DNA of 64,000 nucleotides. Source: Dendrobates tinctorius. Taxonomy: Eukaryota. Location: positions 17,050,001 through 17,114,000 of the forward strand of contig NW_027361870.1 in the NCBI RefSeq assembly GCF_039654945.1. The letters are read 5' to 3'. The notes beneath the pieces were generated by a model that worked only from the letters and a program-made list of their open reading frames with translations, ran no database searches and was not told the DNA's origin. A program made the translations under genes and the position numbers. Of the stretch, positions 1 to 64,000 are shown one piece after another (the stretch's first letter is position 1; every line of letters starts with the position of its first letter).

Positions 1-1770
1 CCTCTGCTGCCTCTGGAACCAGAGGCCTTACCACATGATCCGAGAGAAAGCCCGGCGGTTGTAGGTTTAAAGGATGTTCTCCTTGACCTCTGGGAGACTC
101 TGGGTGTGACCTGATGGCCGTAATCCTCAATCCGCATTATCTGCTAACTTCACCTCCTGGGAACCAGCCAGACTACAGCACTGTAAATGCTTCGCCCAAG
201 CAGTACCAGCCTTGTATACCCAAGAAGCAGCAAAAGCAAAGCAGAGGGCAAAGCATGCTGCTTCAAAAGCAAACTCTATATGTTTGTCTGTGGGGTGCTG
301 CTACCTCAGAAAGAGGTAAGGTAGTGGTCTTAGATAGGCGAGATATAGGAGTATCTATCAAAGGCAGGTTAGACCAGGATGCCACTAACACGGCTGGAAA
401 TGGGTATAACACGTCCATATGACTGTTTTTGAAAATGCCTGTCTGGGTTTTCCAATGCCTTCAGTAGGACTTCCACAAACTCCTCTCAGTTAGAAAAAAA
501 ATCTAGCCAAGTGGTTGGCTCCCCTAAAGAAACCCGGTTTAGTGGAGGTTGGGGAATCCTCCGACAATACCCTTACAGAAGAGTCAACAGCCGACACCAG
601 ACTCTCAATCATCTCTCTAAACACCACCTGATATGTGTCCAACACAGACTTTGAGATGGACATAGAGTCTGAGCGTTTGGGGGAGTGTACTTCCAGAGAG
701 GGGCAAAAAGATAACCCTGGAAGAAGACCTGGAGGATGGAAGGTTTGACTCACTCACAGCAGTGGCCCGAAGTCCTGGGGTGGCAGCCGCTATTTTCAAA
801 CACTCCACAGCCTTGGACACCCTGGTTAGTTTGGCTACCGATTGGGCTAGACCATGGGCCCGAGCAGGTTGGGCTATACTTTCTTCTGACATTACAGAGG
901 TTCCTTGAGCAGGTATAAGGAGGGAGGGTGGAGAAGTACATGAGGTACGGTAGGCCAAAAACTTATTATAGGCCATGCATGTAGAATAAATGACTAGTGC
1001 GGGCTGTGCAGATGGGTGTGCACAGTCTTCTCTAGAATCTGACAGTATAAGGGCCAGAGAGCAGGGAAAAAACAACAGTGAGCAGCCCTTTAAGAAAAGT
1101 TTCTGGGGAGAACCAATAATCAGCCCCCAGATGTCAACAGCCTACACTGTCAGCGATGCCAGAGGAGCACCCATGTCGCTGGTGTCCATTACGCTCTGGG
1201 GAGTGCCAGAAACAGAATGGTGCAAGTGAGGATGCCATGTTGGCACGATATTTAAAATACTGCTGCGCAATATAGCGTCACTGCCGGAAAAGTAGGGATC
1301 AATCCTAGCACCACAGGTCTTCTCCCCCATGCTATAGGGACCCAGTCCTAGACTTACTGGCTCTCCCAAATTACCCTAAGAAACACTGAGCAGGTTGGGA
1401 GAAACAGTAAAGGAGGAAGTGGGGGGAAAAAGTGGTGAAAGAGGGGAGAGTCGCAACATGCGGACTATGTGGGGCGGGTGGGCAGGAGCTGGCTGGCTTA
1501 TAGACCGCTGCCCCAGTACCTGACCACAGACTGTGTCAAGGTACTCTGGTCTGGCCATACTGACGCAAGAGGATACAGACTGCTAAAATACAGGATGTAC
1601 TCTCCGTCACTGTCGGTGGTATAGAGTGCACAATTACACCCTGTTATACTGAACATGATGGCGAGGTATAGTCTGCAGGGGAGGAGCCAATTTTCATTTA
1701 GAATGTATTACAGTAATAGTGTCAGCCTCCAGGTGGCAGCAGACTATCCTAGAGTTCCCCAATGTAGCAA
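1..1770 (-). mobile_element. Decayed DIRS1-like (tyrosine-recombinase) retrotransposon: 5' terminal repeat and ORF1/gag fragment
   Basis: The minus strand near 300-480 reads ...ENPDRHF../MDVLYPFPAVLVASWSNLPLIDTPISRLSKTTTLPLS, resembling the amphibian DIRS gag motif YPFP..W..PP.VD.PISRL. Near 1680-1765 it reads CATTGGGGGAAC...GCTGCCACCTGGAGGCTGACACTA...TTGGCTCCTCCC, like frog DIRS termini. Frameshifted. Confidence 0.7.
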
Positions 1771-2562
1771 CGGATGTATTTTTTGGAATCCAAAAACTGA
1801 GCTTGGTAAAACTAATATATGGGAAGTAATCCTTACAAGTAAAGATTTGTCGAATGCAGAGAACCCTTCTAACCCTTTTAGTAAATTGTGGACCTGTGGC
1901 TGATTTCCTTAAAATGTTCCCAGGTATGTAATGTTATGAATGCTGTAAAAAGCTAACAATAGCCATAGACTGTCAAGCTATCTATGCCCTAGGTCAAGTG
2001 CAGAAAGAAAAGCAACCCATAAAATAGAAAGGTCTATATTTTCCCATGGGGCTGGGAAAAGCATCTCGGTATCAGGATAATGTCATCTGACATCTGAGGA
2101 TAATAATTATCCCTGTTTAAAATTTAGTGAGCTGAAGAAGGCTTTGAGGGTTTAGAAAAATGCCTTAGCGCTTCTGACAGAGACAAATGGAAGCTGGTAC
2201 TGATAACAATGCCTTTAAGAAAGTATGCATGGTATTTTTCAAGGTAGCAGCTTATAAAGACTCACAGGACTAACATTCAAGGATGATCTTAGCTACACAT
2301 CAACGTCTAGTTTATCAGCCTTAGAAAAACACTCTGTACTATTACAATCAGGGTACTGTGGTGTGTGTGTACGTGTATATAATATATTATACTGGGAAAG
2401 GTTTACATATTAGAGAAATAGAGTCTCTCTAAATCAAAGATGGTCAGAGGTTGACCAATATGTGAACAACTACAGGTGCCTCTCACAAAATTAGAATATC
2501 ATCAAAAAGTTAATTTATTTCAGTTCAATACAAAAAGTGAAACTCGTTTATATTATATAGAG

Positions 2563-3824
2563 CAGACCTGGCCGGCCCACTGGCTGTCTCAGTCCGGACC
2601 GAGACAGCCGTGGGGCTGGAAATCTGAGGTCTGCGGGCCGCACCGTGCCCGCTCGCTGTCTCCCGCAGTCAGCATTGGTGGAGGAGGGGCCTCCGGCCAC
2701 TACCTCCACCAATCAGCGTGTGAAACAGCTGACACGATGACGTCATTTCATCACGTCAGCTGTGTACCGCAGGAGAGTCAGTACTCCGGAGGCAGAGGCA
2801 GAAGCAGGGCGCCTGGGAACTGGACTGAGGTGAGTAAGTGTTGATTGATTTTTTTTTTTCTCGTGTATGAATATGGGGGTGAACATGGAGATTCTATGAG
2901 GATTTTATGGGGGTGAACACGGGGATTCTATGGGGGGTGAACACGGGGATTCTATGGGGGGTGAACACGGGGATTCTATGGGGGGGGTGAACACGGGGAT
3001 TCTATGGGGGGGTGAACACGGGGATTCTATGGGGGGGTGAACACGGGGATTCTATGGGGGGGTGAACACGGGGATTCTATGGGGGGGTGAACACGGGGAT
3101 TCTATGGGGGGGTGAACACGGGGATTCTATGGGGGGTGAACACGGGGATTCTATGGGGGGTGAACACGGGGATTCTATGGGGGGTGAACACGGGGATTCT
3201 ATGGGGGGTGAACACGGGGATTCTATGGGGGGTGAACACGGGGATTCTATGGAGGTGAACACGGGGATTCTATGGGGGTGAACACGGGGATTCTATGGGG
3301 GTGAACACGGGGATTCTATGGGGGTAAACACGGGGATTCTATGGAGGTGAACAAGGGGATTCTATGAGGGTGAACACGGGGATTCTATGAGGGTGAACAC
3401 GGGGATTCTATGGAAGTGAACACAGGGATTCTATGGAAGTGAACACAGGGATTCTATGGAGGTGAACACGGGGATTCTATGGAGGTGAACACGGGGATTC
3501 TATGGGGGTGAACACGGGGATTCTATGGAAGTGAATACGGGGATTCTATGGAAGTGAACACGGGCATTCTATGGAGGTGAACACGGGCATTCTATGGAAG
3601 TGAACACGGGGATTCTATGGAAGTGAACACGGGGATTCTATGGAAGTGAACTCGGGGATTCTATGGAAGTGAACTCGGGGATTCTATGGAAGTGAACTCG
3701 GGGATTCTATGGAAGTGAACTCGGGGATTCTATGGAAGTGAACACGGGGATTCTATGGAAGTGAACACGGGGATTCTATGGAAGTGAACATGGGGATTCT
3801 ATGGAAGTGAACATGGGGAAGTGA
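2563..3824 (+). mobile_element. Non-autonomous hAT/Charlie-like insertion (3' end lost) carrying a 23-bp minisatellite
   Basis: Splits the Tc1 TIR region (TATAGAG|...|TCATTACAAACAG) and starts CAGACCTGGCCGGCCC. Shares internal blocks with 5968-6063. Confidence 0.55.
2872..3824. repeat. Minisatellite, 23-26 bp unit GGGGATTCTATGG(G/A)(G/A)GTGAACAC
   Basis: About 40 tandem copies; G-run length varies. Confidence 0.97.
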
Positions 3825-5966
3825 TCATTACAAACAGTGATTTATTTCAAGTGTTTATTTCTGTTAATATTGATAATTATGGCTTACAGCCAATGAACAT
3901 CCAAAAGTCATTATCTCAGTAAATTAGAATACTTTATGACACCAGCTTGAAAAATTTGAAATGTTGGCCAAATGAAATGTATGTTCAGTAATTGCACTCA
4001 ATACTTGGTTGGGGCTCCTTTGGCATCAATGTGGCGTGGCATGGAGGCGATCAGCCTAAGGCACTGCTGAGGTGTTATGGAAGCCCAGGTTGCTTTGATT
4101 GCAACCTTCAGCTAGAGCTAGTCTGCATTGTCGAGTCTGGTGTCTCTCATCTTCCTCTTCACAATACACCATAGAGTCTCTAAGGGGTTAAGGTCAGGTA
4201 AGTTTGCTGGCCAATCAAGCACAGTGATACTGTTGTTTGTAAACCAGGTATTGGTACTTTTGGCAGTGTGGACAGGTGCCAAGTCCTGCTAGAGAATGAA
4301 ATTTCCATCTCCAATAAGCTTGTCGGCAGAGGGAAACATGAAGTGCTCTAAAATTTCCTGGTAGACGGCTGCGCTGACTTTGGTCTTGATAAAACACAGT
4401 GGACCTACACCAGCAGATGACATGGCTCCCCAAACCATCACTGATCATGGAAACTTCACACTAGACCTCAATCAGCTTGGATTGTGTGGCTCTCCGCTCT
4501 TCCTCCGGACTCTGGGACCTTGATTTCCAATGAAAAGCAAAATTTACTTTCATCTGACAAAAACACCTTGGACCACTGAGCAACAGTCCAGTTCTTTTTC
4601 TCCTTGGCCCAGGTAAGACGCATCTGGCGTTGTCTATTTGTCATGAGTGGCCTGACACAAGGAATGCGACACTTGTAGCCCATGTCCTGGATACATCTGT
4701 GTGGTGGCTCTTGAAGCAATGACTTCAGCAGCAGTCCACTCCTTGTGAATCTCCCCCAAATTTTTGAATGGCCTTTTCTTAACAATCCTTTCAAGGCTGC
4801 GATTATCCCGGTTGCTTGTGAACCTTTTTTCTACCACACTTTTTCCTTCCACTTCAACTTTCAGTAATATTCTTGGATACAGCACTCTGTGAACAGCCAG
4901 CTTCTTTAGCAATGACCTTCTTGTGGCTTACCCTCCTTGTTGAGTGTGTCAGTGACTGCCTTCTGGACATCTGTCAAGTTAGCAGTCTTCCCCATGATTG
5001 TGGAGCCTACTGAAACAGACTGTGATATTTTTAAAAGCTTAGGATGCCTTTGCAGATGTTTTTTGTTAATTATTCTAACTTACTGAGATAACGGCATTTA
5101 GGTTTTCATTGGCTGTAAGCCATAATCAGCAACAATAGCAGAAATAAACACTTGAAAAAGATCACTCTGTTTGTAATGACTCTATATAATATATGAGTTT
5201 TCACTTTTTGTATTGAAGAACTGAAATATATTAACTTTTTGATGATATTCTAATTTTGTGAGAAACACATGTATGTCTAAAAATTGTGGAAAAAAATTCA
5301 AAAAAATGTTCCTCAAAGTAAAATTGCAGACGTGAATATCCGACCATCTACACTACTTAATATCATCAAAAGATTCAGAGATTCTGGAAAAATCAATGTG
5401 CACAAGGGACAAGGCCGACTGTCAGTATTCGATGTTTTAGGCGGCACTGCATTATGAACAGGCATGCATATCACTGTACGGGTTTAGGAAAATTTCCATT
5501 CCATAATTCATTGACTGAACACAGTTCACTGTGCTATCCACAAATTCAAGTTGAAGCTCTATCATGTGAAAAAGAAGCTGTACATCAATGCAACTCTAAA
5601 GCGCTGCAGTCTCCTCCGAGCGAAAGCTCCTTTAAAGGGAAGTTAAGCAAGATAGAAAACTGTTCTGTGGTCCGATTAATCCAAATTTTGAAATGTTTAT
5701 GGAAACCATGGATGCAGTGTCCAGTCATCTCAAAAGGAGCGGGACCATCCAGCTTGTTATCAGCAAACTGTTCGGAAGCCGGCATCTCTGATGGCATGGG
5801 GCGGCACTAGTGCCTAGGGCATGGGCAGCTTACACATCTTGATGAACATTATATAGAGGTTTTAGAACAACATATGTTCCCATCCAGACTGTCTATTTCA
5901 GGGAAGGCCTTATTTCTGTAAGACAAACCTAAACCACATATGGCATCCATCACAACAGCATGGCTT

Positions 5967-8005
5967 GCTGAGGTCCACGAGTTCGCACCGTGCCCGCTCG
6001 CTGTCTCCATCTGCTCGGACTTCTTTGACTGCGCTGACTCCTTTGGTGGAGGAGGGGCCTCCGTCATATGGGGGCCTCATGCAGTATATAGGGGGGCATT
6101 GTGGGGCTCATGCTGCATATAAGGAGGCTGTGTGGGGCTCATGCAGTGTATACAGAGAAGCTGTGTGGGGCTCATGCAGTGTATATTGGGAGACTGTGTG
6201 GAGCTCATGCAGTGTATACAGAGAAGCTGTGTGGGGCTCATGCAGTATATATAGGGAGGCTGTGTGGGGCTCATGCAGTGTATATTGGGAGACTGTGTGG
6301 AGCTCATGCAGTGTATACAGAGAAGCTGTGTGGGGCTCATGCAGTATATATAGGGCGGCTCTGTGGGGCTCATGCAGTGTATACAGAGATGCTGTGTGGG
6401 GCTCATGCAGTATATATAGGGAGGCTCTGTGGGGCTCATGCAGTGTATAAAGAGATGCTGTGTGGAGCTCATGCAGTGTATACAGAGATGCTGTGTGGGG
6501 CTCATGCAGTATATATATAGGGAGGCTCTGTGGGGCTCATGCAGTATATATAGGGAGGCTCTGTGGGGCTCATGCAGTGTATACAGAGATGCTGTGTGGG
6601 GCTCATGCAGTGTATACAGAGATGCTGTGTGGGGCTCATGCTGTATATAGGGAGGCTCTGGGGCTCATGCAGTATATATAGGGAGGCTCTGGGGCTCATG
6701 CAGTATATATAGGGAGGCTCTGGGGCTCATGCAGTGTATATAGGGAGGCTGTGTGGGGCTCATGCAGTGTATATAGGGAGGCTGTGTGGGGCTCATGCAG
6801 TGTATATAGGGAGGCTGTGTGGGGCTCATGCAGTGTATATATGGAGGCTGTGTGGGGCTCATGCAGTGTATATATGGAGGCTGTGTGAGGCTCATGCAGA
6901 ATATATAGGGAGGCTCTGGGGCTCATGCAGTGCATATAGGGAGGCTGTGTGGGGCTCATGCAGTGTATATAGGGAGGCTGTGTGGGGCTCATGCAGTGTA
7001 TATAGGGAGGCTGTGTGGGGCTCATGCAGTGTATATATGGAGGCTGTGTGGGGCTCATGCAGTGTATATATGGAGGCTGTGTGAGGCTCATGCAGTATAT
7101 ATAGGGAGGCTCTGGGGCTCATGCAGTGTATATAGGGAGGCTGTGTGGGGCTCATGCAGTGTATATAGGGAGGCTGTGTGGGGCTCATGCAGTGTATATA
7201 GGGAGGCTGTGTGGGGCTCATGCAGTGTATATATGGAGGCTGTGTGGGGCTCATGCAGTGTATATATGGAGGCTGTGTGAGGCTCATGCAGAATATATAG
7301 GGAGGCTCTGGGGCTCATGCAGTGCATATAGGGAGGCTGTGTGAGGCTCATGCAGTATATATAGGGAGGCTGTGTGAGGCTCATGCTGTATATAGGGAGG
7401 CTGTGTGGGGCTCATGCTGTATATAGGGAGGCTGTGTGGGGCTCATGCAGTGTATATATGGAGGCTGTGTGAGGCTCATGCAGAATATATAGGGAGGCTC
7501 TGGGGCTCATGCAGTGCATATAGGGAGGCTGTGTGGGGCTCATGCAGTATATATAGGGAGGCTGTGTGAGGCTCATGCAGTGTATATAGGGAGGCTGTGT
7601 GAGGCTCATGCAGTGTATATAGGGAGGCTGTGTGGAGCTCATGCAGTATATATAGGGAGGCTGTGTGAGGCTCATTCAGTGTATTTAGGAGGCTGTGTGA
7701 GGCTCATGCCGCATATAGGGAGGCTGTGTGGGGCTTATGCCATATATAGGGAGGCTGTGTGGTGCTAATATGATATACAGAAGGGGCTGTACTTGGGTTC
7801 AAACGATATACAGGGGGATGTCTGCATACTTAATTCTATTCAATATTAAGTGATACAATACTAATATAATTATCAATAATATAATAATTATAATATATAT
7901 CGATATTAAAATTGAGTAGAATTAATTTCGGCCTATTTGTTCGGCCTTCCACAACAGTCACAGTCTCTCCTGTGGCCCCTCTGGAAAATTAATTACCCAC
8001 CCCTG
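5967..8005 (+). mobile_element. Non-autonomous hAT/Charlie-like element carrying a 33-bp minisatellite
   Basis: Ends TGTGGCCCCTCTGGAAAATTAATTACCCACCCCTG, a Charlie-type 3' end. Its 5' part is homologous to 2626-2695. Confidence 0.55.
6070..7762. repeat. Minisatellite, 31-35 bp unit GGCTGTGTGGGGCTCATGCAGTGTATATAGGGA
   Basis: About 50 tandem copies, with a 196-bp higher-order period around 6.7-7.4 kb. Confidence 0.97.
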
Positions 8006-8618
8006 CTCTATGAGATACTGCACAATGATTAGCATAGGCGCACACAGACAGAAAAATGCCCCTGTGCAAGAACAATGCAGTATATGGCCACTTTACAGCC
8101 CAAGAGCTCCTAAAAATGCAAAATTGCACCTCGTTTGGAGGTAGAAATGAGCCCCCTTACCTCTTTGGCCCCTGTGATATGTTCGCTCCTAATTCAGAGG
8201 ATATATGCACTTGCACTTTATTTTTACATCATTTCATGCTGTAATTAATTAGGGAGTCTTTTTAGGCAGTTTATTCTTTATTTTTTGTATTAATAGTATG
8301 TATATTTAATTATTATACTTCACTAATATACATAGAAATGGTATAATATATTGCTATATCATCGCCCAAGCTTTTGAGTCTGCCTTACTTTTACTATTTA
8401 CTTGGTATATACTATTCAATACTGACACCACTGTGCATCAACTTTTATGAGGTGCTGCTGCTTAGAATTACTTTTCCTATTGAATTTATGTATTTCAATC
8501 TATTTCTTGAATAAAATTGTGATTGGGAGTTGTATTGCATCTTTTTGGCCCCTTTGGGATTTTCCCAATTGAGACCATTTGTTGATTTCTAATTTTACAC
8601 AGCATCCCAACTTTTTGG

Positions 8619-8889
8619 NNNNNNNNNNNNNNNNNNNNNNNNNNNNNNNNNNNNNNNNNNNNNNNNNNNNNNNNNNNNNNNNNNNNNNNNNNNNNNNNNN
8701 NNNNNNNNNNNNNNNNNNNNNNNNNNNNNNNNNNNNNNNNNNNNNNNNNNNNNNNNNNNNNNNNNNNNNNNNNNNNNNNNNNNNNNNNNNNNNNNNNNNN
8801 NNNNNNNNNNNNNNNNNNNNNNNNNNNNNNNNNNNNNNNNNNNNNNNNNNNNNNNNNNNNNNNNNNNNNNNNNNNNNNNNNNNNNNNNN
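8619..8889. other. Assembly gap (N run)
   Basis: N characters. Confidence 1.
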
Positions 8890-8890
8890 A

Positions 8891-9042
8891 TATACAGTTC
8901 TAAGCCAAAGGACTGTTCGTAAATGTGTGATCGCGGGAGTCCGACTGCTGAGTCCACTTTTAGAGCATGATCTATGGGGGCTCAGCAGTCGGACTTCCGT
9001 GATCACACATTTACGAACAGTCCTTTGTCTTAAAACTGTATA
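8891..9042. repeat. Inverted repeat with ~65-bp arms (MITE-like hairpin)
   Basis: TATACAGTTCTAAGCCAAAGGACTGTTCGTAAATGTGTGATCGCGGGAGTCCGACTGCTGAG, then its near-perfect reverse complement ending at 9042. Confidence 0.85.
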
Positions 9043-10310
9043 TAACTTAATGGGGTGTAAATTGTATATATTATATATCCTGTATATGAGGAGCGATTGT
9101 ATGAATTAGCAGTAATGAAGATCACACCAATGGGGCCTCCATTATATGCTGTATACACACAGTACATGTCCGTGACTAGAGCAGTATACAGCATACACTT
9201 TCTTATGATTGATATATAAAATACACTCACAGATGCATAAATATAAACAAGAAAAAGTCTGTAGAGCAATAAAAAAACACTACAATAGCTATATTGTTGT
9301 AATAGCTGAGAAACCAAACTCCCTTGTATTATATGGAATCTGTAAAATGTAATTCACCTAAAAGGCTTGGTGAATGCAGAAAGCCATAAAACTACACCAT
9401 TAGATCATTTATAGGTGTTTAAACAGGTTTAACAACGTGCAAGAGTTTTTAAGGAATCTGTCGTTCATTTTTTGTCACAATTGTCATCTTATTAGCAGAC
9501 ATTAACTCTTCAGGTAACACCGATAAGGGCGCACATAAAACGTCACTGTCCTCCGAGTGACTCTCAATTATCAGGTTTATAGATAAGCTAGGCCTTACAT
9601 ACCGGGGCCTTCATGCCTTCTTTGAGAACTACGATCTAGCTGAAATCCACCACAAGAAAGTTACCGAAAGCCACAAAGTTGGCATTTTCAGCTAGGATAA
9701 AAAAGGTTATAAACGATTCTCCGACCACTTACACAAGTTTAAAGGCAAACTGCAGCAATAAAACCTTCTATGTATAACGGGTTTCAAAAGTTCACTGAAC
9801 ACATGCGGAGCAGGCCAGCCACCGACACAAAAGGGCCTACAGAAATAAACCCAAATACAACGGCTGAACATATATACGCCCTAGGCTTCTAATATCCTTA
9901 TTGTTTAGAGGCACTTTCTAAACTATAAATCTTGAGAGGGCTGGTTTGACCCACCCGAGAAAATGATCGACAGCCCACACGCCAAACGCATAGAAAAAGC
10001 ACGTGTCTACGGTAATAGAATTTCAATCTCGATTGATTTGTATAGACCAGACTATCATGTTACAGCCAGTGCAAACCAGTGGCGCTTCCACTCCCCTAGT
10101 GGGCTATGATAATCCTGGCTTCAGACAAAAAATAAAACTTCCATCACTGCCCCGTCCTCTTTCTTTACGCCACCGTTGCATCTTTCGCCTCCTCACTATA
10201 GGCCAGGACGTCAAAGCAAGATATCACTGCGCATCATCAATGTCACAACCTTATAATGTGCAGTGACCTCTGGGGCCTAGATGCCTAACATAGCGCTAAC
10301 ATATTCGCTA

Positions 10311-10551
10311 ACATATTCCACAGCACTTTACAGTTTGCACACATTATCATCACTGTCCCTGATAGGGAATCTAGATTGTGAGCCCCATCAGTACATTTTT
10401 GGAGTGTGGGAGGAAACCGGAGAACCCAGGGGCAACCCACGCAAACACGGGGAGAACATACAAACTCCTTGCAGATGTTGTCCTTGGTGGGATTTGAACC
10501 CAGGACCCCAGTGCTGCAAGGCTGCAGTGCTATCCACTAAGCCACCGTGCC
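10311..10551 (-). mobile_element. tRNA-derived SINE (V-SINE-like)
   Basis: The minus-strand head GGCACGGTGGCTTAGTGG...GGGTTCAAATCCC carries Pol III A and B boxes. Central GTTTGTATGTTCTCCCCGTGTTTGCGTGGG. The 3' tail resembles the L2 tail at 11.1 kb. Confidence 0.85.
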
Positions 10552-11079
10552 GATCTGTAGTGAAGAGGCCAAAGTTGAGACGTGCAACAGCAGAAAGAAG
10601 AGGACTTGACGGTGGGCATTGAGGTAACAGGACACTTAAGCAACGAGGTAAGTATTGGTAGAAAAAAAAAAACCTAAGGTAATACTCACCTCTCAAACCG
10701 CCACGCTGTCTGCCATCTGTTACTCTTCTCTCCGGCATCATGCACTACATCTCTGGGTCTCTTCATTATAGACCAGGACTTCCGGCCACATCAAGGCCTC
10801 GGAGGTTACTTTGCATCATAAGAACATAGAGCACGTCTTCATGTCACTACGCTGCATACCTACAATAGGCAGTAGTCTCAGGGGACGTGGACAGAGTCCT
10901 GGCCTTTAGTGAAGAGGTCAGAGATGCAGAGCTCTTACGGTAGATGCAAAAAAGATGACCTTATAACAGGCAGTTGGCATTGGGGTGGCCAAAGAAGTAT
11001 GGATGAGGTATTAGTTTGTTTCCTTTTTGCAGGTCCTGTTTGAACTTGCATTCAAATTTGAGTTTCAAACAAACGTACA

Positions 11080-11080
<1 letters not shown>

Positions 11081-11126
<46 letters not shown>

Positions 11127-11589
11127 TTTATTTATATAGCGCCGACATATTCCGCAGCACTTTACATTTCAGAGGGGATTTGTACAGACAATAGACATTA
11201 CAGCATAACAATAATCACATACAGTAGATTATAACAGATACCAAGAGGAATGAGGGCCCTGCTCGCAAGCTTACAGTCTATGAGGAAAGAGGTAGACATG
11301 AAAGGTGGGTGGTAACAGTTGCCCTGATTGTATGGACCAGCCATAATGTTAAGTGTGTAACAGTACAGACAAAGAGGGCTAATGGAGGCATAAAGCATGT
11401 GGGAACATGATGCTGGGAACCTGGTTATGGTAAAACTTTTGGCTCTGCCACACAGGGATAGGTTAGGTTAATGTGTTGAGGCGATAGGCCAGTCTGAATA
11501 AATGTGTTTTCAGGGCACGCTTAAAATTGTGGGGATTGGGGACTAATCGTATTGACCTGGGAAGTGCATTCCAAAGAATTGGCGCGGCA
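11081..11589 (-). mobile_element. 5'-truncated L2-clade LINE 3' end with (ATT)n tail
   Basis: The minus strand encodes AAPILWNALPRSIRLVPNPHNFKRALKTHLFRLAY, an L2 ORF2 C-terminus. It ends in (AAT)~14 at 11081-11123. Confidence 0.85.
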
Positions 11590-12214
11590 GAACCTATCTA
11601 GTTTGTAACCCGGAGACTGCCTGTAATGTATGCTTTTGTTTTCTCCATGTGGACAACATAAAAGTACACATGGACTTTAGAGCAAGTCGGTAGCGAGGCT
11701 GTGGTATCTGTCAGGAAAGTTGTCGACTCTGGCTGCGAAGCCATTATTTTCACAGATTTCTAGAACAGAATACATTTTTATTAATGAATTTGTAAACTTG
11801 TCAACTTATCTAAATTCCTATGAAAGTTAATAAATTAACCAATATTATTAATGGATATTTTTATTTAAATGTAAAGTCAGTACATTCCAACCATTTCCAT
11901 CTTCACGCAAAACTAGCTTCGACTCTACAGCCCTGGCTGGCAAACCCCATCAATTTCTGTAGGACTAGCTGACTAAATTAGGTGTATTCTTGCCTCCTTA
12001 CAGTTAATGCCAGGGTAATGGAAGATCAAGCATTTTGAATTCTAACGCCGCTTCCTATTATTTGCGGGGGAGATAGGCTACTGCCAGAGGTGTCTGACAG
12101 TGGCTTACTCCCATCTCCCATTGAAAACATGTGCATGCTCGGCCAAATTAGAGTATAGGGGTTGAGAAGAAAAGCTGTCAGCCAACAACATTTAAAGGCG
12201 CATGGGCCCCTATA

Positions 12215-12400
12215 GGCCACATGCACACGTTGAATATTTGGTCACTATTTTACGTCAGTATTTGTAAGCCAAAACCAGGAGTGGGTAAAAAAAATACAGA
12301 AGAGGTGACGTGTTTCCGTTATACTTTTCTACTCATGGATTTGGCTTACAAATACTGAGGTAAAAAAAAATCACCAAATACTCAACATGTGTATGTGACC
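12215..12400. mobile_element. PIF/Harbinger-type MITE
   Basis: Imperfect TIRs GGCCACATGCACACGTTGAATATTTGGT / ACCAAATACTCAACATGTGTATGTGACC. A related copy is split at 27030-27144 and 31114-31200. Confidence 0.6.
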
Positions 12401-14152
12401 TTAAAGTTAGGGCTTCTTGAAGTTGATGTAAAGCTGTGGTAAGGTCTTGGATATACCTTAAAGAGGTTACCACTACTTTTTAATTCATGAGCAATCCTTA
12501 GGATAGCTCAATGTCTGATCGGTCGGGTCTGACACACCCGTTGATCGGCTGTTATCGAAAGTACTCACTTGCCGAGCTGGCTGTCTACTGGTAGTGGCCG
12601 CCACAGGGCACTACAGATCCGCATCCTATTGATTAAAATAGTAGGGAGATGTGAAGTACCAGGCCTCGGCCACTACCAGAAGATGGAGCAACTCAGCAAA
12701 TGAATACTTCCGGTCGGCAGCCGCCAACGCCGAGTGTCGGACCCCAGCCGATCATATTATCATCAATCAAAAAGTAGTGGACAACCGCTTTAAACAACTA
12801 GCTCAAAATATGTTTTCCCTCAGAGAATACTGAAGTTGATGATCATCATAGTTATATGATCAAAGCTGTTTTCACGATCATTCAAGCTGCAACACCTCAC
12901 AGAAAATAAAGTCAAGGGTAGAAAAAAAGATTTGTTACAAAATAATAGAAAAATCCTTCTATTTAAAAACCGAGAGTGAACATAGTGACCCCAACTACAT
13001 TGACTATAAATGTCCAGGCAGTTCACATTTTACTCCGTAGTGATTGTGCACCCACAGGAGTAGGGAGACTACCCATAGATAAGATAAACATGACAGTGCT
13101 TCCTCCTCCAGACCCGACTTAGTGATTACATAATCGCTGGGTGTAACAAGACCAGGGGCTGTAAGGTTCCAGGAGAATCAGTCAGCTCTGTTATGTAGGT
13201 AGGAGACTGGAATTCCCTCCTGTAACTGAGCTTAATTTACCAGGCCCTGTTACAGGGAAAATCAACAAAAAAAAATAATGAATATGTTCAAATGCCCCCC
13301 AAATGGTCTTTTAAGGGGACACATTATGTAAAAAATGAAAAAATTAAGCAAACCAATACTTAAAAAAAAAAAAAAAAAACAACCAACGTACAAAATCTAA
13401 ATTGGGGGCACAATTAAAAGTTTATTTTTCATAGATGAGAAAAATACACACACTTCCTGTTTTTCTTTACATTTTCTCCCAATATCAGAAAAAATATTCA
13501 AGATTGACAAAAATTAAGTCTTATGTATTATAAAAAAAAGATAAGATATATATATTTTTTTATTTTTTAGAGCTGTTAAAGGCGTTTCTACAAAAAAAAT
13601 CTGAAAATATGCCTGGCCCAGTCCTGATCTGGTTAAAAGGAAACTGTGCTTTCAACATACTTTACATAAATCAAAAGTTCAGGTGAATATAAGAAACTTT
13701 GTAATATGTCTTATCAGAGAAATTAGCTTTCTTCACACTTATCAGACACTTTTTCCTCCCCACCGGCCTCCTGAACGTGTCATCCACTGTGAAAAAACAA
13801 TGCAAATCATTCTTGCTCAGACAACATGGACTACTAACATCCTGTGGCATTATGTGACAGCCTGATATACTCTATGGAGAGGTGAGGAGGAGAGACGAAC
13901 ACAGTGAAAAAACAGGCAGAGGAAGACACAACCAGTGAGTAACATTTTAACAAGACTTTTTCCTCACACCACAGCTAGATTCACATCCACACTGCTCAGT
14001 ACTACTGTAAAATTTCCTAAATTCAGCAGCTGCTACTTTTTTCTATGTGTTAAATAAATGAACAAGCAGGAATCCCTCATGTCTATGTGTACTTTCTATA
14101 GGAAACGTCATAGCATCTAGTATCTGCCTACTATCTCAGAGTCAACGGCAAA

Positions 14153-14820
14153 TGTGTCACACACAGTGTAGGAAAGACTAAGTGCAAACCAAAGGGATAA
14201 GGGGAATGGAACCCAACACTTGAAAAGTGGGAAGCGGAGACCCCTAAGAAGATCTAATGTGACCCTGTCTGCCCTCAGCATCCCTATATAGGTTCTGCAC
14301 CCATCGCCGAGCAGGATACTTAAACCCTGCCTGACCCTGGCAATAAGCCCTGCATAGGAAGGACAGGATGTGCACCAGTTAATCCCCACTACCACTAAAG
14401 ACAGAAGAGGATACACAAACAAGAGGAACAGTTAGCTTGAGTAGACTCCGGGAGAAACACAGACGTCCTCCAGCAGCATCAAAGGGGAAGATAGCTGATT
14501 GCTATAGCTCCAAGCCTCAATAGGGAAATGGAAATATCACTGGCCACTCCCAGCGGCAAGCTAGGAGTTATAAACACCCTGGTACAGATGTGTCAAAGAG
14601 TCGGGAGAAGGTTGCCACTGGGTCCTAGAGTCAGAAGGACCAGGAAGAAGTCTGCAAAGCAAACTGTTGAGACCTTCTGCAGTCAGATGCAGAGCGACAG
14701 TCTGCAGCCTCTGACACACCCAGGACAAAAATCAGAGAAAGAATCCGCACAGTGGGAAAACTGGAGAAAATGCAGTTTACAAGTCAAATAATCGTCAGAT
14801 ATAATGATATGTGTCATGTA
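14153..14820. mobile_element. Probable LTR-retrotransposon solo LTR relic
   Basis: Starts TGTCAC and contains CCCATCGCCGAGCAGGATAC / CCCTGGCAATAAGCCCTGCATAGG, as in frog Gypsy LTRs. The right boundary is uncertain. Confidence 0.4.
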
Positions 14821-15995
14821 CACAGGACAGGTTATTTTAAAAAGTTACTTGAAAGTACAGTTACCCTATAAAAAAAAAAAAAAGGATAAAACGTTAAAAA
14901 ATAAAACTGGTCACAGATGTTTGACCAGGACATGCAAACAATCACTCTTTACAAGTGTACCAATGTGCACTTTTTTGGCCCAAACTCATTAGACCCTCTC
15001 TCTTTTTAATTACCGTATTTTTGCTATTATTTCTTTATGCATATACAACAGGTCTTAGAATAATTTTTTTTTGTTTTTTTAAACCTGATAAAAATGACAT
15101 TGACCTGGGGAATGCACATATAATGTTCAGGTTGCCGGAGTCCCGTTTTCTCTCCAGGTCTCTGAAACCCTGTGTGGGATTAGATGGTACTTCACATGCA
15201 TTAATGGTGTAAACAATTATCCGGTTTCTTCACTACTAACGAGCTTCCTCACATGAAAGGTAGAAGTTTGCCTTCCATTAAGATACCGATGATAAAATGC
15301 AAGTAATAAGACAGAGGCGACTGTAAATATCAGTGACAGGGCTGATAGTGGAGTCCATTTAAGGCTGTTAGTTTATCAAGAAGTTGTCCTGATGAGTCCA
15401 TCTAGTCACTCACGGGTAGAAGTCTAAAGCAACTCTGATCTATTGCGGAAAGAGAGGGGATGATGCGCAAATCTACATGAAGTTCTCACTATAGAAACTC
15501 CAAACTGATTGTTCTAAAGAATCTACTCAGACTAACCCCATTAGTATATGCATCCCCCATCCTGACGATCCAAAAGTATAACAAAAAATATTGGCATCTT
15601 CTATTGCATGCCACATTATGGAGATATGCTCCTACAGAGGTATTGCTCCTTGTTGTGAATATGTTCAATATCTGACACCCCACAATGTGTGACATTGGGG
15701 CTATGAGAACCTTCTTGAGCAGCACAGTCTATATATTCTAACTGCATTCAAATAACAATCATAAAAATAAATTTGTATGAACCCCAAAATCATTTCTAAA
15801 AACACGTCCCGCAAACAAGGCTCTAAACTACTACGTAAATGAGAAAACAAAAAAGTTATGGCTGATAAAATCTTGTAAGGCAGAAAGGATTCTGTGGTCC
15901 CAAATGTCAAAACTGACTCGGTCCTTAACGTTGTTCAGCTTGCACTTGTCATCAGTGACTAATACCAGATCTATACTAAGATTAGGAGGCATCTA

Positions 15996-16848
15996 TAGTT
16001 AGGGCCAGAAATATTTGGACAGTGGCCAAATCTTCACGATTTTGGCTCTGTAAGCCAATATTATGGATTTAAAATGAAACAACGGAAGTGTAGATTTTTT
16101 TTTTTTTACAACGTCTAATCTGTCCTCTCTCTTTTTCAGGCCGATTAATGGTTTGCACCTTGTGGTGAAGCCTCTGTATTTGCTCTCGTTAAGTCTTCTC
16201 TTTATGGTAGACATAGATAGTAAAACACCTACTTCCTAGAGTGTTCTTCACTTGGATGGATGTTGTGACGGGGTTATTCTTCAATATGGAAAGAATCATG
16301 CGATCATCCACCACTGTTGGACGTCCAGGCCTTTCTGATTTTCCTAGCTCAGCAGTGCATTTTTTGGCAGACTGTACCAAACTGTTGATTTGAGCATGCT
16401 TAACATTTTTGCCACCTCTTGGATGGATTTCTTTTTTTAAGCCTCATGATGGTCTGTTTTTTTCCCCTTTAAGAATTCCTTTGACCACATGTTGTGGGTT
16501 CACAGCAACAGCTTCCAATTATAAATGCCAAACCTGGAATCAGCTCCAGACCTTTCACCAGCTTAACTGATGATGGATCAACAAAGGAATAGCCCATGCA
16601 GCCCATTAATGAGCTTTGGAGATAATTGTCCGATTACCTTTGGTCCCTTTGAAAAGGGGCAGCTACATATTAAAGAGCTGTAATTCCAAAACCCTGACTC
16701 CAATTAGGGTGAGAATACCCTGAAATCAAAGCTGAGAGTCTGCACTTTAAGCCTATGTTGATAATATACCTGTACCTTGAATATGTTTTGGTAAACCGCT
16801 AAAATACCAAAACTTGCGTCAGTATCCAGAAATTTTTAGACCTAGCTG
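15996..16848 (-). mobile_element. Internally deleted Tc1-like element
   Basis: TA-flanked imperfect TIRs TAGTTAGGGCCAGAAATATTTGGACA / ATCCAGAAATTTTTAGACCTAGCTG. N-terminal transposase remnants ERPGRP..VVDDRMIL and STIKRRLNESKYRGFTTRCKPLI. Confidence 0.8.
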
Positions 16849-16879
16849 TATGTGACATTTGTCTACAGGACATGTTTAA

Positions 16880-17345
16880 AGGGAAACAGTCACATGAAAA
16901 AACCCTAATAACCTGTAGATATGGGTCAATCTGCAGATTCACAGTATTTTGAACCTGTCCGGTGCCCACAATTAGACCCTCAGGATGAAATAAACTTTAT
17001 TCCTCCTGGTAACCTTTGGTTTTCAGTCAAGGGGGTTGCGCCGGCGCGGGTTCAGTCACCGCTCTGTGTACAGAGCGCGGCAGCGGTAACTGCACCCCCG
17101 GCAATGACTGACAGCTCGCTCAGCATTAGAGGCAGCTGTCAGTCAGTGCCAGGGGCGCAGTTGCAGCCACCACTCATTGTACACAGAGCAGTGACTGAAC
17201 TTGCACCGGCGCTGACCCCGTGACGGAAACTCAAACGTTAACCGGGATGAATTAAGTTCAATTCCTCCTGGCACATGGCAAGTTCAGAATTCAGGTTCAA
17301 AATTAACCGCACATATGTAGTTTTTTTTCATATCACAGGTTACCT
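16880..17345. mobile_element. TTAA-target MITE (T2/Kolobok-like)
   Basis: TTAA|AGGGAAACAGTCAC ... CACAGGTTACCT|TTAA, with an internal palindrome. Confidence 0.65.
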
Positions 17346-18998
17346 TTAATAAAGTCAATTTAATTCAGTAAAAAGGCAGCAAAAACACTGCAGAATTGAC
17401 ATGCTGAAGTTCTTTAGAAAAAGCAGCAGTTTTCCAATTCAGTCCGGAAAAAAAAGCAATCGTGTGTATGACATTTCTGAAATCTCATATCTTTGTTAGC
17501 ATTGTAAAAAAGTAGCTTTTAATTTGCAGAAAAAATGCTGCAAAAAAAGCAACGTGTGAACATAGCCTAACCGTCAGGGACGCAGAGCGCTGTCAGCCTG
17601 CATACAGAAAATACACTATGAGAAACAATTCAGAAGCTGCTGTATTATACTCAACCTGGAATAAAAGGCATGAAACCACTGCTTGTCATAAGTCGGAGCC
17701 AGTGACCCATAGAATCGTACATTTTGCTGCTGACTATCAGACTGCACGGTGAATTAGAGGGTGAACGCTTGAGGTGACACCGTCTCCCTAGGTCCTGGTA
17801 ACAGTATGTACAGCTACTCAATACAATTTATCTCGGATTTACTTTCCAAATGTTTTCTACTTTTCACCACTTTTTAACAACTGACTGACATTATTTTATT
17901 AGCTACAAACTGGCTACTTGAGACAACGCGAGCTGGAGTACAACCTTCCCTAAAAAAAGAGAGACCTGCAATACAAGTCACCAACTGAAGAGAGAGACTG
18001 CCCTGGAACTTTATGGTGATAGATACACACGCCGTCATTATCGTAAAAAAAAAAAAAATATCACAAAAACAGCGCTGGGTATAGGCAAGCGAGCAGATGT
18101 GCACGCGTCATCAAGTAAAATCCAACATCTGTCAGTCAGTTCAAGTTTTCAATGGGTAATCAAACTTTTCAAAAAGTTTTGATATTTCATAGCCAATATT
18201 TAGTAATAGGACTCAGAGTTCTGATTACAACTCAGTTTATCCTCAATGCGTGAGCAGAACTGTACACTCACTTTTCCTTTAAGGGAATCTGTCAGCAGGA
18301 TTTTGCTATATAATCTGACAGCAGCATAAAGTAGGCACAAATACCCTGATTCCAGTGATCACTTAGTTTACTGGGTGCAGCAGTTGTGATAGAATCCGTT
18401 TTCTCTGCTGCAGATCTAGCAGAGCTCTGAAGGCTGAGCCCTGTATAACCCATCCACATTACTGATTGGCAGCGTTCTGTGTACATTGTATAGCGAAAGA
18501 GAGATGCTAACAGTGCTAGGTTGAACTAGGATGCATGAGGCCAGTTGTCTCCTAGTATTAATCTCCTGCTGATAAAACACTGATTGTAATAAAACAGCAA
18601 GACACAGCCCAGTAAGTGACAAATCCCTGGAATCAGGGTCTCTGCTATCATCACAGCTGACACCCGGCACTATGTGTCATGTGCGGTCACGGACCGCCCC
18701 CGACACATTAACCCCTGGCACACTGCGATCAAACACGATCGCAGTGTACCGCGGGTTTAGGGAAGCATCGCCAGGGAGGGGGCTCTCTCCATGCCTCCCT
18801 GAGCCCCCCGGAGCAGAGGGATGTGCTGCGCTGCTCCGGGGGCCTCCTTCCCAGCAGGTCCCTGGATACAATATGGCGGCGGGGATCTTCGGGGGCATGA
18901 GGAAGCCTGCTTCAATGCCTGTGTCAGATCGCTGATCTGTCACAGCGATCTGTGATGTGACAGATCAGTGATCTGTCACATGACAGTGATGTCCCCCC

Positions 18999-19144
18999 NN
19001 NNNNNNNNNNNNNNNNNNNNNNNNNNNNNNNNNNNNNNNNNNNNNNNNNNNNNNNNNNNNNNNNNNNNNNNNNNNNNNNNNNNNNNNNNNNNNNNNNNNN
19101 NNNNNNNNNNNNNNNNNNNNNNNNNNNNNNNNNNNNNNNNNNNN
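18999..19144. other. Assembly gap (N run)
   Basis: N characters. Confidence 1.
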
Positions 19145-19971
19145 TTTGGAAAAGGAAAAAAATAAATAAAAGTACACATATTTGGTATCACCACGTCCGT
19201 AACGACCCGCCCTATAAAACTGTCCCATTAGTTAACCCCTTTATTGAACCCATTAAAAAATTTAAAAAAGCAAAAAATAATGCTTTATTATCATACCGCT
19301 GATCAAAAAGTGCAATAATGCGCGATCAAAAAGCCGAATATAAATAATCGTGTTACCGCTGAAAATGTCATCTTGTCACGCAAAAAATGAGCCGCCACAC
19401 AGCATCATCAGCAAAAAAATAAAAAAGTTATAGCTCGCAGAATAAAGCGATGCAAAAATAATTATTTTTTATATAAAATTGTTTTCATTGCATAAAAGCG
19501 CCAAAACATTAAAAAACTACATAAATGAGGTATCGCTGTAACCGTACTAACCTGAATAATAAAACTGCCTTATTAATTTTACCGCACGCGGAACGGTGTA
19601 AACGCACCCCCCAAAAGAAATTCATGAAATGCTGGTTTTTGTTCATTCTGCGTCCCAAAAATCAGAATAAAAAGCGATCAAAAAATGTCATGCGCCCAAA
19701 AATGGTACCAATAAAAACGTCAACTCGTCCCACAAAAAATAAGACCTTACATGACTCGGTGGGTCAAAATATGGAAAAATTATAGCTCTCAATATGTGGT
19801 GATGCAAAAACTATTTTTACAATAAAAAGCGTCTTTTAGCGTATGACAGTTGCCAAACATAAAAACCGCCATAAATAGGAAATCAAACCTCCCCCCCCCC
19901 CCCCGTTATCACCCCCTTAGTTAGGGAAAAATAATAAAATTAAAAAAATGTATTTATTTCCATTTTCCCAG

Positions 19972-20038
19972 TAGGGTTAGGGCTAGGGTTAGGGCTGAGA
20001 TTAGGGTTAGGGGTGTGTTGGGGTTAGGGTTGGAGTTA
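19972..20038 (+). repeat. Degenerate TTAGGG telomere-like repeats inside the transposon
   Basis: TAGGGTTAGGGCTAGGGTTAGGGCTGAGATTAGGGTTAGGGG...GGGTTAGGGTTGGAGTTA. Confidence 0.8.
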
Positions 20039-20191
20039 TAATTGGGGGTTTCCACTGTTTGGGCACATCAGGGGCTCTCCAAATGCAACATGGCGTCTGA
20101 TCTCAATTCCAGCCAATTCTGAGTTGAAAAAGTCAAATGGTGCTCCTTCCCTTCCAAGCTCTGCCATGCGCCCAAACAGTGTTTTACCCCC

Positions 20192-21299
20192 TGTGAGGTA
20201 GCGCTGTCATTTAAGTAGGGGATCACTCGCTTGGCAGCCACAAAATCAGATCCGGCACAGGTTTTCCATAAACCAGTATAGTCCATGCGGTTTATTAAAC
20301 ATCATAAACCATGACCAGCAATATATAAACGGCATAGCGTCCATGACAGAGCTTCACTCTGTTAGCAATGTCCAATACGCAGGCTTTTCAGCCTCACAGT
20401 TATATCTCACCCCGTCAGGGTTCTCTCATGGCTTCTTCTCCATACGGCAGACATTCATTCCCTCCAGGGAACTCTCAGGCACTTGCAGCCATTACTCACA
20501 GTGTCCACAAGTGCTGTCAGGCAGGAAGCCCCATCTCAGCGGGACCTTCCACACTGGACCAACCGGGTCCAAGCATTCACCCCCTGTGACCTACCCTGGC
20601 CACATTATATGGTTCATAGCCACGCCCACCGGGTCACATGACTGACCTCATCACAGGTCCTTCAAGCATTTACACACTCTTTCCAACAGTGCTTTAAACA
20701 CACCCCCTGGGTGGGTTTGTAGGTAACCAGGCCTGTCCATCTCTCTAGTTACCTGGAGACTTCTCCCTAAGGCTGTGTGCACACGCTGCGGATTAGGTGC
20801 GGATTCATCCGCGCGGATTTTGTAAAATCCGCAGGTCAAAATACTTGCGGTTTTACCTGCGGATTGCTCTGCGGTTTTGCCCTGCGGTTTTTTATCTCCT
20901 CAATGGAGGAGATGGCAAACCGCAGGGGAATCCGCAGAAAGAATTGACATGTCAATTCTTTCTGCGGATTGAAAACCGCAGATAATCCGCGCGGAAAATT
21001 CCGCACCATCTGCACTGCGGTTTTTGATTCCCATAGGGAATCATGGTACTGTACACCGCAGCTAAAACTGCTGCGGGTCCGCAGCGGCCGGAACCGCAGC
21101 AAAATCCGCAGCGTGTGCACACAGCCTTACACATTGAAACAACACCTCAGCAATATCATTGCTGAACAACACATAAGTCTCCATCCCAAAGCCACCCACT
21201 TTGGGATACATAACAGCCATTCCGTATTCTGCCATTCATCCTTTCTCCTGGGACATCCACACAGCGCCCCCTAGCGGACTCTGTGGTTACTACACCACA
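20192..21299. mobile_element. Solo LTR (TG...CA) nested in the piggyBac-like element
   Basis: Ends TGTGAGGTAG ... CTACACCACA; 4-bp TSD CCCC/CCTC. The host motif TTACCCCC|ACATATGGGG is interrupted. Confidence 0.7.
20771..21126. mobile_element. PIF/Harbinger MITE (CCGCAG/TGCGG-rich)
   Basis: TAA|GGCTGTGTGCACACGCTGCGG ... CCGCAGCGTGTGCACACAGCC|TTA. Confidence 0.85.
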
Positions 21300-22437
21300 C
21301 CTCACATATGGGGTATCAGCCTACTCAGGACAAATTGCAAAATAACTTTTGGGGTCCAATTTCTCCTTGTACCCGTGGGAAAATAAAAAAATTGGGGACT
21401 AAAAGATCATGTTTGTGGAAAAAATATGATTTTTTATTTTCATGCCCGGGCGTTATAAACTTCTGTGAAGCCCTTGTGGGTTCAAAGTGCTCAACACACA
21501 TCTAGATAAGTTCCTTGGGGGGTCTAGTTTCCAAAATGGGGTCACTTGTGGGGGGTTTCCACTGTTTAGGCACATCAGGGGCTCTCCAAACGTGACATGG
21601 TGTCCGATCTCAATTCCAGCCAATTTTGCATTGAAAAAGTCATACGTTGCTCCTTCCCTTCTGAGCTCTGCCATGAGCCAAAACAGTGGGTCCCCCCACA
21701 TATCAGGTATCAGCGTACTCAGGACAAATTGCACAATAACTTTTGCAGTCCTACTTCTCCTGTTACCCTTGGTAAAATAAAAAAAAATTGGACCTGAAGT
21801 AATTTTTTTTGTGAAAAAAAGTTAAATGTTCATTTTTTTTTTTTTTTTTAAACATTCAAAAAATTCCTGTGAAGCACCTGAAGGGTTAATAAACTTCTTG
21901 AATCTGGTTTTGAGCACCTTGAGGGGTGCTGTTTTTAGAATTGTGTCAATTTTGGGTATTTTCTATCATATAGACCCCTCAAAGTGACTTCAAATGTGAT
22001 GTGGTCCGTAAAAATAAAATGGTGTTGTAAAAATGAGAAATCGCTGGTCGACTTTTAACCCTTATAACTTCCTAAAAAAAAAAATTTGGGTTCCAAAATT
22101 GTGCTGATGTAAAGTAAACATATGGGAAATGTTACTTATTAAGTTTTTTGTGTAACATATCTCTGTGATTTAAGGGCATAAAAACTCAAGTTGGAAAACT
22201 GCAAAATTTTCAAAATTTTCGCCAAATTTTCGTTTTTTTCACAAATAAACGCAAGTTATATGAATGAAATTTTGCCACTAACATGAAGTACAATATGTCA
22301 CGAGAAAACAGTGTCAGAATCACCAAGATCCATGGAAGCGTTTCAGAGTTATTACCTCATAAAGGGGCAGTGGTCAGAATTGTAAAAATTGACCCGGTCA
22401 TTAACATGCAAACCACCCTTGGGGGTTAAGGGGTTAA

Positions 22438-22740
22438 ACAAATGGATTCACCAAAATGAGTTATTTTATGTTTTTAGATGTCATAATTCCACTTCTAGGG
22501 AATACACATACTACTCTGAAGTCCACAAGACTTCTTCTTGTATAGATTTGATTTTGTGCGATGTCTTCACACTAAAGAAGTTTATAAACATAAATATTTT
22601 GGAGAAAACATTTTCAGACCATTGTCCGGTCATTGGAGAAATCCGGCTAGGTCCACGTATCGAAAACACTTTCTTATGGAGATGCAGCCCTACTATTTTA
22701 AAAATCCTTGAGTACAAAAAAAAAAAATGGATTTTAAATT
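22438..22740 (+). pseudogene. L1/Tx1-type LINE endonuclease fragment
   Basis: Encodes REYTYYSEVHKTSSCIDLIL...FSDHCPV...WR, matching the APE endonuclease motifs SRID and SDH. Confidence 0.75.
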
Positions 22741-23190
22741 AGAATACAAAAAAGAAAAAGAAACAGGATTTTTTAAATTCAACCCATCTTTTGGATAAAG
22801 TAGTTCCTACATGTACTCAACGTGCGTGTAGAAGAATAAATACCATGCGAATAGAAGAATGAAAATGTTAATGAAAACATTTAAAATGTACTGGCCTTAC
22901 TGTTACAATGAAAAAACAATGGTATCACTACTGATAATGTGCATGTCTCAATGAGCCCTTGCATCAAAGGGAAACGGCGCCCCTTATGGTGTACTTGAAG
23001 TGGTGCAAAAGTAAACGTTTGTCTTCAGTTTCATTGTAATTTTGGGTCAAGACAGTTCATGAAGTTTCTTCCCTCCCAATTATTACACCATCGTCTGTGA
23101 GTGGGATTAATGAAAAGTGGAAGGAACCGCAGCAACTCAGCCAAAAAGTTATAGACTGAGGTCACCAAGAGGTGAAGAGCAGACTTCTTA

Positions 23191-23568
23191 GGCTGTGTGC
23201 ACACGCTGCGGATTCCGCTGCGTTTCCGCAGCGGTTTTGGCCGCTGCGGACCCGCAGCAGTTTTAGCTGCGGTGTACAGTACCATTCAAATGAATGGTAA
23301 AAAAAAACCGCTGTGCCGACGCTGCGGAAAAATCCGCGCGGATTTGCTGCGGTTTTGAATCCGCAGAAAGAATTGCATGTCAATTCTTTCTGCGGAAACC
23401 GCTGCGGGTTCCTATCTCCACCATTGTGGAGATAGTGAATCCGCAGGACCAAACCGCAGGCAAAACCGCAGATAATCCGCAGGTCTTTTGACCTGCGGAT
23501 TATCTGCGGTTTTTGCAAAATCCCTGCGGATTAATCCGCAGCGGATTCCGCAGCGTGTGCACGTACCC
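23191..23568. mobile_element. PIF/Harbinger MITE, same family as 20771-21126, opposite orientation, inside a decayed Tc1
   Basis: TTA|GGCTGTGTGCACACGCTGCGG ... CGCAGCGTGTGCACGTACCC|TTA. Confidence 0.85.
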
Positions 23569-24261
23569 TTAAAGTCGTCAACATTTTGCTGACTCAACTT
23601 CAGAATCCAAATCTCACCTAGCATTAATACCAGCATGAAAACGGTGCCCTCACCAAGAGCTCCATGGGGTGGGTTACCATAGCCAAGCTAATTCAAGTAT
23701 GCCTTACATCACCAAGCACGATACAAGTCGTTATCTAGAGAGGTGTAAAGCCACCACTGGACTCTGAAGGAGTGGAAACGTGTTCTCTGGAGTAATGGAT
23801 CACATTTCTCTATCTGGCAATTTTGTGGAGGTGTGGACATGGTAAATTTCAAACTGACTGCATGTTAGTGGCTTGGTGCCAACCATAAAGTTTAGTGGAG
23901 AAGGGATAATGCTATGCGGTTGTGTCTCGGGGATCGGCCATGACCCTTAGTTCAAGTGAAGGGAAATCTTAACACTTCAAGATATTTTGGACAATTGTAA
24001 CTTCCAGCTTTGTGGGAATAGTTTGAGAAAGGCCCTGTTCTGTTCCTGCATGACTGCGCCCCGGTGCAAAAGGCTAAGTCCATCAAGGCATTGTTGGGCG
24101 AGCTTGGTGTGTAAGGACCTGACCGGCTGCACAGAGCTCTGACCTCAACCTCATCCGACACCTATGTGATGAAATACAATGGAGCTTGCAAGCCAGGACT
24201 TCTCATCCAACATCAGTGTCTGACCTCACAAACGCTGTTCTTTTTATTATTATTACTATTA

Positions 24262-24505
24262 TTGCTTTGCTTACACAGCATTATCATATTCCATAACGTT
24301 TCACAAACATTATCATCTCTATCCCCATTAGGGCTCACAATCTAAAGTCCCTATCAGTAGGTGTTTGGAGTGTGGAAAGAAACCAAAGAATGTGGAGGAA
24401 ACTCACGAAAACCCGGGGAGAACATACAAACTACTTGCAGATGTCGCCCTTGGTGGGACTTGATCCCAGAACCAAACCAACAGTATTAACCACTGAGCCA
24501 CCATG
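24262..24505 (-). mobile_element. Older copy of the tRNA-derived SINE
   Basis: Homologous to 10311-10551 (GGGGAGAACATACAAACT...CCACTGAGCCACCATGC). Confidence 0.75.
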
Positions 24506-24612
24506 CTCTTATGAATTGAATGGCAAAAAATTCCCCAACCAACAAAATGTTGTCCAAAACCTTCCCAGAATAATGGAAGCTTTTGTACCTGCACAGTAGG
24601 TAGCCTTATTAA

Positions 24613-25444
24613 AGGGATTCTGTCACCCCCAGGACTTATATGACCTATTAATATGGGCATACAGGTAATAGAGATGTTACACTGGTCCTACCTGAATGCC
24701 TAATAATAATGGTGTTGTTGCTGAAAAATGTTATATTCTGTCTTTATGCTAATGATTTCTTCAAGGCTCCGAGGCGTGTGGTGCTGTAAGAAATTCCTGC
24801 CTCCTCTCCTCATTAAAATACTATGCCCTCCCATCAGCGTCAGTTACGACCCCTGAATCCCGCTCCTGCGCCCCCTCAGAAATACATACCTCATCCTCCC
24901 TTCTGTTGGCGCTGCATTCAGGGATCTTCTGCTCAGGCACCGGCAAGTCACTGTAACCTCAGGTGTGCGTGCTGATTAGGTGCTCTCCCCACTTCCTTCC
25001 TGCACAGTCATCTCTAGGAACCATGTGTACATAGGGATGACTACGCAGGGGGGAAGTGGGGAGAGCACCTTATCGGCGAGCACACCGGAGGTCACTGGAG
25101 CAGAAGTTGCCAGCGCCTGCGCAGAAGATCCCTGAATGCAGTGCCCACAGAAGGATTGATGAGGTGTGTATTTCTGAGACAGTGCAGGGCGCAGGTGCGA
25201 GATTCCCGGGCCGTAACTGACACCGATGGGGGGGTAGGATTACCATGAGGAGAGGAGGCAGGGACTTCTTTCAGGCACCGCACGCCCCAGATCATGGAAG
25301 AAAGCAAAGAGAAAGAACATAACATTTCTCCACAACAAGAACATTAATATGAGGCATACAGGTAGGACTAGGGTACCATTTCTATCACCTGTATGCCCAC
25401 AGTAATGGGTCATATACATCCCGGGGTGGGGTGACACATTCCCT
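24613..25444. mobile_element. TTAA-target MITE (T2/Kolobok-like) with long imperfect inverted arms
   Basis: TTAA|AGGGATTCTGTCACCCC ... GGGGTGACACATTCCCT|TTAA; the interior is fold-back. Confidence 0.75.
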
Positions 25445-28214
25445 TTAATGCCTATGGATTTATAAAAGCTGCTATATTAGTAATGTGTGCAGGTGTCACA
25501 ATACTTGTGTCCATACAGTGTATATGATCATGCCGAGTACAGGACAAATTCTCACCCTCCAAAAGAGAAGAAAAAAAAAAAACGCCAAAGTTTCCATTCC
25601 CTGACAGAACATAGATGACGAAAACAGTAACAGAAATGGATGCACTGAGTAAATCAGACAACTTTAGAACATTTCATGGAATTGCTAACCTTTTGCATGA
25701 ACTGACGGTCATCATCAGCTCATCAGCCGGGAGATCGTTTCACTTGGGAATTACATGCAGCGAGAACATGACATCGATTCTGCCAAATTCCATGAATTCA
25801 CTTTAGTAATGTTCCACAAAAAGGACAATAGTCATTATGAGCGCATGAGAAAGAGTTGTTACTAATTGTCAGACAACTAAAAATAAAATGAATTTTGCAC
25901 AAAAAGGAGAAGTAAACAGTCATGTAAAACTGCAGAATCATTCTGTGTGTACATTTATTAATATTAGCTCAGTCTATGACTCCTAAATCATAAGATCGAC
26001 ATGGTGTCCAAGGAGATGAAAAAGACAATGACTTTTTTTTTTTAAATTTTACCTCTTTTCAGTTATGGTTTTTCTTCCTTATTTATGTTACCTTTAAACG
26101 TGTTGAAAAAATACAGAAAAAAAAAACCAAAGGGGTATAATGAAAAGAAAAAAAAAAAACACAAACAAATCAATGACATGTTAACTGTATTTTGGGTCAG
26201 TACTACAGCTAATTTATACTTTATGGTTTGTTTTTTTTGCAAGCTGCAGTCTTTTTTCGTATCATTTTGAGATAACTTTCTGATCCTGTTCGCAGCTCTT
26301 GGTTCATGGCTCCCCGGCATCGCACTTCTTCGCAGGCGTACCTCTCTGCCCTGATGAGGGCAGAGTAAAGTACTGCAGTGCGCAGGGCCTCTCTGACCTT
26401 TCCCGGCACCTGCAGTACTTTGCTCAGCCCTCAACAGGGTAGAGAAGTACGCCTGCGCAGAAGTGCGATGCCGGGGAGCCATGAACCAAGCAGGAAGGCG
26501 GCATCGCAAAAAGATGCGAGGCGCCGGACCAGGACTTGCGACACCCATCAGACTGGACCGCCCCCCCCTGTGAGTATAATAAAACTTATTTTTCATATCT
26601 TGCAGGTCGGACCAGGGGCTTATCTGCAGCACTATAGAATGCTGCATAACAGCCCTGAAAGGCAGTGGCCGCATCGTTTAGCGGCCAAAACAGTTGCACT
26701 TTAAAATTCAAAAGCGCCCGTCTGCTTTCATTTACATCAGTGATGTAACTTATCGGATTTGGACATTAATGCCATTTTTCTGTTCCAAAAAACAAAAAGT
26801 GAGCGACATCCTCTTCCTGAAAAGTAATTTTTCAAAAATACTTATAATTTTTTTTTTAAAAATGATGATGATTCTGGAGAATCTTTTATTTTTTTCTTTA
26901 GAACTCAACATTGTGCTGTTGCTTTTTTTGCCTCCTAGAAATGTATGAATAAATTGACGGCTCAGCGTGACCAATTTTCAGAGTGTCCCTGCACAGTCTT
27001 ACACTGTTCAACCAGTGCTGGGACTATCAGGGCGCGTGCACACGTTGAGTAGTTTCAATCAATCAAATCAATCAATCGTTTGTGAGTTTTTTACTTCAGT
27101 ATTTATAAGTCAAAACCAGGAGAGGAACAATCAGAGGAAAAGTACAGTTGTGCTCAAAAGTTCACATACCCCGGCAGAATTTTTGCTTTCTTGGCCTTTT
27201 TTTCAGAGAATATGAATGATAACACCAAAACTTTTTCTCCACTCATGGTTAGTGGTTGGCTGAAGCCATTTATTGTAAATGGCTGATCAAAAGTTTACAT
27301 ACCCTGGTGATTTTGGCCTGATAACATGCACAGAAGTTGACACAAATGGGTTCGAATGGCTACTAAAGGTAACATCCTCATCTGTGACCTGTTCGCTTGT
27401 AATCAGTGTCTGTGCATAAAAGCTGATTGAGTTTCTGGGATCCAGACAGACTCTTGCATCTTTCATCCAGCCACTGACGTTTCTGGATTGTAAGTCATGA
27501 GGAAAGCAAAAGAATTGTCAGTGGAACTATGGGAAAAGGTAGTTGAACTGTATAAAACAGGAAAGGGATGCAAAAAGATAGCCAAGGAATTGATAACGGC
27601 AGTCAGCAGCGTTCAAACTGTGATTAACATATGAAAAATCAGGGGCTCTGTAAAATCAAAAACCATGATCAGGTAGACCAACAAATATTTCATCCACAAC
27701 TGCTAGGAAAATTGTTCGGGTACTGGACTCTCTGAAAACTAGCGGTGTGGCTGTTTCAAGATGCACAATAAGGAGACACTTGAAGAAAAATGGGCTGCAT
27801 GGTCAAGTCGCCAGAAGTAAGCCATTACTGAGCAAATGCCACAAAGCATTTCGCCTACAATACGCAAAACAGCACAGAGACAAGCCTCAAAATTTCGGGA
27901 AGAAGGTAATTTGGAGTGATGAAACCAAAATTGAACTTTTTGGCCGCAACCTTAAACGTTACATTTGGAAAGAAGTCAACAAGGCCTAAGATGAAAGGAA
28001 CAACATTCCTACTGTAAAACATAGAGATGGAACGCTGATGTTTTGGGTATCTGAGAGCTACAAAGCCACAGGAAACTTGGTCAAAGTTGAAGGAAAGATG
28101 AATGCAGCACGTTATGAGCAAATACTGGAGTGAATTTGCAATCATCAGCTCAGAAGCTGTGCATGGGACGAACTTGGACTTTTCAACATGACAAGGATCC
28201 AAAACACACGGCCA

Positions 28215-29054
28215 CGACTCCGACTCCTTTATGAAAATGCCAGGAGTTAAATCCTCAGCTTGTACGTTTTTAGTCACGGTAAATAGATGATTAAGCAATT
28301 CCTTCAATTCAGCCACCTGTGTCCATTGACCTTCATTTAAGGTTACCTGAGGGTTCGCCATATCTATAAGAAGCAGTTTTAGCCAGGATCAAAACTGGGG
28401 GGGGGGCAGAACCTCATACTGTTCCGCAGAATCTCATACTGCACACCTCAGCTGCTGCAAAACCTTATACTGCACACCCCTACACTTGAAAATAAAGCCT
28501 GCACCTTAAGATGTGGTGAATGCAGTCTATTTATTCCAACTATCAATTGATCTTGATGTGTTACTGATGACGAGCAATGCCTGTCCTGGGCGTCCTTTTG
28601 GGCAGCTATGAGGTGTACCTGACTGGTGCTAAAAAAAAAAAAAAAAAAAAGAAGTGTTAGTCTGTGTGCTACCCGGCTTTCATTCTTTTTGGTACAGATA
28701 AGATATGGATAGACAGATATGGATAAATGGATAGATGGAGCAGATTTCTAATCTGCTTTTGCTATTGAAAACATTATCTATGAGCTCAAAAACCTTTCAG
28801 GTGATGCGGTTTTTTAAAAAGCTGATCTGCTTTTGCAGCTGAAAAACGTATCCTCAAAAAACGCAGCAAAAACGCTGTGTGTGACTGTAGCCTTCGATCA
28901 GGAATAGAACAGTCATTTATAGGACATTTCATAACTTTCCCAAATTACTATGAAAAAATATTCAGCACATTCTGCATTGAACTACTGTACCCAATTTATT
29001 ATATATTTTATATATTTTAGGAGCTCCAACTCCGACTCCGACTCCACAGCCCTG
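28215..29054 (-). mobile_element. hAT element fragment with a transposase remnant
   Basis: Ends CCGACTCCACAGCCCTG, the same TIR as 57250-57901. The minus-strand peptide [35 protein letters not shown] is hAT-like. CGGCCA is duplicated at both flanks. Confidence 0.75.
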
Positions 29055-29085
29055 CGGCCAAGTCGACCTGTCATTGGCTACAGTA

Positions 29086-30649
29086 CAGTCATGGCCAAAA
29101 GTTTTGAGAATGACACAAATATTATATTTTCACATGATCTGCTGGCCTCTGGTTTTTATGTGTGTTTGTCAGATGTTTTATCACATACAGAAATATAATT
29201 GCAATCATATTATGAGTAACAAAAGGTTATATTGACAGAATGAGTTAATGCAGCAAGTCAATATTTGCAGTGTTGACCCTTCTTCTTCAGGACCTCTGCA
29301 ATTCTCCCTGGCATGCTCTCAATCAACTTCTGGATCAAATCCTGACTGATAGCAGTCCATTCTTGCAAAATCAATGCTTTTATTTTGTCTGAATTTGAAG
29401 GTTTTTGTTTGTCCACCCGTCTCTTGATGATTGACCACAAGTTCTCACTGGGATTAAGATCTGGGGAGTTTCCAGGCCATGGTCCCAAAATCTCTATGCT
29501 TTGTTCCCTGAGCCATTTAGTTATCACCTTTGCTTTATGGCAATGTGCTCCATCATGTTGAAAAAGGCATTGTTGATCGCCAAACTGCTCTTGGACGGTT
29601 GGGAGAAGTTGCTCTCGGAGGACATTCTGGTACCATTCTTTATTCATGGCTGTGTTTTTAGGCAAGACTGAGAGAGAGCCCATTCCCTTGGCTGAGAAGC
29701 AACCCCACACATGAATGGTTTCAGGATGCTTGACAGTTGGCATGAGACAAGACTGGTGGTAGCGCTCACCTCGTCTTCTCCGAATAAGCCGTTTTCCAGA
29801 TGTCCCAAACAATCGAAAAGGGGATTCATCAGAGAAAATGACTTTACCCCAGTCCTCAGCCGTCCACTCCCTGTACCTCTTGCAGAATATCAGTCTGTCC
29901 ATGATGTTTTTTCTGGAGAGAAGTGGCTTCTTTGCTGCCCTCCTTGAGACCAGGCCTTGCTCCAAGAGTCTCCGCCTCACAGTGCGCGTGCAGATGCACT
30001 CACACCTGCCTGCTGCCATTCCTGAGCAAGCTCTGCACTGCTGGTAGCCCGATCCCGCAGCTGAAACACTTTTAAGAGACGGTCCTGGCGCTTGCTGGTC
30101 TTTCTTGGGCGCCCTGGAGCCTTTTTGGCAACAAGGGAACCTCTCTCCTTGAAGTTCTTGATGATGCGATAGATTGTTGACTGAGGTGCAATCTTTCTAG
30201 CTGCGATACTCTTCCCTGTTAGGCCATTTTTGTGCAGTGCAATGATGACTGCACGTGTTTCTTTAGAGATAACCATGGTTAACAGAAGAGAAACAATGAT
30301 GCCAAGCACCAGCCTCCTTTTAAAGTGTCCAGTGGTGTCATTCTTACTTAATCATGACAGATTGATCTCCAGCCCTGTCCTCATCAACACCCACACCTGT
30401 GTTAATGGAGCAATCACTGAAAAGATGTTAGCTGGTCCTTTTAAGGCAGGGCTGCAATGATGTTGAAATGTGTTTTGGGGGATAAAGTTAATTTTCTAGG
30501 CAAATATTGACTTTGCAAGTAATTGCTGTTAAGCTGATCACTCTTTATAACATTCTGGAGTATATGCAAATTGCCATTAGAAAAAACGAAGCAGTAGACT
30601 TTGTAAAAATTAATATTTGTGTCATTCTCAAAACTTTTGGCCAAGACTG
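29086..30649 (-). mobile_element. Full-length Tc1/mariner transposon with DD35E spacing (Traveler-like)
   Basis: TA|CAGTCATGGCCAAAAGTTTTGAGAATGACACAAATATTA ... TAATATTTGTGTCATTCTCAAAACTTTTGGCCAAGACTG|TA; 1564 bp. Confidence 0.93.
29258..30276 (-). pseudogene. DD35E transposase with a single frameshift
   Basis: MVISKETRAVIIALHKNG...ELAQEWQQAGVSASAR joins TVRRRLL...FSDES...QHDGAHCH...SPDLNPSENLW...KKKGQHCKY* if an extra GC near 29984-29988 is removed, giving 338 aa. There are 35 residues between the second D and the E. Confidence 0.88.
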
Positions 30650-31863
30650 TAGAACAAAGTGAAGGTTCTGGAGTGGCCATCTCAGTCTCCTGACCTCAAT
30701 ATCATTGAGCCACTCTGGGAGATCTCAAGTGTGCAGTTCATGCTAGACAGCCCAGGAATTTACAGGAACTGGAGGGTTTTTGCCAAGAAGAGTGGGCAGC
30801 TTTACTATCTGAGAAAATAAAGAACCATATCCACAACTAGCACAAAAGACTTCAAGCTATCATTGATGATAGTGGGGGGCAATACACGGTATTAAGAAAT
30901 GGGGTATGTGAACTTTTGATCAGGGACATTTGGATGTTTTAGGTTGTCATTATGATTTAAAAAGTGAAAACACAGTAGTTTGACAATAAATGGCTTCACC
31001 CAACCACTAACCATGAGTGGAGAAAAAGATTTGGTGTTATCATTCATATTCTCTGAAAAAAGGCCAAGAAAGCAAAAATTCTGCCGGGGTATGTAAACTT
31101 TTTAGCACAACTGTATAATAGAAACACGTCACCACTTCTGTATTCATCAACCAGACCTGTTTTTGGATTACCATTACTGCGGTAAAAAACTCAAATACTG
31201 ATGAGGTTAGATGTTTTTCCACTAGTAGATGATATTATATCCCCTGGATTTTTCGGGGCCCCCTCCCCAGTGACTTGCTGGCACACTGACACATTACAGG
31301 ACACAATGGATCGGCGCGGTGCACAAGAGCCTCATTTATGAAGCCAAAGTCATTCACTGTTTACAGGCCCTTGTAAACCATGCCTTATAAAAACATGCTT
31401 AATTTGCTTGGAAATGCCCTGGAACGGACAGCAGTCACAGAGATCCTGAGTGTTTAGGCCTCGCAGTAAGAGGAGGAGAACGGTTATAGGGTCTGTATGT
31501 CCCCGGCTGTACGGTGGTTACAGTCCGTGCAGGTTATTCACCACAGGAGCGTGACAAAGTACAATCAGTCATACATGAATAAAGACCACAATAAAGGACG
31601 TTTCCCCGCTCCTCCTCTCTGAAATAAAGAAGTGGCCTTCCATCCTCATGCACACCGGTTATATAGACTGGTAGTTTGGCACCCTATAGAAGTCTATGGG
31701 TTCATACTGTCCCTGTGATTTCATACATAGGCATTCAGATATTAATTCTCATGGATGCAGAAATTGCATTGTTTTCCAGGAGAGTAAAACTTTATTTTCC
31801 TACATTATTAATTCTCAAGCTGCAAGAAAAGAAAACAAAATAACCGTGTTCTCCTCTTATTAT

Positions 31864-32410
31864 TCAAGAAGTATAATTTCTTCTTGCGGAGAATGATATG
31901 CTATGCATGTCGAGATGAGGAGACTTAAAGCCGCAATGCCCCTTTGGGAAATATGCCAATTATGCAAATTGTCTCTTCAGAGAGGAAGAGGACTAGAACT
32001 CTAGTGCCACCTATTGGAAGTAGCAATCCTAAAAGTCACTGTTGACCCTTTAACGAGCCTTGTCACATGACTTAGGAAACAAGCCAAGCCAGAATCTGAA
32101 GAGACAATTTGCATAATTAGCATATTTCCCATATTGCGGCTTTAAGTCTCCTCATCTCGACATGCTTAGCATATCATTCTCCGCAAGGAGAAATGATACT
32201 TCTTGGACATCGGTCAGATGCCTCTCACAGCCAAACCAGATCTCACACTTTGCACTGACGAGGAGCAGTACCCCGAAACACAGTGTCTGCAAATTGAGAT
32301 TCTGGCTTGGCTTTTATCCTAAGTCATGTGACAAGGCTCGTTAAAGGGTCGACATTGACTTTTAGGATTGCTGCTTCCAATAGGTGGCACTAGAGTTCTA
32401 GTCCTCTTCC
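31864..32410 (+). mobile_element. Penelope-like non-autonomous fold-back retroelement with a hammerhead ribozyme
   Basis: 14-bp TSD TCTCCTCTTATTAT at 31850-31863 and 32411-32424. The left half is an inverted copy of two blocks of the right half. Confidence 0.8.
32240..32300 (+). ncRNA. Minimal type I hammerhead ribozyme
   Basis: TTTGCA-CTGACGA-GGAGCAGTACCCC-GAAA-CACAGTG-TC-TGCAAA: stem I, CUGAnGA core, stem II with one mismatch, GAAA, palindromic stem III, and GUC site (cleavage after 32287). Confidence 0.8.
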
Positions 32411-32545
32411 TCTCCTCTTATTATGTTATAATAGATTACACTAGAAAAAAAAAAAGCATAGTGGTTGTGACAGTACACAGAGGAAACCCCGCCAGAACAA
32501 CGACATTTACTGCGGTATGCTGATCCAGTGAGATGAGAAAAGAGA

Positions 32546-33538
32546 GACACCACAGTGCCCCCGGCCACACGGCCGAGCCAGACACCACAGTGCCCCCGGC
32601 CACACGGCCGAGCCAGACACCACAGTGCCCCCGGCCACACGGCCGAGCCAGACACCACAGTGCCCCCGGCCACACGGCCGAGCCAGACACCACAGTGCAC
32701 CTGGCAACTCGGCTGTGCCAGACACCACAGTGCCCCCGGCCACACGGCCGAGCCAGACACCACAGTGCCCCCGGCCACACGGCCGAGCCAGACACCACAG
32801 TGCCCCCGGCCACACGGCCGAGCCAGACACCACAGTGCCCCCGGCCACACGGCCGAGCCAGACACCACAGTGCCCCCGGCCACACGGCCGAGCCAGACAC
32901 CACAGTGCACCTGGCAACTCGGCTGTGCCAGACACCTCAGTGCCCACAGCGACTAATCCGAGCCAGACACCACAGTGCCCCCGGCGACACGGCCGAGCCA
33001 GCCACCACAGTGCCCCCGGCCACACGGCCGAGCCAGACACCACAGTGCCCCCGGCCACACGGCCGAGCCAGACACCACAGTGCCCCCGGCCACACGGTCG
33101 AGCCAGACACCACAGTGCACCTGGCAACTCGGCTGTGCCAGACACCTCAGTGCCCACAGCGACTAATCCGAGCCAGACACCACAGTGCCCCCGGCGACAC
33201 GGCCGAGCCAGCCACCACAGTGCCCCCGGCCACACGGCCGAGCCAGACACCACAGTGCCCCCGGCCACACGGCCGAGCCAGACACCACAGTGCCCCCGGC
33301 CACACGGCCGAGCCAGACACCACAGTGCACCTGGCAACTCGGCTGTGCCAGACACCTCAGTGCCCACAGCGACTAATCCGAGCCAGACACCACAGTGCCC
33401 CCGGCGACACGGCCGAGCCAGCCACCACAGTGCCCCCCGGCTACTTGGCTGAGCCAGCCACCACAGTGCCCCCCGGCTACTTGGCTGAGCCAGACACCAC
33501 AGTGCCCCCGGCAACTCAGCCATGCCAGGCACCACAGT
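32546..33538. repeat. GC-rich minisatellite, 35-bp unit GACACCACAGTGCCCCCGGCCACACGGCCGAGCCA, with a 210-bp higher-order period
   Basis: The variant unit GTGCACCTGGCAACTCGGCTGTGCCA recurs every 210 bp, four times. Confidence 0.97.
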
Positions 33539-35516
33539 ATAAGGAGTAGTAGTAATAGTAACTGCAGCACAGATGCCACTCTTGGTCCATGGATCCCACC
33601 TTGACTTGGTGAATAATGATGCACCCCTGTGATGATCCATTTTCTCAGGGTAAAAGTCCAACTTTATTGACAAAATACAGTTAAAAAAAAAAAAAAAAAA
33701 GAGAATACACAGAAGAATACATCTGATCCTTACCAGGGTATCCAGATTATACTCTACTTCCAATGCGTATGGCCAGCTTAGGAACTTTTATATATCAGTA
33801 GGGAAACTTACAGGGGCTGATACAGGGGGAGCAGAAAAAAAAACTGCTCTGCTTTCAGGAAGCCTGAGGAATAAAGGTATGGGGGTGGTTGTACGTTCTT
33901 TTTGCCATCCCAACCCGCCAGTACACAAGCATGCTCAAATTGGCCAAGTGTGCGTGTATTTAAAATGGAGACAAGGGAAAAGTGATCGAAAGAAACTTCT
34001 GATTGAGGCTTAAAGGATAAGGCATGTCGACAATCAAGATGTCCAATCCTTCTTTCTCTCAACATCTGGGAGAGTGCGGACACCTCATACACATCAGCTT
34101 ACCGCTCCATCTGATATTGTCACGTTCAGCCAATGCTCATCTAATACATCCGGCCTCCTTTAGCCTGTCTGGAAAACATACCAATATCCTACAGACATGA
34201 GTATTCTGATCTGCGAGTCTCCTGCCATGGCTCCGACATCACACATAAGAGATAATGGGATTGCCATTGTCTGCTGGGGAAACATGGGACCCACTACACC
34301 CAGATCACAAGATCACATAGCGAATGCGGCCGTGCTACTGCACATGACGCAACCGCAGCACGACAGTGGTGGAAAATCCAAACCTGCTGGGAAAGTCAAC
34401 AGATAGCAACATGAAACATGTGTGACTGCAAGTTAGCGGCTATTTTTTTTTTTTTTTTTTTTTTTTAGTACGTATTGCAAATCTTAAAAATCACTCATCA
34501 TCGCCAAATTACACGTTAAAATAATTCGGCAACTTTACTGCAAGTTGCCAGGAGGCCTTTCCAAGAGATATTAGGTCAGGATAACCCAATAGCTTCTTCT
34601 GGTGTAAGGATGCGGCTATTCTATAACCTGAGTGCTGGCAAAGGAGGCGCCGAAATATAGATAAACACTGCCATCTAGTGGCTGGCGGCTCACTACAGGT
34701 CAAATCTCTGATAAGCCAAAAACAGCACTGTCCTAGTGTAGTGTTCCTCCAGTGACTGGTTTGGGGACGTCGCCATATTCAGATGATCGCAGCGATCGCC
34801 AAAAGCGACACACGAGTATCGCTAATATGGAGCGAGGCGGCACAAAACAGAAATGAGGAGCAGAATTGGGGGGCATAGGAATTAGTACAATGTATAGAAT
34901 GCAATTATTTTGAGCAAATGGTGTAAATCCTCTAAAATTTTTATCTAAAAAAAAAAAAAAAAGGCTCCCTGCAAAAAAAAATCAACCAGAATAAAAAAAA
35001 GTAGGGGCTCTCATTATGTATTGAAACACAAATTAATATTTTTTTTTAAAACATGTTTTTTTGTGCCAAAGTGGCGAACTTAAAAAAACCAAAAAAACAT
35101 CCACATGTTTGTACAGACTCATGGGATAATGTGAACTTGCCGTTTGATGGGGAAATCGAAATATCAATGATTGAATGCAGAACATTATGCGGCAAATGTG
35201 TTATGCCATGTCCTGCATGTTCATAGATTTCACACCATCGCTGAGGGCGTGCAGATTTATGCAGCTTGTGACATCAATCTCAGCAAGTACATTGGAATGG
35301 CTTAGAGGATTTAGGCTCCTGTTATTTCTATTAGGAAAAAAAACCTCCCAATCAATTCTCCCCACTTTTCTTCAAGTGCTGCCCGGATCTCCATGCTTCA
35401 TTTTCCGTTTAGATACACATGTGGCTGTAGTAGCCATTCACTGGCTGTAATAATCTCCTATTTCTCACTTCTGTGGGCAGCAATTGGCTGCTGTAGTCAC
35501 ATGTCCAGAAAAGTCC

Positions 35517-38500
35517 AGCAGGGACCCGAGCAGCAGCGCTGGAACAGGAGCAGCGGGGACGCGAGCAGCAGCGCTGGAACAGGAGCAGCGGGGACCCGAG
35601 CAGCAGCGCTGGAACAGGAGCAGCGGGGACCCGAGCAGCAGCAGCGGGGACCCGAGCAGCAGCGCTGGAACCGGAGCAGCGGGGACCCGAGCAGCAGCGC
35701 TGGAACCGGAGCAGCGGGGACCCGAGCAGCAGCGCTGGAACAGGAGCAGCGGGGACCCGAGCAGCAGCGCTGGAACAGGAGCAGTGGGGACCCGAGCAGC
35801 AGCGCTGGAACAGGAGCAGCGGGGACCCGAGCAGCAGCGCTGGAACAGGAGCAGCGGGGACCCGAGCAGCAGCGCTGGAACAGGAGCAGCGGGGACCCGA
35901 GCAGCAGCGCTGGAACAGGAGCAGCGGGGACCCGAGCAGCAGCTGTTGTGAGTTCATTCTCTGGTTCACCAGTTGTGAGTTCTCCTTCCAGACTCCCTCT
36001 GGTGGTAACAGGAGGTAGAGAGGCTGATTTGATTGGTGGAGATCTGCCACCTGAGAATGACGATTAGATCTCAGGAGTCTCAGATTGGATTTAAGACAGC
36101 CGACGCCCTATTCAGTTGCTGGTCATTACTTCTGGCTTGTCAGCTCTTGGTTTTCAGCTCTGTTCCAGTCATCTAAAGCTAAGTTTTTCTGCTAATGTGC
36201 ACACTTGATTTTGTTGGTCTATTCAGTTTTTTGGTGTGGTCAGCCATCCCCTGCTGGGGGCTGTGCTGAATTTCCACTCTTATTTATCAGTATTTTGCCA
36301 ATTGGCTTTTTGTCCCTTACTAGTTCGGTCTCTTTTTGCTCTGTCTCAGAATATTTCAGTGTGCTGATATAGTGGGAGAAGTCTAGTGACTTCAGGGTTA
36401 ATTTTGCTATCAGAAGTGTTGGACATGATTTTTGTAGGTTTTTTTGCAGGTTGCAGACAGTGTTTCTCCTTTCCTTTCCTGTCTAGTTAGTTTGGGCCCC
36501 ATCGTTTGCTCAGCCTATTTTCCTGCCTGTGTTTGTGCCTTCATCTTGTTTCACCGTCAATACATGTGTGGGGGCTATATATTCCTCTGGGGCCTGCTCT
36601 GGGGCAGTTAGTTCTCCCTTTTCTTGCTTTAGGCTTATTTAGTCCTCCGGCCGTGACGAGGCGTTTAGGAACATCGCAGGCACGCTCCACGGCTACTGCT
36701 AGTTGTGTGGTAAGATCAGGGATCTGCAATCTGCATAGTTACCAACCTCTCTGGTTTTCTGTGACTTAGCTTGTTTTGTTTTTTTCTCCTCGGTGACCCA
36801 TTCATAACAAGCAGCGCTGGAAGAGGAGCAGCGGGGACCCGAGCAGCAGCGCTGGAAGAGGAGCAGCGGGGACCCGAGCAGCAGCGCTGGAAGAGGAGCA
36901 GCGGGGACCCGAGCAGCAGCGCTGGAAGAGGAGCAGCGGGGACCCGAGCAGCAGCGCTGGAAGAGGAGCAGCGGGGACCCGAGCAGCAGCGCTGGAAGAG
37001 GAGCAGCGGGGACCCGAGCAGCGCTGGAACAGGAGCAGCGGGGACCCGAGCAGCGCTGGAACAGGAGCAGCGGGGACCTGAGCAGCGCTGGAACAGGAGC
37101 AGCGGGGACCTGAGCAGCGCTGGAACAGGAGCAGCGGGGACCTGAGCAGCGCTGGAACAGGAGCAGCGGGGACCTGAGCAGCGCTGGAACAGGAGCAGCG
37201 GGGACCTGAGCAGCGCTGGAACAGGAGCAGCGGGGACCTGAGCAGCGCTGGAACAGGAGCAGCGGGGACCTGAGCAGCGCTGGAACAGGAGCAGCGCTGG
37301 AACAGGAGCAGCGGGGACCTGAGCAGCGCTGGAACAGGAGCAGCGGGGACCTGAGCAGCGCTGGAACAGGAGCAGCGGGGACCTGAGCAGCGCTGGAACA
37401 GGAGCAGCGGGGACCTGAGCAGCGCTGGAACAGGAGCAGCGGGGACCTGAGCAGCGCTGGAACAGGAGCAGCGGGGACCTGAGCAGCGCTGGAACAGGAG
37501 CAGCGGGGACCTGAGCAGCGCTGGAACAGGAGCAGCGGGGACCTGAGCAGCGCTGGAACAGGAGCAGCGGGGACCTGAGCAGCGCTGGAACAGGAGCAGT
37601 GGGGACCTGAGCAGCGCTGGAACAGGGGCAGCGGGGACCTGAGCAGCGCTGGAACAGGAGCTGCGGGGACCTGAGCAGCGCTGGAACAGGAGCAGCGGGG
37701 ACCTGAGCAGCGCTGGAACAGGGGCAGCGGGGACCTGAGCAGCGCTGGAACAGGGGCAGCGGGGACCTGAGCAGCGCTGGAACAGGAGCTGCGGGGACCT
37801 GAGCAGCGCTGGAACAGGAGCAGCGGGGACCTGAGCAGCGCTGGAACAGGAGCAGCGGGGACCTGAGCAGCGCTGGAACAGGAGCAGCGGGGACCTGAGC
37901 AGCGCTGGAACAGGAGCAGCGGGGACCTGAGCAGCGCTGGAACAGGAGCAGCGGGGACCTGAGCAGCGCTGGAACAGGAGCAGCGGGGACCTGAGCAGCG
38001 CTGGAACAGGAGCAGCGGGGACCTGAGCAGCGCTGGAACAGGAGCAGCGGGGACCTGAGCAGCGCTGGAACAGGAGCAGCGGGGACCTGAGCAGCGCTGG
38101 AACAGGAGCAGCGGGGACCTGAGCAGCGCTGGAACAGGAGCAGCGGGGACCTGAGCAGCGCTGGAACAGGAGCAGCGGGGACCTGAGCAGCGCTGGAACA
38201 GGAGCAGCGGGGACCTGAGCAGCGCTGGAACAGGAGCAGCGGGGACCTGAGCAGCGCTGGAACAGGAGCAGCGGGGACCTGAGCAGCGCTGGAACAGGGG
38301 CAGCGGGGACCTGAGCAGCGCTGGAACAGGAGCTGCGGGGACCTGAGCAGCGCTGGAACAGGAGCAGCGGGGACCTGAGCAGCGCTGGAACAGGAGCAGC
38401 GGGGACCTGAGCAGCGCTGGAACAGGAGCAGCGGGGACCTGAGCAGCGGGGACCTGAGCAGCGGGGACCTGAGCAGCGCTGGAACAGGAGCAGCGGGGAC

Positions 38501-38937
38501 CTGAGCAGCGCTGGAACAGGAGCAGCGGGGACCTGAGCAGCGCTGGAACAGGAGCAGCGGGGACCTGAGCAGCGCTGGAACAGGAGCAGCGGGGACCTGA
38601 GCAGCGCTGGAACAGGAGCAGCGGGGACCTGAGCAGCAGGAACCTGAGCAGCGCTTGAACAAGAGCAGCGGGGACCTGAGCAGCGCTGGAACAAGAGCAG
38701 CGGGGACCTGAGCAGCGCTGGAACAAGAGCAGCGGGGACCTGAGCAGCGCTGGAACAAGAGCAGCGGGGACCTGAGCAGCGCTGGAACAAGAGCAGCGCT
38801 GGAAGAGGAGCAGCGCTGGAAGAGGAGCAGCGCTGGAAGAGGAGCAGCGGGGGACCTGAGCAGCGATGGAAGAGGAGCAGCGGGGACCTGAGCAGCGCTG
38901 GAAGAGGAGCAGCGGGGACCTGAGCAGCGGGGACCTG
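35517..38937. repeat. Minisatellite, 35-bp then 32-bp unit (CAG)CAGCGCTGGAACAGGAGCAGCGGGGACC(C/T)GAG, interrupted by a solo LTR
   Basis: Tandem copies at 35517-35943 and 36810-38937. Confidence 0.97.
35944..36809. mobile_element. Solo LTR inserted into the minisatellite
   Basis: Inverted termini TGTTGTGAGT ... ATTCATAACA; flanking AGCAGC duplicated; the array resumes in phase. Confidence 0.8.
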
Positions 38938-39019
38938 ACCAGTAGGGAATTGAACATGCATCTTTTTTTCATTTAAGCAATTCTGGACTGTTTTTCCTGA
39001 TCTATAGTAAAGTATAGTA

Positions 39020-41998
39020 AAAATGAAGCAAAACTTCTTTCCTGCATGCTGACCAACGCAAGAAGCCTGACCAATAAGAGTGAAGATCTGGAGTTGGTAA
39101 TGTATGAGGAAAAATACGACATAGTAGGAATAACTGAGAGATGGTTAGACGACAGCTAACTTTCAAGGATCTGATTTGTTTAGGAGGGATAGTAAAAAAA
39201 AGGAAAGGGGCTGGAGTCTGTCTATATATAAAGTCCACTTTAAAGCCCACACTAAGAGAAGATATACAAGAGGGAAATAAAGAGGTGGAGTCTCTATGGG
39301 TGGAGATACAAGGAGGGAAAAGTAATAAAATCCTCATAGGGGTTTGTTATAAGCCACCAAATATAACAGAAACCACTGAGAATGTATTATTGAAACAAAT
39401 AGACAAAGCAGCAAATCACAATGAGGTGATTATTATGGGGGAATTCAACTACCCCGACATAGACTGGGAAACTGAAACCTGCGTATCTCAGAAAGGAAAC
39501 CAATTTTTGTCAGTGACCAAGGATAATTATCTGTCACAACTTGTGCAGGGCCCAACTAGAGGGACAGCCCTTCTGGACTTAATTTTAAGCAACAGGCCAG
39601 ATAGAATAACAGAAGTACGAGTCGATGGGCACCGAGGGAGCAGTGACCACAATATAATACAATTCCACTTGTCCTTCAGTAAGGTGCCCTGGAAGGGGGT
39701 TACGAAAACGCTGAATTTCAGGAAAGCAAAGTTTGATCAGCTTAGAGAGGACCTTCGCCGAATTGATTGGGACGATGTCCTCAAAAATAGGAGCACAGAA
39801 AATAAATGGGAAATATTTAAATCAGTTTTACACACCCTCTGCGAGCTAGCCATTCCGTACAGAAATAAAAGGGCTAGGAACAGGAGAACACCAATATGGC
39901 AAAATAAGGATGTAAAAAGGGCAATAAATAACAAGAACAAGGCATTTAGGAAGCTAAAACAAGAAGGCAATGAAGAAGCATTAAAAAGTTATAGAGAAAA
40001 AAATAAAATGTGTAAAAAACAAATACATTTAGCAAAAGTGGAAACTGAGAGACTCATTGCTAAGGAAAGTAAAACAAACCCCAAACTATTCTTTAATTAT
40101 ATAAACAGTAAAATGATTAAAATTGATGGTGTCGGCCCTTTAAAGAACAATGAGGGTGAAATCAGAGAGCGATGTGGGAAAAGCAAATGTTTTAAATACT
40201 TTTTTCTCAACAGTGTTCACACAGGAAAAGGATTTGCCAGGGGAAATGCAGAGTGATAATGTAAACTCCCCATTAAGTATTGCCTGCCTAACCCAGGAAG
40301 AAGTGCAGAACCGCCTTAGTAAGATTAAAATTGACAAATCACCAGGCCCTGATGGCATTCACCCTCGTGTATTAAGGGAGTTAAGTAATGTGATAGACAG
40401 GCCTCTATTCCTTATATTTAAAGACTCTATAGAAACAGGGTCTGTTCCTTTTGATTGGTGGCAAGCAAATGTGGTACCAATATTCAAAAAGGGGTGTAAA
40501 AGGGAACCTGGAAACTATAGGCCGGTAAACTTAACATCTGCTGTGGGTAAAATTTTTGAAGGGTTTCTAAGGGATACCATTATGGAATATCTCGATGTTA
40601 ATAAATGTTTAACTCCATATCAACATGGATTTATGAAGGATCGCTCCTGTCAAACTAACCTGATCAGCTTCTATGAGGATGTAAGCTCTAAAATGGACCA
40701 AGGAGAATCATTGGATGTCATTTATCTTGACTTCTCTAAAGCATGTGACACTGTCCCACATAAAAGATTGGTAAGTAAGATGAGAAAGCTTGGGCTAGAG
40801 GAAAATGTGTGTAGATGGGTAGGTAGCTGGCTTAGTGATAGGAAACAAAGAGTGGTTATTAATGGTGTATACTCAGATTGGGCCAGGGTTACTAGTGGGG
40901 TACCACAGGGTTCTGTATTGGGCCCCCTACTATTTAATATATCTATTAATGATCTAGTGGATGGATTACACAGTAAAATATCAGTATTTGCAGATGATAC
41001 AAAACTATGTAAGGTAGTTAACACAAAGGAGGACAGTTTGCAACTACAGACAGATTTGAGTAAATTGGAGAATTGGGCTGAAAAATGGCAAATGAGGTTT
41101 AACACAGATAAGTGTAAGGTTATGCACATGGGAAGGAGAAACAGATGCTACAATTACTTACTAAATGGGAAACTGCTGGGGAAATCAGACATGGAAAAAG
41201 ACTTAGACATCTTAAACAATAAGAAGCTAAATTGGAGTGCCCAGTGTCAGGCAGCTGCCACCAAAGCAAATAGGGTCATGGGATGCATTAGAAGAGGTCT
41301 GGGGACACGAGATGAAAACATAATTCTCCCTCTGTACAAATCACTCGTCAGACCACACTTGGAGCATTGTGTGCAATTTTGGACTCCGGTGCTCAAGAAA
41401 GACATTACTGAACTTGAAAGGGTTCAAAGGCGGGCTACTAAAATGATAAATGGGGTTGGTTCACTGCAATACCAAGAAAGGTTATCAAAATTAGGTCTAT
41501 TTACGCTAGAAAAGAGAAGACTTAGGGGAGACCTAATATATATATGTACAAGTATATCAGAGGGCAATACAGAGATCTCTCCAATGAACTGTTTGTACCA
41601 AGGACTGTGACAAGAACAAGGGGGCATTCTCTTCGTTTGGAGGAAAGACAATTTCTGCACCAGCATAGAAGAGGGTTCTTCACGGTAAGAGCAGTGAGGC
41701 TCTGGAAGTCTCTTCCTGAGGAAGTAGTGATGGCCAACTCACTGAATGAATTTAAGAAAGGAATGGATGCTTTTCTTGTGAGTAACAGTATAGACGGTTA
41801 CGAATAACATAATGTTATAGGTAGATGGTTGACCCAGCTTAGGGGAAGGAATTTTTTCCCTATGGAGAAAATCGGCTTCTACTCTGTGGGTTTTTTGCCT
41901 TCCCCAGGATCAACAATGTAGAACAGCTGCACTAAAATAGGCTGAACTAGATGGACATAAGGTCTTCCTTCAGCCTTCAAAACTATGTTACTATGTTA
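39020..41998 (+). mobile_element. CR1-clade LINE, 5'-truncated; near-complete ORF2 (APE endonuclease + reverse transcriptase) with frameshifts
   Basis: ORFs 39141-40256 (GVCYKPPN, MGEFNYPDIDW, SSDHN), 40150-41610 (KSPGPDG, NYRPVNLTS, YLDFSKA, GVPQGSVLGP, FADD) and 41544-41807 (TRGHSLRL). Tail (CTATGTTA)2. Confidence 0.95.
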
Positions 41999-42837
41999 TC
42001 CATAGGATAGGGGGGATAACTTACCGATAGTTCTAGATGCGGCAACTGGGACCCCTGTGAACATGAGAACATGGCTCTGGAATGCGAGAAGCTGACTATG
42101 CTGAGTGCTGTCTTAGATGGGAGCCTCCAGAGAAAATGTGCCGCTATTTCCTACAGTCCCACCTCCAGTTAGAAATGTAGTATAGTTCTTCTGATTCACC
42201 ATGTCACTTACTCCATGTGCATGGTGTTGCAGTAGCTTAGGAATCTATGGTTACGACCAGTAGTGTAGTGAGTTAGTTGTTAGTGATCTTATCCATGGAT
42301 ACCTAAAGTACTGAAATGCCTGCACATGTGGTAAGCGACATAGCTCATCAGAAGAACTGCACAACATTTCTAATTGGATGTATTTGATAATATTGTCATT
42401 ATTACACCAACTACACATTGGGATAAGATCTTGGAGATGGGAATACCTCTTTAAAGACACTGTGTACACATAGCCATTGGTTGTTATTCTACCAGCTGCC
42501 GAGGTTATCACACAACTTTCCCGGCATCCTGAAAAGTAAATGCGTTTACACCTACAGTCCTATGAAGCAATGCAGCTTTTAGGAGCGCCTTCTCTGACTT
42601 CTAAGAATAAAGCATTTCCAGAAAAAGATTTTGTTCCAAAATGCAAACCCCCTTGTGACGAGCATTCTCTGGCTCTAACACTCCTGTACGTAGAGGCAGA
42701 TCAGATGACTCTCCAGGATTATGGAGGATCTGTACACTACCCTTATGTATCACCGCCAGGGCAAGTCACACAGCCCATAAAGTATTCACCCCCTGGGCCA
42801 GATGTGGACAGCGATTCCTGTAATGACTAGTTCCTAC

Positions 42838-42861
42838 CTTGACAACCAGTTTGGAAGACAT
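42838..42861 (-). CDS. slx4ip: First coding exon of the SLX4-interacting protein (partial CDS MSSKLVVK; exon 42887-42838)
   Basis: Acceptor TTGTTGCTCCTTCCAG|, 26 nt of UTR, ATG TCT TCC AAA CTG GTT GTC AAG, donor |GTAGGA in phase 0. Resembles recalled human SLX4IP MASKKFAVK|, and lies head-to-head with the MKKS 5' exons as in mammals. The next coding exon was not found in the window. Confidence 0.72.
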
Positions 42862-44195
42862 CACGTCACGCCGTCCAGACACGAGACCTGGAAGGAGCAA
42901 CAAAGAACGAGATCGGTTACCGGAGGAGGTCATACTCCGTGACTCCGCAGAACATGGCAGCAGGGGACGCCCGAGGGGGATAACCCTCACATTGCCCCAG
43001 CCGGGCAGATCCCAGGACATAAGTATGTACCGATCGTCAGAGGAGGACAACCCTATCGCTGCGCTGTCACATTACGGCTTATTAGTGCAATTTTACGGCA
43101 ATAAATGGTAATTTGACAGCACCACGTTAATATGGCCTTCCGCACAAACACTGTATGTATGCTAGATAAGTATATACCGTATACTGTATAGAGACCATGC
43201 AATATTTGCTCTAGATTTTAAAGGTTATTCTCGTCTTAGAAAGTCATCTCCCAACTACACCACCAGGACCCCGACTGATCCGGAGGATGGGCTCCACTGA
43301 TCCTGGAGCGATGGCCGACCATGCGCCCCCCACTCTATTTATTGCCATTTGGACTGCAGGAGAACGGTGATCACTGACGATCTCTAGCTGTCACCTATGC
43401 AATAAATGAAGTGGTGACGCTCATGTGCGACTTTCGCTCCACTCAGATGGGGCACTACAGAGCCCCCTTCTCAGCCTCAGCCCCTATAACCAATGAGCAG
43501 AGCGATGGTGGGCAGGTGGGACCACTGCTGTATTCAAATTCAACCTCCTGCCTCAATCTTGGGATCAGTGAAGGTCACAGCGATCGAACCCCCCGGAAAT
43601 TGGCAAGGTATCCCATATCCTGTGGGCAGGAGAAACATCTCTAAGATGAGAATATCCCTTTAAAGTACAGCGTCGCCCGCAGGTTTGAGGGGAAATTCAA
43701 AGGCTGCACATCTCGCTGCTCACAGTTCTAGAACAGCCCATTTACAGGAAACCACCCAATTCTCATGAATGGAGGAATATTCAGACACAGACATTACAGC
43801 TGCAAAATCTGCAACGTGGGACTCGACCCTTACACTGCCAGCACCAGAAGAGAATGCTGCAAAACACAATGGGGCGTTAGACCCTATTTATATGAAAGGG
43901 AATAACATGTTGATCATTGGGGGTCCAACCACTGCTGGCTCGAATCAGCAGTAATGAGCCGGCAGAAGAGCGCACTGTCAGTGCACGCTGTGAGAATACC
44001 TGGCGAGCATATACCGGCGACATCACTTATGGCAGTGTTCCCCAACTCCGGTCCTCAAGAGCCACTAACAGTTCATGTTTTCAGGATTTGTTTAGTATGG
44101 CACAGGTGATAATTGCAGTACCTGCACAGGCAATACTAATGAAATCCTGAAAACATGACCTGTTGGTGGCTATTGAGAACTGGAGTTGGGGAACA

Positions 44196-44839
44196 TGAGG
44201 ACGAGTGACCTCATGGAGATCAACATCCGACACTGCGGAGACACCATCACATGTTTCTCAACGCAGTGATTCTAGAGCACTGCCCCCATCCCTTATGGGA
44301 AATATGCAAAAACATGTAAATCAACAACCGCGGAGACACCATCACATGTTTCTCAACACAAGCAATGACCAGCCAGGTCATTGGAGACTTCCCTTCCCGT
44401 GGTTGGTCCTTTTCGGGGAAAGACCTGGCTAGTCATTGCTTGCGTTGAGAAACATGTGATGGTGTCTTCGCGGCTTCTGTTTTGCATGTTTTGCATATTT
44501 CCCATAAGGGATGGGGGCAGTGCTCTAGAATCACTGCGTTGAGAAACACGTGATGGTGTCTCCGCAGTGTTGGATGTTGATCTCCATGAGTTCATTCATC
44601 CTCATTTTTCACAGTCTTTTACTAGGCATTGCTCCTACTAGCCAGTTTCCTACTCCACACTGATGAGGGGCAAATAACCCGAAACAGCTGTCTGTGGATG
44701 GATACCACGTTTTGGCATAGGTGGTTTCCTTCATTGTAGACTGCCCTTCCCGTGGTTGTTCCTTCCTGGTGAAAGACCTGGCTAGTCATTGCTTGCGTTG
44801 AGAAACATGTGATGGTGTCTCCGCGGCTGTTGACTTACA
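44196..44839 (+). mobile_element. Penelope-like non-autonomous fold-back retroelement with a hammerhead ribozyme
   Basis: 15-bp TSD TGGAGTTGGGGAACA at 44181-44195 and 44840-44854. 44197-44311 is inverted at about 44489-44603; 44380-44475 is directly repeated at about 44733-44828. Confidence 0.82.
44654..44698 (+). ncRNA. Minimal type I hammerhead ribozyme
   Basis: TCCACA-CTGATGA-GGGGCAAATAACCC-GAAA-CAGCTG-TC-TGTGGA: perfect stem I, CUGAUGA, stem II, GAAA, loopless palindromic stem III, and GUC site (cleavage after 44692). Confidence 0.88.
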
Positions 44840-45589
44840 TGGAGTTGGGGAACACTGATTTATGGGGATGGTGCTGCTCTCTGCACACCGGGAGCGTGCT
44901 TTCCTAATGGCTTGTTACTGCTGATCTGAGCCAGAGAGAGTGCACTGTCCATGCACGGTGTGAATACCTGGCGTGCAGTGACATCACTGACGGGAACTGC
45001 GGGTATTCTGACAAGTACTAAGAGTGTGCTCTCCTGCCAGCTTGTTACTGCTGATCTGAACCAGCGAGAGCGCACTGTCACTGTGCACATTGCGCAGGGA
45101 CTAGTCCAGCCCCAGAAACGAAGGTCACTGATGACACCTCATTTCAGGGCAGAGGCTGCAGCAGTGAACACAGCACCTGCCTCCTGATGATGCTTCGTAT
45201 GAGTATCCATACATGCACTGGGATTCTCAAACAAAGCATCATAAAAAAGTGAAAAAATAAAAGATATTGTAGCTACAGAAGGATAGGGAATTTTTAATTC
45301 AAGAATATTAGAAAATAGCTTAGATTATAGCACTAAATAGATCGGGATTAATTATGAACATTACTTTGTATGTCGGACCACCCTTTAGCCTCAGCCCCCC
45401 CTGTGCAATGCACCAGCTGCATAATACAAAATGTACCTCAGGTAAATTCGGCATGTAGTATCCTGGAATGACCACCAGGTGGCAGCACAACCTCGGATTA
45501 TATAACTGACCCGCTTTACTTTCTGGCTCATACGCGCGAGTCACACACAGTTCACTTTGCTGATAAACATAAAGAAAACAAAAACTCAC

Positions 45590-45930
45590 TTATTCTACAT
45601 CTAGTTGTTACCTCTCTCTGTCTACAATACTCGGGCGCCCATCTACAGGGAGCAGACCACAGGGAGACCTGAAATCGGCGGCAAGGAAATGGACAAATAA
45701 GGGCAACCGCTGTCTTTGAGCACCATACGTTGCCCAAATCAAATATGGCCGCTGAACTACGGTGTCTGAGGAGAGACAAAACGCAGAGTGCTAGCGCGAA
45801 TAATAAAAGCATGAGAGTGACAGAGGGAGGCAAAGCATAGCCGTCTTGTGGGCGAGGGATTTGTAGTTAGCAGTTTTTTTAAAGGTTGTTTAGCTCATTT
45901 AGATTTTCACTCACAAAAATGGCGGCTGAA
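45590..45930 (-). promoter_or_regulatory. slx4ip: Candidate slx4ip promoter and non-coding 5' exon
   Basis: ZNF143-type motif GGGATTTGTAGTT at 45856-45868 and YY1 motif AAAATGGCGGC at 45916-45926; CpG-containing. Minus-strand donors AA|GTGAGT (exon end 45590) and AG|GTAACA (exon end 45612). CTCF-like CCACCAGGTGGCAG at 45472-45485. Confidence 0.55.
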
Positions 45931-47518
45931 TAAAAAAAAGAGGGTGTTATTATTATGATCCTTGGGGTCTTAGACTGTGATTGTGAAGAGGTGGCCTTAA
46001 TCCCTGGGGATTGTATGAGGGCACAGCCACTTAAAGGGGCATACTGGTAGATAGAATTTATGGGCAGAGCATAACCTGTAGATCGATGGGGTCTGACTGC
46101 TAGGATGCCCACTAGTGATGAGTGAGCATGCTCGAGGGTTATCCGGATATTTTGGACGTGCTCGATTAATATGCTCGAGTCCCTGCATGACTCACGGCTG
46201 TTAGGCAATCCCCGTATGTGTTGAGGATGTCTAACAAATCATTCAGCCGCAGGGACTTGAACATGGTAATCGAGCACGCCCAAGATACTCGGATAACACC
46301 GGCGCGTGCGGATGTCAGAGCACGCTCGCTCATCACTGAAGCCCACCAATCACCAGAAAGGATCCCTTTTGATCCCCTTAACGTACAGTGGCAGTGCACA
46401 TATCAGAGACCACTGTTAATTCCCTGTGGGGCTGTGGAAGAACCCGAGTCCAGCACTCAGTCTTATAGGTAATGAATAAGGCGGCAGTCGGGAATGTACA
46501 CCGCTTCTCCATTCTTTATAGGTCAGATGGAAAAAGGAATAAAAGGGGCCCTTTCCGGCGATAGTGTTTTCAAACCAGAATGCCCCTTTAAGGCCAGGGT
46601 TACGCGCCGAGCTGCGTGCACCCGTCATCACAGGCGCACAGTGACGCTGTGGGAGGTGATTGACAGGATAATGTAGTACCGAGGCAGAGTTATCCTCCAG
46701 GCAGTGACCTCCCCATAGGCTAGAAGAGGTCAATTATATAAAGTGATAAAAGCGGATATCTCAAAAACAAGGCATCTGATATGGGACATACAGGCATCAC
46801 TCTCCCCAGCAGTCTACAACCTGTATGCCCATATTAATAGCTTAGATAGGTCAAATATGGTGACTGATTCCCTTTAAGGCCGGGATCACACTACCGTGTC
46901 TCCAGGACTTTAAAAAAAATGTGCCTAAGCACTAACAGGCACGTAGTGGCTAACAGAGGAAACTACCTACTTTTTATACCCGGCACCGGTCACTGACTGC
47001 TCCTGCCAGAGATTCAGCAGCTCCCTGTCAACAGAGCAGTGATTTCTCTTCTGTTGACAGAGCGGGACTACCGGCGTCATGCTGATTGACAGCCAGCTTC
47101 GTCCAATTAGGCAGCGAGGAGTCGGCTGTCAATCAGCATGACGCCAGTAGTCCCGCTCTGTCAACAGGAAAAGAAACTGCCACTCTGTGACGACAGCTGA
47201 AATCTGTGATCGCTCTGTGCCAGTGGAGAATGGATATTCCCTTTAAGGGTCTTTATTTACCAAGTGCAACCTGCATCTTCCATTTACTGCAAAAGGACTT
47301 CAGATTGGGTTTGGCTAAGGGTATGTTTTATTCAGAATGTATTCACATTGAAGATATCTCATGCGTTTACTTAAGACTCTGTGTTAGAAATCGGAGGCAC
47401 CGTGTGTGGTTTCTGCCATGGATTTGCAATTTAAACCCCCATGGGCCCACACTTGGGGTGGCCGCATTCAGTGTGGCTAATCTATGTGCTACTGCACCAA
47501 GGCGGGAGCCACTAGGAG

Positions 47519-50500
47519 GCTGCTTCAATAAGACGACAGGTGACATAGTGACGCTGCTTCAATAAGACGACAGGTGACATAGTGACGCTGCTTCAATAAG
47601 ATGACAGGCGACATAGTGACGCTGCTTCAGTAAGATGGCAGGCGACATAGTGACGCTGCTTCAATAAGACGACAGGCGACATAGTGACGCTGCTTCAATA
47701 AGACGACAGGTGACATAGTGACGCTGCTTCAATAAGATGACAGGCGACATAGTGACGCTGCTTCAGTAAGATGACAGGCGACATAGTGACGCTGCTTCAA
47801 TAAGACGACAGGCGACATAGTGACGCTGCTTCAGTAAGATGACAGGTGACATAGTGACGCTGCTTCAGTAAGATGACAGGCGACATAGTGACACTGCTTC
47901 ATTAAGATGACAGGTGACAGGTGACATAGTGACACTGCTTCAGTAAGACGACAGGCGACATAGTGACGCTGCTTCAATAAGACGACAGGTGACATAGTGA
48001 CGCTGCTTCAATAAGATGACAGGCGACATAGTGACGCTGCTTCAGTAAGATGACAGGCGACATAGTGACGCTGCTTCAATAAGACGACAGGCGACATAGT
48101 GACGCTGCTTCAGTAAGATGACAGGTGACATAGTGACGCTGCTTCAGTAAGATGACAGGCGACATAGTGACACTGCTTCATTAAGATGACAGGCGACATA
48201 GTGACACTGCTTCAGTAAGATGACTGGCGACATAGTGACACTGCTTCATTAAGATGACAGGTGACATAGTGACGCTGCTTCAGTAAGATGACAGGTGACA
48301 TAGTGACGCTGCTTCAGTAAGATGACAGGCGACATAGTGACGCTGCTTCATTAAGATGACAGGCGACATAGTGATGCTGCTTCAATAAGACGACAAGTGA
48401 CAGTGACGCTGCTTCAGTAAGATGACAGGCGACATAGTGACGCTGCTTCAGTAAGACGACAGGCGACATAGTGACGCTGCTTCAGTAAGATGACAGGCGA
48501 CATAGTGACGCTGCTTCAGTAAGACGACAGGCGACATAGTGACGCTGCTTCAATAAGACGACAGGTGACATAGTGACGCTGCTTCAGTAAGATGACAGGT
48601 GACATAGTGACGCTGCTTCAGTAAGATGACAGGTGACATAGTGACGCTGCTTCAGTAAGATGACAGGTGACATAGTGACGCTGCTTCAGTAAGATGACAG
48701 GTGACATAGTGACGCTGCTTCAGTAAGATGACAGGCGACATAGTGACACTGCTTCAGTAAGATGACAGGTGACATAGTGACGCTGCTTCAGTAAGATGAC
48801 AGGTGACATAGTGACGCTGCTTCAGTAAGATGACAGGTGACATAGTGACGCTGCTTCATTAAGATGACAGGCGACATAGTGACGCTGCTTCATTAAGATG
48901 ACAGGCGACATAGTGATGCTGCTTCAATAAGACGACAAGTGACAGTGACGCTGCTTCAGTAAGATGACAGGCGACATAGTGACGCTGCTTCAGTAAGACG
49001 ACAGGCGACATAGTGACGCTGCTTCAGTAAGATGACAGGCGACATAGTGACGCTGCTTCAGTAAGACGACAGGCGACATAGTGACGCTGCTTCAATAAGA
49101 CGACAGGTGACATAGTGACGCTGCTTCAGTAAGATGACAGGCGACATAGTGACGCTGCTTCAATAAGACGACAGGCGACATAGTGACACTGCTTCAGTAA
49201 GACGACAGGTGACATAGTGACGCTGCTTCAGTAAGACGACAGGCGACATAGTGACGCTGCTTCAATAAGACGACAGGTGACATAGTGACGCTGCTTCAGT
49301 AAGATGACAGGCGACATAGTGACGCTGCTTCAATAAGACGACAGGTGACATAGTGACGCTGCTTCAGTAAGATGACAGGTGACATAGTGACGCTGCTTCA
49401 GTAAGATGACAGGTGACATAGTGACGCTGCTTCAGTAAGATGACAGGTGACATAGTGACGCTGCTTCAGTAAGATGACAGGTGACATAGTGACGCTGCTT
49501 CAGTAAGATGACAGGCGACATAGTGACACTGCTTCAGTAAGATGACAGGTGACATAGTGACGCTGCTTCAGTAAGATGACAGGTGACATAGTGACGCTGC
49601 TTCAGTAAGATGACAGGCGACATAGTGAAGCTGCTTCATTAAGATGACAGGCGACATAGTGACGCTGCTTCATTAAGATGACAGGCGACATAGTGATGCT
49701 GCTTCAATAAGACGACAAGTGACAGTGACGCTGCTTCAGTAAGATGACAGGCGACATAGTGACGCTGCTTCAGTAAGACGACAGGCGACATAGTGACGCT
49801 GCTTCAGTAAGATGACAGGCGACATAGTGACGCTGCTTCAGTAAGACGACAGGCGACATAGTGACGCTGCTTCAATAAGACGACAGGTGACATAGTGACG
49901 CTGCTTCAGTAAGATGACAGGCGACATAGTGACGCTGCTTCAATAAGACGACAGGCGACATAGTGACACTGCTTCAGTAAGACGACAGGCGACATAGTGA
50001 CGCTGCTTCAGTAAGACGACAGGCGACATAGTGACGCTGCTTCAATAAGACGACAGGTGACATAGTGACGCTGCTTCAGTAAGATGACAGGCGACATAGT
50101 GACGCTGCTTCAATAAGACGACAGGCGACATAGTGACGCTGCTTCAATAAGACGACAGGTGACATAGTGACGCTGCTTCAGTAAGACGACAGGCGACATA
50201 GTGACGCTGCTTCAGTAAGACGACAGGCGACATAGTGACGCTGCTTCAGTAAGATGACAGGCGACATAGTGACGCTGCTTCAATAAGACGACAGGTGACA
50301 TAGTGACGCTGCTTCAGTAAGATGACAGGCGACATAGTGACGCTGCTTCAGTAAGACGACAGGTGACATAGTGACGCTGCTTCAATAAGATGGCAGGTGA
50401 CATAGTGACACTGCTTCAGTAAGATGACAGGTGACATAGTAACGCTGCTTCAATAAGACGACAGGTGACATAGTGACGCTGCTTCAGTAAGATGACAGGT

Positions 50501-53500
50501 GACATAGTAACGCTGCTTCAATAAGACGACAGGCGACATAGTGACGCTGCTTCAATAAGACGACAGGTGACATAGTGACGCTGCTTCAATAAGATGGCAG
50601 GCGACATAGTGACGCTGCTTCAGTAAGATGACAGGCGACATAGTGACGCTGCTTCAGTAAGACGACAGGCGACATAGTGACGCTGCTTCAATAAGACGAC
50701 AGGTGACATAGTGACGCTGCTTCAGTAAGATGACAGGCGACATAGTGACGCTGCTTCAATAAGACGACAGGTGACATAGTGACGCTGCTTCAATAAGACG
50801 ACAGGTGACATAGTGACGCTGCTTCAATAAGACGACAGGTGACATAGTGACGCTGCTTCAGTAAGATGACAGGTGACATAGTGACGCTGCTTCAGTAAGA
50901 TGACAGGCGACATAGTAACGCTGCTTCAGTAAGACGACAGGCGACATAGTGACGCTGCTTCAGTAAGATGACAGGTGACATAGTGACGCTGCTTCAATAA
51001 GACGACAGGTGACATAGTGACGCTGCTTCAGTAAGACGACAGGTGACATAGTAACGCTGCTTCAATAAGACGACAGGTGACATAGTAACGCTGCTTCAAT
51101 AAGACGACAGGCGACATAGTGACGCTGCTTCAATAAGACGACAGGTGACATAGTGACGCTGCTTCAGTAAGACGACAGGTGACATAGTAACGCTGCTTCA
51201 ATAAAACGACAGGTGACATAGTGACGCTGCTTCAGTAAGACGACAGGTGACATAGTAACGCTGCTTCAATAAGACGACAGGCGACATAGTGACGCTGCTT
51301 CAATAAGATGGCAGGCGACATAGTGACACTGCTTCAGTAAGATGACAGGCGACATAGTGACGCTGCTTCAGTAAGACGACAGGCGACATAGTGACGCTGC
51401 TTCAATAAGACGACAGGTGACATACGCTGCTTCAATAAGACGACAGGTGACATAGTGACGCTGCTTCAGTAAGACGACAGGTGACATAGTGACGCTGCTT
51501 CAATAAGACGACAGGTGACATAGTGACGCTGCTTCAATAAGATGGCAGGCGACATAGTGACACTGCTTCAGTAAGATGACAGGCGACATAGTGACGCTGC
51601 TTCAGTAAGACGACAGGCGACATAGTGACGCTGCTTCAATAAGACGACAGGTGACATACGCTGCTTCAATAAGACGACAGGTGACATAGTGACGCTGCTT
51701 CAATAAGACGACAGGTGACATAGTGACGCTGCTTCAATAAGACGACAGGTGACATAGTGACGCTGCTTCAGTAAGATGACAGGTGACATAGTGACGCTGC
51801 TTCAGTAAGATGACAGGCGACATAGTAACGCTGCTTCAGTAAGACGACAGGCGACATAGTGACGCTGCTTCAGTAAGATGACAGGTGACATAGTGACGCT
51901 GCTTCAATAAGACGACAGGTGACATAGTGACGCTGCTTCAGTAAGACGACAGGTGACATAGTAACGCTGCTTCAATAAGACGACAGGTGACATAGTAACG
52001 CTGCTTCAATAAGATGACAGGCGACATAGTGACGCTGCTTCAATAAGACGACAGGCGACATAGTGACGCTGCTTCAGTAAGACGACAGGTGACATAGTGA
52101 CGCTGCTTCAATAAGACGACAGGTGACATAGTGACGCTGCTTCAATAAGACGACAGGTGACATAGTGACGCTGCTTCAATAAGACGACAGGTGACATAGT
52201 GACGCTGCTTCAGTAAGATGACAGGTGACATAGTGACGCTGCTTCAGTAAGATGACAGGCGACATAGTAACGCTGCTTCAGTAAGACGACAGGCGACATA
52301 GTGACGCTGCTTCAGTAAGATGACAGGTGACATAGTGACGCTGCTTCAATAAGACGACAGGTGACATAGTGACGCTGCTTCAGTAAGACGACAGGTGACA
52401 TAGTAACGCTGCTTCAATAAGACGACAGGTGACATAGTGACGCTGCTTCAGTAAGACGACAGGTGACATAGTAACGCTGCTTCAATAAGACGACAGGCGA
52501 CATAGTGACGCTGCTTCAATAAGACGACAGGTGACATAGTGACGCTGCTTCAGTAAGACGACAGGTGACATAGTGACGCTGCTTCAGTAAGATGACAGGC
52601 GACATAGTGACGCTGCTTCAGTAAGATGACAGGCGACATAGTGACACTGCTTCAGTAAGATGACAGGTGACATAGTGACGCTGCTTCAGTAAGATGACAG
52701 GTGACATAGTGACGCTGCTTCAGTAAGATGACAGGCGACATAGTGAAGCTGCTTCATTAAGATGACAGGCGACATAGTGACGCTGCTTCATTAAGATGAC
52801 AGGCGACATAGTGATGCTGCTTCAATAAGACGACAAGTGACAGTGACGCTGCTTCAGTAAGATGACAGGCGACATAGTGACGCTGCTTCAGTAAGACGAC
52901 AGGCGACATAGTGACGCTGCTTCAGTAAGATGACAGGCGACATAGTGACGCTGCTTCAGTAAGACGACAGGCGACATAGTGACGCTGCTTCAATAAGACG
53001 ACAGGTGACATAGTGACGCTGCTTCAGTAAGATGACAGGCGACATAGTGACGCTGCTTCAATAAGACGACAGGCGACATAGTGACACTGCTTCAGTAAGA
53101 CGACAGGCGACATAGTGACGCTGCTTCAGTAAGACGACAGGCGACATAGTGACGCTGCTTCAATAAGACGACAGGTGACATAGTGACGCTGCTTCAGTAA
53201 GATGACAGGCGACATAGTGACGCTGCTTCAATAAGACGACAGGCGACATAGTGACGCTGCTTCAATAAGACGACAGGTGACATAGTGACGCTGCTTCAGT
53301 AAGACGACAGGCGACATAGTGACGCTGCTTCAGTAAGACGACAGGCGACATAGTGACGCTGCTTCAGTAAGATGACAGGCGACATAGTGACGCTGCTTCA
53401 ATAAGACGACAGGTGACATAGTGACGCTGCTTCAGTAAGATGACAGGCGACATAGTGACGCTGCTTCAGTAAGACGACAGGTGACATAGTGACGCTGCTT

Positions 53501-55522
53501 CAATAAGATGGCAGGTGACATAGTGACACTGCTTCAGTAAGATGACAGGTGACATAGTAACGCTGCTTCAATAAGACGACAGGTGACATAGTGACGCTGC
53601 TTCAGTAAGATGACAGGTGACATAGTAACGCTGCTTCAATAAGACGACAGGCGACATAGTGACGCTGCTTCAATAAGACGACAGGTGACATAGTGACGCT
53701 GCTTCAATAAGATGGCAGGCGACATAGTGACGCTGCTTCAGTAAGATGACAGGCGACATAGTGACGCTGCTTCAGTAAGACGACAGGCGACATAGTGACG
53801 CTGCTTCAATAAGACGACAGGTGACATAGTGACGCTGCTTCAGTAAGATGACAGGCGACATAGTGACGCTGCTTCAATAAGACGACAGGTGACATAGTGA
53901 CGCTGCTTCAATAAGACGACAGGTGACATAGTGACGCTGCTTCAATAAGACGACAGGTGACATAGTGACGCTGCTTCAGTAAGATGACAGGTGACATAGT
54001 GACGCTGCTTCAGTAAGATGACAGGCGACATAGTAACGCTGCTTCAGTAAGACGACAGGCGACATAGTGACGCTGCTTCAGTAAGATGACAGGTGACATA
54101 GTGACGCTGCTTCAATAAGACGACAGGTGACATAGTGACGCTGCTTCAGTAAGACGACAGGTGACATAGTAACGCTGCTTCAATAAGACGACAGGTGACA
54201 TAGTAACGCTGCTTCAATAAGACGACAGGCGACATAGTGACGCTGCTTCAATAAGACGACAGGTGACATAGTGACGCTGCTTCAGTAAGACGACAGGTGA
54301 CATAGTAACGCTGCTTCAATAAAACGACAGGTGACATAGTGACGCTGCTTCAGTAAGACGACAGGTGACATAGTAACGCTGCTTCAATAAGACGACAGGC
54401 GACATAGTGACGCTGCTTCAATAAGATGGCAGGCGACATAGTGACACTGCTTCAGTAAGATGACAGGCGACATAGTGACGCTGCTTCAGTAAGACGACAG
54501 GCGACATAGTGACGCTGCTTCAATAAGACGACAGGTGACATACGCTGCTTCAATAAGACGACAGGTGACATAGTGACGCTGCTTCAGTAAGACGACAGGT
54601 GACATAGTGACGCTGCTTCAATAAGACGACAGGTGACATAGTGACGCTGCTTCAATAAGATGGCAGGCGACATAGTGACACTGCTTCAGTAAGATGACAG
54701 GCGACATAGTGACGCTGCTTCAGTAAGACGACAGGCGACATAGTGACGCTGCTTCAATAAGACGACAGGTGACATACGCTGCTTCAATAAGACGACAGGT
54801 GACATAGTGACGCTGCTTCAATAAGACGACAGGTGACATAGTGACGCTGCTTCAATAAGACGACAGGTGACATAGTGACGCTGCTTCAGTAAGATGACAG
54901 GTGACATAGTGACGCTGCTTCAGTAAGATGACAGGCGACATAGTAACGCTGCTTCAGTAAGACGACAGGCGACATAGTGACGCTGCTTCAGTAAGATGAC
55001 AGGTGACATAGTGACGCTGCTTCAATAAGACGACAGGTGACATAGTGACGCTGCTTCAGTAAGACGACAGGTGACATAGTAACGCTGCTTCAATAAGACG
55101 ACAGGTGACATAGTAACGCTGCTTCAATAAGATGACAGGCGACATAGTGACGCTGCTTCAATAAGACGACAGGCGACATAGTGACGCTGCTTCAGTAAGA
55201 CGACAGGTGACATAGTGACGCTGCTTCAATAAGACGACAGGTGACATAGTGACGCTGCTTCAATAAGACGACAGGTGACATAGTGACGCTGCTTCAATAA
55301 GACGACAGGTGACATAGTGACGCTGCTTCAGTAAGATGACAGGTGACATAGTGACGCTGCTTCAGTAAGATGACAGGCGACATAGTAACGCTGCTTCAGT
55401 AAGACGACAGGCGACATAGTGACGCTGCTTCAATAAGACGACAGGTGACATAGTGACGCTGCTTCAGTAAGACGACAGGTGACATAGTAACGCTGCTTCA
55501 ATAAGACGACAGGTGACATAGT
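47519..55522. repeat. 8-kb satellite, 34-bp unit GACATAGTGACGCTGCTTCA(G/A)TAAGA(T/C)GACAGG(C/T), about 235 copies
   Basis: Direct tandem array with a 3118-bp internal duplication. Confidence 0.99.
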
Positions 55523-55789
55523 TTATGTTGCTACCCCCCCCCCCCCCCCACACACACACACACAAATCGTGACCATAGCACCAGGGTTTGTCTGCACCAG
55601 ACATTACACAGATACACCACAGGTCTGACACTGACTCCATTTACACAAGACAAATATACTTTTGTATTTTTACTACAGTTGGCTTGGAAATCTGGTATTG
55701 GCTTTGACTGATCATCTACCAATCTGAAAAAAATAATACCAAGATTTCCAGACATTTGTACAAAATCTAAATAATTTATTGAATCAGGA

Positions 55790-56071
55790 GTGAAAGGAGA
55801 GGCAGAGATTTCCAGATTACACAGCGTTTGCCGCCTCCATGTTTTTGTAGCCCGTTTCCTTCTCGTCGTTTTCCCCTCTAATAAAGTAGCGGTTACAATA
55901 TCAACCAATGGGCGCTCACGTATCATGGAATGTTACAAAACACAAGTAAGAGTCGCGCTGCTATTGGTGGAAGGTTGGCAGCGGGATTACAGGCGCAGAA
56001 GGTGACCTGAGCGCGGTGTTTCCGGTTCTGGACCTCCTGCGCCGCAGCCGGTTGTTGTGTGTACGGTACAG
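55790..56071 (+). promoter_or_regulatory. mkks: Promoter and non-coding exon 1 of the mkks transcript
   Basis: CpG-rich; CCAAT at 55905-55909, ATTGG at 55963-55967, ETS-like TTCCGG near 56020; strong donor CAG|GTGAGG after 56071. Confidence 0.65.
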
Positions 56072-56880
56072 GTGAGGCTGAGGAGCGGGGAGAGGTGACG
56101 TAACGTGTTACACTCAATGGGAACCTGTAGCCGAGCACTAATAATGGGGGTGTCGGTGTCACTGGTGTGGAAAGTAGTAGCCTAGAACTCACTGCAAATG
56201 TAGCACTGCAGCTGCGCAAGCGTCAGGGGTGACAATGAAGCCCAACAGCTGGGAACACAACCAAGGTAGAAGAGGGATTACACCTAAACGTGCAGGTGTG
56301 CAGGTCTGGTTGCTACGGGCAACAGCTCTGTTTTTGGCAGGAGTCTTGATTAGGGGCCCCAGAGAAGTCTGGATTCTGTTACCGAACCCAAACTGGATTC
56401 GAAGATGTGGTCCTGGTACCAGAACTGTTCCCAAACTTCAGCCAGAACCTGAACCCCCTTGAAAATATCGGGGACCCGAACTTCTCAGCCGGAACATTCT
56501 CTCGCTGTCTCTACACCGCACTTCCCCCAGAACGTCGAACATTGCAGCGGAGCTCCGGGAGAAGTCCGCGTTCTGCGTTTAGCATCAGACGGACACTGTC
56601 CGGTACGAACCCCAAACTTTTAAGTTTGGGTTCGCTCATCTCTAGTTACGTAGGTTGAGAAGACACCGGCCCAACGTTTCTCCACCAGTTCTAATCCAGC
56701 GTATGACCCACTATGCCATTGAGGCTGCCAAGAGGAAAGGGTCCAGTTCTTTTTTTTTTTTTTCTTAAATGTTTATCATGTATCTGTGGTTCTGACCTGT
56801 TACTGTAAAGATCCCTTTCCTATAGAGATGCTGGAATCGCCTTTCCTCCACACGTAACAAATGTGCGCTAATAATTTTAA

Positions 56881-58752
56881 CCCCTTACTGCCATTGGGCA
56901 CAATAGTACGTCCGATGGCAGCATCCCCGCTTTGATGACGGCTCCGGTGGTGAGCCTGCATCACAGCCGGGACATGTCAGCTGTTTTGAACAGCTGACAT
57001 GTGTCCACAATAGGCGCAGGTGGAATCGCGATCCACCGCTCCTATTAACTAGTTTAATGCCGCTGTCAAACACTCAGCCGGAAATACATGCATCACTGAC
57101 CGCCGTCACGTGATCGGAGGTCAGCGGTGCATCGGCATAACAATCAGAGGTCTCCTGGAGACCTCTATGGTTGTTGATGCCGGATTGCTATGAGCGCCCA
57201 CCCTGTGGTCGGCACTCATAGCAACGCTGTAATCCTGCTACATGTAGGCCAGGGCTGTGGAGTCGGAGTCGGTGCTCATTTTGGTGGAGTCGGAGTTGGA
57301 GTCGGTATAAAATGGACCGACTCCGACTCCTAAAATATATAATAAATTGGGTACAGTAATTCAATGCAGGATGTGCTGAATATTTTTTTATAGGAGTTTG
57401 GGAAGTTATGAAATGTCCTATAAATGACTGTTCTATTCCTGATCTAAGGCTACATTCACACACAGCGTTTTTCCTGTGTTTTTTGAGGATACGTTTTTCA
57501 GCTGCAAAAGTTGATCATCTTTTTAAAAAACTGCATCACCTGAAAGGTTTTTGAGCTCATAGATAATGTTTTCAATAGCAAAAGCAGATTAGAAATTTGC
57601 TCTATCTATATATCCATTTATCCATATCTGTCTATCCATATCGTATCTGTACCAAAAAGAATGAAAACCGGGTAGTACACAATATATATTCTGTTCTATC
57701 TAAATATCTTGATTATTGGATCATAAAAATGATTAAATGTCTGAGGTTCACATTGTACTACAATAAATTTTTCACTTAAATATAAGCAATATGTGTGGGA
57801 GTCGGAGTCGTGGAGTCGGAGTCAGAGTTGGAGTCGGAGTCGGTGTAAGGGAAATTGAGGAGTCGGAGTCGCAGGTTTGGCTTACCGACTCCACAGCCCT
57901 GATGTAGGCGATCTGCTCATCACCTATATGAGGCGATCGAGTTGTGGCCTCCCATGGAGACTATTGAAGCATGACAAAAGTAAAACAAAAAATGCTGTTA
58001 AAAGTATGAAAAAAATAAGTTTAAATCACCCCCCTTTTGCTCCATTCAAAATTGATAAAAATGAAATCAAACATTGACATATTTGGAATTACCGCGTTCA
58101 GAATCGCTCAATCTATCAGCAAAAAAAAAAAGGATTAACCCGATTGCTAAAAGGCGTAGCGGGGAAAAAAAAATCAAAACACCTGAAATACATTTCTTTG
58201 GTCGCCGCAACATTGCATTAGAATACAATAACGGGCGATCAAAAGATCATATCTGCACAAAAATGGTATCCTTAAAAACGTCATCTCAGCACACAAAAAA
58301 TAAGCCCTCACCCAACCCAAGATCATGAAAAATGGAGACACTACGGGTCTCGGAAAATAGCGCAAGTTTGTTTTTTTGTTTTTGTTGTTTTTTTTTAGCA
58401 AAGTTTGGAATTTTTTTTTCACCACAAAAAGGAACCTAGACATGTTTGGTGTCTATGAACTCGTAATGACCTGGAAAATCATAATGTCAGGTCAGTTTTA
58501 GCATTTAGTGAACCTATCAAAAAAGCCAAACAAAAAAAAACTGTGGGATTGCAATTTCACCACACTTGGAATTTTTTTCCCGTTTTCTGTTACACGACAT
58601 GGTAAAACCAATGGTGTCGTTCAAAAGTACAACTCGTCCCGCAAAAAATAAGCCCTCACATGGCCATATTGATGTAAAAATAAAAAACTTATGGCTCTGG
58701 GAAGAAGGGGAGTGAAAAACGAAAACAGAAAAAAGCTTCTGTCATTAAGGGG
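56881..58752. mobile_element. Non-autonomous piggyBac-like element in mkks intron 1
   Basis: TTAA|CCCCTTACTGCCA ... TGTCATTAAGGGG|TTAA. Confidence 0.8.
57250..57901. mobile_element. hAT MITE with a perfect 8-bp TSD
   Basis: ATGTAGGC|CAGGGCTGTGGAGTCGG ... CCGACTCCACAGCCCTG|ATGTAGGC; GGAGTC subterminal repeats. Confidence 0.92.
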
Positions 58753-58844
58753 TTAATAATAATTTGTAATTTTATAGTGCCAACATATTCCCCAGCACTT
58801 TACAATTCAGAGAGGACAATGGAGACATTACAGAATAACATATA

Positions 58845-59538
58845 CAGGTGCTTCTCACAAAATTAGAATATCATCAAAAAGTTAATTTATTTTAGTTCTT
58901 CAAAACAAAAAGTGAAACTCATATATTATATAGAGTCATTACACACAGAGTGATCTATTTCAAGTATTTCTGTTAATGTTGATGATTATGGCTTACAGCC
59001 AATGAAAACCCAAAAGTCATTAACTCAGTAAATTAGAATACTTTATAACACCAGCTTGAAAAATTATTTTAAAATCAGAAATGTTGGCCTACTGAAATGT
59101 ATGTTCAGCAAATGCACTCAATACTTGGTCGGGGCTCCTTTTACATCAATTACTGCATCAATGCGGCGCGGCATGAAGGTGATCAGCCTGTGGCACTGCT
59201 GAGGTGTTATGGAAGCCCAGGTTGCTTTGATAGCAGCCTTCAGCTCGTCTGCATTGTTGGGTCTGGTGTCTCTCATCTTCCTCTTGACAATACCCCATAG
59301 ATTCTCTATGGGGTTAAGGTCAGGCGAGTTTGCTGGCCAATCAAGCACAGTGATGCTGTTTGTAAACCAGGTACTGGTACTTTTGGCAGTGTGGACAGGT
59401 GCCAAGTCCTGCTGGAGAATGAAATTTCCATCTCCAAAAAGCTTGTCGGCAGAGGGAAGCATGAAGTGCTCTAAAATTTCCTGGTAGACGGCTGCACTGA
59501 CTTTGGTCTTGATAAAACACAGTGGACCTACACCAGCA
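58845..59538 (-). mobile_element. Truncated Tc1-like element (3' half of the transposase plus one TIR)
   Basis: TA|CAGGTGCTTCTCACAAAATTAG; encodes FILQQDLAPVH...WPANSPDLNPIENLW...GAPTKY*. Confidence 0.88.
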
Positions 59539-59738
59539 GCGCCAGAGCAAAGGGTCTGAATACTTATGACCATGTGATATTTCAGAAGAAATGTGTAGAA
59601 CAAGACAGGGAGGGGGGGAGCAGGTGAATAATCCCCGCCCAGCTGACCAGACAGCGGCAGTTTACATACATCTGAACCGATATAAAAAAGGTATTTATGC
59701 ATGAAAGGTGCGGGGTCAAGGGGAAGCAAAAGTACTAA

Positions 59739-60147
59739 GGCTGGTTTCACATTAGCGTTAAAACAACGCTGCGCACTGCGTCGGTGATCACCGCCTACTA
59801 TCGCATTTGCACGCATGCGATCGGCGCACCCTATCTTTAGCATAGGGTGCGCAGATCATGCGCTGCCAGTGTGAAAGTAGCGTGCTGCGCACTTTTGACG
59901 GTGCGCCGTGCGCGCCAAAATGCAACATGCTGCATTTCCGCGCACCGTCAAAAGTGCGCAGCACGCTACTTTCACACTGGCAGCGCATGATCTGCGCACC
60001 CTATGCTAAAGATAGGGTGCGCCGATCGCATGCGTGCAAATGCGAAAGTAGGCGGTGATCTCGGATGGGGCGGGCAGGGAGCCGGATCGGGGCGGGGCTT
60101 ACCGACGCAGTGCGCAGCGTTGTTTCAACGCTAATGTGAAACCAGCC
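59739..60147. mobile_element. Young PIF/Harbinger MITE, near-perfect fold-back
   Basis: TAA|GGCTGGTTTCACATTAGCG ... CGCTAATGTGAAACCAGCC|TAA; the inner arms 59786-59905 and 59941-60060 are almost exactly complementary. Confidence 0.9.
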
Positions 60148-61158
60148 TAAGAGAATCCTTATGTGACACACAATTGAATGATATCATTATATGATATCTC
60201 AAAAAAGGGGGGACAGATTCCCTTTAAAAGACCTTTTTAAATGGGATTTTCCAGCAGCATTTAAAAAAAAAAAATAAAGCAAACATAACTTTTTTCACCA
60301 TCACCGGGTCCGGCTCTGATTATTTGTTGCTGTTCCTAGTCTCTTATTGAGCCACTGATTGGCTGCAGCTCTGTCAGCGTGATGTCAGCTGTGCAGACAA
60401 TAACAGACACCAGAATTAGTGGCAGAGATGTTGTGCTGGACCTGGGAAGGGGGGAGTAGTGATGGGTTTATTTTTTTTATAAACAAATTGCAGCCAGGGG
60501 ACAGAGGTTTTTTCAAAATGGTAAACCCATTTAAGGAAAGTAGACTCTAAAAGCATTCATGTATTTAAAATAACAAACAGAGCAGGTACCTTCCTGACAC
60601 TTTTTTGGTCTCAATGTTTTGGCTGCAGTGGTCCATCATGTTGACAGGTCACATAACCGCTACAGCCAATCATTGAGCTTAGCAGCTGGCACAAGTAATA
60701 GCAGGTGGAGATGCGAAAAACTGTTGGGAAGAGAAAACTGCATTGTGTGCGGAATAGAAGCTGTACTGATAAGAGCAATGAGTACAGCCACATCCTGGAT
60801 GCACGCATACCTAGCGTTCAGCCTATAATAACAGGGAGGGTCAATCCCAGAAGAGAAAGTTCTGAAACTTGGATCAGGCAGCAAACAGCATTTCAGGGGT
60901 TTTGAAAGTGAATAATGGAATGAAGATTGCTGGCTGAAACTTTGCGCAACATATAACTAACATATATCAAAAACATGTTTTTCATCTCAGAGGTTTCCAT
61001 AACCTTTTAGAGGACTAAATTTGACTTATCTGTGGGCATTCTTGGTCCCGCTCGTACTCAGACATGCGTCTTTCTCCAGGCCCTGCTGTGTTATTTCCGA
61101 TTTGTAGCATTATTTTCCTTTCATTTATTTTTTGTTTTTGTGTAGATTGATCCAAGTG

Positions 61159-61344
61159 ATGGGACTAAAATCAATATGGAAGAGCTACAAAGTTTTGATT
61201 GTTATGGGGACAAGTCTTGGAGTAATACACTGGGGCTGGATTAACATGCAGTCAAACCCAATATTTCATCCTGAGGGTCAAGGTCGATTACCATCCATTT
61301 TTCGGTTTCTTTCAAGTGAAGAAACGGATCCAAAAGACAAATAA
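61159..61344 (+). CDS. 61-aa single-TM microprotein, homolog of the MKKS upstream ORF protein uMKKS1 (exon 61146-61366)
   Basis: MGLKSIWKSYKVLIVMGTSLGVIHWGWINMQSNPIFHPEGQGRLPSIFRFLSSEETDPKDK; acceptor TTTTTGTGTAG|, Kozak GTGATGG, donor TGG|GTAGGT. Aligns with recalled human uMKKS1 (..LWRDYKVLVVMVPLVGLIHLGWYRIKSSPVF..). Confidence 0.85.
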   Translation: MGLKSIWKSYKVLIVMGTSLGVIHWGWINMQSNPIFHPEGQGRLPSIFRFLSSEETDPKDK

Positions 61345-61421
61345 TGGTGTGATTGTGGTCCTTTGGGTAGGTGTCTATTCTATCCATCTGTATTTCCAGC
61401 TTTTACATACCATGCTCCAAA

Positions 61422-61484
61422 AATAAACATCAGGACATTCGTTTGCACATATTCTATGTTTAAAATTAAGAAATCTGTAATAAA
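61422..61484 (+). terminator. Two AATAAA polyadenylation signals just inside the intron after the uMKKS1 exon
   Basis: AATAAA at 61422-61427 and 61479-61484. Confidence 0.45.
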
Positions 61485-63376
61485 GCTGCATGTGCATGGC
61501 CATATTATAGCCCATTATGGACAGACTTGGAAAAAGGCACTCCTAGAGATATTTACTGAACCTGTACATACATATTAAGTTTTTTATCCTGTCAATTTAA
61601 ATATGTACAAATCGTGACATCAGCCTTATATAAGATACTATTCTCATATTTAAGCATTAGAGAGAATAGCTCCAAACATGGTGAAACCTCCTCCATACAA
61701 CTCTTATCTGGTGCATGAGGCATCAAGTCGTTCTGCTCAATTGTAAAAAAATGTTTATTATGATTTGTTTATTGAAATCCAATTGACAAATTATCTGGCT
61801 CCCAGGTCAGCTTACAAGTTGTTACCTCACTTTCACCCACTCTTTAAATGGGTTCTCCAGGAATGTAATATAACTGTCCCAGCCCCGTAACTCAGACGGC
61901 AACCCGTCCTAATCACGTGTGTCAGTCGGCAACCCGTCCTAGTCACGTGTGTCAGGACGGGCTGCAATCTGAAGAAACATTGCTCCCGAGACCTGTGTCT
62001 CAACTGACAGAGGAGCTGTATTGTAAATGCATGTTTTTCCTTGAGACCAGGAGAAGAGAAAAATCTCTACTCTGCTCACTGTGCACGTAGGACTGAGGCT
62101 CGAGAAAAAGAACTTTTGTGATCAGTTAGCTGAGGAGAAGAATTATTTTTTCTCCTGTCACAACCCTTCTCCAGTAGGTGAGCTTACAATAGAGCTCCTC
62201 TGTCACCTGAGGCACAAGTCTCAAGAGCTGTTTTTCTTCATACTACAGCATGTTCTGACATGTTACTAGGATGGGCTGCCCCCTGTTGTTGTTGATGTGC
62301 GCACTGCATCATGTAGTCTACAAGGTTACTGAGACCAGGGATTGGCTGCAGTGTTCACATGCTATAGTCATAACCTCTCGGCTGCAGCCATGACAGCGAG
62401 CCGGGCTTGAGTACCACAGCGTAATTAAGGCTGATTTTATTTTACACACAATAAAATCCTTAAAGCTGGAAGCCTCCTTTAAGACTTTTCAGAGGATTTC
62501 TCCTAACTGGATATATTACTTATTAGGGCTTCTGGACATCATAGGGCCCCCCAGCAAAGGCACATGCCTGCCAAACGGAGACCAAAAGGACGGTTGGCTT
62601 CCTTCTAGTGGATGGGAATACTGGGAAAGCTCCTGGTGTGTCCTAGACAAAGTGCACTTGCCTTTTAAGGTGCAGTCAGACGTCAATATGAATCAGACCG
62701 CAATGCCTGGACTGGCCGACACTCTTTCCGACCCGAGCATTACGGCTTCGTAGGAATATATGCAGCTGTCACGCTTGGGTCGGGAGAGCCACCGGTCAGT
62801 CTGTGCACTGCTTCCCGATTTTGATCCGATTTATACGTCCACCTGACTGCGCCCTTACTCTGCGTTTCCTATGTAGTGGCTATAATGTGCAGCTGCCTAC
62901 ATCATTCCCTCGTCATACCAGCAGATGGCTAGGGGTTTTAGCAGCAATTCTGCAGGGTGCCTCATAGTACAGAAGGGGGTTGTCCAGGTCTCAGCCTTGT
63001 AATTGTTATTCATTTAAGTTCTAGATCTCAGTAGGTACTGACATACAATATTTTTCCTTCAAGGGATCTTCCCATCTATAAAATGTATGCATATCGTTGA
63101 ATATTCCATCACTTTGATTCTTATGGATACGACCTCTGGGGCTTGCACTGATCCTCTGTGATAATTTATTACCTCAGCCCCTTTACAGTTTTCTGTGCAG
63201 AGCGGCACCTTCTATTCTAGTGAGTAGTCTGGTGTGCTGCTCTACAGAAAATCAGAGTGAAATTTCCATAGTGAAAGTCAGCATTGCAGCTTTTTATATT
63301 TTTAGAATTGTTGGGGTCCCAGAGATCAGATCTCCAGAATGGTTAATTCTAATGATCATTTTACAAATTCCTTTAA

Positions 63377-63788
63377 AGCACCACTCCAGCGTTTTTCCAC
63401 ACTGGAGTGGCGCTTTACATGTAAGCACCCTTCCCCCATTCTTATACTCATCCTCTGGTGGCTTCACCTTTTACCGATGCTGCTCCTGTCCTGCGACATC
63501 ATCTTGTGAGCTCAGCTTCTAACTGGCTGGAAGTCAGAAGCTACGTCACAGGAGCTCAATGCAAGTCTATGAGAGGGAGAATGGGGCCAGAACCAGGCGG
63601 TCATAGACTTGTATTGAAAAGTGGCCTCCGGCGTGCTCCATGAAGCACTGGAGCAGGCGGCAAGTCAATTTTTTTTGCGGGGGAGCAAAGCTGGAAAAGG
63701 AAGAAGGCAGCAGAATATATGAGGCAGGGAACTTACATTTAAAGTGCCACTCCACGATGCAATAAAAAAAAAACTCTTGAGTGGTGCT
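63377..63788. mobile_element. TTAA-target MITE (T2/Kolobok-like)
   Basis: TTAA|AGCACCACTC ... GAGTGGTGCT|TTAA. Confidence 0.75.
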
Positions 63789-63906
63789 TTAAGCAAAATT
63801 CACAATAGTTTCCATATTTCAGAATGAAATTGAATGTAATTGCCATTTTTTCTTTTCCCCCAGACTTTTTAAACTATCCTCTCCTTGACCTGGAAGCCGA
63901 GGTGCC

Positions 63907-64000
63907 ATGAAGCCAAAATCATTTTTGCGGAGGAATTGGTTCTGGGTCGCTGGGATATCCTTTCTAGGCATTCACTTTGGGACATATTTTATTCAAAGAG
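63907..64000 (+). CDS. N-terminal 31 aa of a second microprotein, homolog of uMKKS2 (exon starts 63864 and runs off the window)
   Basis: Acceptor TTTTCCCCCAG|; GCCATG start; MKPKSFLRRNWFWVAGISFLGIHFGTYFIQR. Aligns with recalled human uMKKS2 (MKNTSWIRKNWLLVAGISFIGVHLGTYFLQR). Too short for the ORF track. Confidence 0.87.
   Translation, partial: MKPKSFLRRNWFWVAGISFLGIHFGTYFIQR

What the first reader, a model, noticed from the sequence alone, without database searches (positions are those of the whole stretch)
56010..64000. Polycistronic vertebrate mRNA: two microprotein ORFs in the 5' leader of mkks
Seen: exons ending at 56071, spanning 61146-61366 and starting at 63864 splice with canonical sites. 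The first AUG (strong Kozak context) opens a 61-aa ORF; a second microprotein ORF starts 65 nt after its stop on the spliced RNA. Known: the human MKKS/BBS6 mRNA carries uORFs for the mitochondrial microproteins uMKKS1 and uMKKS2. Inference: this frog keeps both ORFs, in the same order and on separate exons, which suggests a conserved operon-like transcript of two membrane microproteins plus a chaperonin. Standard annotation would call this UTR.
Basis: partly seen in the sequence, partly recalled or inferred. Interest (0 to 1): 0.85.

Follow-up and report, generated by a model that had tools for sequence, protein, structure and literature searches.

The report
Frog mkks leader encodes two microproteins
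The start of this frog's mkks gene carries two small, strongly conserved membrane-peptide genes ahead of the chaperonin; they are real, but they are the frog copies of the already described human uMKKS1 and uMKKS2.

Summary
Exon 1 ends at 56071, exon 2 is 61146-61366 and exon 3 starts at 63864, all with canonical splice sites. A 61-aa ORF lies at 61159-61344. A second ORF starts at 63907, 65 nt later on the spliced RNA.

Flanking DNA from the same contig shows that ORF2 is 50 aa and stops 59 nt past the window end. The MKKS chaperonin ATG follows 192 nt later in the same exon.

RNA-derived contigs from four studies carry the exon 2-exon 3 joint. The exon 1-exon 2 joint was not tested with reads. 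It is supported only by promoter and donor-site conservation in two other frogs.

Both peptides belong to families found across jawed vertebrates. RefSeq names the orthologues 'LOC128706665/LOC128706666 homolog', and LOC128706665 is UniProt's 'alternative protein MKKS'. Among frogs, dN/dS is 0.06-0.49, similar to MKKS itself.

This is therefore a known system, already annotated in other frogs, and not new.

Two side results go beyond the finding. An AATAAA signal 47-86 nt before the MKKS ATG is conserved in every linked locus. Three teleosts keep the ORF pair with no MKKS nearby.

The scan also holds another note on this same stretch (s1-376933, a paralogy idea). I tested that idea and it was not significant.

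The parts
55899..56039 (+). Conserved promoter block with a CCAAT box and an inverted CCAAT box; the 5' end of exon 1 lies somewhere within it
   Evidence: blastn matches upstream of the ORF1 exon in Rhinoderma (L007) and Engystomops (L008). Alignment A3 shows invariant CAACCAAT, CTATTGGTGGA and GAAGGTGACCTG blocks. CpG observed/expected is 0.8-1.0.
56010..56071 (+). Non-coding exon 1; the start is approximate, the donor follows 56071
   Evidence: GTGAGG donor. The donor aligns with GTAAG donors in two other frogs. No ATG in this stretch. The joint to exon 2 was not tested with reads.
56072..61145 (+). Intron 1, carrying a Tc1/mariner-type transposase remnant at 59118-59843 on the minus strand
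   Evidence: 241-aa ORF with a DDE_3 match, E=4e-13. Very high repeat-type contig depth at 58200-59600.
61146..61366 (+). Exon 2
   Evidence: AG acceptor and GTAGGT donor. RNA-derived contigs cover it and join 61366 to 63864 in 4 of 4 runs. The X8 contig starts at 61148.
61159..61344 (+). ORF1, 61 aa plus stop: frog orthologue of uMKKS1 / LOC128706665 / 'PNAS-117'
   Evidence: Translation. 72-80% identical to RefSeq-annotated frog proteins. The profile finds 120 vertebrate proteins, including elephant shark at 1e-18. dN/dS is 0.12-0.49 among frogs. Hydrophobic core at residues 12-30.
61367..63863 (+). Intron 2 (2497 nt)
   Evidence: Skipped with GT..AG ends in contigs of runs X1, X2, X3 and X8.
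63864..64000 (+). First 137 nt of exon 3. The exon continues past the window through the ORF2 stop, an AATAAA signal and the MKKS ATG.
   Evidence: Acceptor. L001 is the same contig and is identical over the 12,842-nt overlap. It is open from the acceptor through the MKKS ATG at L001 13094 (window-equivalent 64252) and a 338-codon Cpn60_TCP1 exon.
63907..64000 (+). ORF2, first 31 of 50 codons: frog orthologue of uMKKS2 / LOC128706666. The stop lies at window-equivalent 64057-64059.
   Evidence: Translation. 62-90% identical to annotated 48-53-aa frog proteins. A profile search finds 29 representative clusters. dN/dS is 0.06-0.24. Hydrophobic core at residues 11-29.

Best explanation
This is the 5' end of the frog mkks (BBS6) gene, organised like the human gene. 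A TATA-less, CCAAT-box promoter drives a transcript with a short non-coding exon 1. Exon 2 carries a 61-aa ORF (uMKKS1 orthologue). Exon 3 carries a 50-aa ORF (uMKKS2 orthologue), then a poly(A) signal, then the MKKS chaperonin start codon.

Both small ORFs encode real proteins under selection. Each has one hydrophobic helix with a conserved Gly/His motif. By orthology they would sit in the mitochondrial membrane.

Inferred mechanism:
- Scanning ribosomes meet the ORF1 AUG first, in a strong context, and translate it.
- Some ribosomes reinitiate 65 nt later at ORF2.
- Five further AUGs lie in the 192-nt spacer, so few ribosomes reach the MKKS AUG.
- Use of the internal AATAAA signal would give a short bicistronic mRNA lacking MKKS.

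The leader would then both produce two microproteins and hold MKKS output low.

Shown here: the ORFs, their conservation and selection, the exon 2-exon 3 splice, and colinearity with MKKS.

Inferred from human work: translation, mitochondrial location, repression of MKKS, and use of the internal poly(A) site.
For: Anatomy at the stated coordinates. ORF2 is 50 aa, and the MKKS ATG lies in the same exon, followed by a 338-codon Cpn60_TCP1 exon.

The exon 2-exon 3 joint is present in contigs of 4 of 4 runs. One contig (X3) runs 1686 nt beyond the window end.

A fully spliced RNA-type contig from another vertebrate (L006) carries ORF1, ORF2, AATAAA and a 595-aa MKKS ORF in one piece.

The same order, ORF1 -> ORF2 -> MKKS, is found in five frogs and a turtle.

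Family membership rests. LOC128706665 is 'alternative protein MKKS', encoded in the MKKS 5' UTR.

Among frogs, dN/dS is 0.12-0.49 for ORF1 and 0.06-0.24 for ORF2, against 0.11-0.23 for MKKS exon 1. The excess of synonymous change gives Fisher p from 1e-4 to 1e-10 in five of six comparisons with the window frog.

A purine at -3 of both start codons is kept in all ten loci.

AATAAA lies 47-86 nt before the MKKS ATG in all seven linked loci, with a shuffle expectation of 2-14% each.

Human precedent covers uORF repression, a short uORF-only transcript made by alternative polyadenylation in the 5' UTR, and peptides in mitochondrial membrane fractions.
Against: There is no ribosome-profiling, proteomic or localisation evidence for any frog.

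The exon 1-exon 2 joint and the transcription start were not seen in reads. In three runs of a related organism label, contigs read through the exon 2 acceptor into intron 1 (60309-61146). An alternative start or a retained intron therefore exists there.

The laid runs are only guessed to be RNA. Contigs cannot prove a single molecule spanning ORF1 to the MKKS CDS in this species, and I could not see the letters of the X3 contig beyond 64000.

Hydropathy of both helices is moderate (Kyte-Doolittle 19-residue maximum 1.3-1.4).

Neobatrachian frogs, this one included, have lost the C-terminal IPEPGIVxYV motif that ORF1 keeps from shark to archaeobatrachian frogs.
Confidence: 0.9

Rival explanations
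1. The two ORFs form an autonomous bicistronic microprotein gene that ends at its own poly(A) site. MKKS only shares the promoter by read-through, or has its own start, so 'uORF of mkks' is a misnomer and regulation of MKKS is incidental.
For: Eel, Collichthys and Phoxinus keep ORF1 and ORF2 on two exons with a poly(A) signal 54-121 nt after the ORF2 stop. They have no MKKS-like coding sequence on either strand within 10 kb. In eel and Phoxinus the next gene is a convergent steroid-dehydrogenase gene. The AATAAA before the MKKS ATG is conserved in all linked loci. A published interactome prediction calls the human protein a mitochondrial protein unrelated to MKKS, linked to complex IV.
Against: In tetrapods the MKKS ATG sits only 47-86 nt after that signal in the same exon. 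The spliced contig L006 carries all three ORFs, and the X3 contig runs 1.7 kb past the window end. Human reporter work shows the uORFs repress the main ORF. This is more a change of emphasis than a contradiction of the main explanation.
Confidence: 0.35
2. The ORFs are purely regulatory upstream ORFs. Only the act of translating them matters, and the peptides have no function of their own.
For: uORF-dependent repression of MKKS was shown in human cells. Many uAUGs crowd the spacer.
Against: Amino-acid conservation runs from shark to birds, with invariant residues. dN/dS is as low as for MKKS. The ORFs persist in teleost loci where there is no MKKS to regulate. The human peptides were detected by western blot and mass spectrometry.
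Confidence: 0.04
3. These are chance ORFs in an untranslated leader, or a mis-called exon structure.
For: Short ORFs are common in leaders. The exon 1 joint was not seen directly.
Against: Homologues score E-values down to 1e-35. The splice joint is present in four runs. Synteny holds in ten loci.
Confidence: 0.01

Closest known systems
Human MKKS/BBS6 5' leader with uMKKS1 (63 aa) and uMKKS2 (50 aa); Akimoto et al. 2013, BBA 1830:2728, as summarised in PMC11837024 and PMC12573267
   Same: Two small ORFs lie in the same order ahead of the MKKS chaperonin CDS. The peptide sizes are alike (61 and 50 aa here). A poly(A) signal sits in the leader between ORF2 and the MKKS ATG. RefSeq names the frog-family proteins as homologues of the human loci.
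   Different: Nothing has been shown experimentally in frogs. No counterpart of the human uMKKS0 was looked for. The ORF1 C-terminal tail of neobatrachian frogs differs from the otherwise conserved IPEPGIVxYV-type tail.
Other bicistronic vertebrate mRNAs whose uORF encodes a mitochondrial microprotein (MIEF1 microprotein, SLC35A4 uORF peptide)
   Same: A conserved-peptide uORF encodes a small mitochondrial protein upstream of an unrelated main ORF. A dual role, regulator plus product, has been proposed.
   Different: Here there are two consecutive microprotein ORFs on separate exons, plus an internal poly(A) site. There is no sequence relationship to those peptides.
Small single-pass OXPHOS assembly or accessory microproteins (UQCC5/SMIM4, UQCC6/BRAWNIN, SMIM20/MITRAC7, COX6C-like, NDUFA3)
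   Same: They are similar in size and have one hydrophobic helix. They are the nearest named clusters by language-model features for ORF1. The human orthologue is predicted to bind complex IV components or assembly factors.
   Different: All feature scores are 0.81-0.84, below the tool's 0.9 lead threshold. There is no Pfam match and no solved homologue. This is a functional analogy only, not membership.

Membership tests
uMKKS1 / 'alternative protein MKKS' / LOC128706665 / PNAS-117 family | Significant sequence homology to named family members | tested here: met
   72-80% identity to RefSeq 'LOC128706665 homolog' proteins of frogs. A profile search finds 120 vertebrate proteins, including ones named PNAS-117. 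The link from LOC128706665 to the MKKS 5' UTR protein comes.
uMKKS1 / 'alternative protein MKKS' / LOC128706665 / PNAS-117 family | Encoded upstream of the MKKS CDS on the same strand, in the leader | tested here: met
   ORF1 lies at 61159-61344. The MKKS ATG is at window-equivalent 64252. The same layout holds in six other linked loci.
uMKKS1 / 'alternative protein MKKS' / LOC128706665 / PNAS-117 family | Direct alignment with the human protein | not tested
   No human sequence was fetched. Only a published human tryptic peptide was seen. Its '..DDIPEQ..' resembles the '..DYIPEP..' of turtle and fish tails, which is weak support.
uMKKS1 / 'alternative protein MKKS' / LOC128706665 / PNAS-117 family | Translated in vivo and found in the mitochondrial membrane fraction | not testable with these tools
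   Shown only for human cells.
uMKKS2 / LOC128706666 family | Significant sequence homology to named family members and the same length class | tested here: met
   The ORF is 50 aa. It is 62-90% identical to annotated 48-53-aa frog proteins, including 'LOC128706666 homolog'. 29 representative clusters match at E<=1e-3.
uMKKS2 / LOC128706666 family | Lies between ORF1 and the MKKS ATG, in the exon that holds the MKKS start | tested here: met
   The order is kept in all ten loci examined.
Polycistronic MKKS transcript with uORF repression and alternative polyadenylation in the leader | ORF1 and ORF2 on one spliced RNA | tested here: met
   The joint 61366->63864 is present in contigs that cover both ORFs, in 4 of 4 runs.
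Polycistronic MKKS transcript with uORF repression and alternative polyadenylation in the leader | MKKS CDS on the same RNA as the two ORFs | tested here: inconclusive
   In this frog the X3 contig runs 1686 nt past the window end, but its letters were not shown. The feature is met in another vertebrate by contig L006.
Polycistronic MKKS transcript with uORF repression and alternative polyadenylation in the leader | Poly(A) signal inside the leader, and its use | tested here: inconclusive
   A conserved AATAAA is present 66 nt before the MKKS ATG. No 3'-end data were available, and the stretch lies outside the window.
Polycistronic MKKS transcript with uORF repression and alternative polyadenylation in the leader | The uORFs repress MKKS translation | not testable with these tools
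   Human reporter data only.

The most novel reading that the evidence does not exclude
The ORF1-ORF2 pair may be an old, self-contained bicistronic gene for two co-inherited mitochondrial microproteins, with its own conserved poly(A) site. In tetrapods MKKS would be expressed only by reading through that site. Teleosts have physically separated the pair from mkks, giving a natural uncoupling experiment. ORF1 may even predate vertebrates: an arthropod 58-aa cluster scores 0.94 by language-model features (untested).
Probability: 0.4. Interest if true: 0.5.

Novelty: already known. Interest (0 to 1): 0.28.

Why it matters
For this window it matters mainly as annotation. Exons 2 and 3 of mkks are coding, not UTR, and the two peptides should be carried as genes, as RefSeq already does in other frogs.

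More broadly, the comparison shows the two microproteins are selected as proteins as strongly as MKKS itself. They travel as a pair even where MKKS is gone from the locus. This argues that they have a function of their own, probably in the mitochondrial inner membrane or complex IV, that is still unknown.

Frogs and fish would be practical systems to knock them out without touching MKKS.

Tried and rejected
- **Paralogy of the two peptides** (idea from scan note s1-376933). Profile-profile comparison aligns the helices with His and Gly in register, but the probability is only 4% and the score 15. Column-shuffled controls reach that score in 8 of 300 trials (whole alignment) and 29 of 300 (core only). 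Paralogy is not shown.
- **Pfam.** No family for either peptide. The best match was Tom7 at E=0.13, far below cut-off.
- **Solved structures.** No homologue for either profile.
- **Rfam on 55000-64000.** Nothing found.
- **Frameshift origin of the odd neobatrachian ORF1 tail.** I considered this from hand translation of the other frames. I rejected it because the last residues (D-x-K-x-K) stay in frame with the ancestral tail. A two-residue deletion plus divergence fits better.
- **Short query.** It was solved by fetching the flank.
- **Primary literature.** The Akimoto 2013 paper is not held in the library, and the ESUCA supplement is not held. The published taxonomic range of conservation could therefore not be read.
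- **Species of contig L006.** It could not be identified. Its MKKS is closest to the turtle's (58%).
- **Extra teleost-type contigs.** L011 and L012 turned out to be genomic, and they said nothing about MKKS linkage.
Full report
**Observation.** I read the three stretches directly.
- The exon ending at 56071 is followed by GTGAGG.
- The exon 61146-61366 is preceded by a long pyrimidine tract and AG, and followed by GTAGGT.
- The exon starting at 63864 is preceded by a pyrimidine tract and AG.
- There is no ATG in 56010-56071.
- The first ATG, at 61159, lies in GTGATGG. It opens 61 codons ending at TAA 61342-61344.
- The next ORF starts at 63907, which is 22 + 43 = 65 nt after that stop on the spliced RNA. 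It runs off the window after 31 codons.

**Extension beyond the window.** The 61-aa protein is on record for contig JAYMGB010000102.1 of assembly GCA_039654945.1. The fetched locus L001 is identical to the window over the 12,842-nt overlap (window coordinate = L001 coordinate + 51158).
- ORF2 is 50 aa, at L001 12749-12901. Its stop lies 59 nt past the window end.
- 192 nt later, in the same uninterrupted exon, an ATG in the context ATAATGG opens a 338-codon exon that matches Cpn60_TCP1 at E=2e-46.
- The gene table lists a 572-aa Cpn60_TCP1 product from there.
- The spacer holds five more ATGs and one AATAAA 66 nt before the MKKS ATG.

**Transcript evidence.** One call of read laying was available, limited to 6,000 letters. 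I laid 58001-64000 to cover the joint that matters for polycistrony. I chose four runs from four studies: three labelled organism A, about 97% identical to the window, and one labelled organism B, essentially identical.
- All four carry a contig that joins 61366 to 63864, skipping 2497 nt with GT..AG ends.
- In X8 the 538-nt contig (depth 55) starts at 61148, two bases from the predicted acceptor, while intron contigs have depth about 3.
- In X3 the contig continues 1686 nt past the window end. If colinear, it would reach well into the MKKS CDS, but its letters were not shown.
- In the organism-A runs the contigs read through the acceptor into intron 1 (back to 60309-60862). An unspliced or alternatively started form therefore exists there.
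- The runs are only guessed to be RNA, although a precisely excised intron argues for RNA.

The exon 1-exon 2 joint was not covered. As a substitute, the stretch 55899-56039 is conserved upstream of the ORF1 exon in Rhinoderma and Engystomops. The conserved features are a CCAAT box, an inverted CCAAT box and a GAAGGTGACCTG block, and the donor after 56071 aligns with GTAAG donors in both species.

**Identity of the peptides.** ORF1 finds 61-62-aa proteins of other frogs at 72-80% identity, named by RefSeq 'uncharacterized LOC128706665 homolog', and an eel protein.
- A profile of these finds 120 proteins from frogs, salamanders, turtles, lizards, alligator, birds, many teleosts and the elephant shark (E=1e-18). 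Several are named 'PNAS-117'.
- ORF2 finds 48-53-aa frog proteins at 62-90% identity, one of them named 'LOC128706666 homolog'.
- An exhaustive profile search for ORF2 gives 29 representative clusters with the same motif.
- A preprint states that LOC128706665 is UniProt's 'alternative protein MKKS', encoded in the MKKS 5' UTR. It predicts a link to complex IV components or assembly factors.
- Reviews give human uMKKS1 as 63 aa and uMKKS2 as 50 aa, both found in mitochondrial membrane fractions. They describe repression of MKKS by the uORFs and a short uORF-only transcript made through a poly(A) site in the 5' UTR.
- uMKKS1 was also confirmed by mass spectrometry, and a sequence-dependent effect of the MKKS uORF was reported.

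I did not fetch human sequence, so the link to the human proteins rests on these names and papers.

**Synteny.** The order ORF1 -> ORF2 -> MKKS is found in the following loci:
- the window frog;
- Pseudophryne, Rhinoderma and Engystomops;
- Xenopus tropicalis, where ORF2 is present but not called;
- the turtle Emydura.

A 3,624-nt spliced contig from a public run (L006, species unknown, MKKS closest to turtle) carries all the parts in one piece:

| Feature in L006 | Position |
|---|---|
| ORF1 | 64-258 |
| ORF2 | 331-483 |
| AATAAA | 628 |
| MKKS ORF (595 aa, uninterrupted) | 697-2484 |

**Selection.** Nei-Gojobori estimates among five frogs are as follows:

| Region | dN/dS range |
|---|---|
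| ORF1 | 0.12-0.49 |
| ORF2 | 0.06-0.24 |
| First MKKS exon | 0.11-0.23 |

The excess of synonymous over non-synonymous change is significant in five of six comparisons with the window frog (p from 3e-4 to 9e-11). Both start codons keep a purine at -3 in all ten loci. Each peptide has one moderately hydrophobic 19-residue core: residues 12-30 in ORF1 and 11-29 in ORF2. Invariant Gly and His lie inside these cores.

**What it is.** This is the frog orthologue of the known tricistronic MKKS leader. The likely working is as follows.
- Ribosomes initiate at the strong ORF1 AUG.
- Some reinitiate at ORF2.
- Few reach the MKKS AUG past five further AUGs.
- Use of the internal poly(A) signal would give a short mRNA for the two microproteins only.

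The anatomy, splice, homology and selection are shown here. Translation, localisation, repression and poly(A) use are inferred from human work.

**Side results.**
1. AATAAA lies 47-86 nt before the MKKS ATG in all seven linked loci and aligns as a block in the five frogs. The shuffle expectation is 2-14% per locus. The alternative poly(A) site known from human is therefore probably conserved.
2. In eel, Collichthys and Phoxinus, both ORFs are present on two exons with a poly(A) signal 54-121 nt after ORF2. No MKKS-like coding sequence exists on either strand within 10 kb. In eel and Phoxinus the next gene is a convergent Steroid_dh gene. The pair thus survives without MKKS, which argues for a function of its own. 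I had no shark or gar locus, so I could not tell whether linkage is ancestral.
3. Neobatrachian frogs, this one included, have replaced the IPEPGIVxYV-type tail of ORF1 that is kept from shark to archaeobatrachian frogs.
4. The idea that the two peptides are paralogues was tested and is not significant.
5. Language-model features place ORF1 next to an arthropod 58-aa cluster (0.94). They place it more weakly (0.81-0.84) among small OXPHOS accessory proteins. These are leads only.

**Verdict.** The finding is real and correctly interpreted, but it is already known. The human system was published in 2013. RefSeq annotates both peptides in several frogs and other vertebrates. The gene table of this very contig already lists them. 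Interest is low to moderate, and the teleost uncoupling and the conserved internal poly(A) signal are the parts worth a further look.

The N runs at 8619-8889 and 18999-19144 were left untouched.

Noticed in passing
L002 10001-10829 (eel), L005 10001-12554 (Collichthys), L010 10001-11238 (Phoxinus): Teleost loci keep both microprotein ORFs on two exons with a poly(A) signal after ORF2. They have no MKKS-like coding sequence within 10 kb on either strand. In eel and Phoxinus the next gene is a convergent Steroid_dh gene.
   Followed up: partly
L001 13028-13033 (window-equivalent 64186-64191, just outside the window): An AATAAA lies 66 nt before the MKKS ATG. It is conserved at 47-86 nt in all seven loci where MKKS follows the ORFs and aligns as a block in five frogs. 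It probably corresponds to the alternative poly(A) site described for the human 5' UTR. Its use is untested.
   Followed up: partly
window 61255-61341 (C-terminal half of ORF1): Neobatrachian frogs (this one, Leptodactylus, Pseudophryne, Rhinoderma, Engystomops, Eleutherodactylus, Pyxicephalus) have a 61-aa ORF1. Its tail lacks the IPEPGIVxYV-type motif kept in shark, teleosts, turtle, birds, salamanders and archaeobatrachian frogs.
   Followed up: partly
window 59118-59843 (-), with contig pile-up at 58200-59600: A Tc1/mariner-type transposase remnant (DDE_3, E=4e-13) lies in intron 1. Contigs of all four runs pile up there at depths in the thousands, as expected of a high-copy expressed repeat.
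   Followed up: partly
window 60309-61146: In three runs of a related organism label, the contig that carries the exon 2-exon 3 splice also reads continuously through the exon 2 acceptor into intron 1. This suggests a retained intron or an alternative start upstream of exon 2 in that organism.
   Followed up: no
window 61192-61251 and 63934-63993: The two peptides share a V-x-G-x-S...I-H-x-G pattern in register inside their hydrophobic cores. Profile comparison with shuffled controls gives p of about 0.03-0.10, so common origin is neither shown nor excluded.
   Followed up: yes
ORF1 protein (P0001): The language-model feature search puts an arthropod cluster of 58-aa hypothetical proteins at score 0.94 (205 of 256 features shared), right after the protein's own vertebrate clusters. 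This hints that the family may be older than vertebrates. No sequences were available to test it.
   Followed up: no
L004 1-3427 (-), Xenopus tropicalis: In Xenopus tropicalis a UPF0492-domain gene runs divergently upstream of the ORF1 exon. By my own recollection, not checked here, UPF0492 is the SLX4IP family. If so, this fits the scan's note of a divergent slx4ip-mkks promoter pair in this window.
   Followed up: no
window 8619-8889 and 18999-19144: Two runs of N (271 and 146 bases).
   Followed up: no

What the first reader, a model, noticed from the sequence alone, without database searches (positions are those of the whole stretch)
61159..64000. The two microproteins look like ancient paralogs sharing an intramembrane histidine motif
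Seen: uORF1 SIWKSYKVLIVMGTSLGVIHWGWINMQ and uORF2 SFLRRNWFWVAGISFLG-IHFGTYFIQ share one plan. Each has a short basic/aromatic N-terminus, a hydrophobic helix, LG(x)IH(W/F)G, and Q five residues after that G. The recalled human peptides also keep G(L)(I/V)HLG. Inference: they arose by tandem duplication and are co-translated to form a heterodimer. One His per helix could bind a heme or metal, as the two single-helix cytochrome b559 subunits do. I know of no description of this; it is speculative.
Basis: inference. Interest (0 to 1): 0.8.

Follow-up and report, generated by a model that had tools for sequence, protein, structure and literature searches.

The report
Two MKKS-leader microproteins share histidine
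These are a frog's copies of two already known small mitochondrial-membrane proteins encoded ahead of the MKKS gene; both keep one histidine at the same depth of their membrane helix in every intact vertebrate copy examined, but common ancestry is only weakly supported and pairing or heme binding remains untested.

Summary
Window 61159-61344 encodes a 61-aa peptide. Window 63907 onward encodes a peptide cut by the window end, 50 aa in full. Both carry the quoted motifs.

They are orthologues of the known MKKS 5'-leader microproteins uMKKS1 and uMKKS2 (NCBI LOC128706665/LOC128706666 homologues). Assembled contigs of four runs join the two exons directly, so both ORFs can sit on one spliced mRNA.

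The histidine is invariant: 120/120 uMKKS1 sequences and 39/39 intact uMKKS2 sequences, including lamprey and hagfish. The other motif parts fail. Q is K in 105/120 uMKKS1, and the G after His is kept in only 19/40 uMKKS2.

An ungapped register does hold: L-x3-G-x6-H-x3-[YW]-x2-[KQ]. In both families it lies on the most conserved helix face.

Paralogy is marginal:
- BLASTP finds nothing.
- hhalign gives P 0.002-0.009 and probability 4-16%.
- Composition-preserving shuffles reach the observed score in 5-12% of trials.
- A His-anchored permutation gives P about 0.005-0.01, but the anchor was chosen after the fact.

The one complex prediction gave no verdict, and heme binding is untested. In three teleosts the pair is a stand-alone bicistronic gene with no mkks within 9-10 kb, so the two are kept together independently of MKKS.

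Verdict: known proteins, with a plausible new hypothesis that is not demonstrated.

The parts
61146..61366 (+). Exon carrying uORF1. The acceptor AG is at 61144-61145 and the donor GT at 61367-61368.
   Evidence: Sequence read. Contigs of runs X2 and X4 begin matching at 61144, and contigs of four runs leave the stretch at 61364.
61159..61344 (+). uORF1, the uMKKS1 orthologue: 61 aa plus a TAA stop.
   Evidence: Family search finds 120 vertebrate homologues, E down to 1e-35. AF2 predicts a helix at residues 3-32.
61228..61230 (+). Codon of His24 of uORF1 (CAC).
   Evidence: His is present in 120/120 family members.
61367..63863 (+). Intron between the two microprotein exons (GT..AG). It contains repeat-like sequence.
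   Evidence: The joint 61364->63862 (skips 2497) is seen in contigs of all four runs laid, within 2 nt of the canonical sites.
63864..64000 (+). Start of the exon carrying uORF2. Beyond the window the same exon carries the MKKS start codon.
63907..64000 (+). uORF2, the uMKKS2 orthologue: the first 31 of 50 codons, cut by the window end.
   Evidence: The full ORF is L001:12749-12901. Homologues run from hagfish and lamprey to mammals. AF2 predicts a helix at residues 11-48.
63973..63975 (+). Codon of His23 of uORF2 (CAC).
   Evidence: His is present in 39/40 sequences; the one exception is a decayed copy.

Best explanation
The two ORFs are this frog's orthologues of the known MKKS 5'-leader microproteins uMKKS1 (about 61-65 aa) and uMKKS2 (about 50 aa). 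Each is a single-pass, N-terminally anchored membrane peptide. The human counterparts are reported in mitochondrial membranes. They sit on consecutive exons of one transcript, 65 nt apart after splicing, so they are made from the same mRNA. In both, the invariant His lies 13 residues after the basic N-terminal boundary, about one to two turns before the end of the hydrophobic stretch. It sits on the most conserved helix face together with a conserved Gly, in the shared register L-x3-G-x6-H-x3-[YW]-x2-[KQ]. I read that face as a helix-helix packing surface with one polar contact, used inside a mitochondrial membrane assembly, either with each other or with a common partner. This step is inferred, not shown. 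Common descent by tandem duplication is plausible (about 40%) but not demonstrable from peptides this short.
For: Identity: homologues are named 'LOC128706665 homolog', 'LOC128706666 homolog' and 'PNAS-117'. The uORF2 cluster holds human V9GZ13. The gene order uORF1 - uORF2 - Cpn60_TCP1 protein of 572 aa is found in frog, turtle, rhea and electric ray. Literature: uMKKS1 and uMKKS2 are 63 and 50 aa and lie in mitochondrial membrane fractions (PMC11837024). Both uORF peptides localise to mitochondria (PMC7066179). The 63-aa peptide is enriched at the outer-membrane cytosolic face, and its knockout lowers respiration (PMC13577902). Same mRNA: the joint 61364->63862 is seen in four runs. His invariance and per-column counts. 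Conserved face: uORF2 conservation is helically periodic (P 0.006), with face S5 R8 L12 G16 F19 H23 T26 Q30 K34. The uORF1 face is F6 Y10 L13 G17 G21 H24 Y28 K31 (P 0.077). Register: hhalign aligns 25-26 columns without a gap, His on His. The i/i-1 offset is the best ungapped offset, and the other 24 columns beat 99% of within-segment permutations. Coupling independent of MKKS: eel, snailfish and minnow keep the pair 450-850 nt apart with no mkks within 9-10 kb. The only His-less uORF2 sits behind a frameshifted, His-less uORF1 remnant.
Against: No localisation or interaction data exist for this frog. The packing-surface reading is inference from conservation only. uORF1 is conserved around almost the whole helix, and its periodicity is not significant. 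The complex prediction gave no verdict. Profile similarity is reached by 5-12% of composition-preserving shuffles. The anchored test conditions on a His alignment chosen after the fact, and its null breaks the generic aromatic belts of membrane helices. By language-model features uORF2 finds nothing near uORF1 (best score 0.79, noise level).
Confidence: 0.6

Rival explanations
1. One reading: the two peptides are ancient tandem paralogues that are co-translated and form a parallel heterodimer through the His/Gly face.
For: They have the same architecture, the same His position (24 vs 23) and the same ungapped register. They are adjacent ORFs on one mRNA. The pair is retained together without mkks in teleosts. 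Both ORFs have decayed together in one copy. hhalign P is 0.0017-0.0093.
Against: hhalign probability is only 4-16%. Shuffle controls reach the observed score in 24/200 and 13/280 trials. BLASTP finds nothing. HMM cross-hits are at E about 0.8 among a few thousand ORFs. No uORF1 is found in 32 kb upstream of lamprey uORF2. The uORF1 family may reach arthropods (an Atlas lead), which would give the two families different ages.
Confidence: 0.3
2. One reading: one His per helix ligates a heme or metal between the two helices, as in cytochrome b559 (PsbE/PsbF).
For: There is one invariant His per helix, each 13 residues from the N-side boundary. The two would lie at equal depth if the helices are parallel.
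Against: There is no sequence relation to any heme protein. Pfam gives no match except chance hits in single members, and the PDB search gives nothing. No paper found reports a cofactor. The human 63-aa peptide is reported at the outer membrane facing the cytosol, not in a redox complex. A conserved interfacial His next to Trp/Gly is equally explained by helix packing or lipid-headgroup contact.
Confidence: 0.04
3. The two peptides are unrelated. The shared plan comes from common constraints on short N-anchored mitochondrial membrane peptides: basic flank, aromatic belts, small residues. The matching His is coincidence or functional convergence.
For: Composition-preserving shuffles often reach the observed hhalign score. 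There is no pairwise similarity. The C-terminal tails are unlike each other: PEPGIVAYV in uORF1 against a basic AKSS-rich helix in uORF2. The nearest language-model neighbours of uORF1 are other small single-pass mitochondrial proteins.
Against: An invariant His inside a membrane helix is uncommon. Here it falls at the same position in two adjacent ORFs, and W, L, G, [IV] and [YW] also coincide in one ungapped register (anchored P 0.005-0.011).
Confidence: 0.45
4. The ORFs are only translational brakes on MKKS, and their peptide sequences do not matter.
For: Upstream ORFs in the MKKS leader repress the main ORF in reporter assays (Akimoto et al. 2013, as summarised in PMC11837024).
Against: Amino-acid conservation runs from cartilaginous fish (uORF1) and cyclostomes (uORF2) to mammals. 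The pair persists in teleosts with no mkks downstream. The human peptide is abundant by mass spectrometry and its knockout has a phenotype.
Confidence: 0.03

Closest known systems
uMKKS1 / micro-MKKS63 (human TrEMBL Q9HB66, 'PNAS-117', NCBI LOC128706665)
   Same: Orthologous by sequence: the core YKVLIVMG..LG.IHWGW is near-invariant. It has the same place in its own exon upstream of uORF2 and MKKS, the same length class and a single N-terminal helix.
   Different: In this frog and other neobatrachians the C-terminal PEPGIVAYV motif of most vertebrates is replaced by RLPSIFRFL, and position 31 is Q instead of K. Nothing is known of its expression or location in frogs.
uMKKS2 (human TrEMBL V9GZ13, NCBI LOC128706666)
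   Same: Orthologous by sequence (62-90% identity to other frogs, with profile hits down to lamprey and hagfish). It is 50 aa, lies in the same exon as the MKKS start, and has one long helix.
   Different: Tetrapods have H-x-G-T-Y where ray-finned fishes have H-L-[AS]-T-W.
Cytochrome b559 (PsbE/PsbF) of photosystem II
   Same: Two small single-helix subunits encoded side by side, each with one His in the helix.
   Different: There is no sequence or profile relation. In b559 the His lies near the N-terminal end of each helix, whereas here it lies near the C-terminal end. No cofactor is known, and the compartment differs.
Other single-pass mitochondrial microproteins (UQCC6/BRAWNIN, SMIM20/MITRAC7, SMIM4, NDUFB1, CEBPZOS, mitoregulin)
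   Same: Similar size, a single helix and a mitochondrial membrane setting. They are the nearest named neighbours of uORF1 by language-model features, at 0.82-0.85 (lead level only).
   Different: No detectable sequence homology, and none is known as a conserved pair on one mRNA with a shared His.

Membership tests
uMKKS1 family (LOC128706665 homologues) | Significant sequence similarity over the whole peptide | tested here: met
   E 1e-23 to 1e-28 to named frog homologues. A profile search finds 120 vertebrate members.
uMKKS1 family (LOC128706665 homologues) | Located in the 5' leader of mkks, upstream of uORF2 | tested here: met
   Order uORF1, uORF2, then a 572-aa Cpn60_TCP1 protein in the same record. 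The exons are joined in contigs of four runs.
uMKKS1 family (LOC128706665 homologues) | Mitochondrial membrane localisation | not testable with these tools
   Known only for the human peptide (PMC13577902, PMC7066179).
uMKKS2 family (LOC128706666 homologues) | Significant sequence similarity over the whole peptide | tested here: met
   E 1e-14 to 1e-24 to frog homologues. The profile finds 28 further cluster representatives, including lamprey, hagfish and ray.
uMKKS2 family (LOC128706666 homologues) | Lies just upstream of the MKKS start codon in the same exon | tested here: met
   Stop at L001:12901 and MKKS ATG at L001:13094.
One superfamily containing both peptides (paralogy) | Profile-profile similarity beyond what the composition of membrane helices gives | tested here: inconclusive
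   hhalign P 0.0093 and 0.0017, probability 4.4% and 15.5%. Segment-preserving shuffles reach the observed score in 24/200 and 13/280 trials. The His-anchored permutation gives P 0.011 and 0.005. BLASTP finds nothing.
One superfamily containing both peptides (paralogy) | Motif residues conserved in both families | tested here: inconclusive
   His: 120/120 and 39/40. G after His: 119/120 against 19/40. Q: 12/120 against 36/40. L-G before His: 118 and 107 of 120 against 18 and 27 of 40.
Cytochrome b559-like bis-His heme heterodimer | Sequence membership in PsbE/PsbF or another heme-binding family | tested here: not met
   No Pfam hit for either peptide beyond single-member chance hits. No PDB relative.
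Cytochrome b559-like bis-His heme heterodimer | Physical heterodimer of the two helices | tested here: inconclusive
   Complex prediction gave 'no answer' (score 0.03, mark 0.34). This is not evidence either way.
Cytochrome b559-like bis-His heme heterodimer | Bound heme or metal | not testable with these tools
   Needs spectroscopy or metal analysis.
TOM7 family (Pfam PF08038) | Score at or above the Pfam gathering threshold, shared by family members | tested here: not met
   12.4 bits against a cut-off of 27, E 0.13, and only 1 of 38 uORF1 orthologues hits it.

The most novel reading that the evidence does not exclude
The two peptides are ancient tandem paralogues kept on one mRNA for more than 450 million years because they assemble as a parallel heterodimer. 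Its two equally deep histidines jointly bind a heme or metal ion in a mitochondrial membrane. This would be an animal counterpart of the two-subunit cytochrome b559 design.
Probability: 0.04. Interest if true: 0.85.

Novelty: already known. Interest (0 to 1): 0.4.

Why it matters
The MKKS leader is one of the few truly polycistronic vertebrate mRNAs. Its 63-aa product was recently reported as the main protein output of the locus in human brain, with an effect on respiration (PMC13577902). No molecular mechanism is known for either peptide.

This work adds three concrete handles:
- A single invariant membrane histidine in each peptide, on a conserved Gly-containing face and in the same register. 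This names the mutants to make.
- Evidence that the pair is kept together even where MKKS is no longer downstream (teleosts). This argues that the two peptides work in one pathway, independently of MKKS.
- A bounded answer on ancestry: common descent is possible but cannot be claimed from sequence statistics.

None of the papers I could search mentions similarity between the two peptides or a cofactor.

Tried and rejected
1. Complex prediction on uORF1 + uORF2 returned 'no answer' (ipSAE 0.03, controls not run, alignments not used). It counts neither for nor against binding.

2. The Pfam TOM7 hit of uORF1 (E 0.13) is found in only 1 of 38 orthologues and is rejected as chance. The single PsbY and XPC-binding hits are rejected likewise.

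3. PDB sequence searches with both family profiles at E<=10 gave only a chance match to ribosomal protein S5.

4. The 125-aa 'fusion' protein of Liparis tanakae (P0151) looked like a natural uORF1-uORF2 fusion. The contig shows that uORF1 has its own stop and that the gene model splices over about 490 nt, so it is an annotation artefact. P0155 is similar.

5. Atlas look-alikes of uORF2 scored at most 0.79, which is noise level.

6. The lamprey locus has uORF2 beside JAG1. It shows no uORF1 in 32 kb upstream and no MKKS exon in 10 kb downstream. One locus is too little to date uORF1.

7. SMIM26: UniRef labels one Amphiprion uORF1 orthologue 'Small integral membrane protein 26'. From memory, SMIM26 resembles uORF2 around its helix. 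I had no tool-supplied SMIM26 sequence, and the papers held print none, so this was not tested.

No human contig was fetched. The hominid uORF2 cluster was seen only as protein records.
Full report
**What is there**

Window 61159-61344 (+) is an ATG-to-TAA ORF of 61 codons, reading MGLKSIWKSYKVLIVMGTSLGVIHWGWINMQSNP.... A second ORF starts at 63907 (+) and runs off the window end after 31 codons, reading MKPKSFLRRNWFWVAGISFLGIHFGTYFIQR.

The window's own genome record is GCA_039654945.1, JAYMGB010000102.1. Fetched through the exact uORF1 protein, it shows that uORF2 is 50 aa. It also shows that a 572-aa Cpn60_TCP1 protein (MKKS) starts 192 nt after the uORF2 stop, in the same exon. The His codons are 61228-61230 and 63973-63975.

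**Transcript structure**

Assembled contigs from four public runs of a close relative (kind guessed as RNA) all join 61364 to 63862, skipping 2497 nt. That is within 2 nt of a GT at 61367 and an AG at 63862-63863. Two contigs begin matching at 61144, next to an AG acceptor.

So the uORF1 exon (61146-61366) is spliced directly to the uORF2 exon (63864 onward). In the mRNA the uORF1 stop and the uORF2 AUG are 65 nt apart. Contigs cannot give strand or expression level. They show only that the joined form exists.

**Identity**

- uORF1 hits frog proteins named 'uncharacterized LOC128706665 homolog' (E down to 1e-28).
- With a family profile it hits 120 proteins from chimaera and rays to birds, some named 'PNAS-117'.
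- uORF2 hits frog 'LOC128706666 homolog' proteins.
- An exhaustive profile search added 28 cluster representatives. These include Lampetra fluviatilis, Myxine glutinosa, Narcine bancroftii, and the hominid cluster that contains V9GZ13.
- Turtle, rhea and electric ray have the same order: uORF1, uORF2, MKKS.

These are the known uMKKS1 and uMKKS2 peptides. The literature reports the following:
- They are 63 and 50 aa in human and lie in mitochondrial membrane fractions (Akimoto et al. 2013, as summarised in PMC11837024).
- They served as mitochondrial positive controls (PMC7066179).
- The 63-aa peptide is the dominant product of the locus in human brain. [quoted passage not shown]

None of the 11 papers that mention these peptides was found to discuss similarity between them, a histidine, or a cofactor. 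I opened only part of that set.

**Conservation of the motif**

uORF1, n=120:

| Position | Count |
|---|---|
| H24 | 120/120 |
| W7, L13, I14, M16, W27 | 120/120 |
| G26 | 119 |
| L20 | 118 |
| G21 | 107 |
| Position 31 | K in 105, Q in only 12 (frogs) |

uORF2, n=40:

| Position | Count |
|---|---|
| H23 | 39/40 |
| Q30 | 36 |
| G21 | 27 |
| G25 | 19 |
| L20 | 18 |

The single His-less uORF2 (P0157/P0167) lies on Logan contigs. There it sits about 75 nt behind a frameshifted uORF1 remnant whose own His is replaced by Tyr, downstream of an unrelated SH2-domain ORF. It is a decayed copy, so every apparently intact uORF2 keeps the His.

But 'LG(x)IH(W/F)G...Q' as a whole is not a family-level motif.

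**A better-defined shared plan**

hhalign aligns the families without any gap, uORF1 position i with uORF2 position i-1, His on His. Column scores are positive for:
- W7/W6
- L13/L12
- V15/V14
- G17/G16
- I23/I22
- H24/H23
- G26/G25
- Y28/[YW]27
- [LIM]30/[MIL]29
- K31/Q30

This offset is the best of all ungapped offsets.

Conservation in uORF2 is helically periodic (permutation P 0.006). Its conserved face is S5, R8, L12, G16, F19, H23, T26, Q30, K34. The most conserved face of uORF1 is F6, Y10, L13, G17, G21, H24, Y28, K31, with weak periodicity (P 0.077) because nearly the whole helix is invariant. The two faces coincide as L-x3-G-x6-H-x3-[YW]-x2-[KQ].

AF2 with the family alignments gives one helix at 3-32 plus a short helix at 46-55 for uORF1 (pLDDT 64). 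It gives one long helix at 11-48 for uORF2 (pLDDT 78). In both peptides the His is 13 residues after the basic N-side boundary.

**Is it more than chance?**

- Pairwise BLASTP: nothing at E<=100.
- hhalign on two alignment sets: score 16.1, P 0.0093, probability 4.4%; score 20.3, P 0.0017, probability 15.5%.
- hhalign P-values are optimistic for membrane helices, so I shuffled the uORF2 alignment columns.
  - Full shuffles reach the observed score in 6/200 trials.
  - Shuffles that keep the N-flank, helix and tail compositions reach it in 24/200 and 13/280.
- With the His alignment fixed and the other 24 columns permuted within segment, P is 0.011 and 0.005.
  - This test has two weaknesses. 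The anchor was chosen after seeing the data. The null also destroys the generic aromatic belts of membrane helices.
- Cross-family HMM hits are at E about 0.8 among a few thousand ORFs.
- By language-model features uORF2 has no neighbour above 0.79.

My reading is that common ancestry is plausible, at about 40%. The identical architecture, adjacency and His position help the case. But it is not demonstrated.

**Functional coupling**

In eel, snailfish and minnow the two ORFs lie 450-850 nt apart, each with its own stop. No MKKS-like sequence lies within 9-10 kb. In eel and minnow the next gene is a convergent Steroid_dh gene.

The pair is thus retained as a unit without MKKS. This argues against a purely regulatory role and for a shared function. 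The joint decay of both ORFs in the extra copy points the same way, though it would also be expected of any pseudogene.

The one complex-prediction job returned no verdict.

**Mechanism**

Shown:
- two co-transcribed single-helix peptides;
- an invariant His at equal depth on the conserved, Gly-bearing face of each helix.

Inferred:
- that face is a helix-helix packing surface with a polar contact, inside a mitochondrial membrane assembly;
- the partner may be the other peptide (about 25-30%) or a common third protein.

Speculative, at about 4%: bis-His ligation of a heme or metal as in cytochrome b559. The geometry allows it only for a parallel dimer, and nothing else supports it. There is no relation to heme families, and the reported location is the outer membrane.

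**Novelty and score**

The peptides, their polycistronic arrangement and their mitochondrial location are already known. The frog copies are ordinary orthologues.

What I did not find described is:
- the invariant His/Gly face shared in register;
- the stand-alone teleost gene;
- the paralogy idea.

These make a cheap, testable hypothesis for two proteins without a mechanism, which gives moderate interest.

No N stretch was filled. No human contig was fetched or compared. Read laying was given 3001 letters.

Noticed in passing
L003:10001-10826; L007:2411-3271; L008:10001-11235: In three teleosts (Synaphobranchus, Liparis, Phoxinus) uORF1 and uORF2 form a stand-alone two-ORF gene. No MKKS-like sequence lies within 9-10 kb downstream, and in eel and minnow the next gene is a convergent Steroid_dh gene. 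The polycistronic MKKS leader seems to have become a separate gene there.
   Followed up: partly
L005:1-42336 (Lampetra fluviatilis): Lamprey uORF2 (32172-32333) lies downstream of a JAG1-like gene, so synteny with the gnathostome JAG1-MKKS region is kept. No uORF1-like ORF was found in the 32 kb upstream, and no MKKS exon in the 10 kb downstream.
   Followed up: partly
Turtle uORF1 orthologue P0035 (Atlas search): The third-nearest Atlas cluster is a 58-aa 'hypothetical protein' family, mostly from Arthropoda (score 0.94, 207 of 256 features shared). The uMKKS1 family may therefore predate vertebrates and MKKS. The sequences could not be retrieved.
   Followed up: no
L009:1677-2152 and L010:1191-1666 (Logan contigs, organism unknown): This is a decayed copy of the spliced uORF1-uORF2 unit. 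uORF1 is frameshifted with His replaced by Tyr, and uORF2 has His replaced by Leu. It lies downstream of an SH2-domain ORF and is possibly a processed pseudogene.
   Followed up: partly
window 61342-61352: The uORF1 stop overlaps an ATG (TAATG) that opens a two-codon ORF (M V stop). It may be chance, or it may bear on reinitiation before uORF2, which lies 65 nt downstream in the mRNA.
   Followed up: no
L001:13028-13033 (just beyond the window end): An AATAAA lies between the uORF2 stop and the MKKS start. This fits the alternative polyadenylation reported for the human leader, which yields short mRNAs that encode only the microproteins.
   Followed up: no
window 61880-62020: Inside the intron there are two direct copies of a unit of about 27 nt (…GGCAACCCGTCCTA.TCACGTGTGTCAG), followed by a partial inverted copy. 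Contigs of all four runs pile up here with many loose ends, as expected for a dispersed repeat or small transposon.
   Followed up: no
P0061 (Amphiprion uORF1 orthologue): UniRef names it 'Small integral membrane protein 26'. Whether SMIM26 is related to either peptide could not be tested, because no SMIM26 sequence was available from a tool.
   Followed up: partly
window 61159-61341 versus other vertebrates: Neobatrachian frogs have replaced the otherwise conserved C-terminal PEPGIVAYV motif of uMKKS1 with RLPSIFRFL-type sequence. Ascaphus, Pelobates, Xenopus and salamanders keep the motif.
   Followed up: partly
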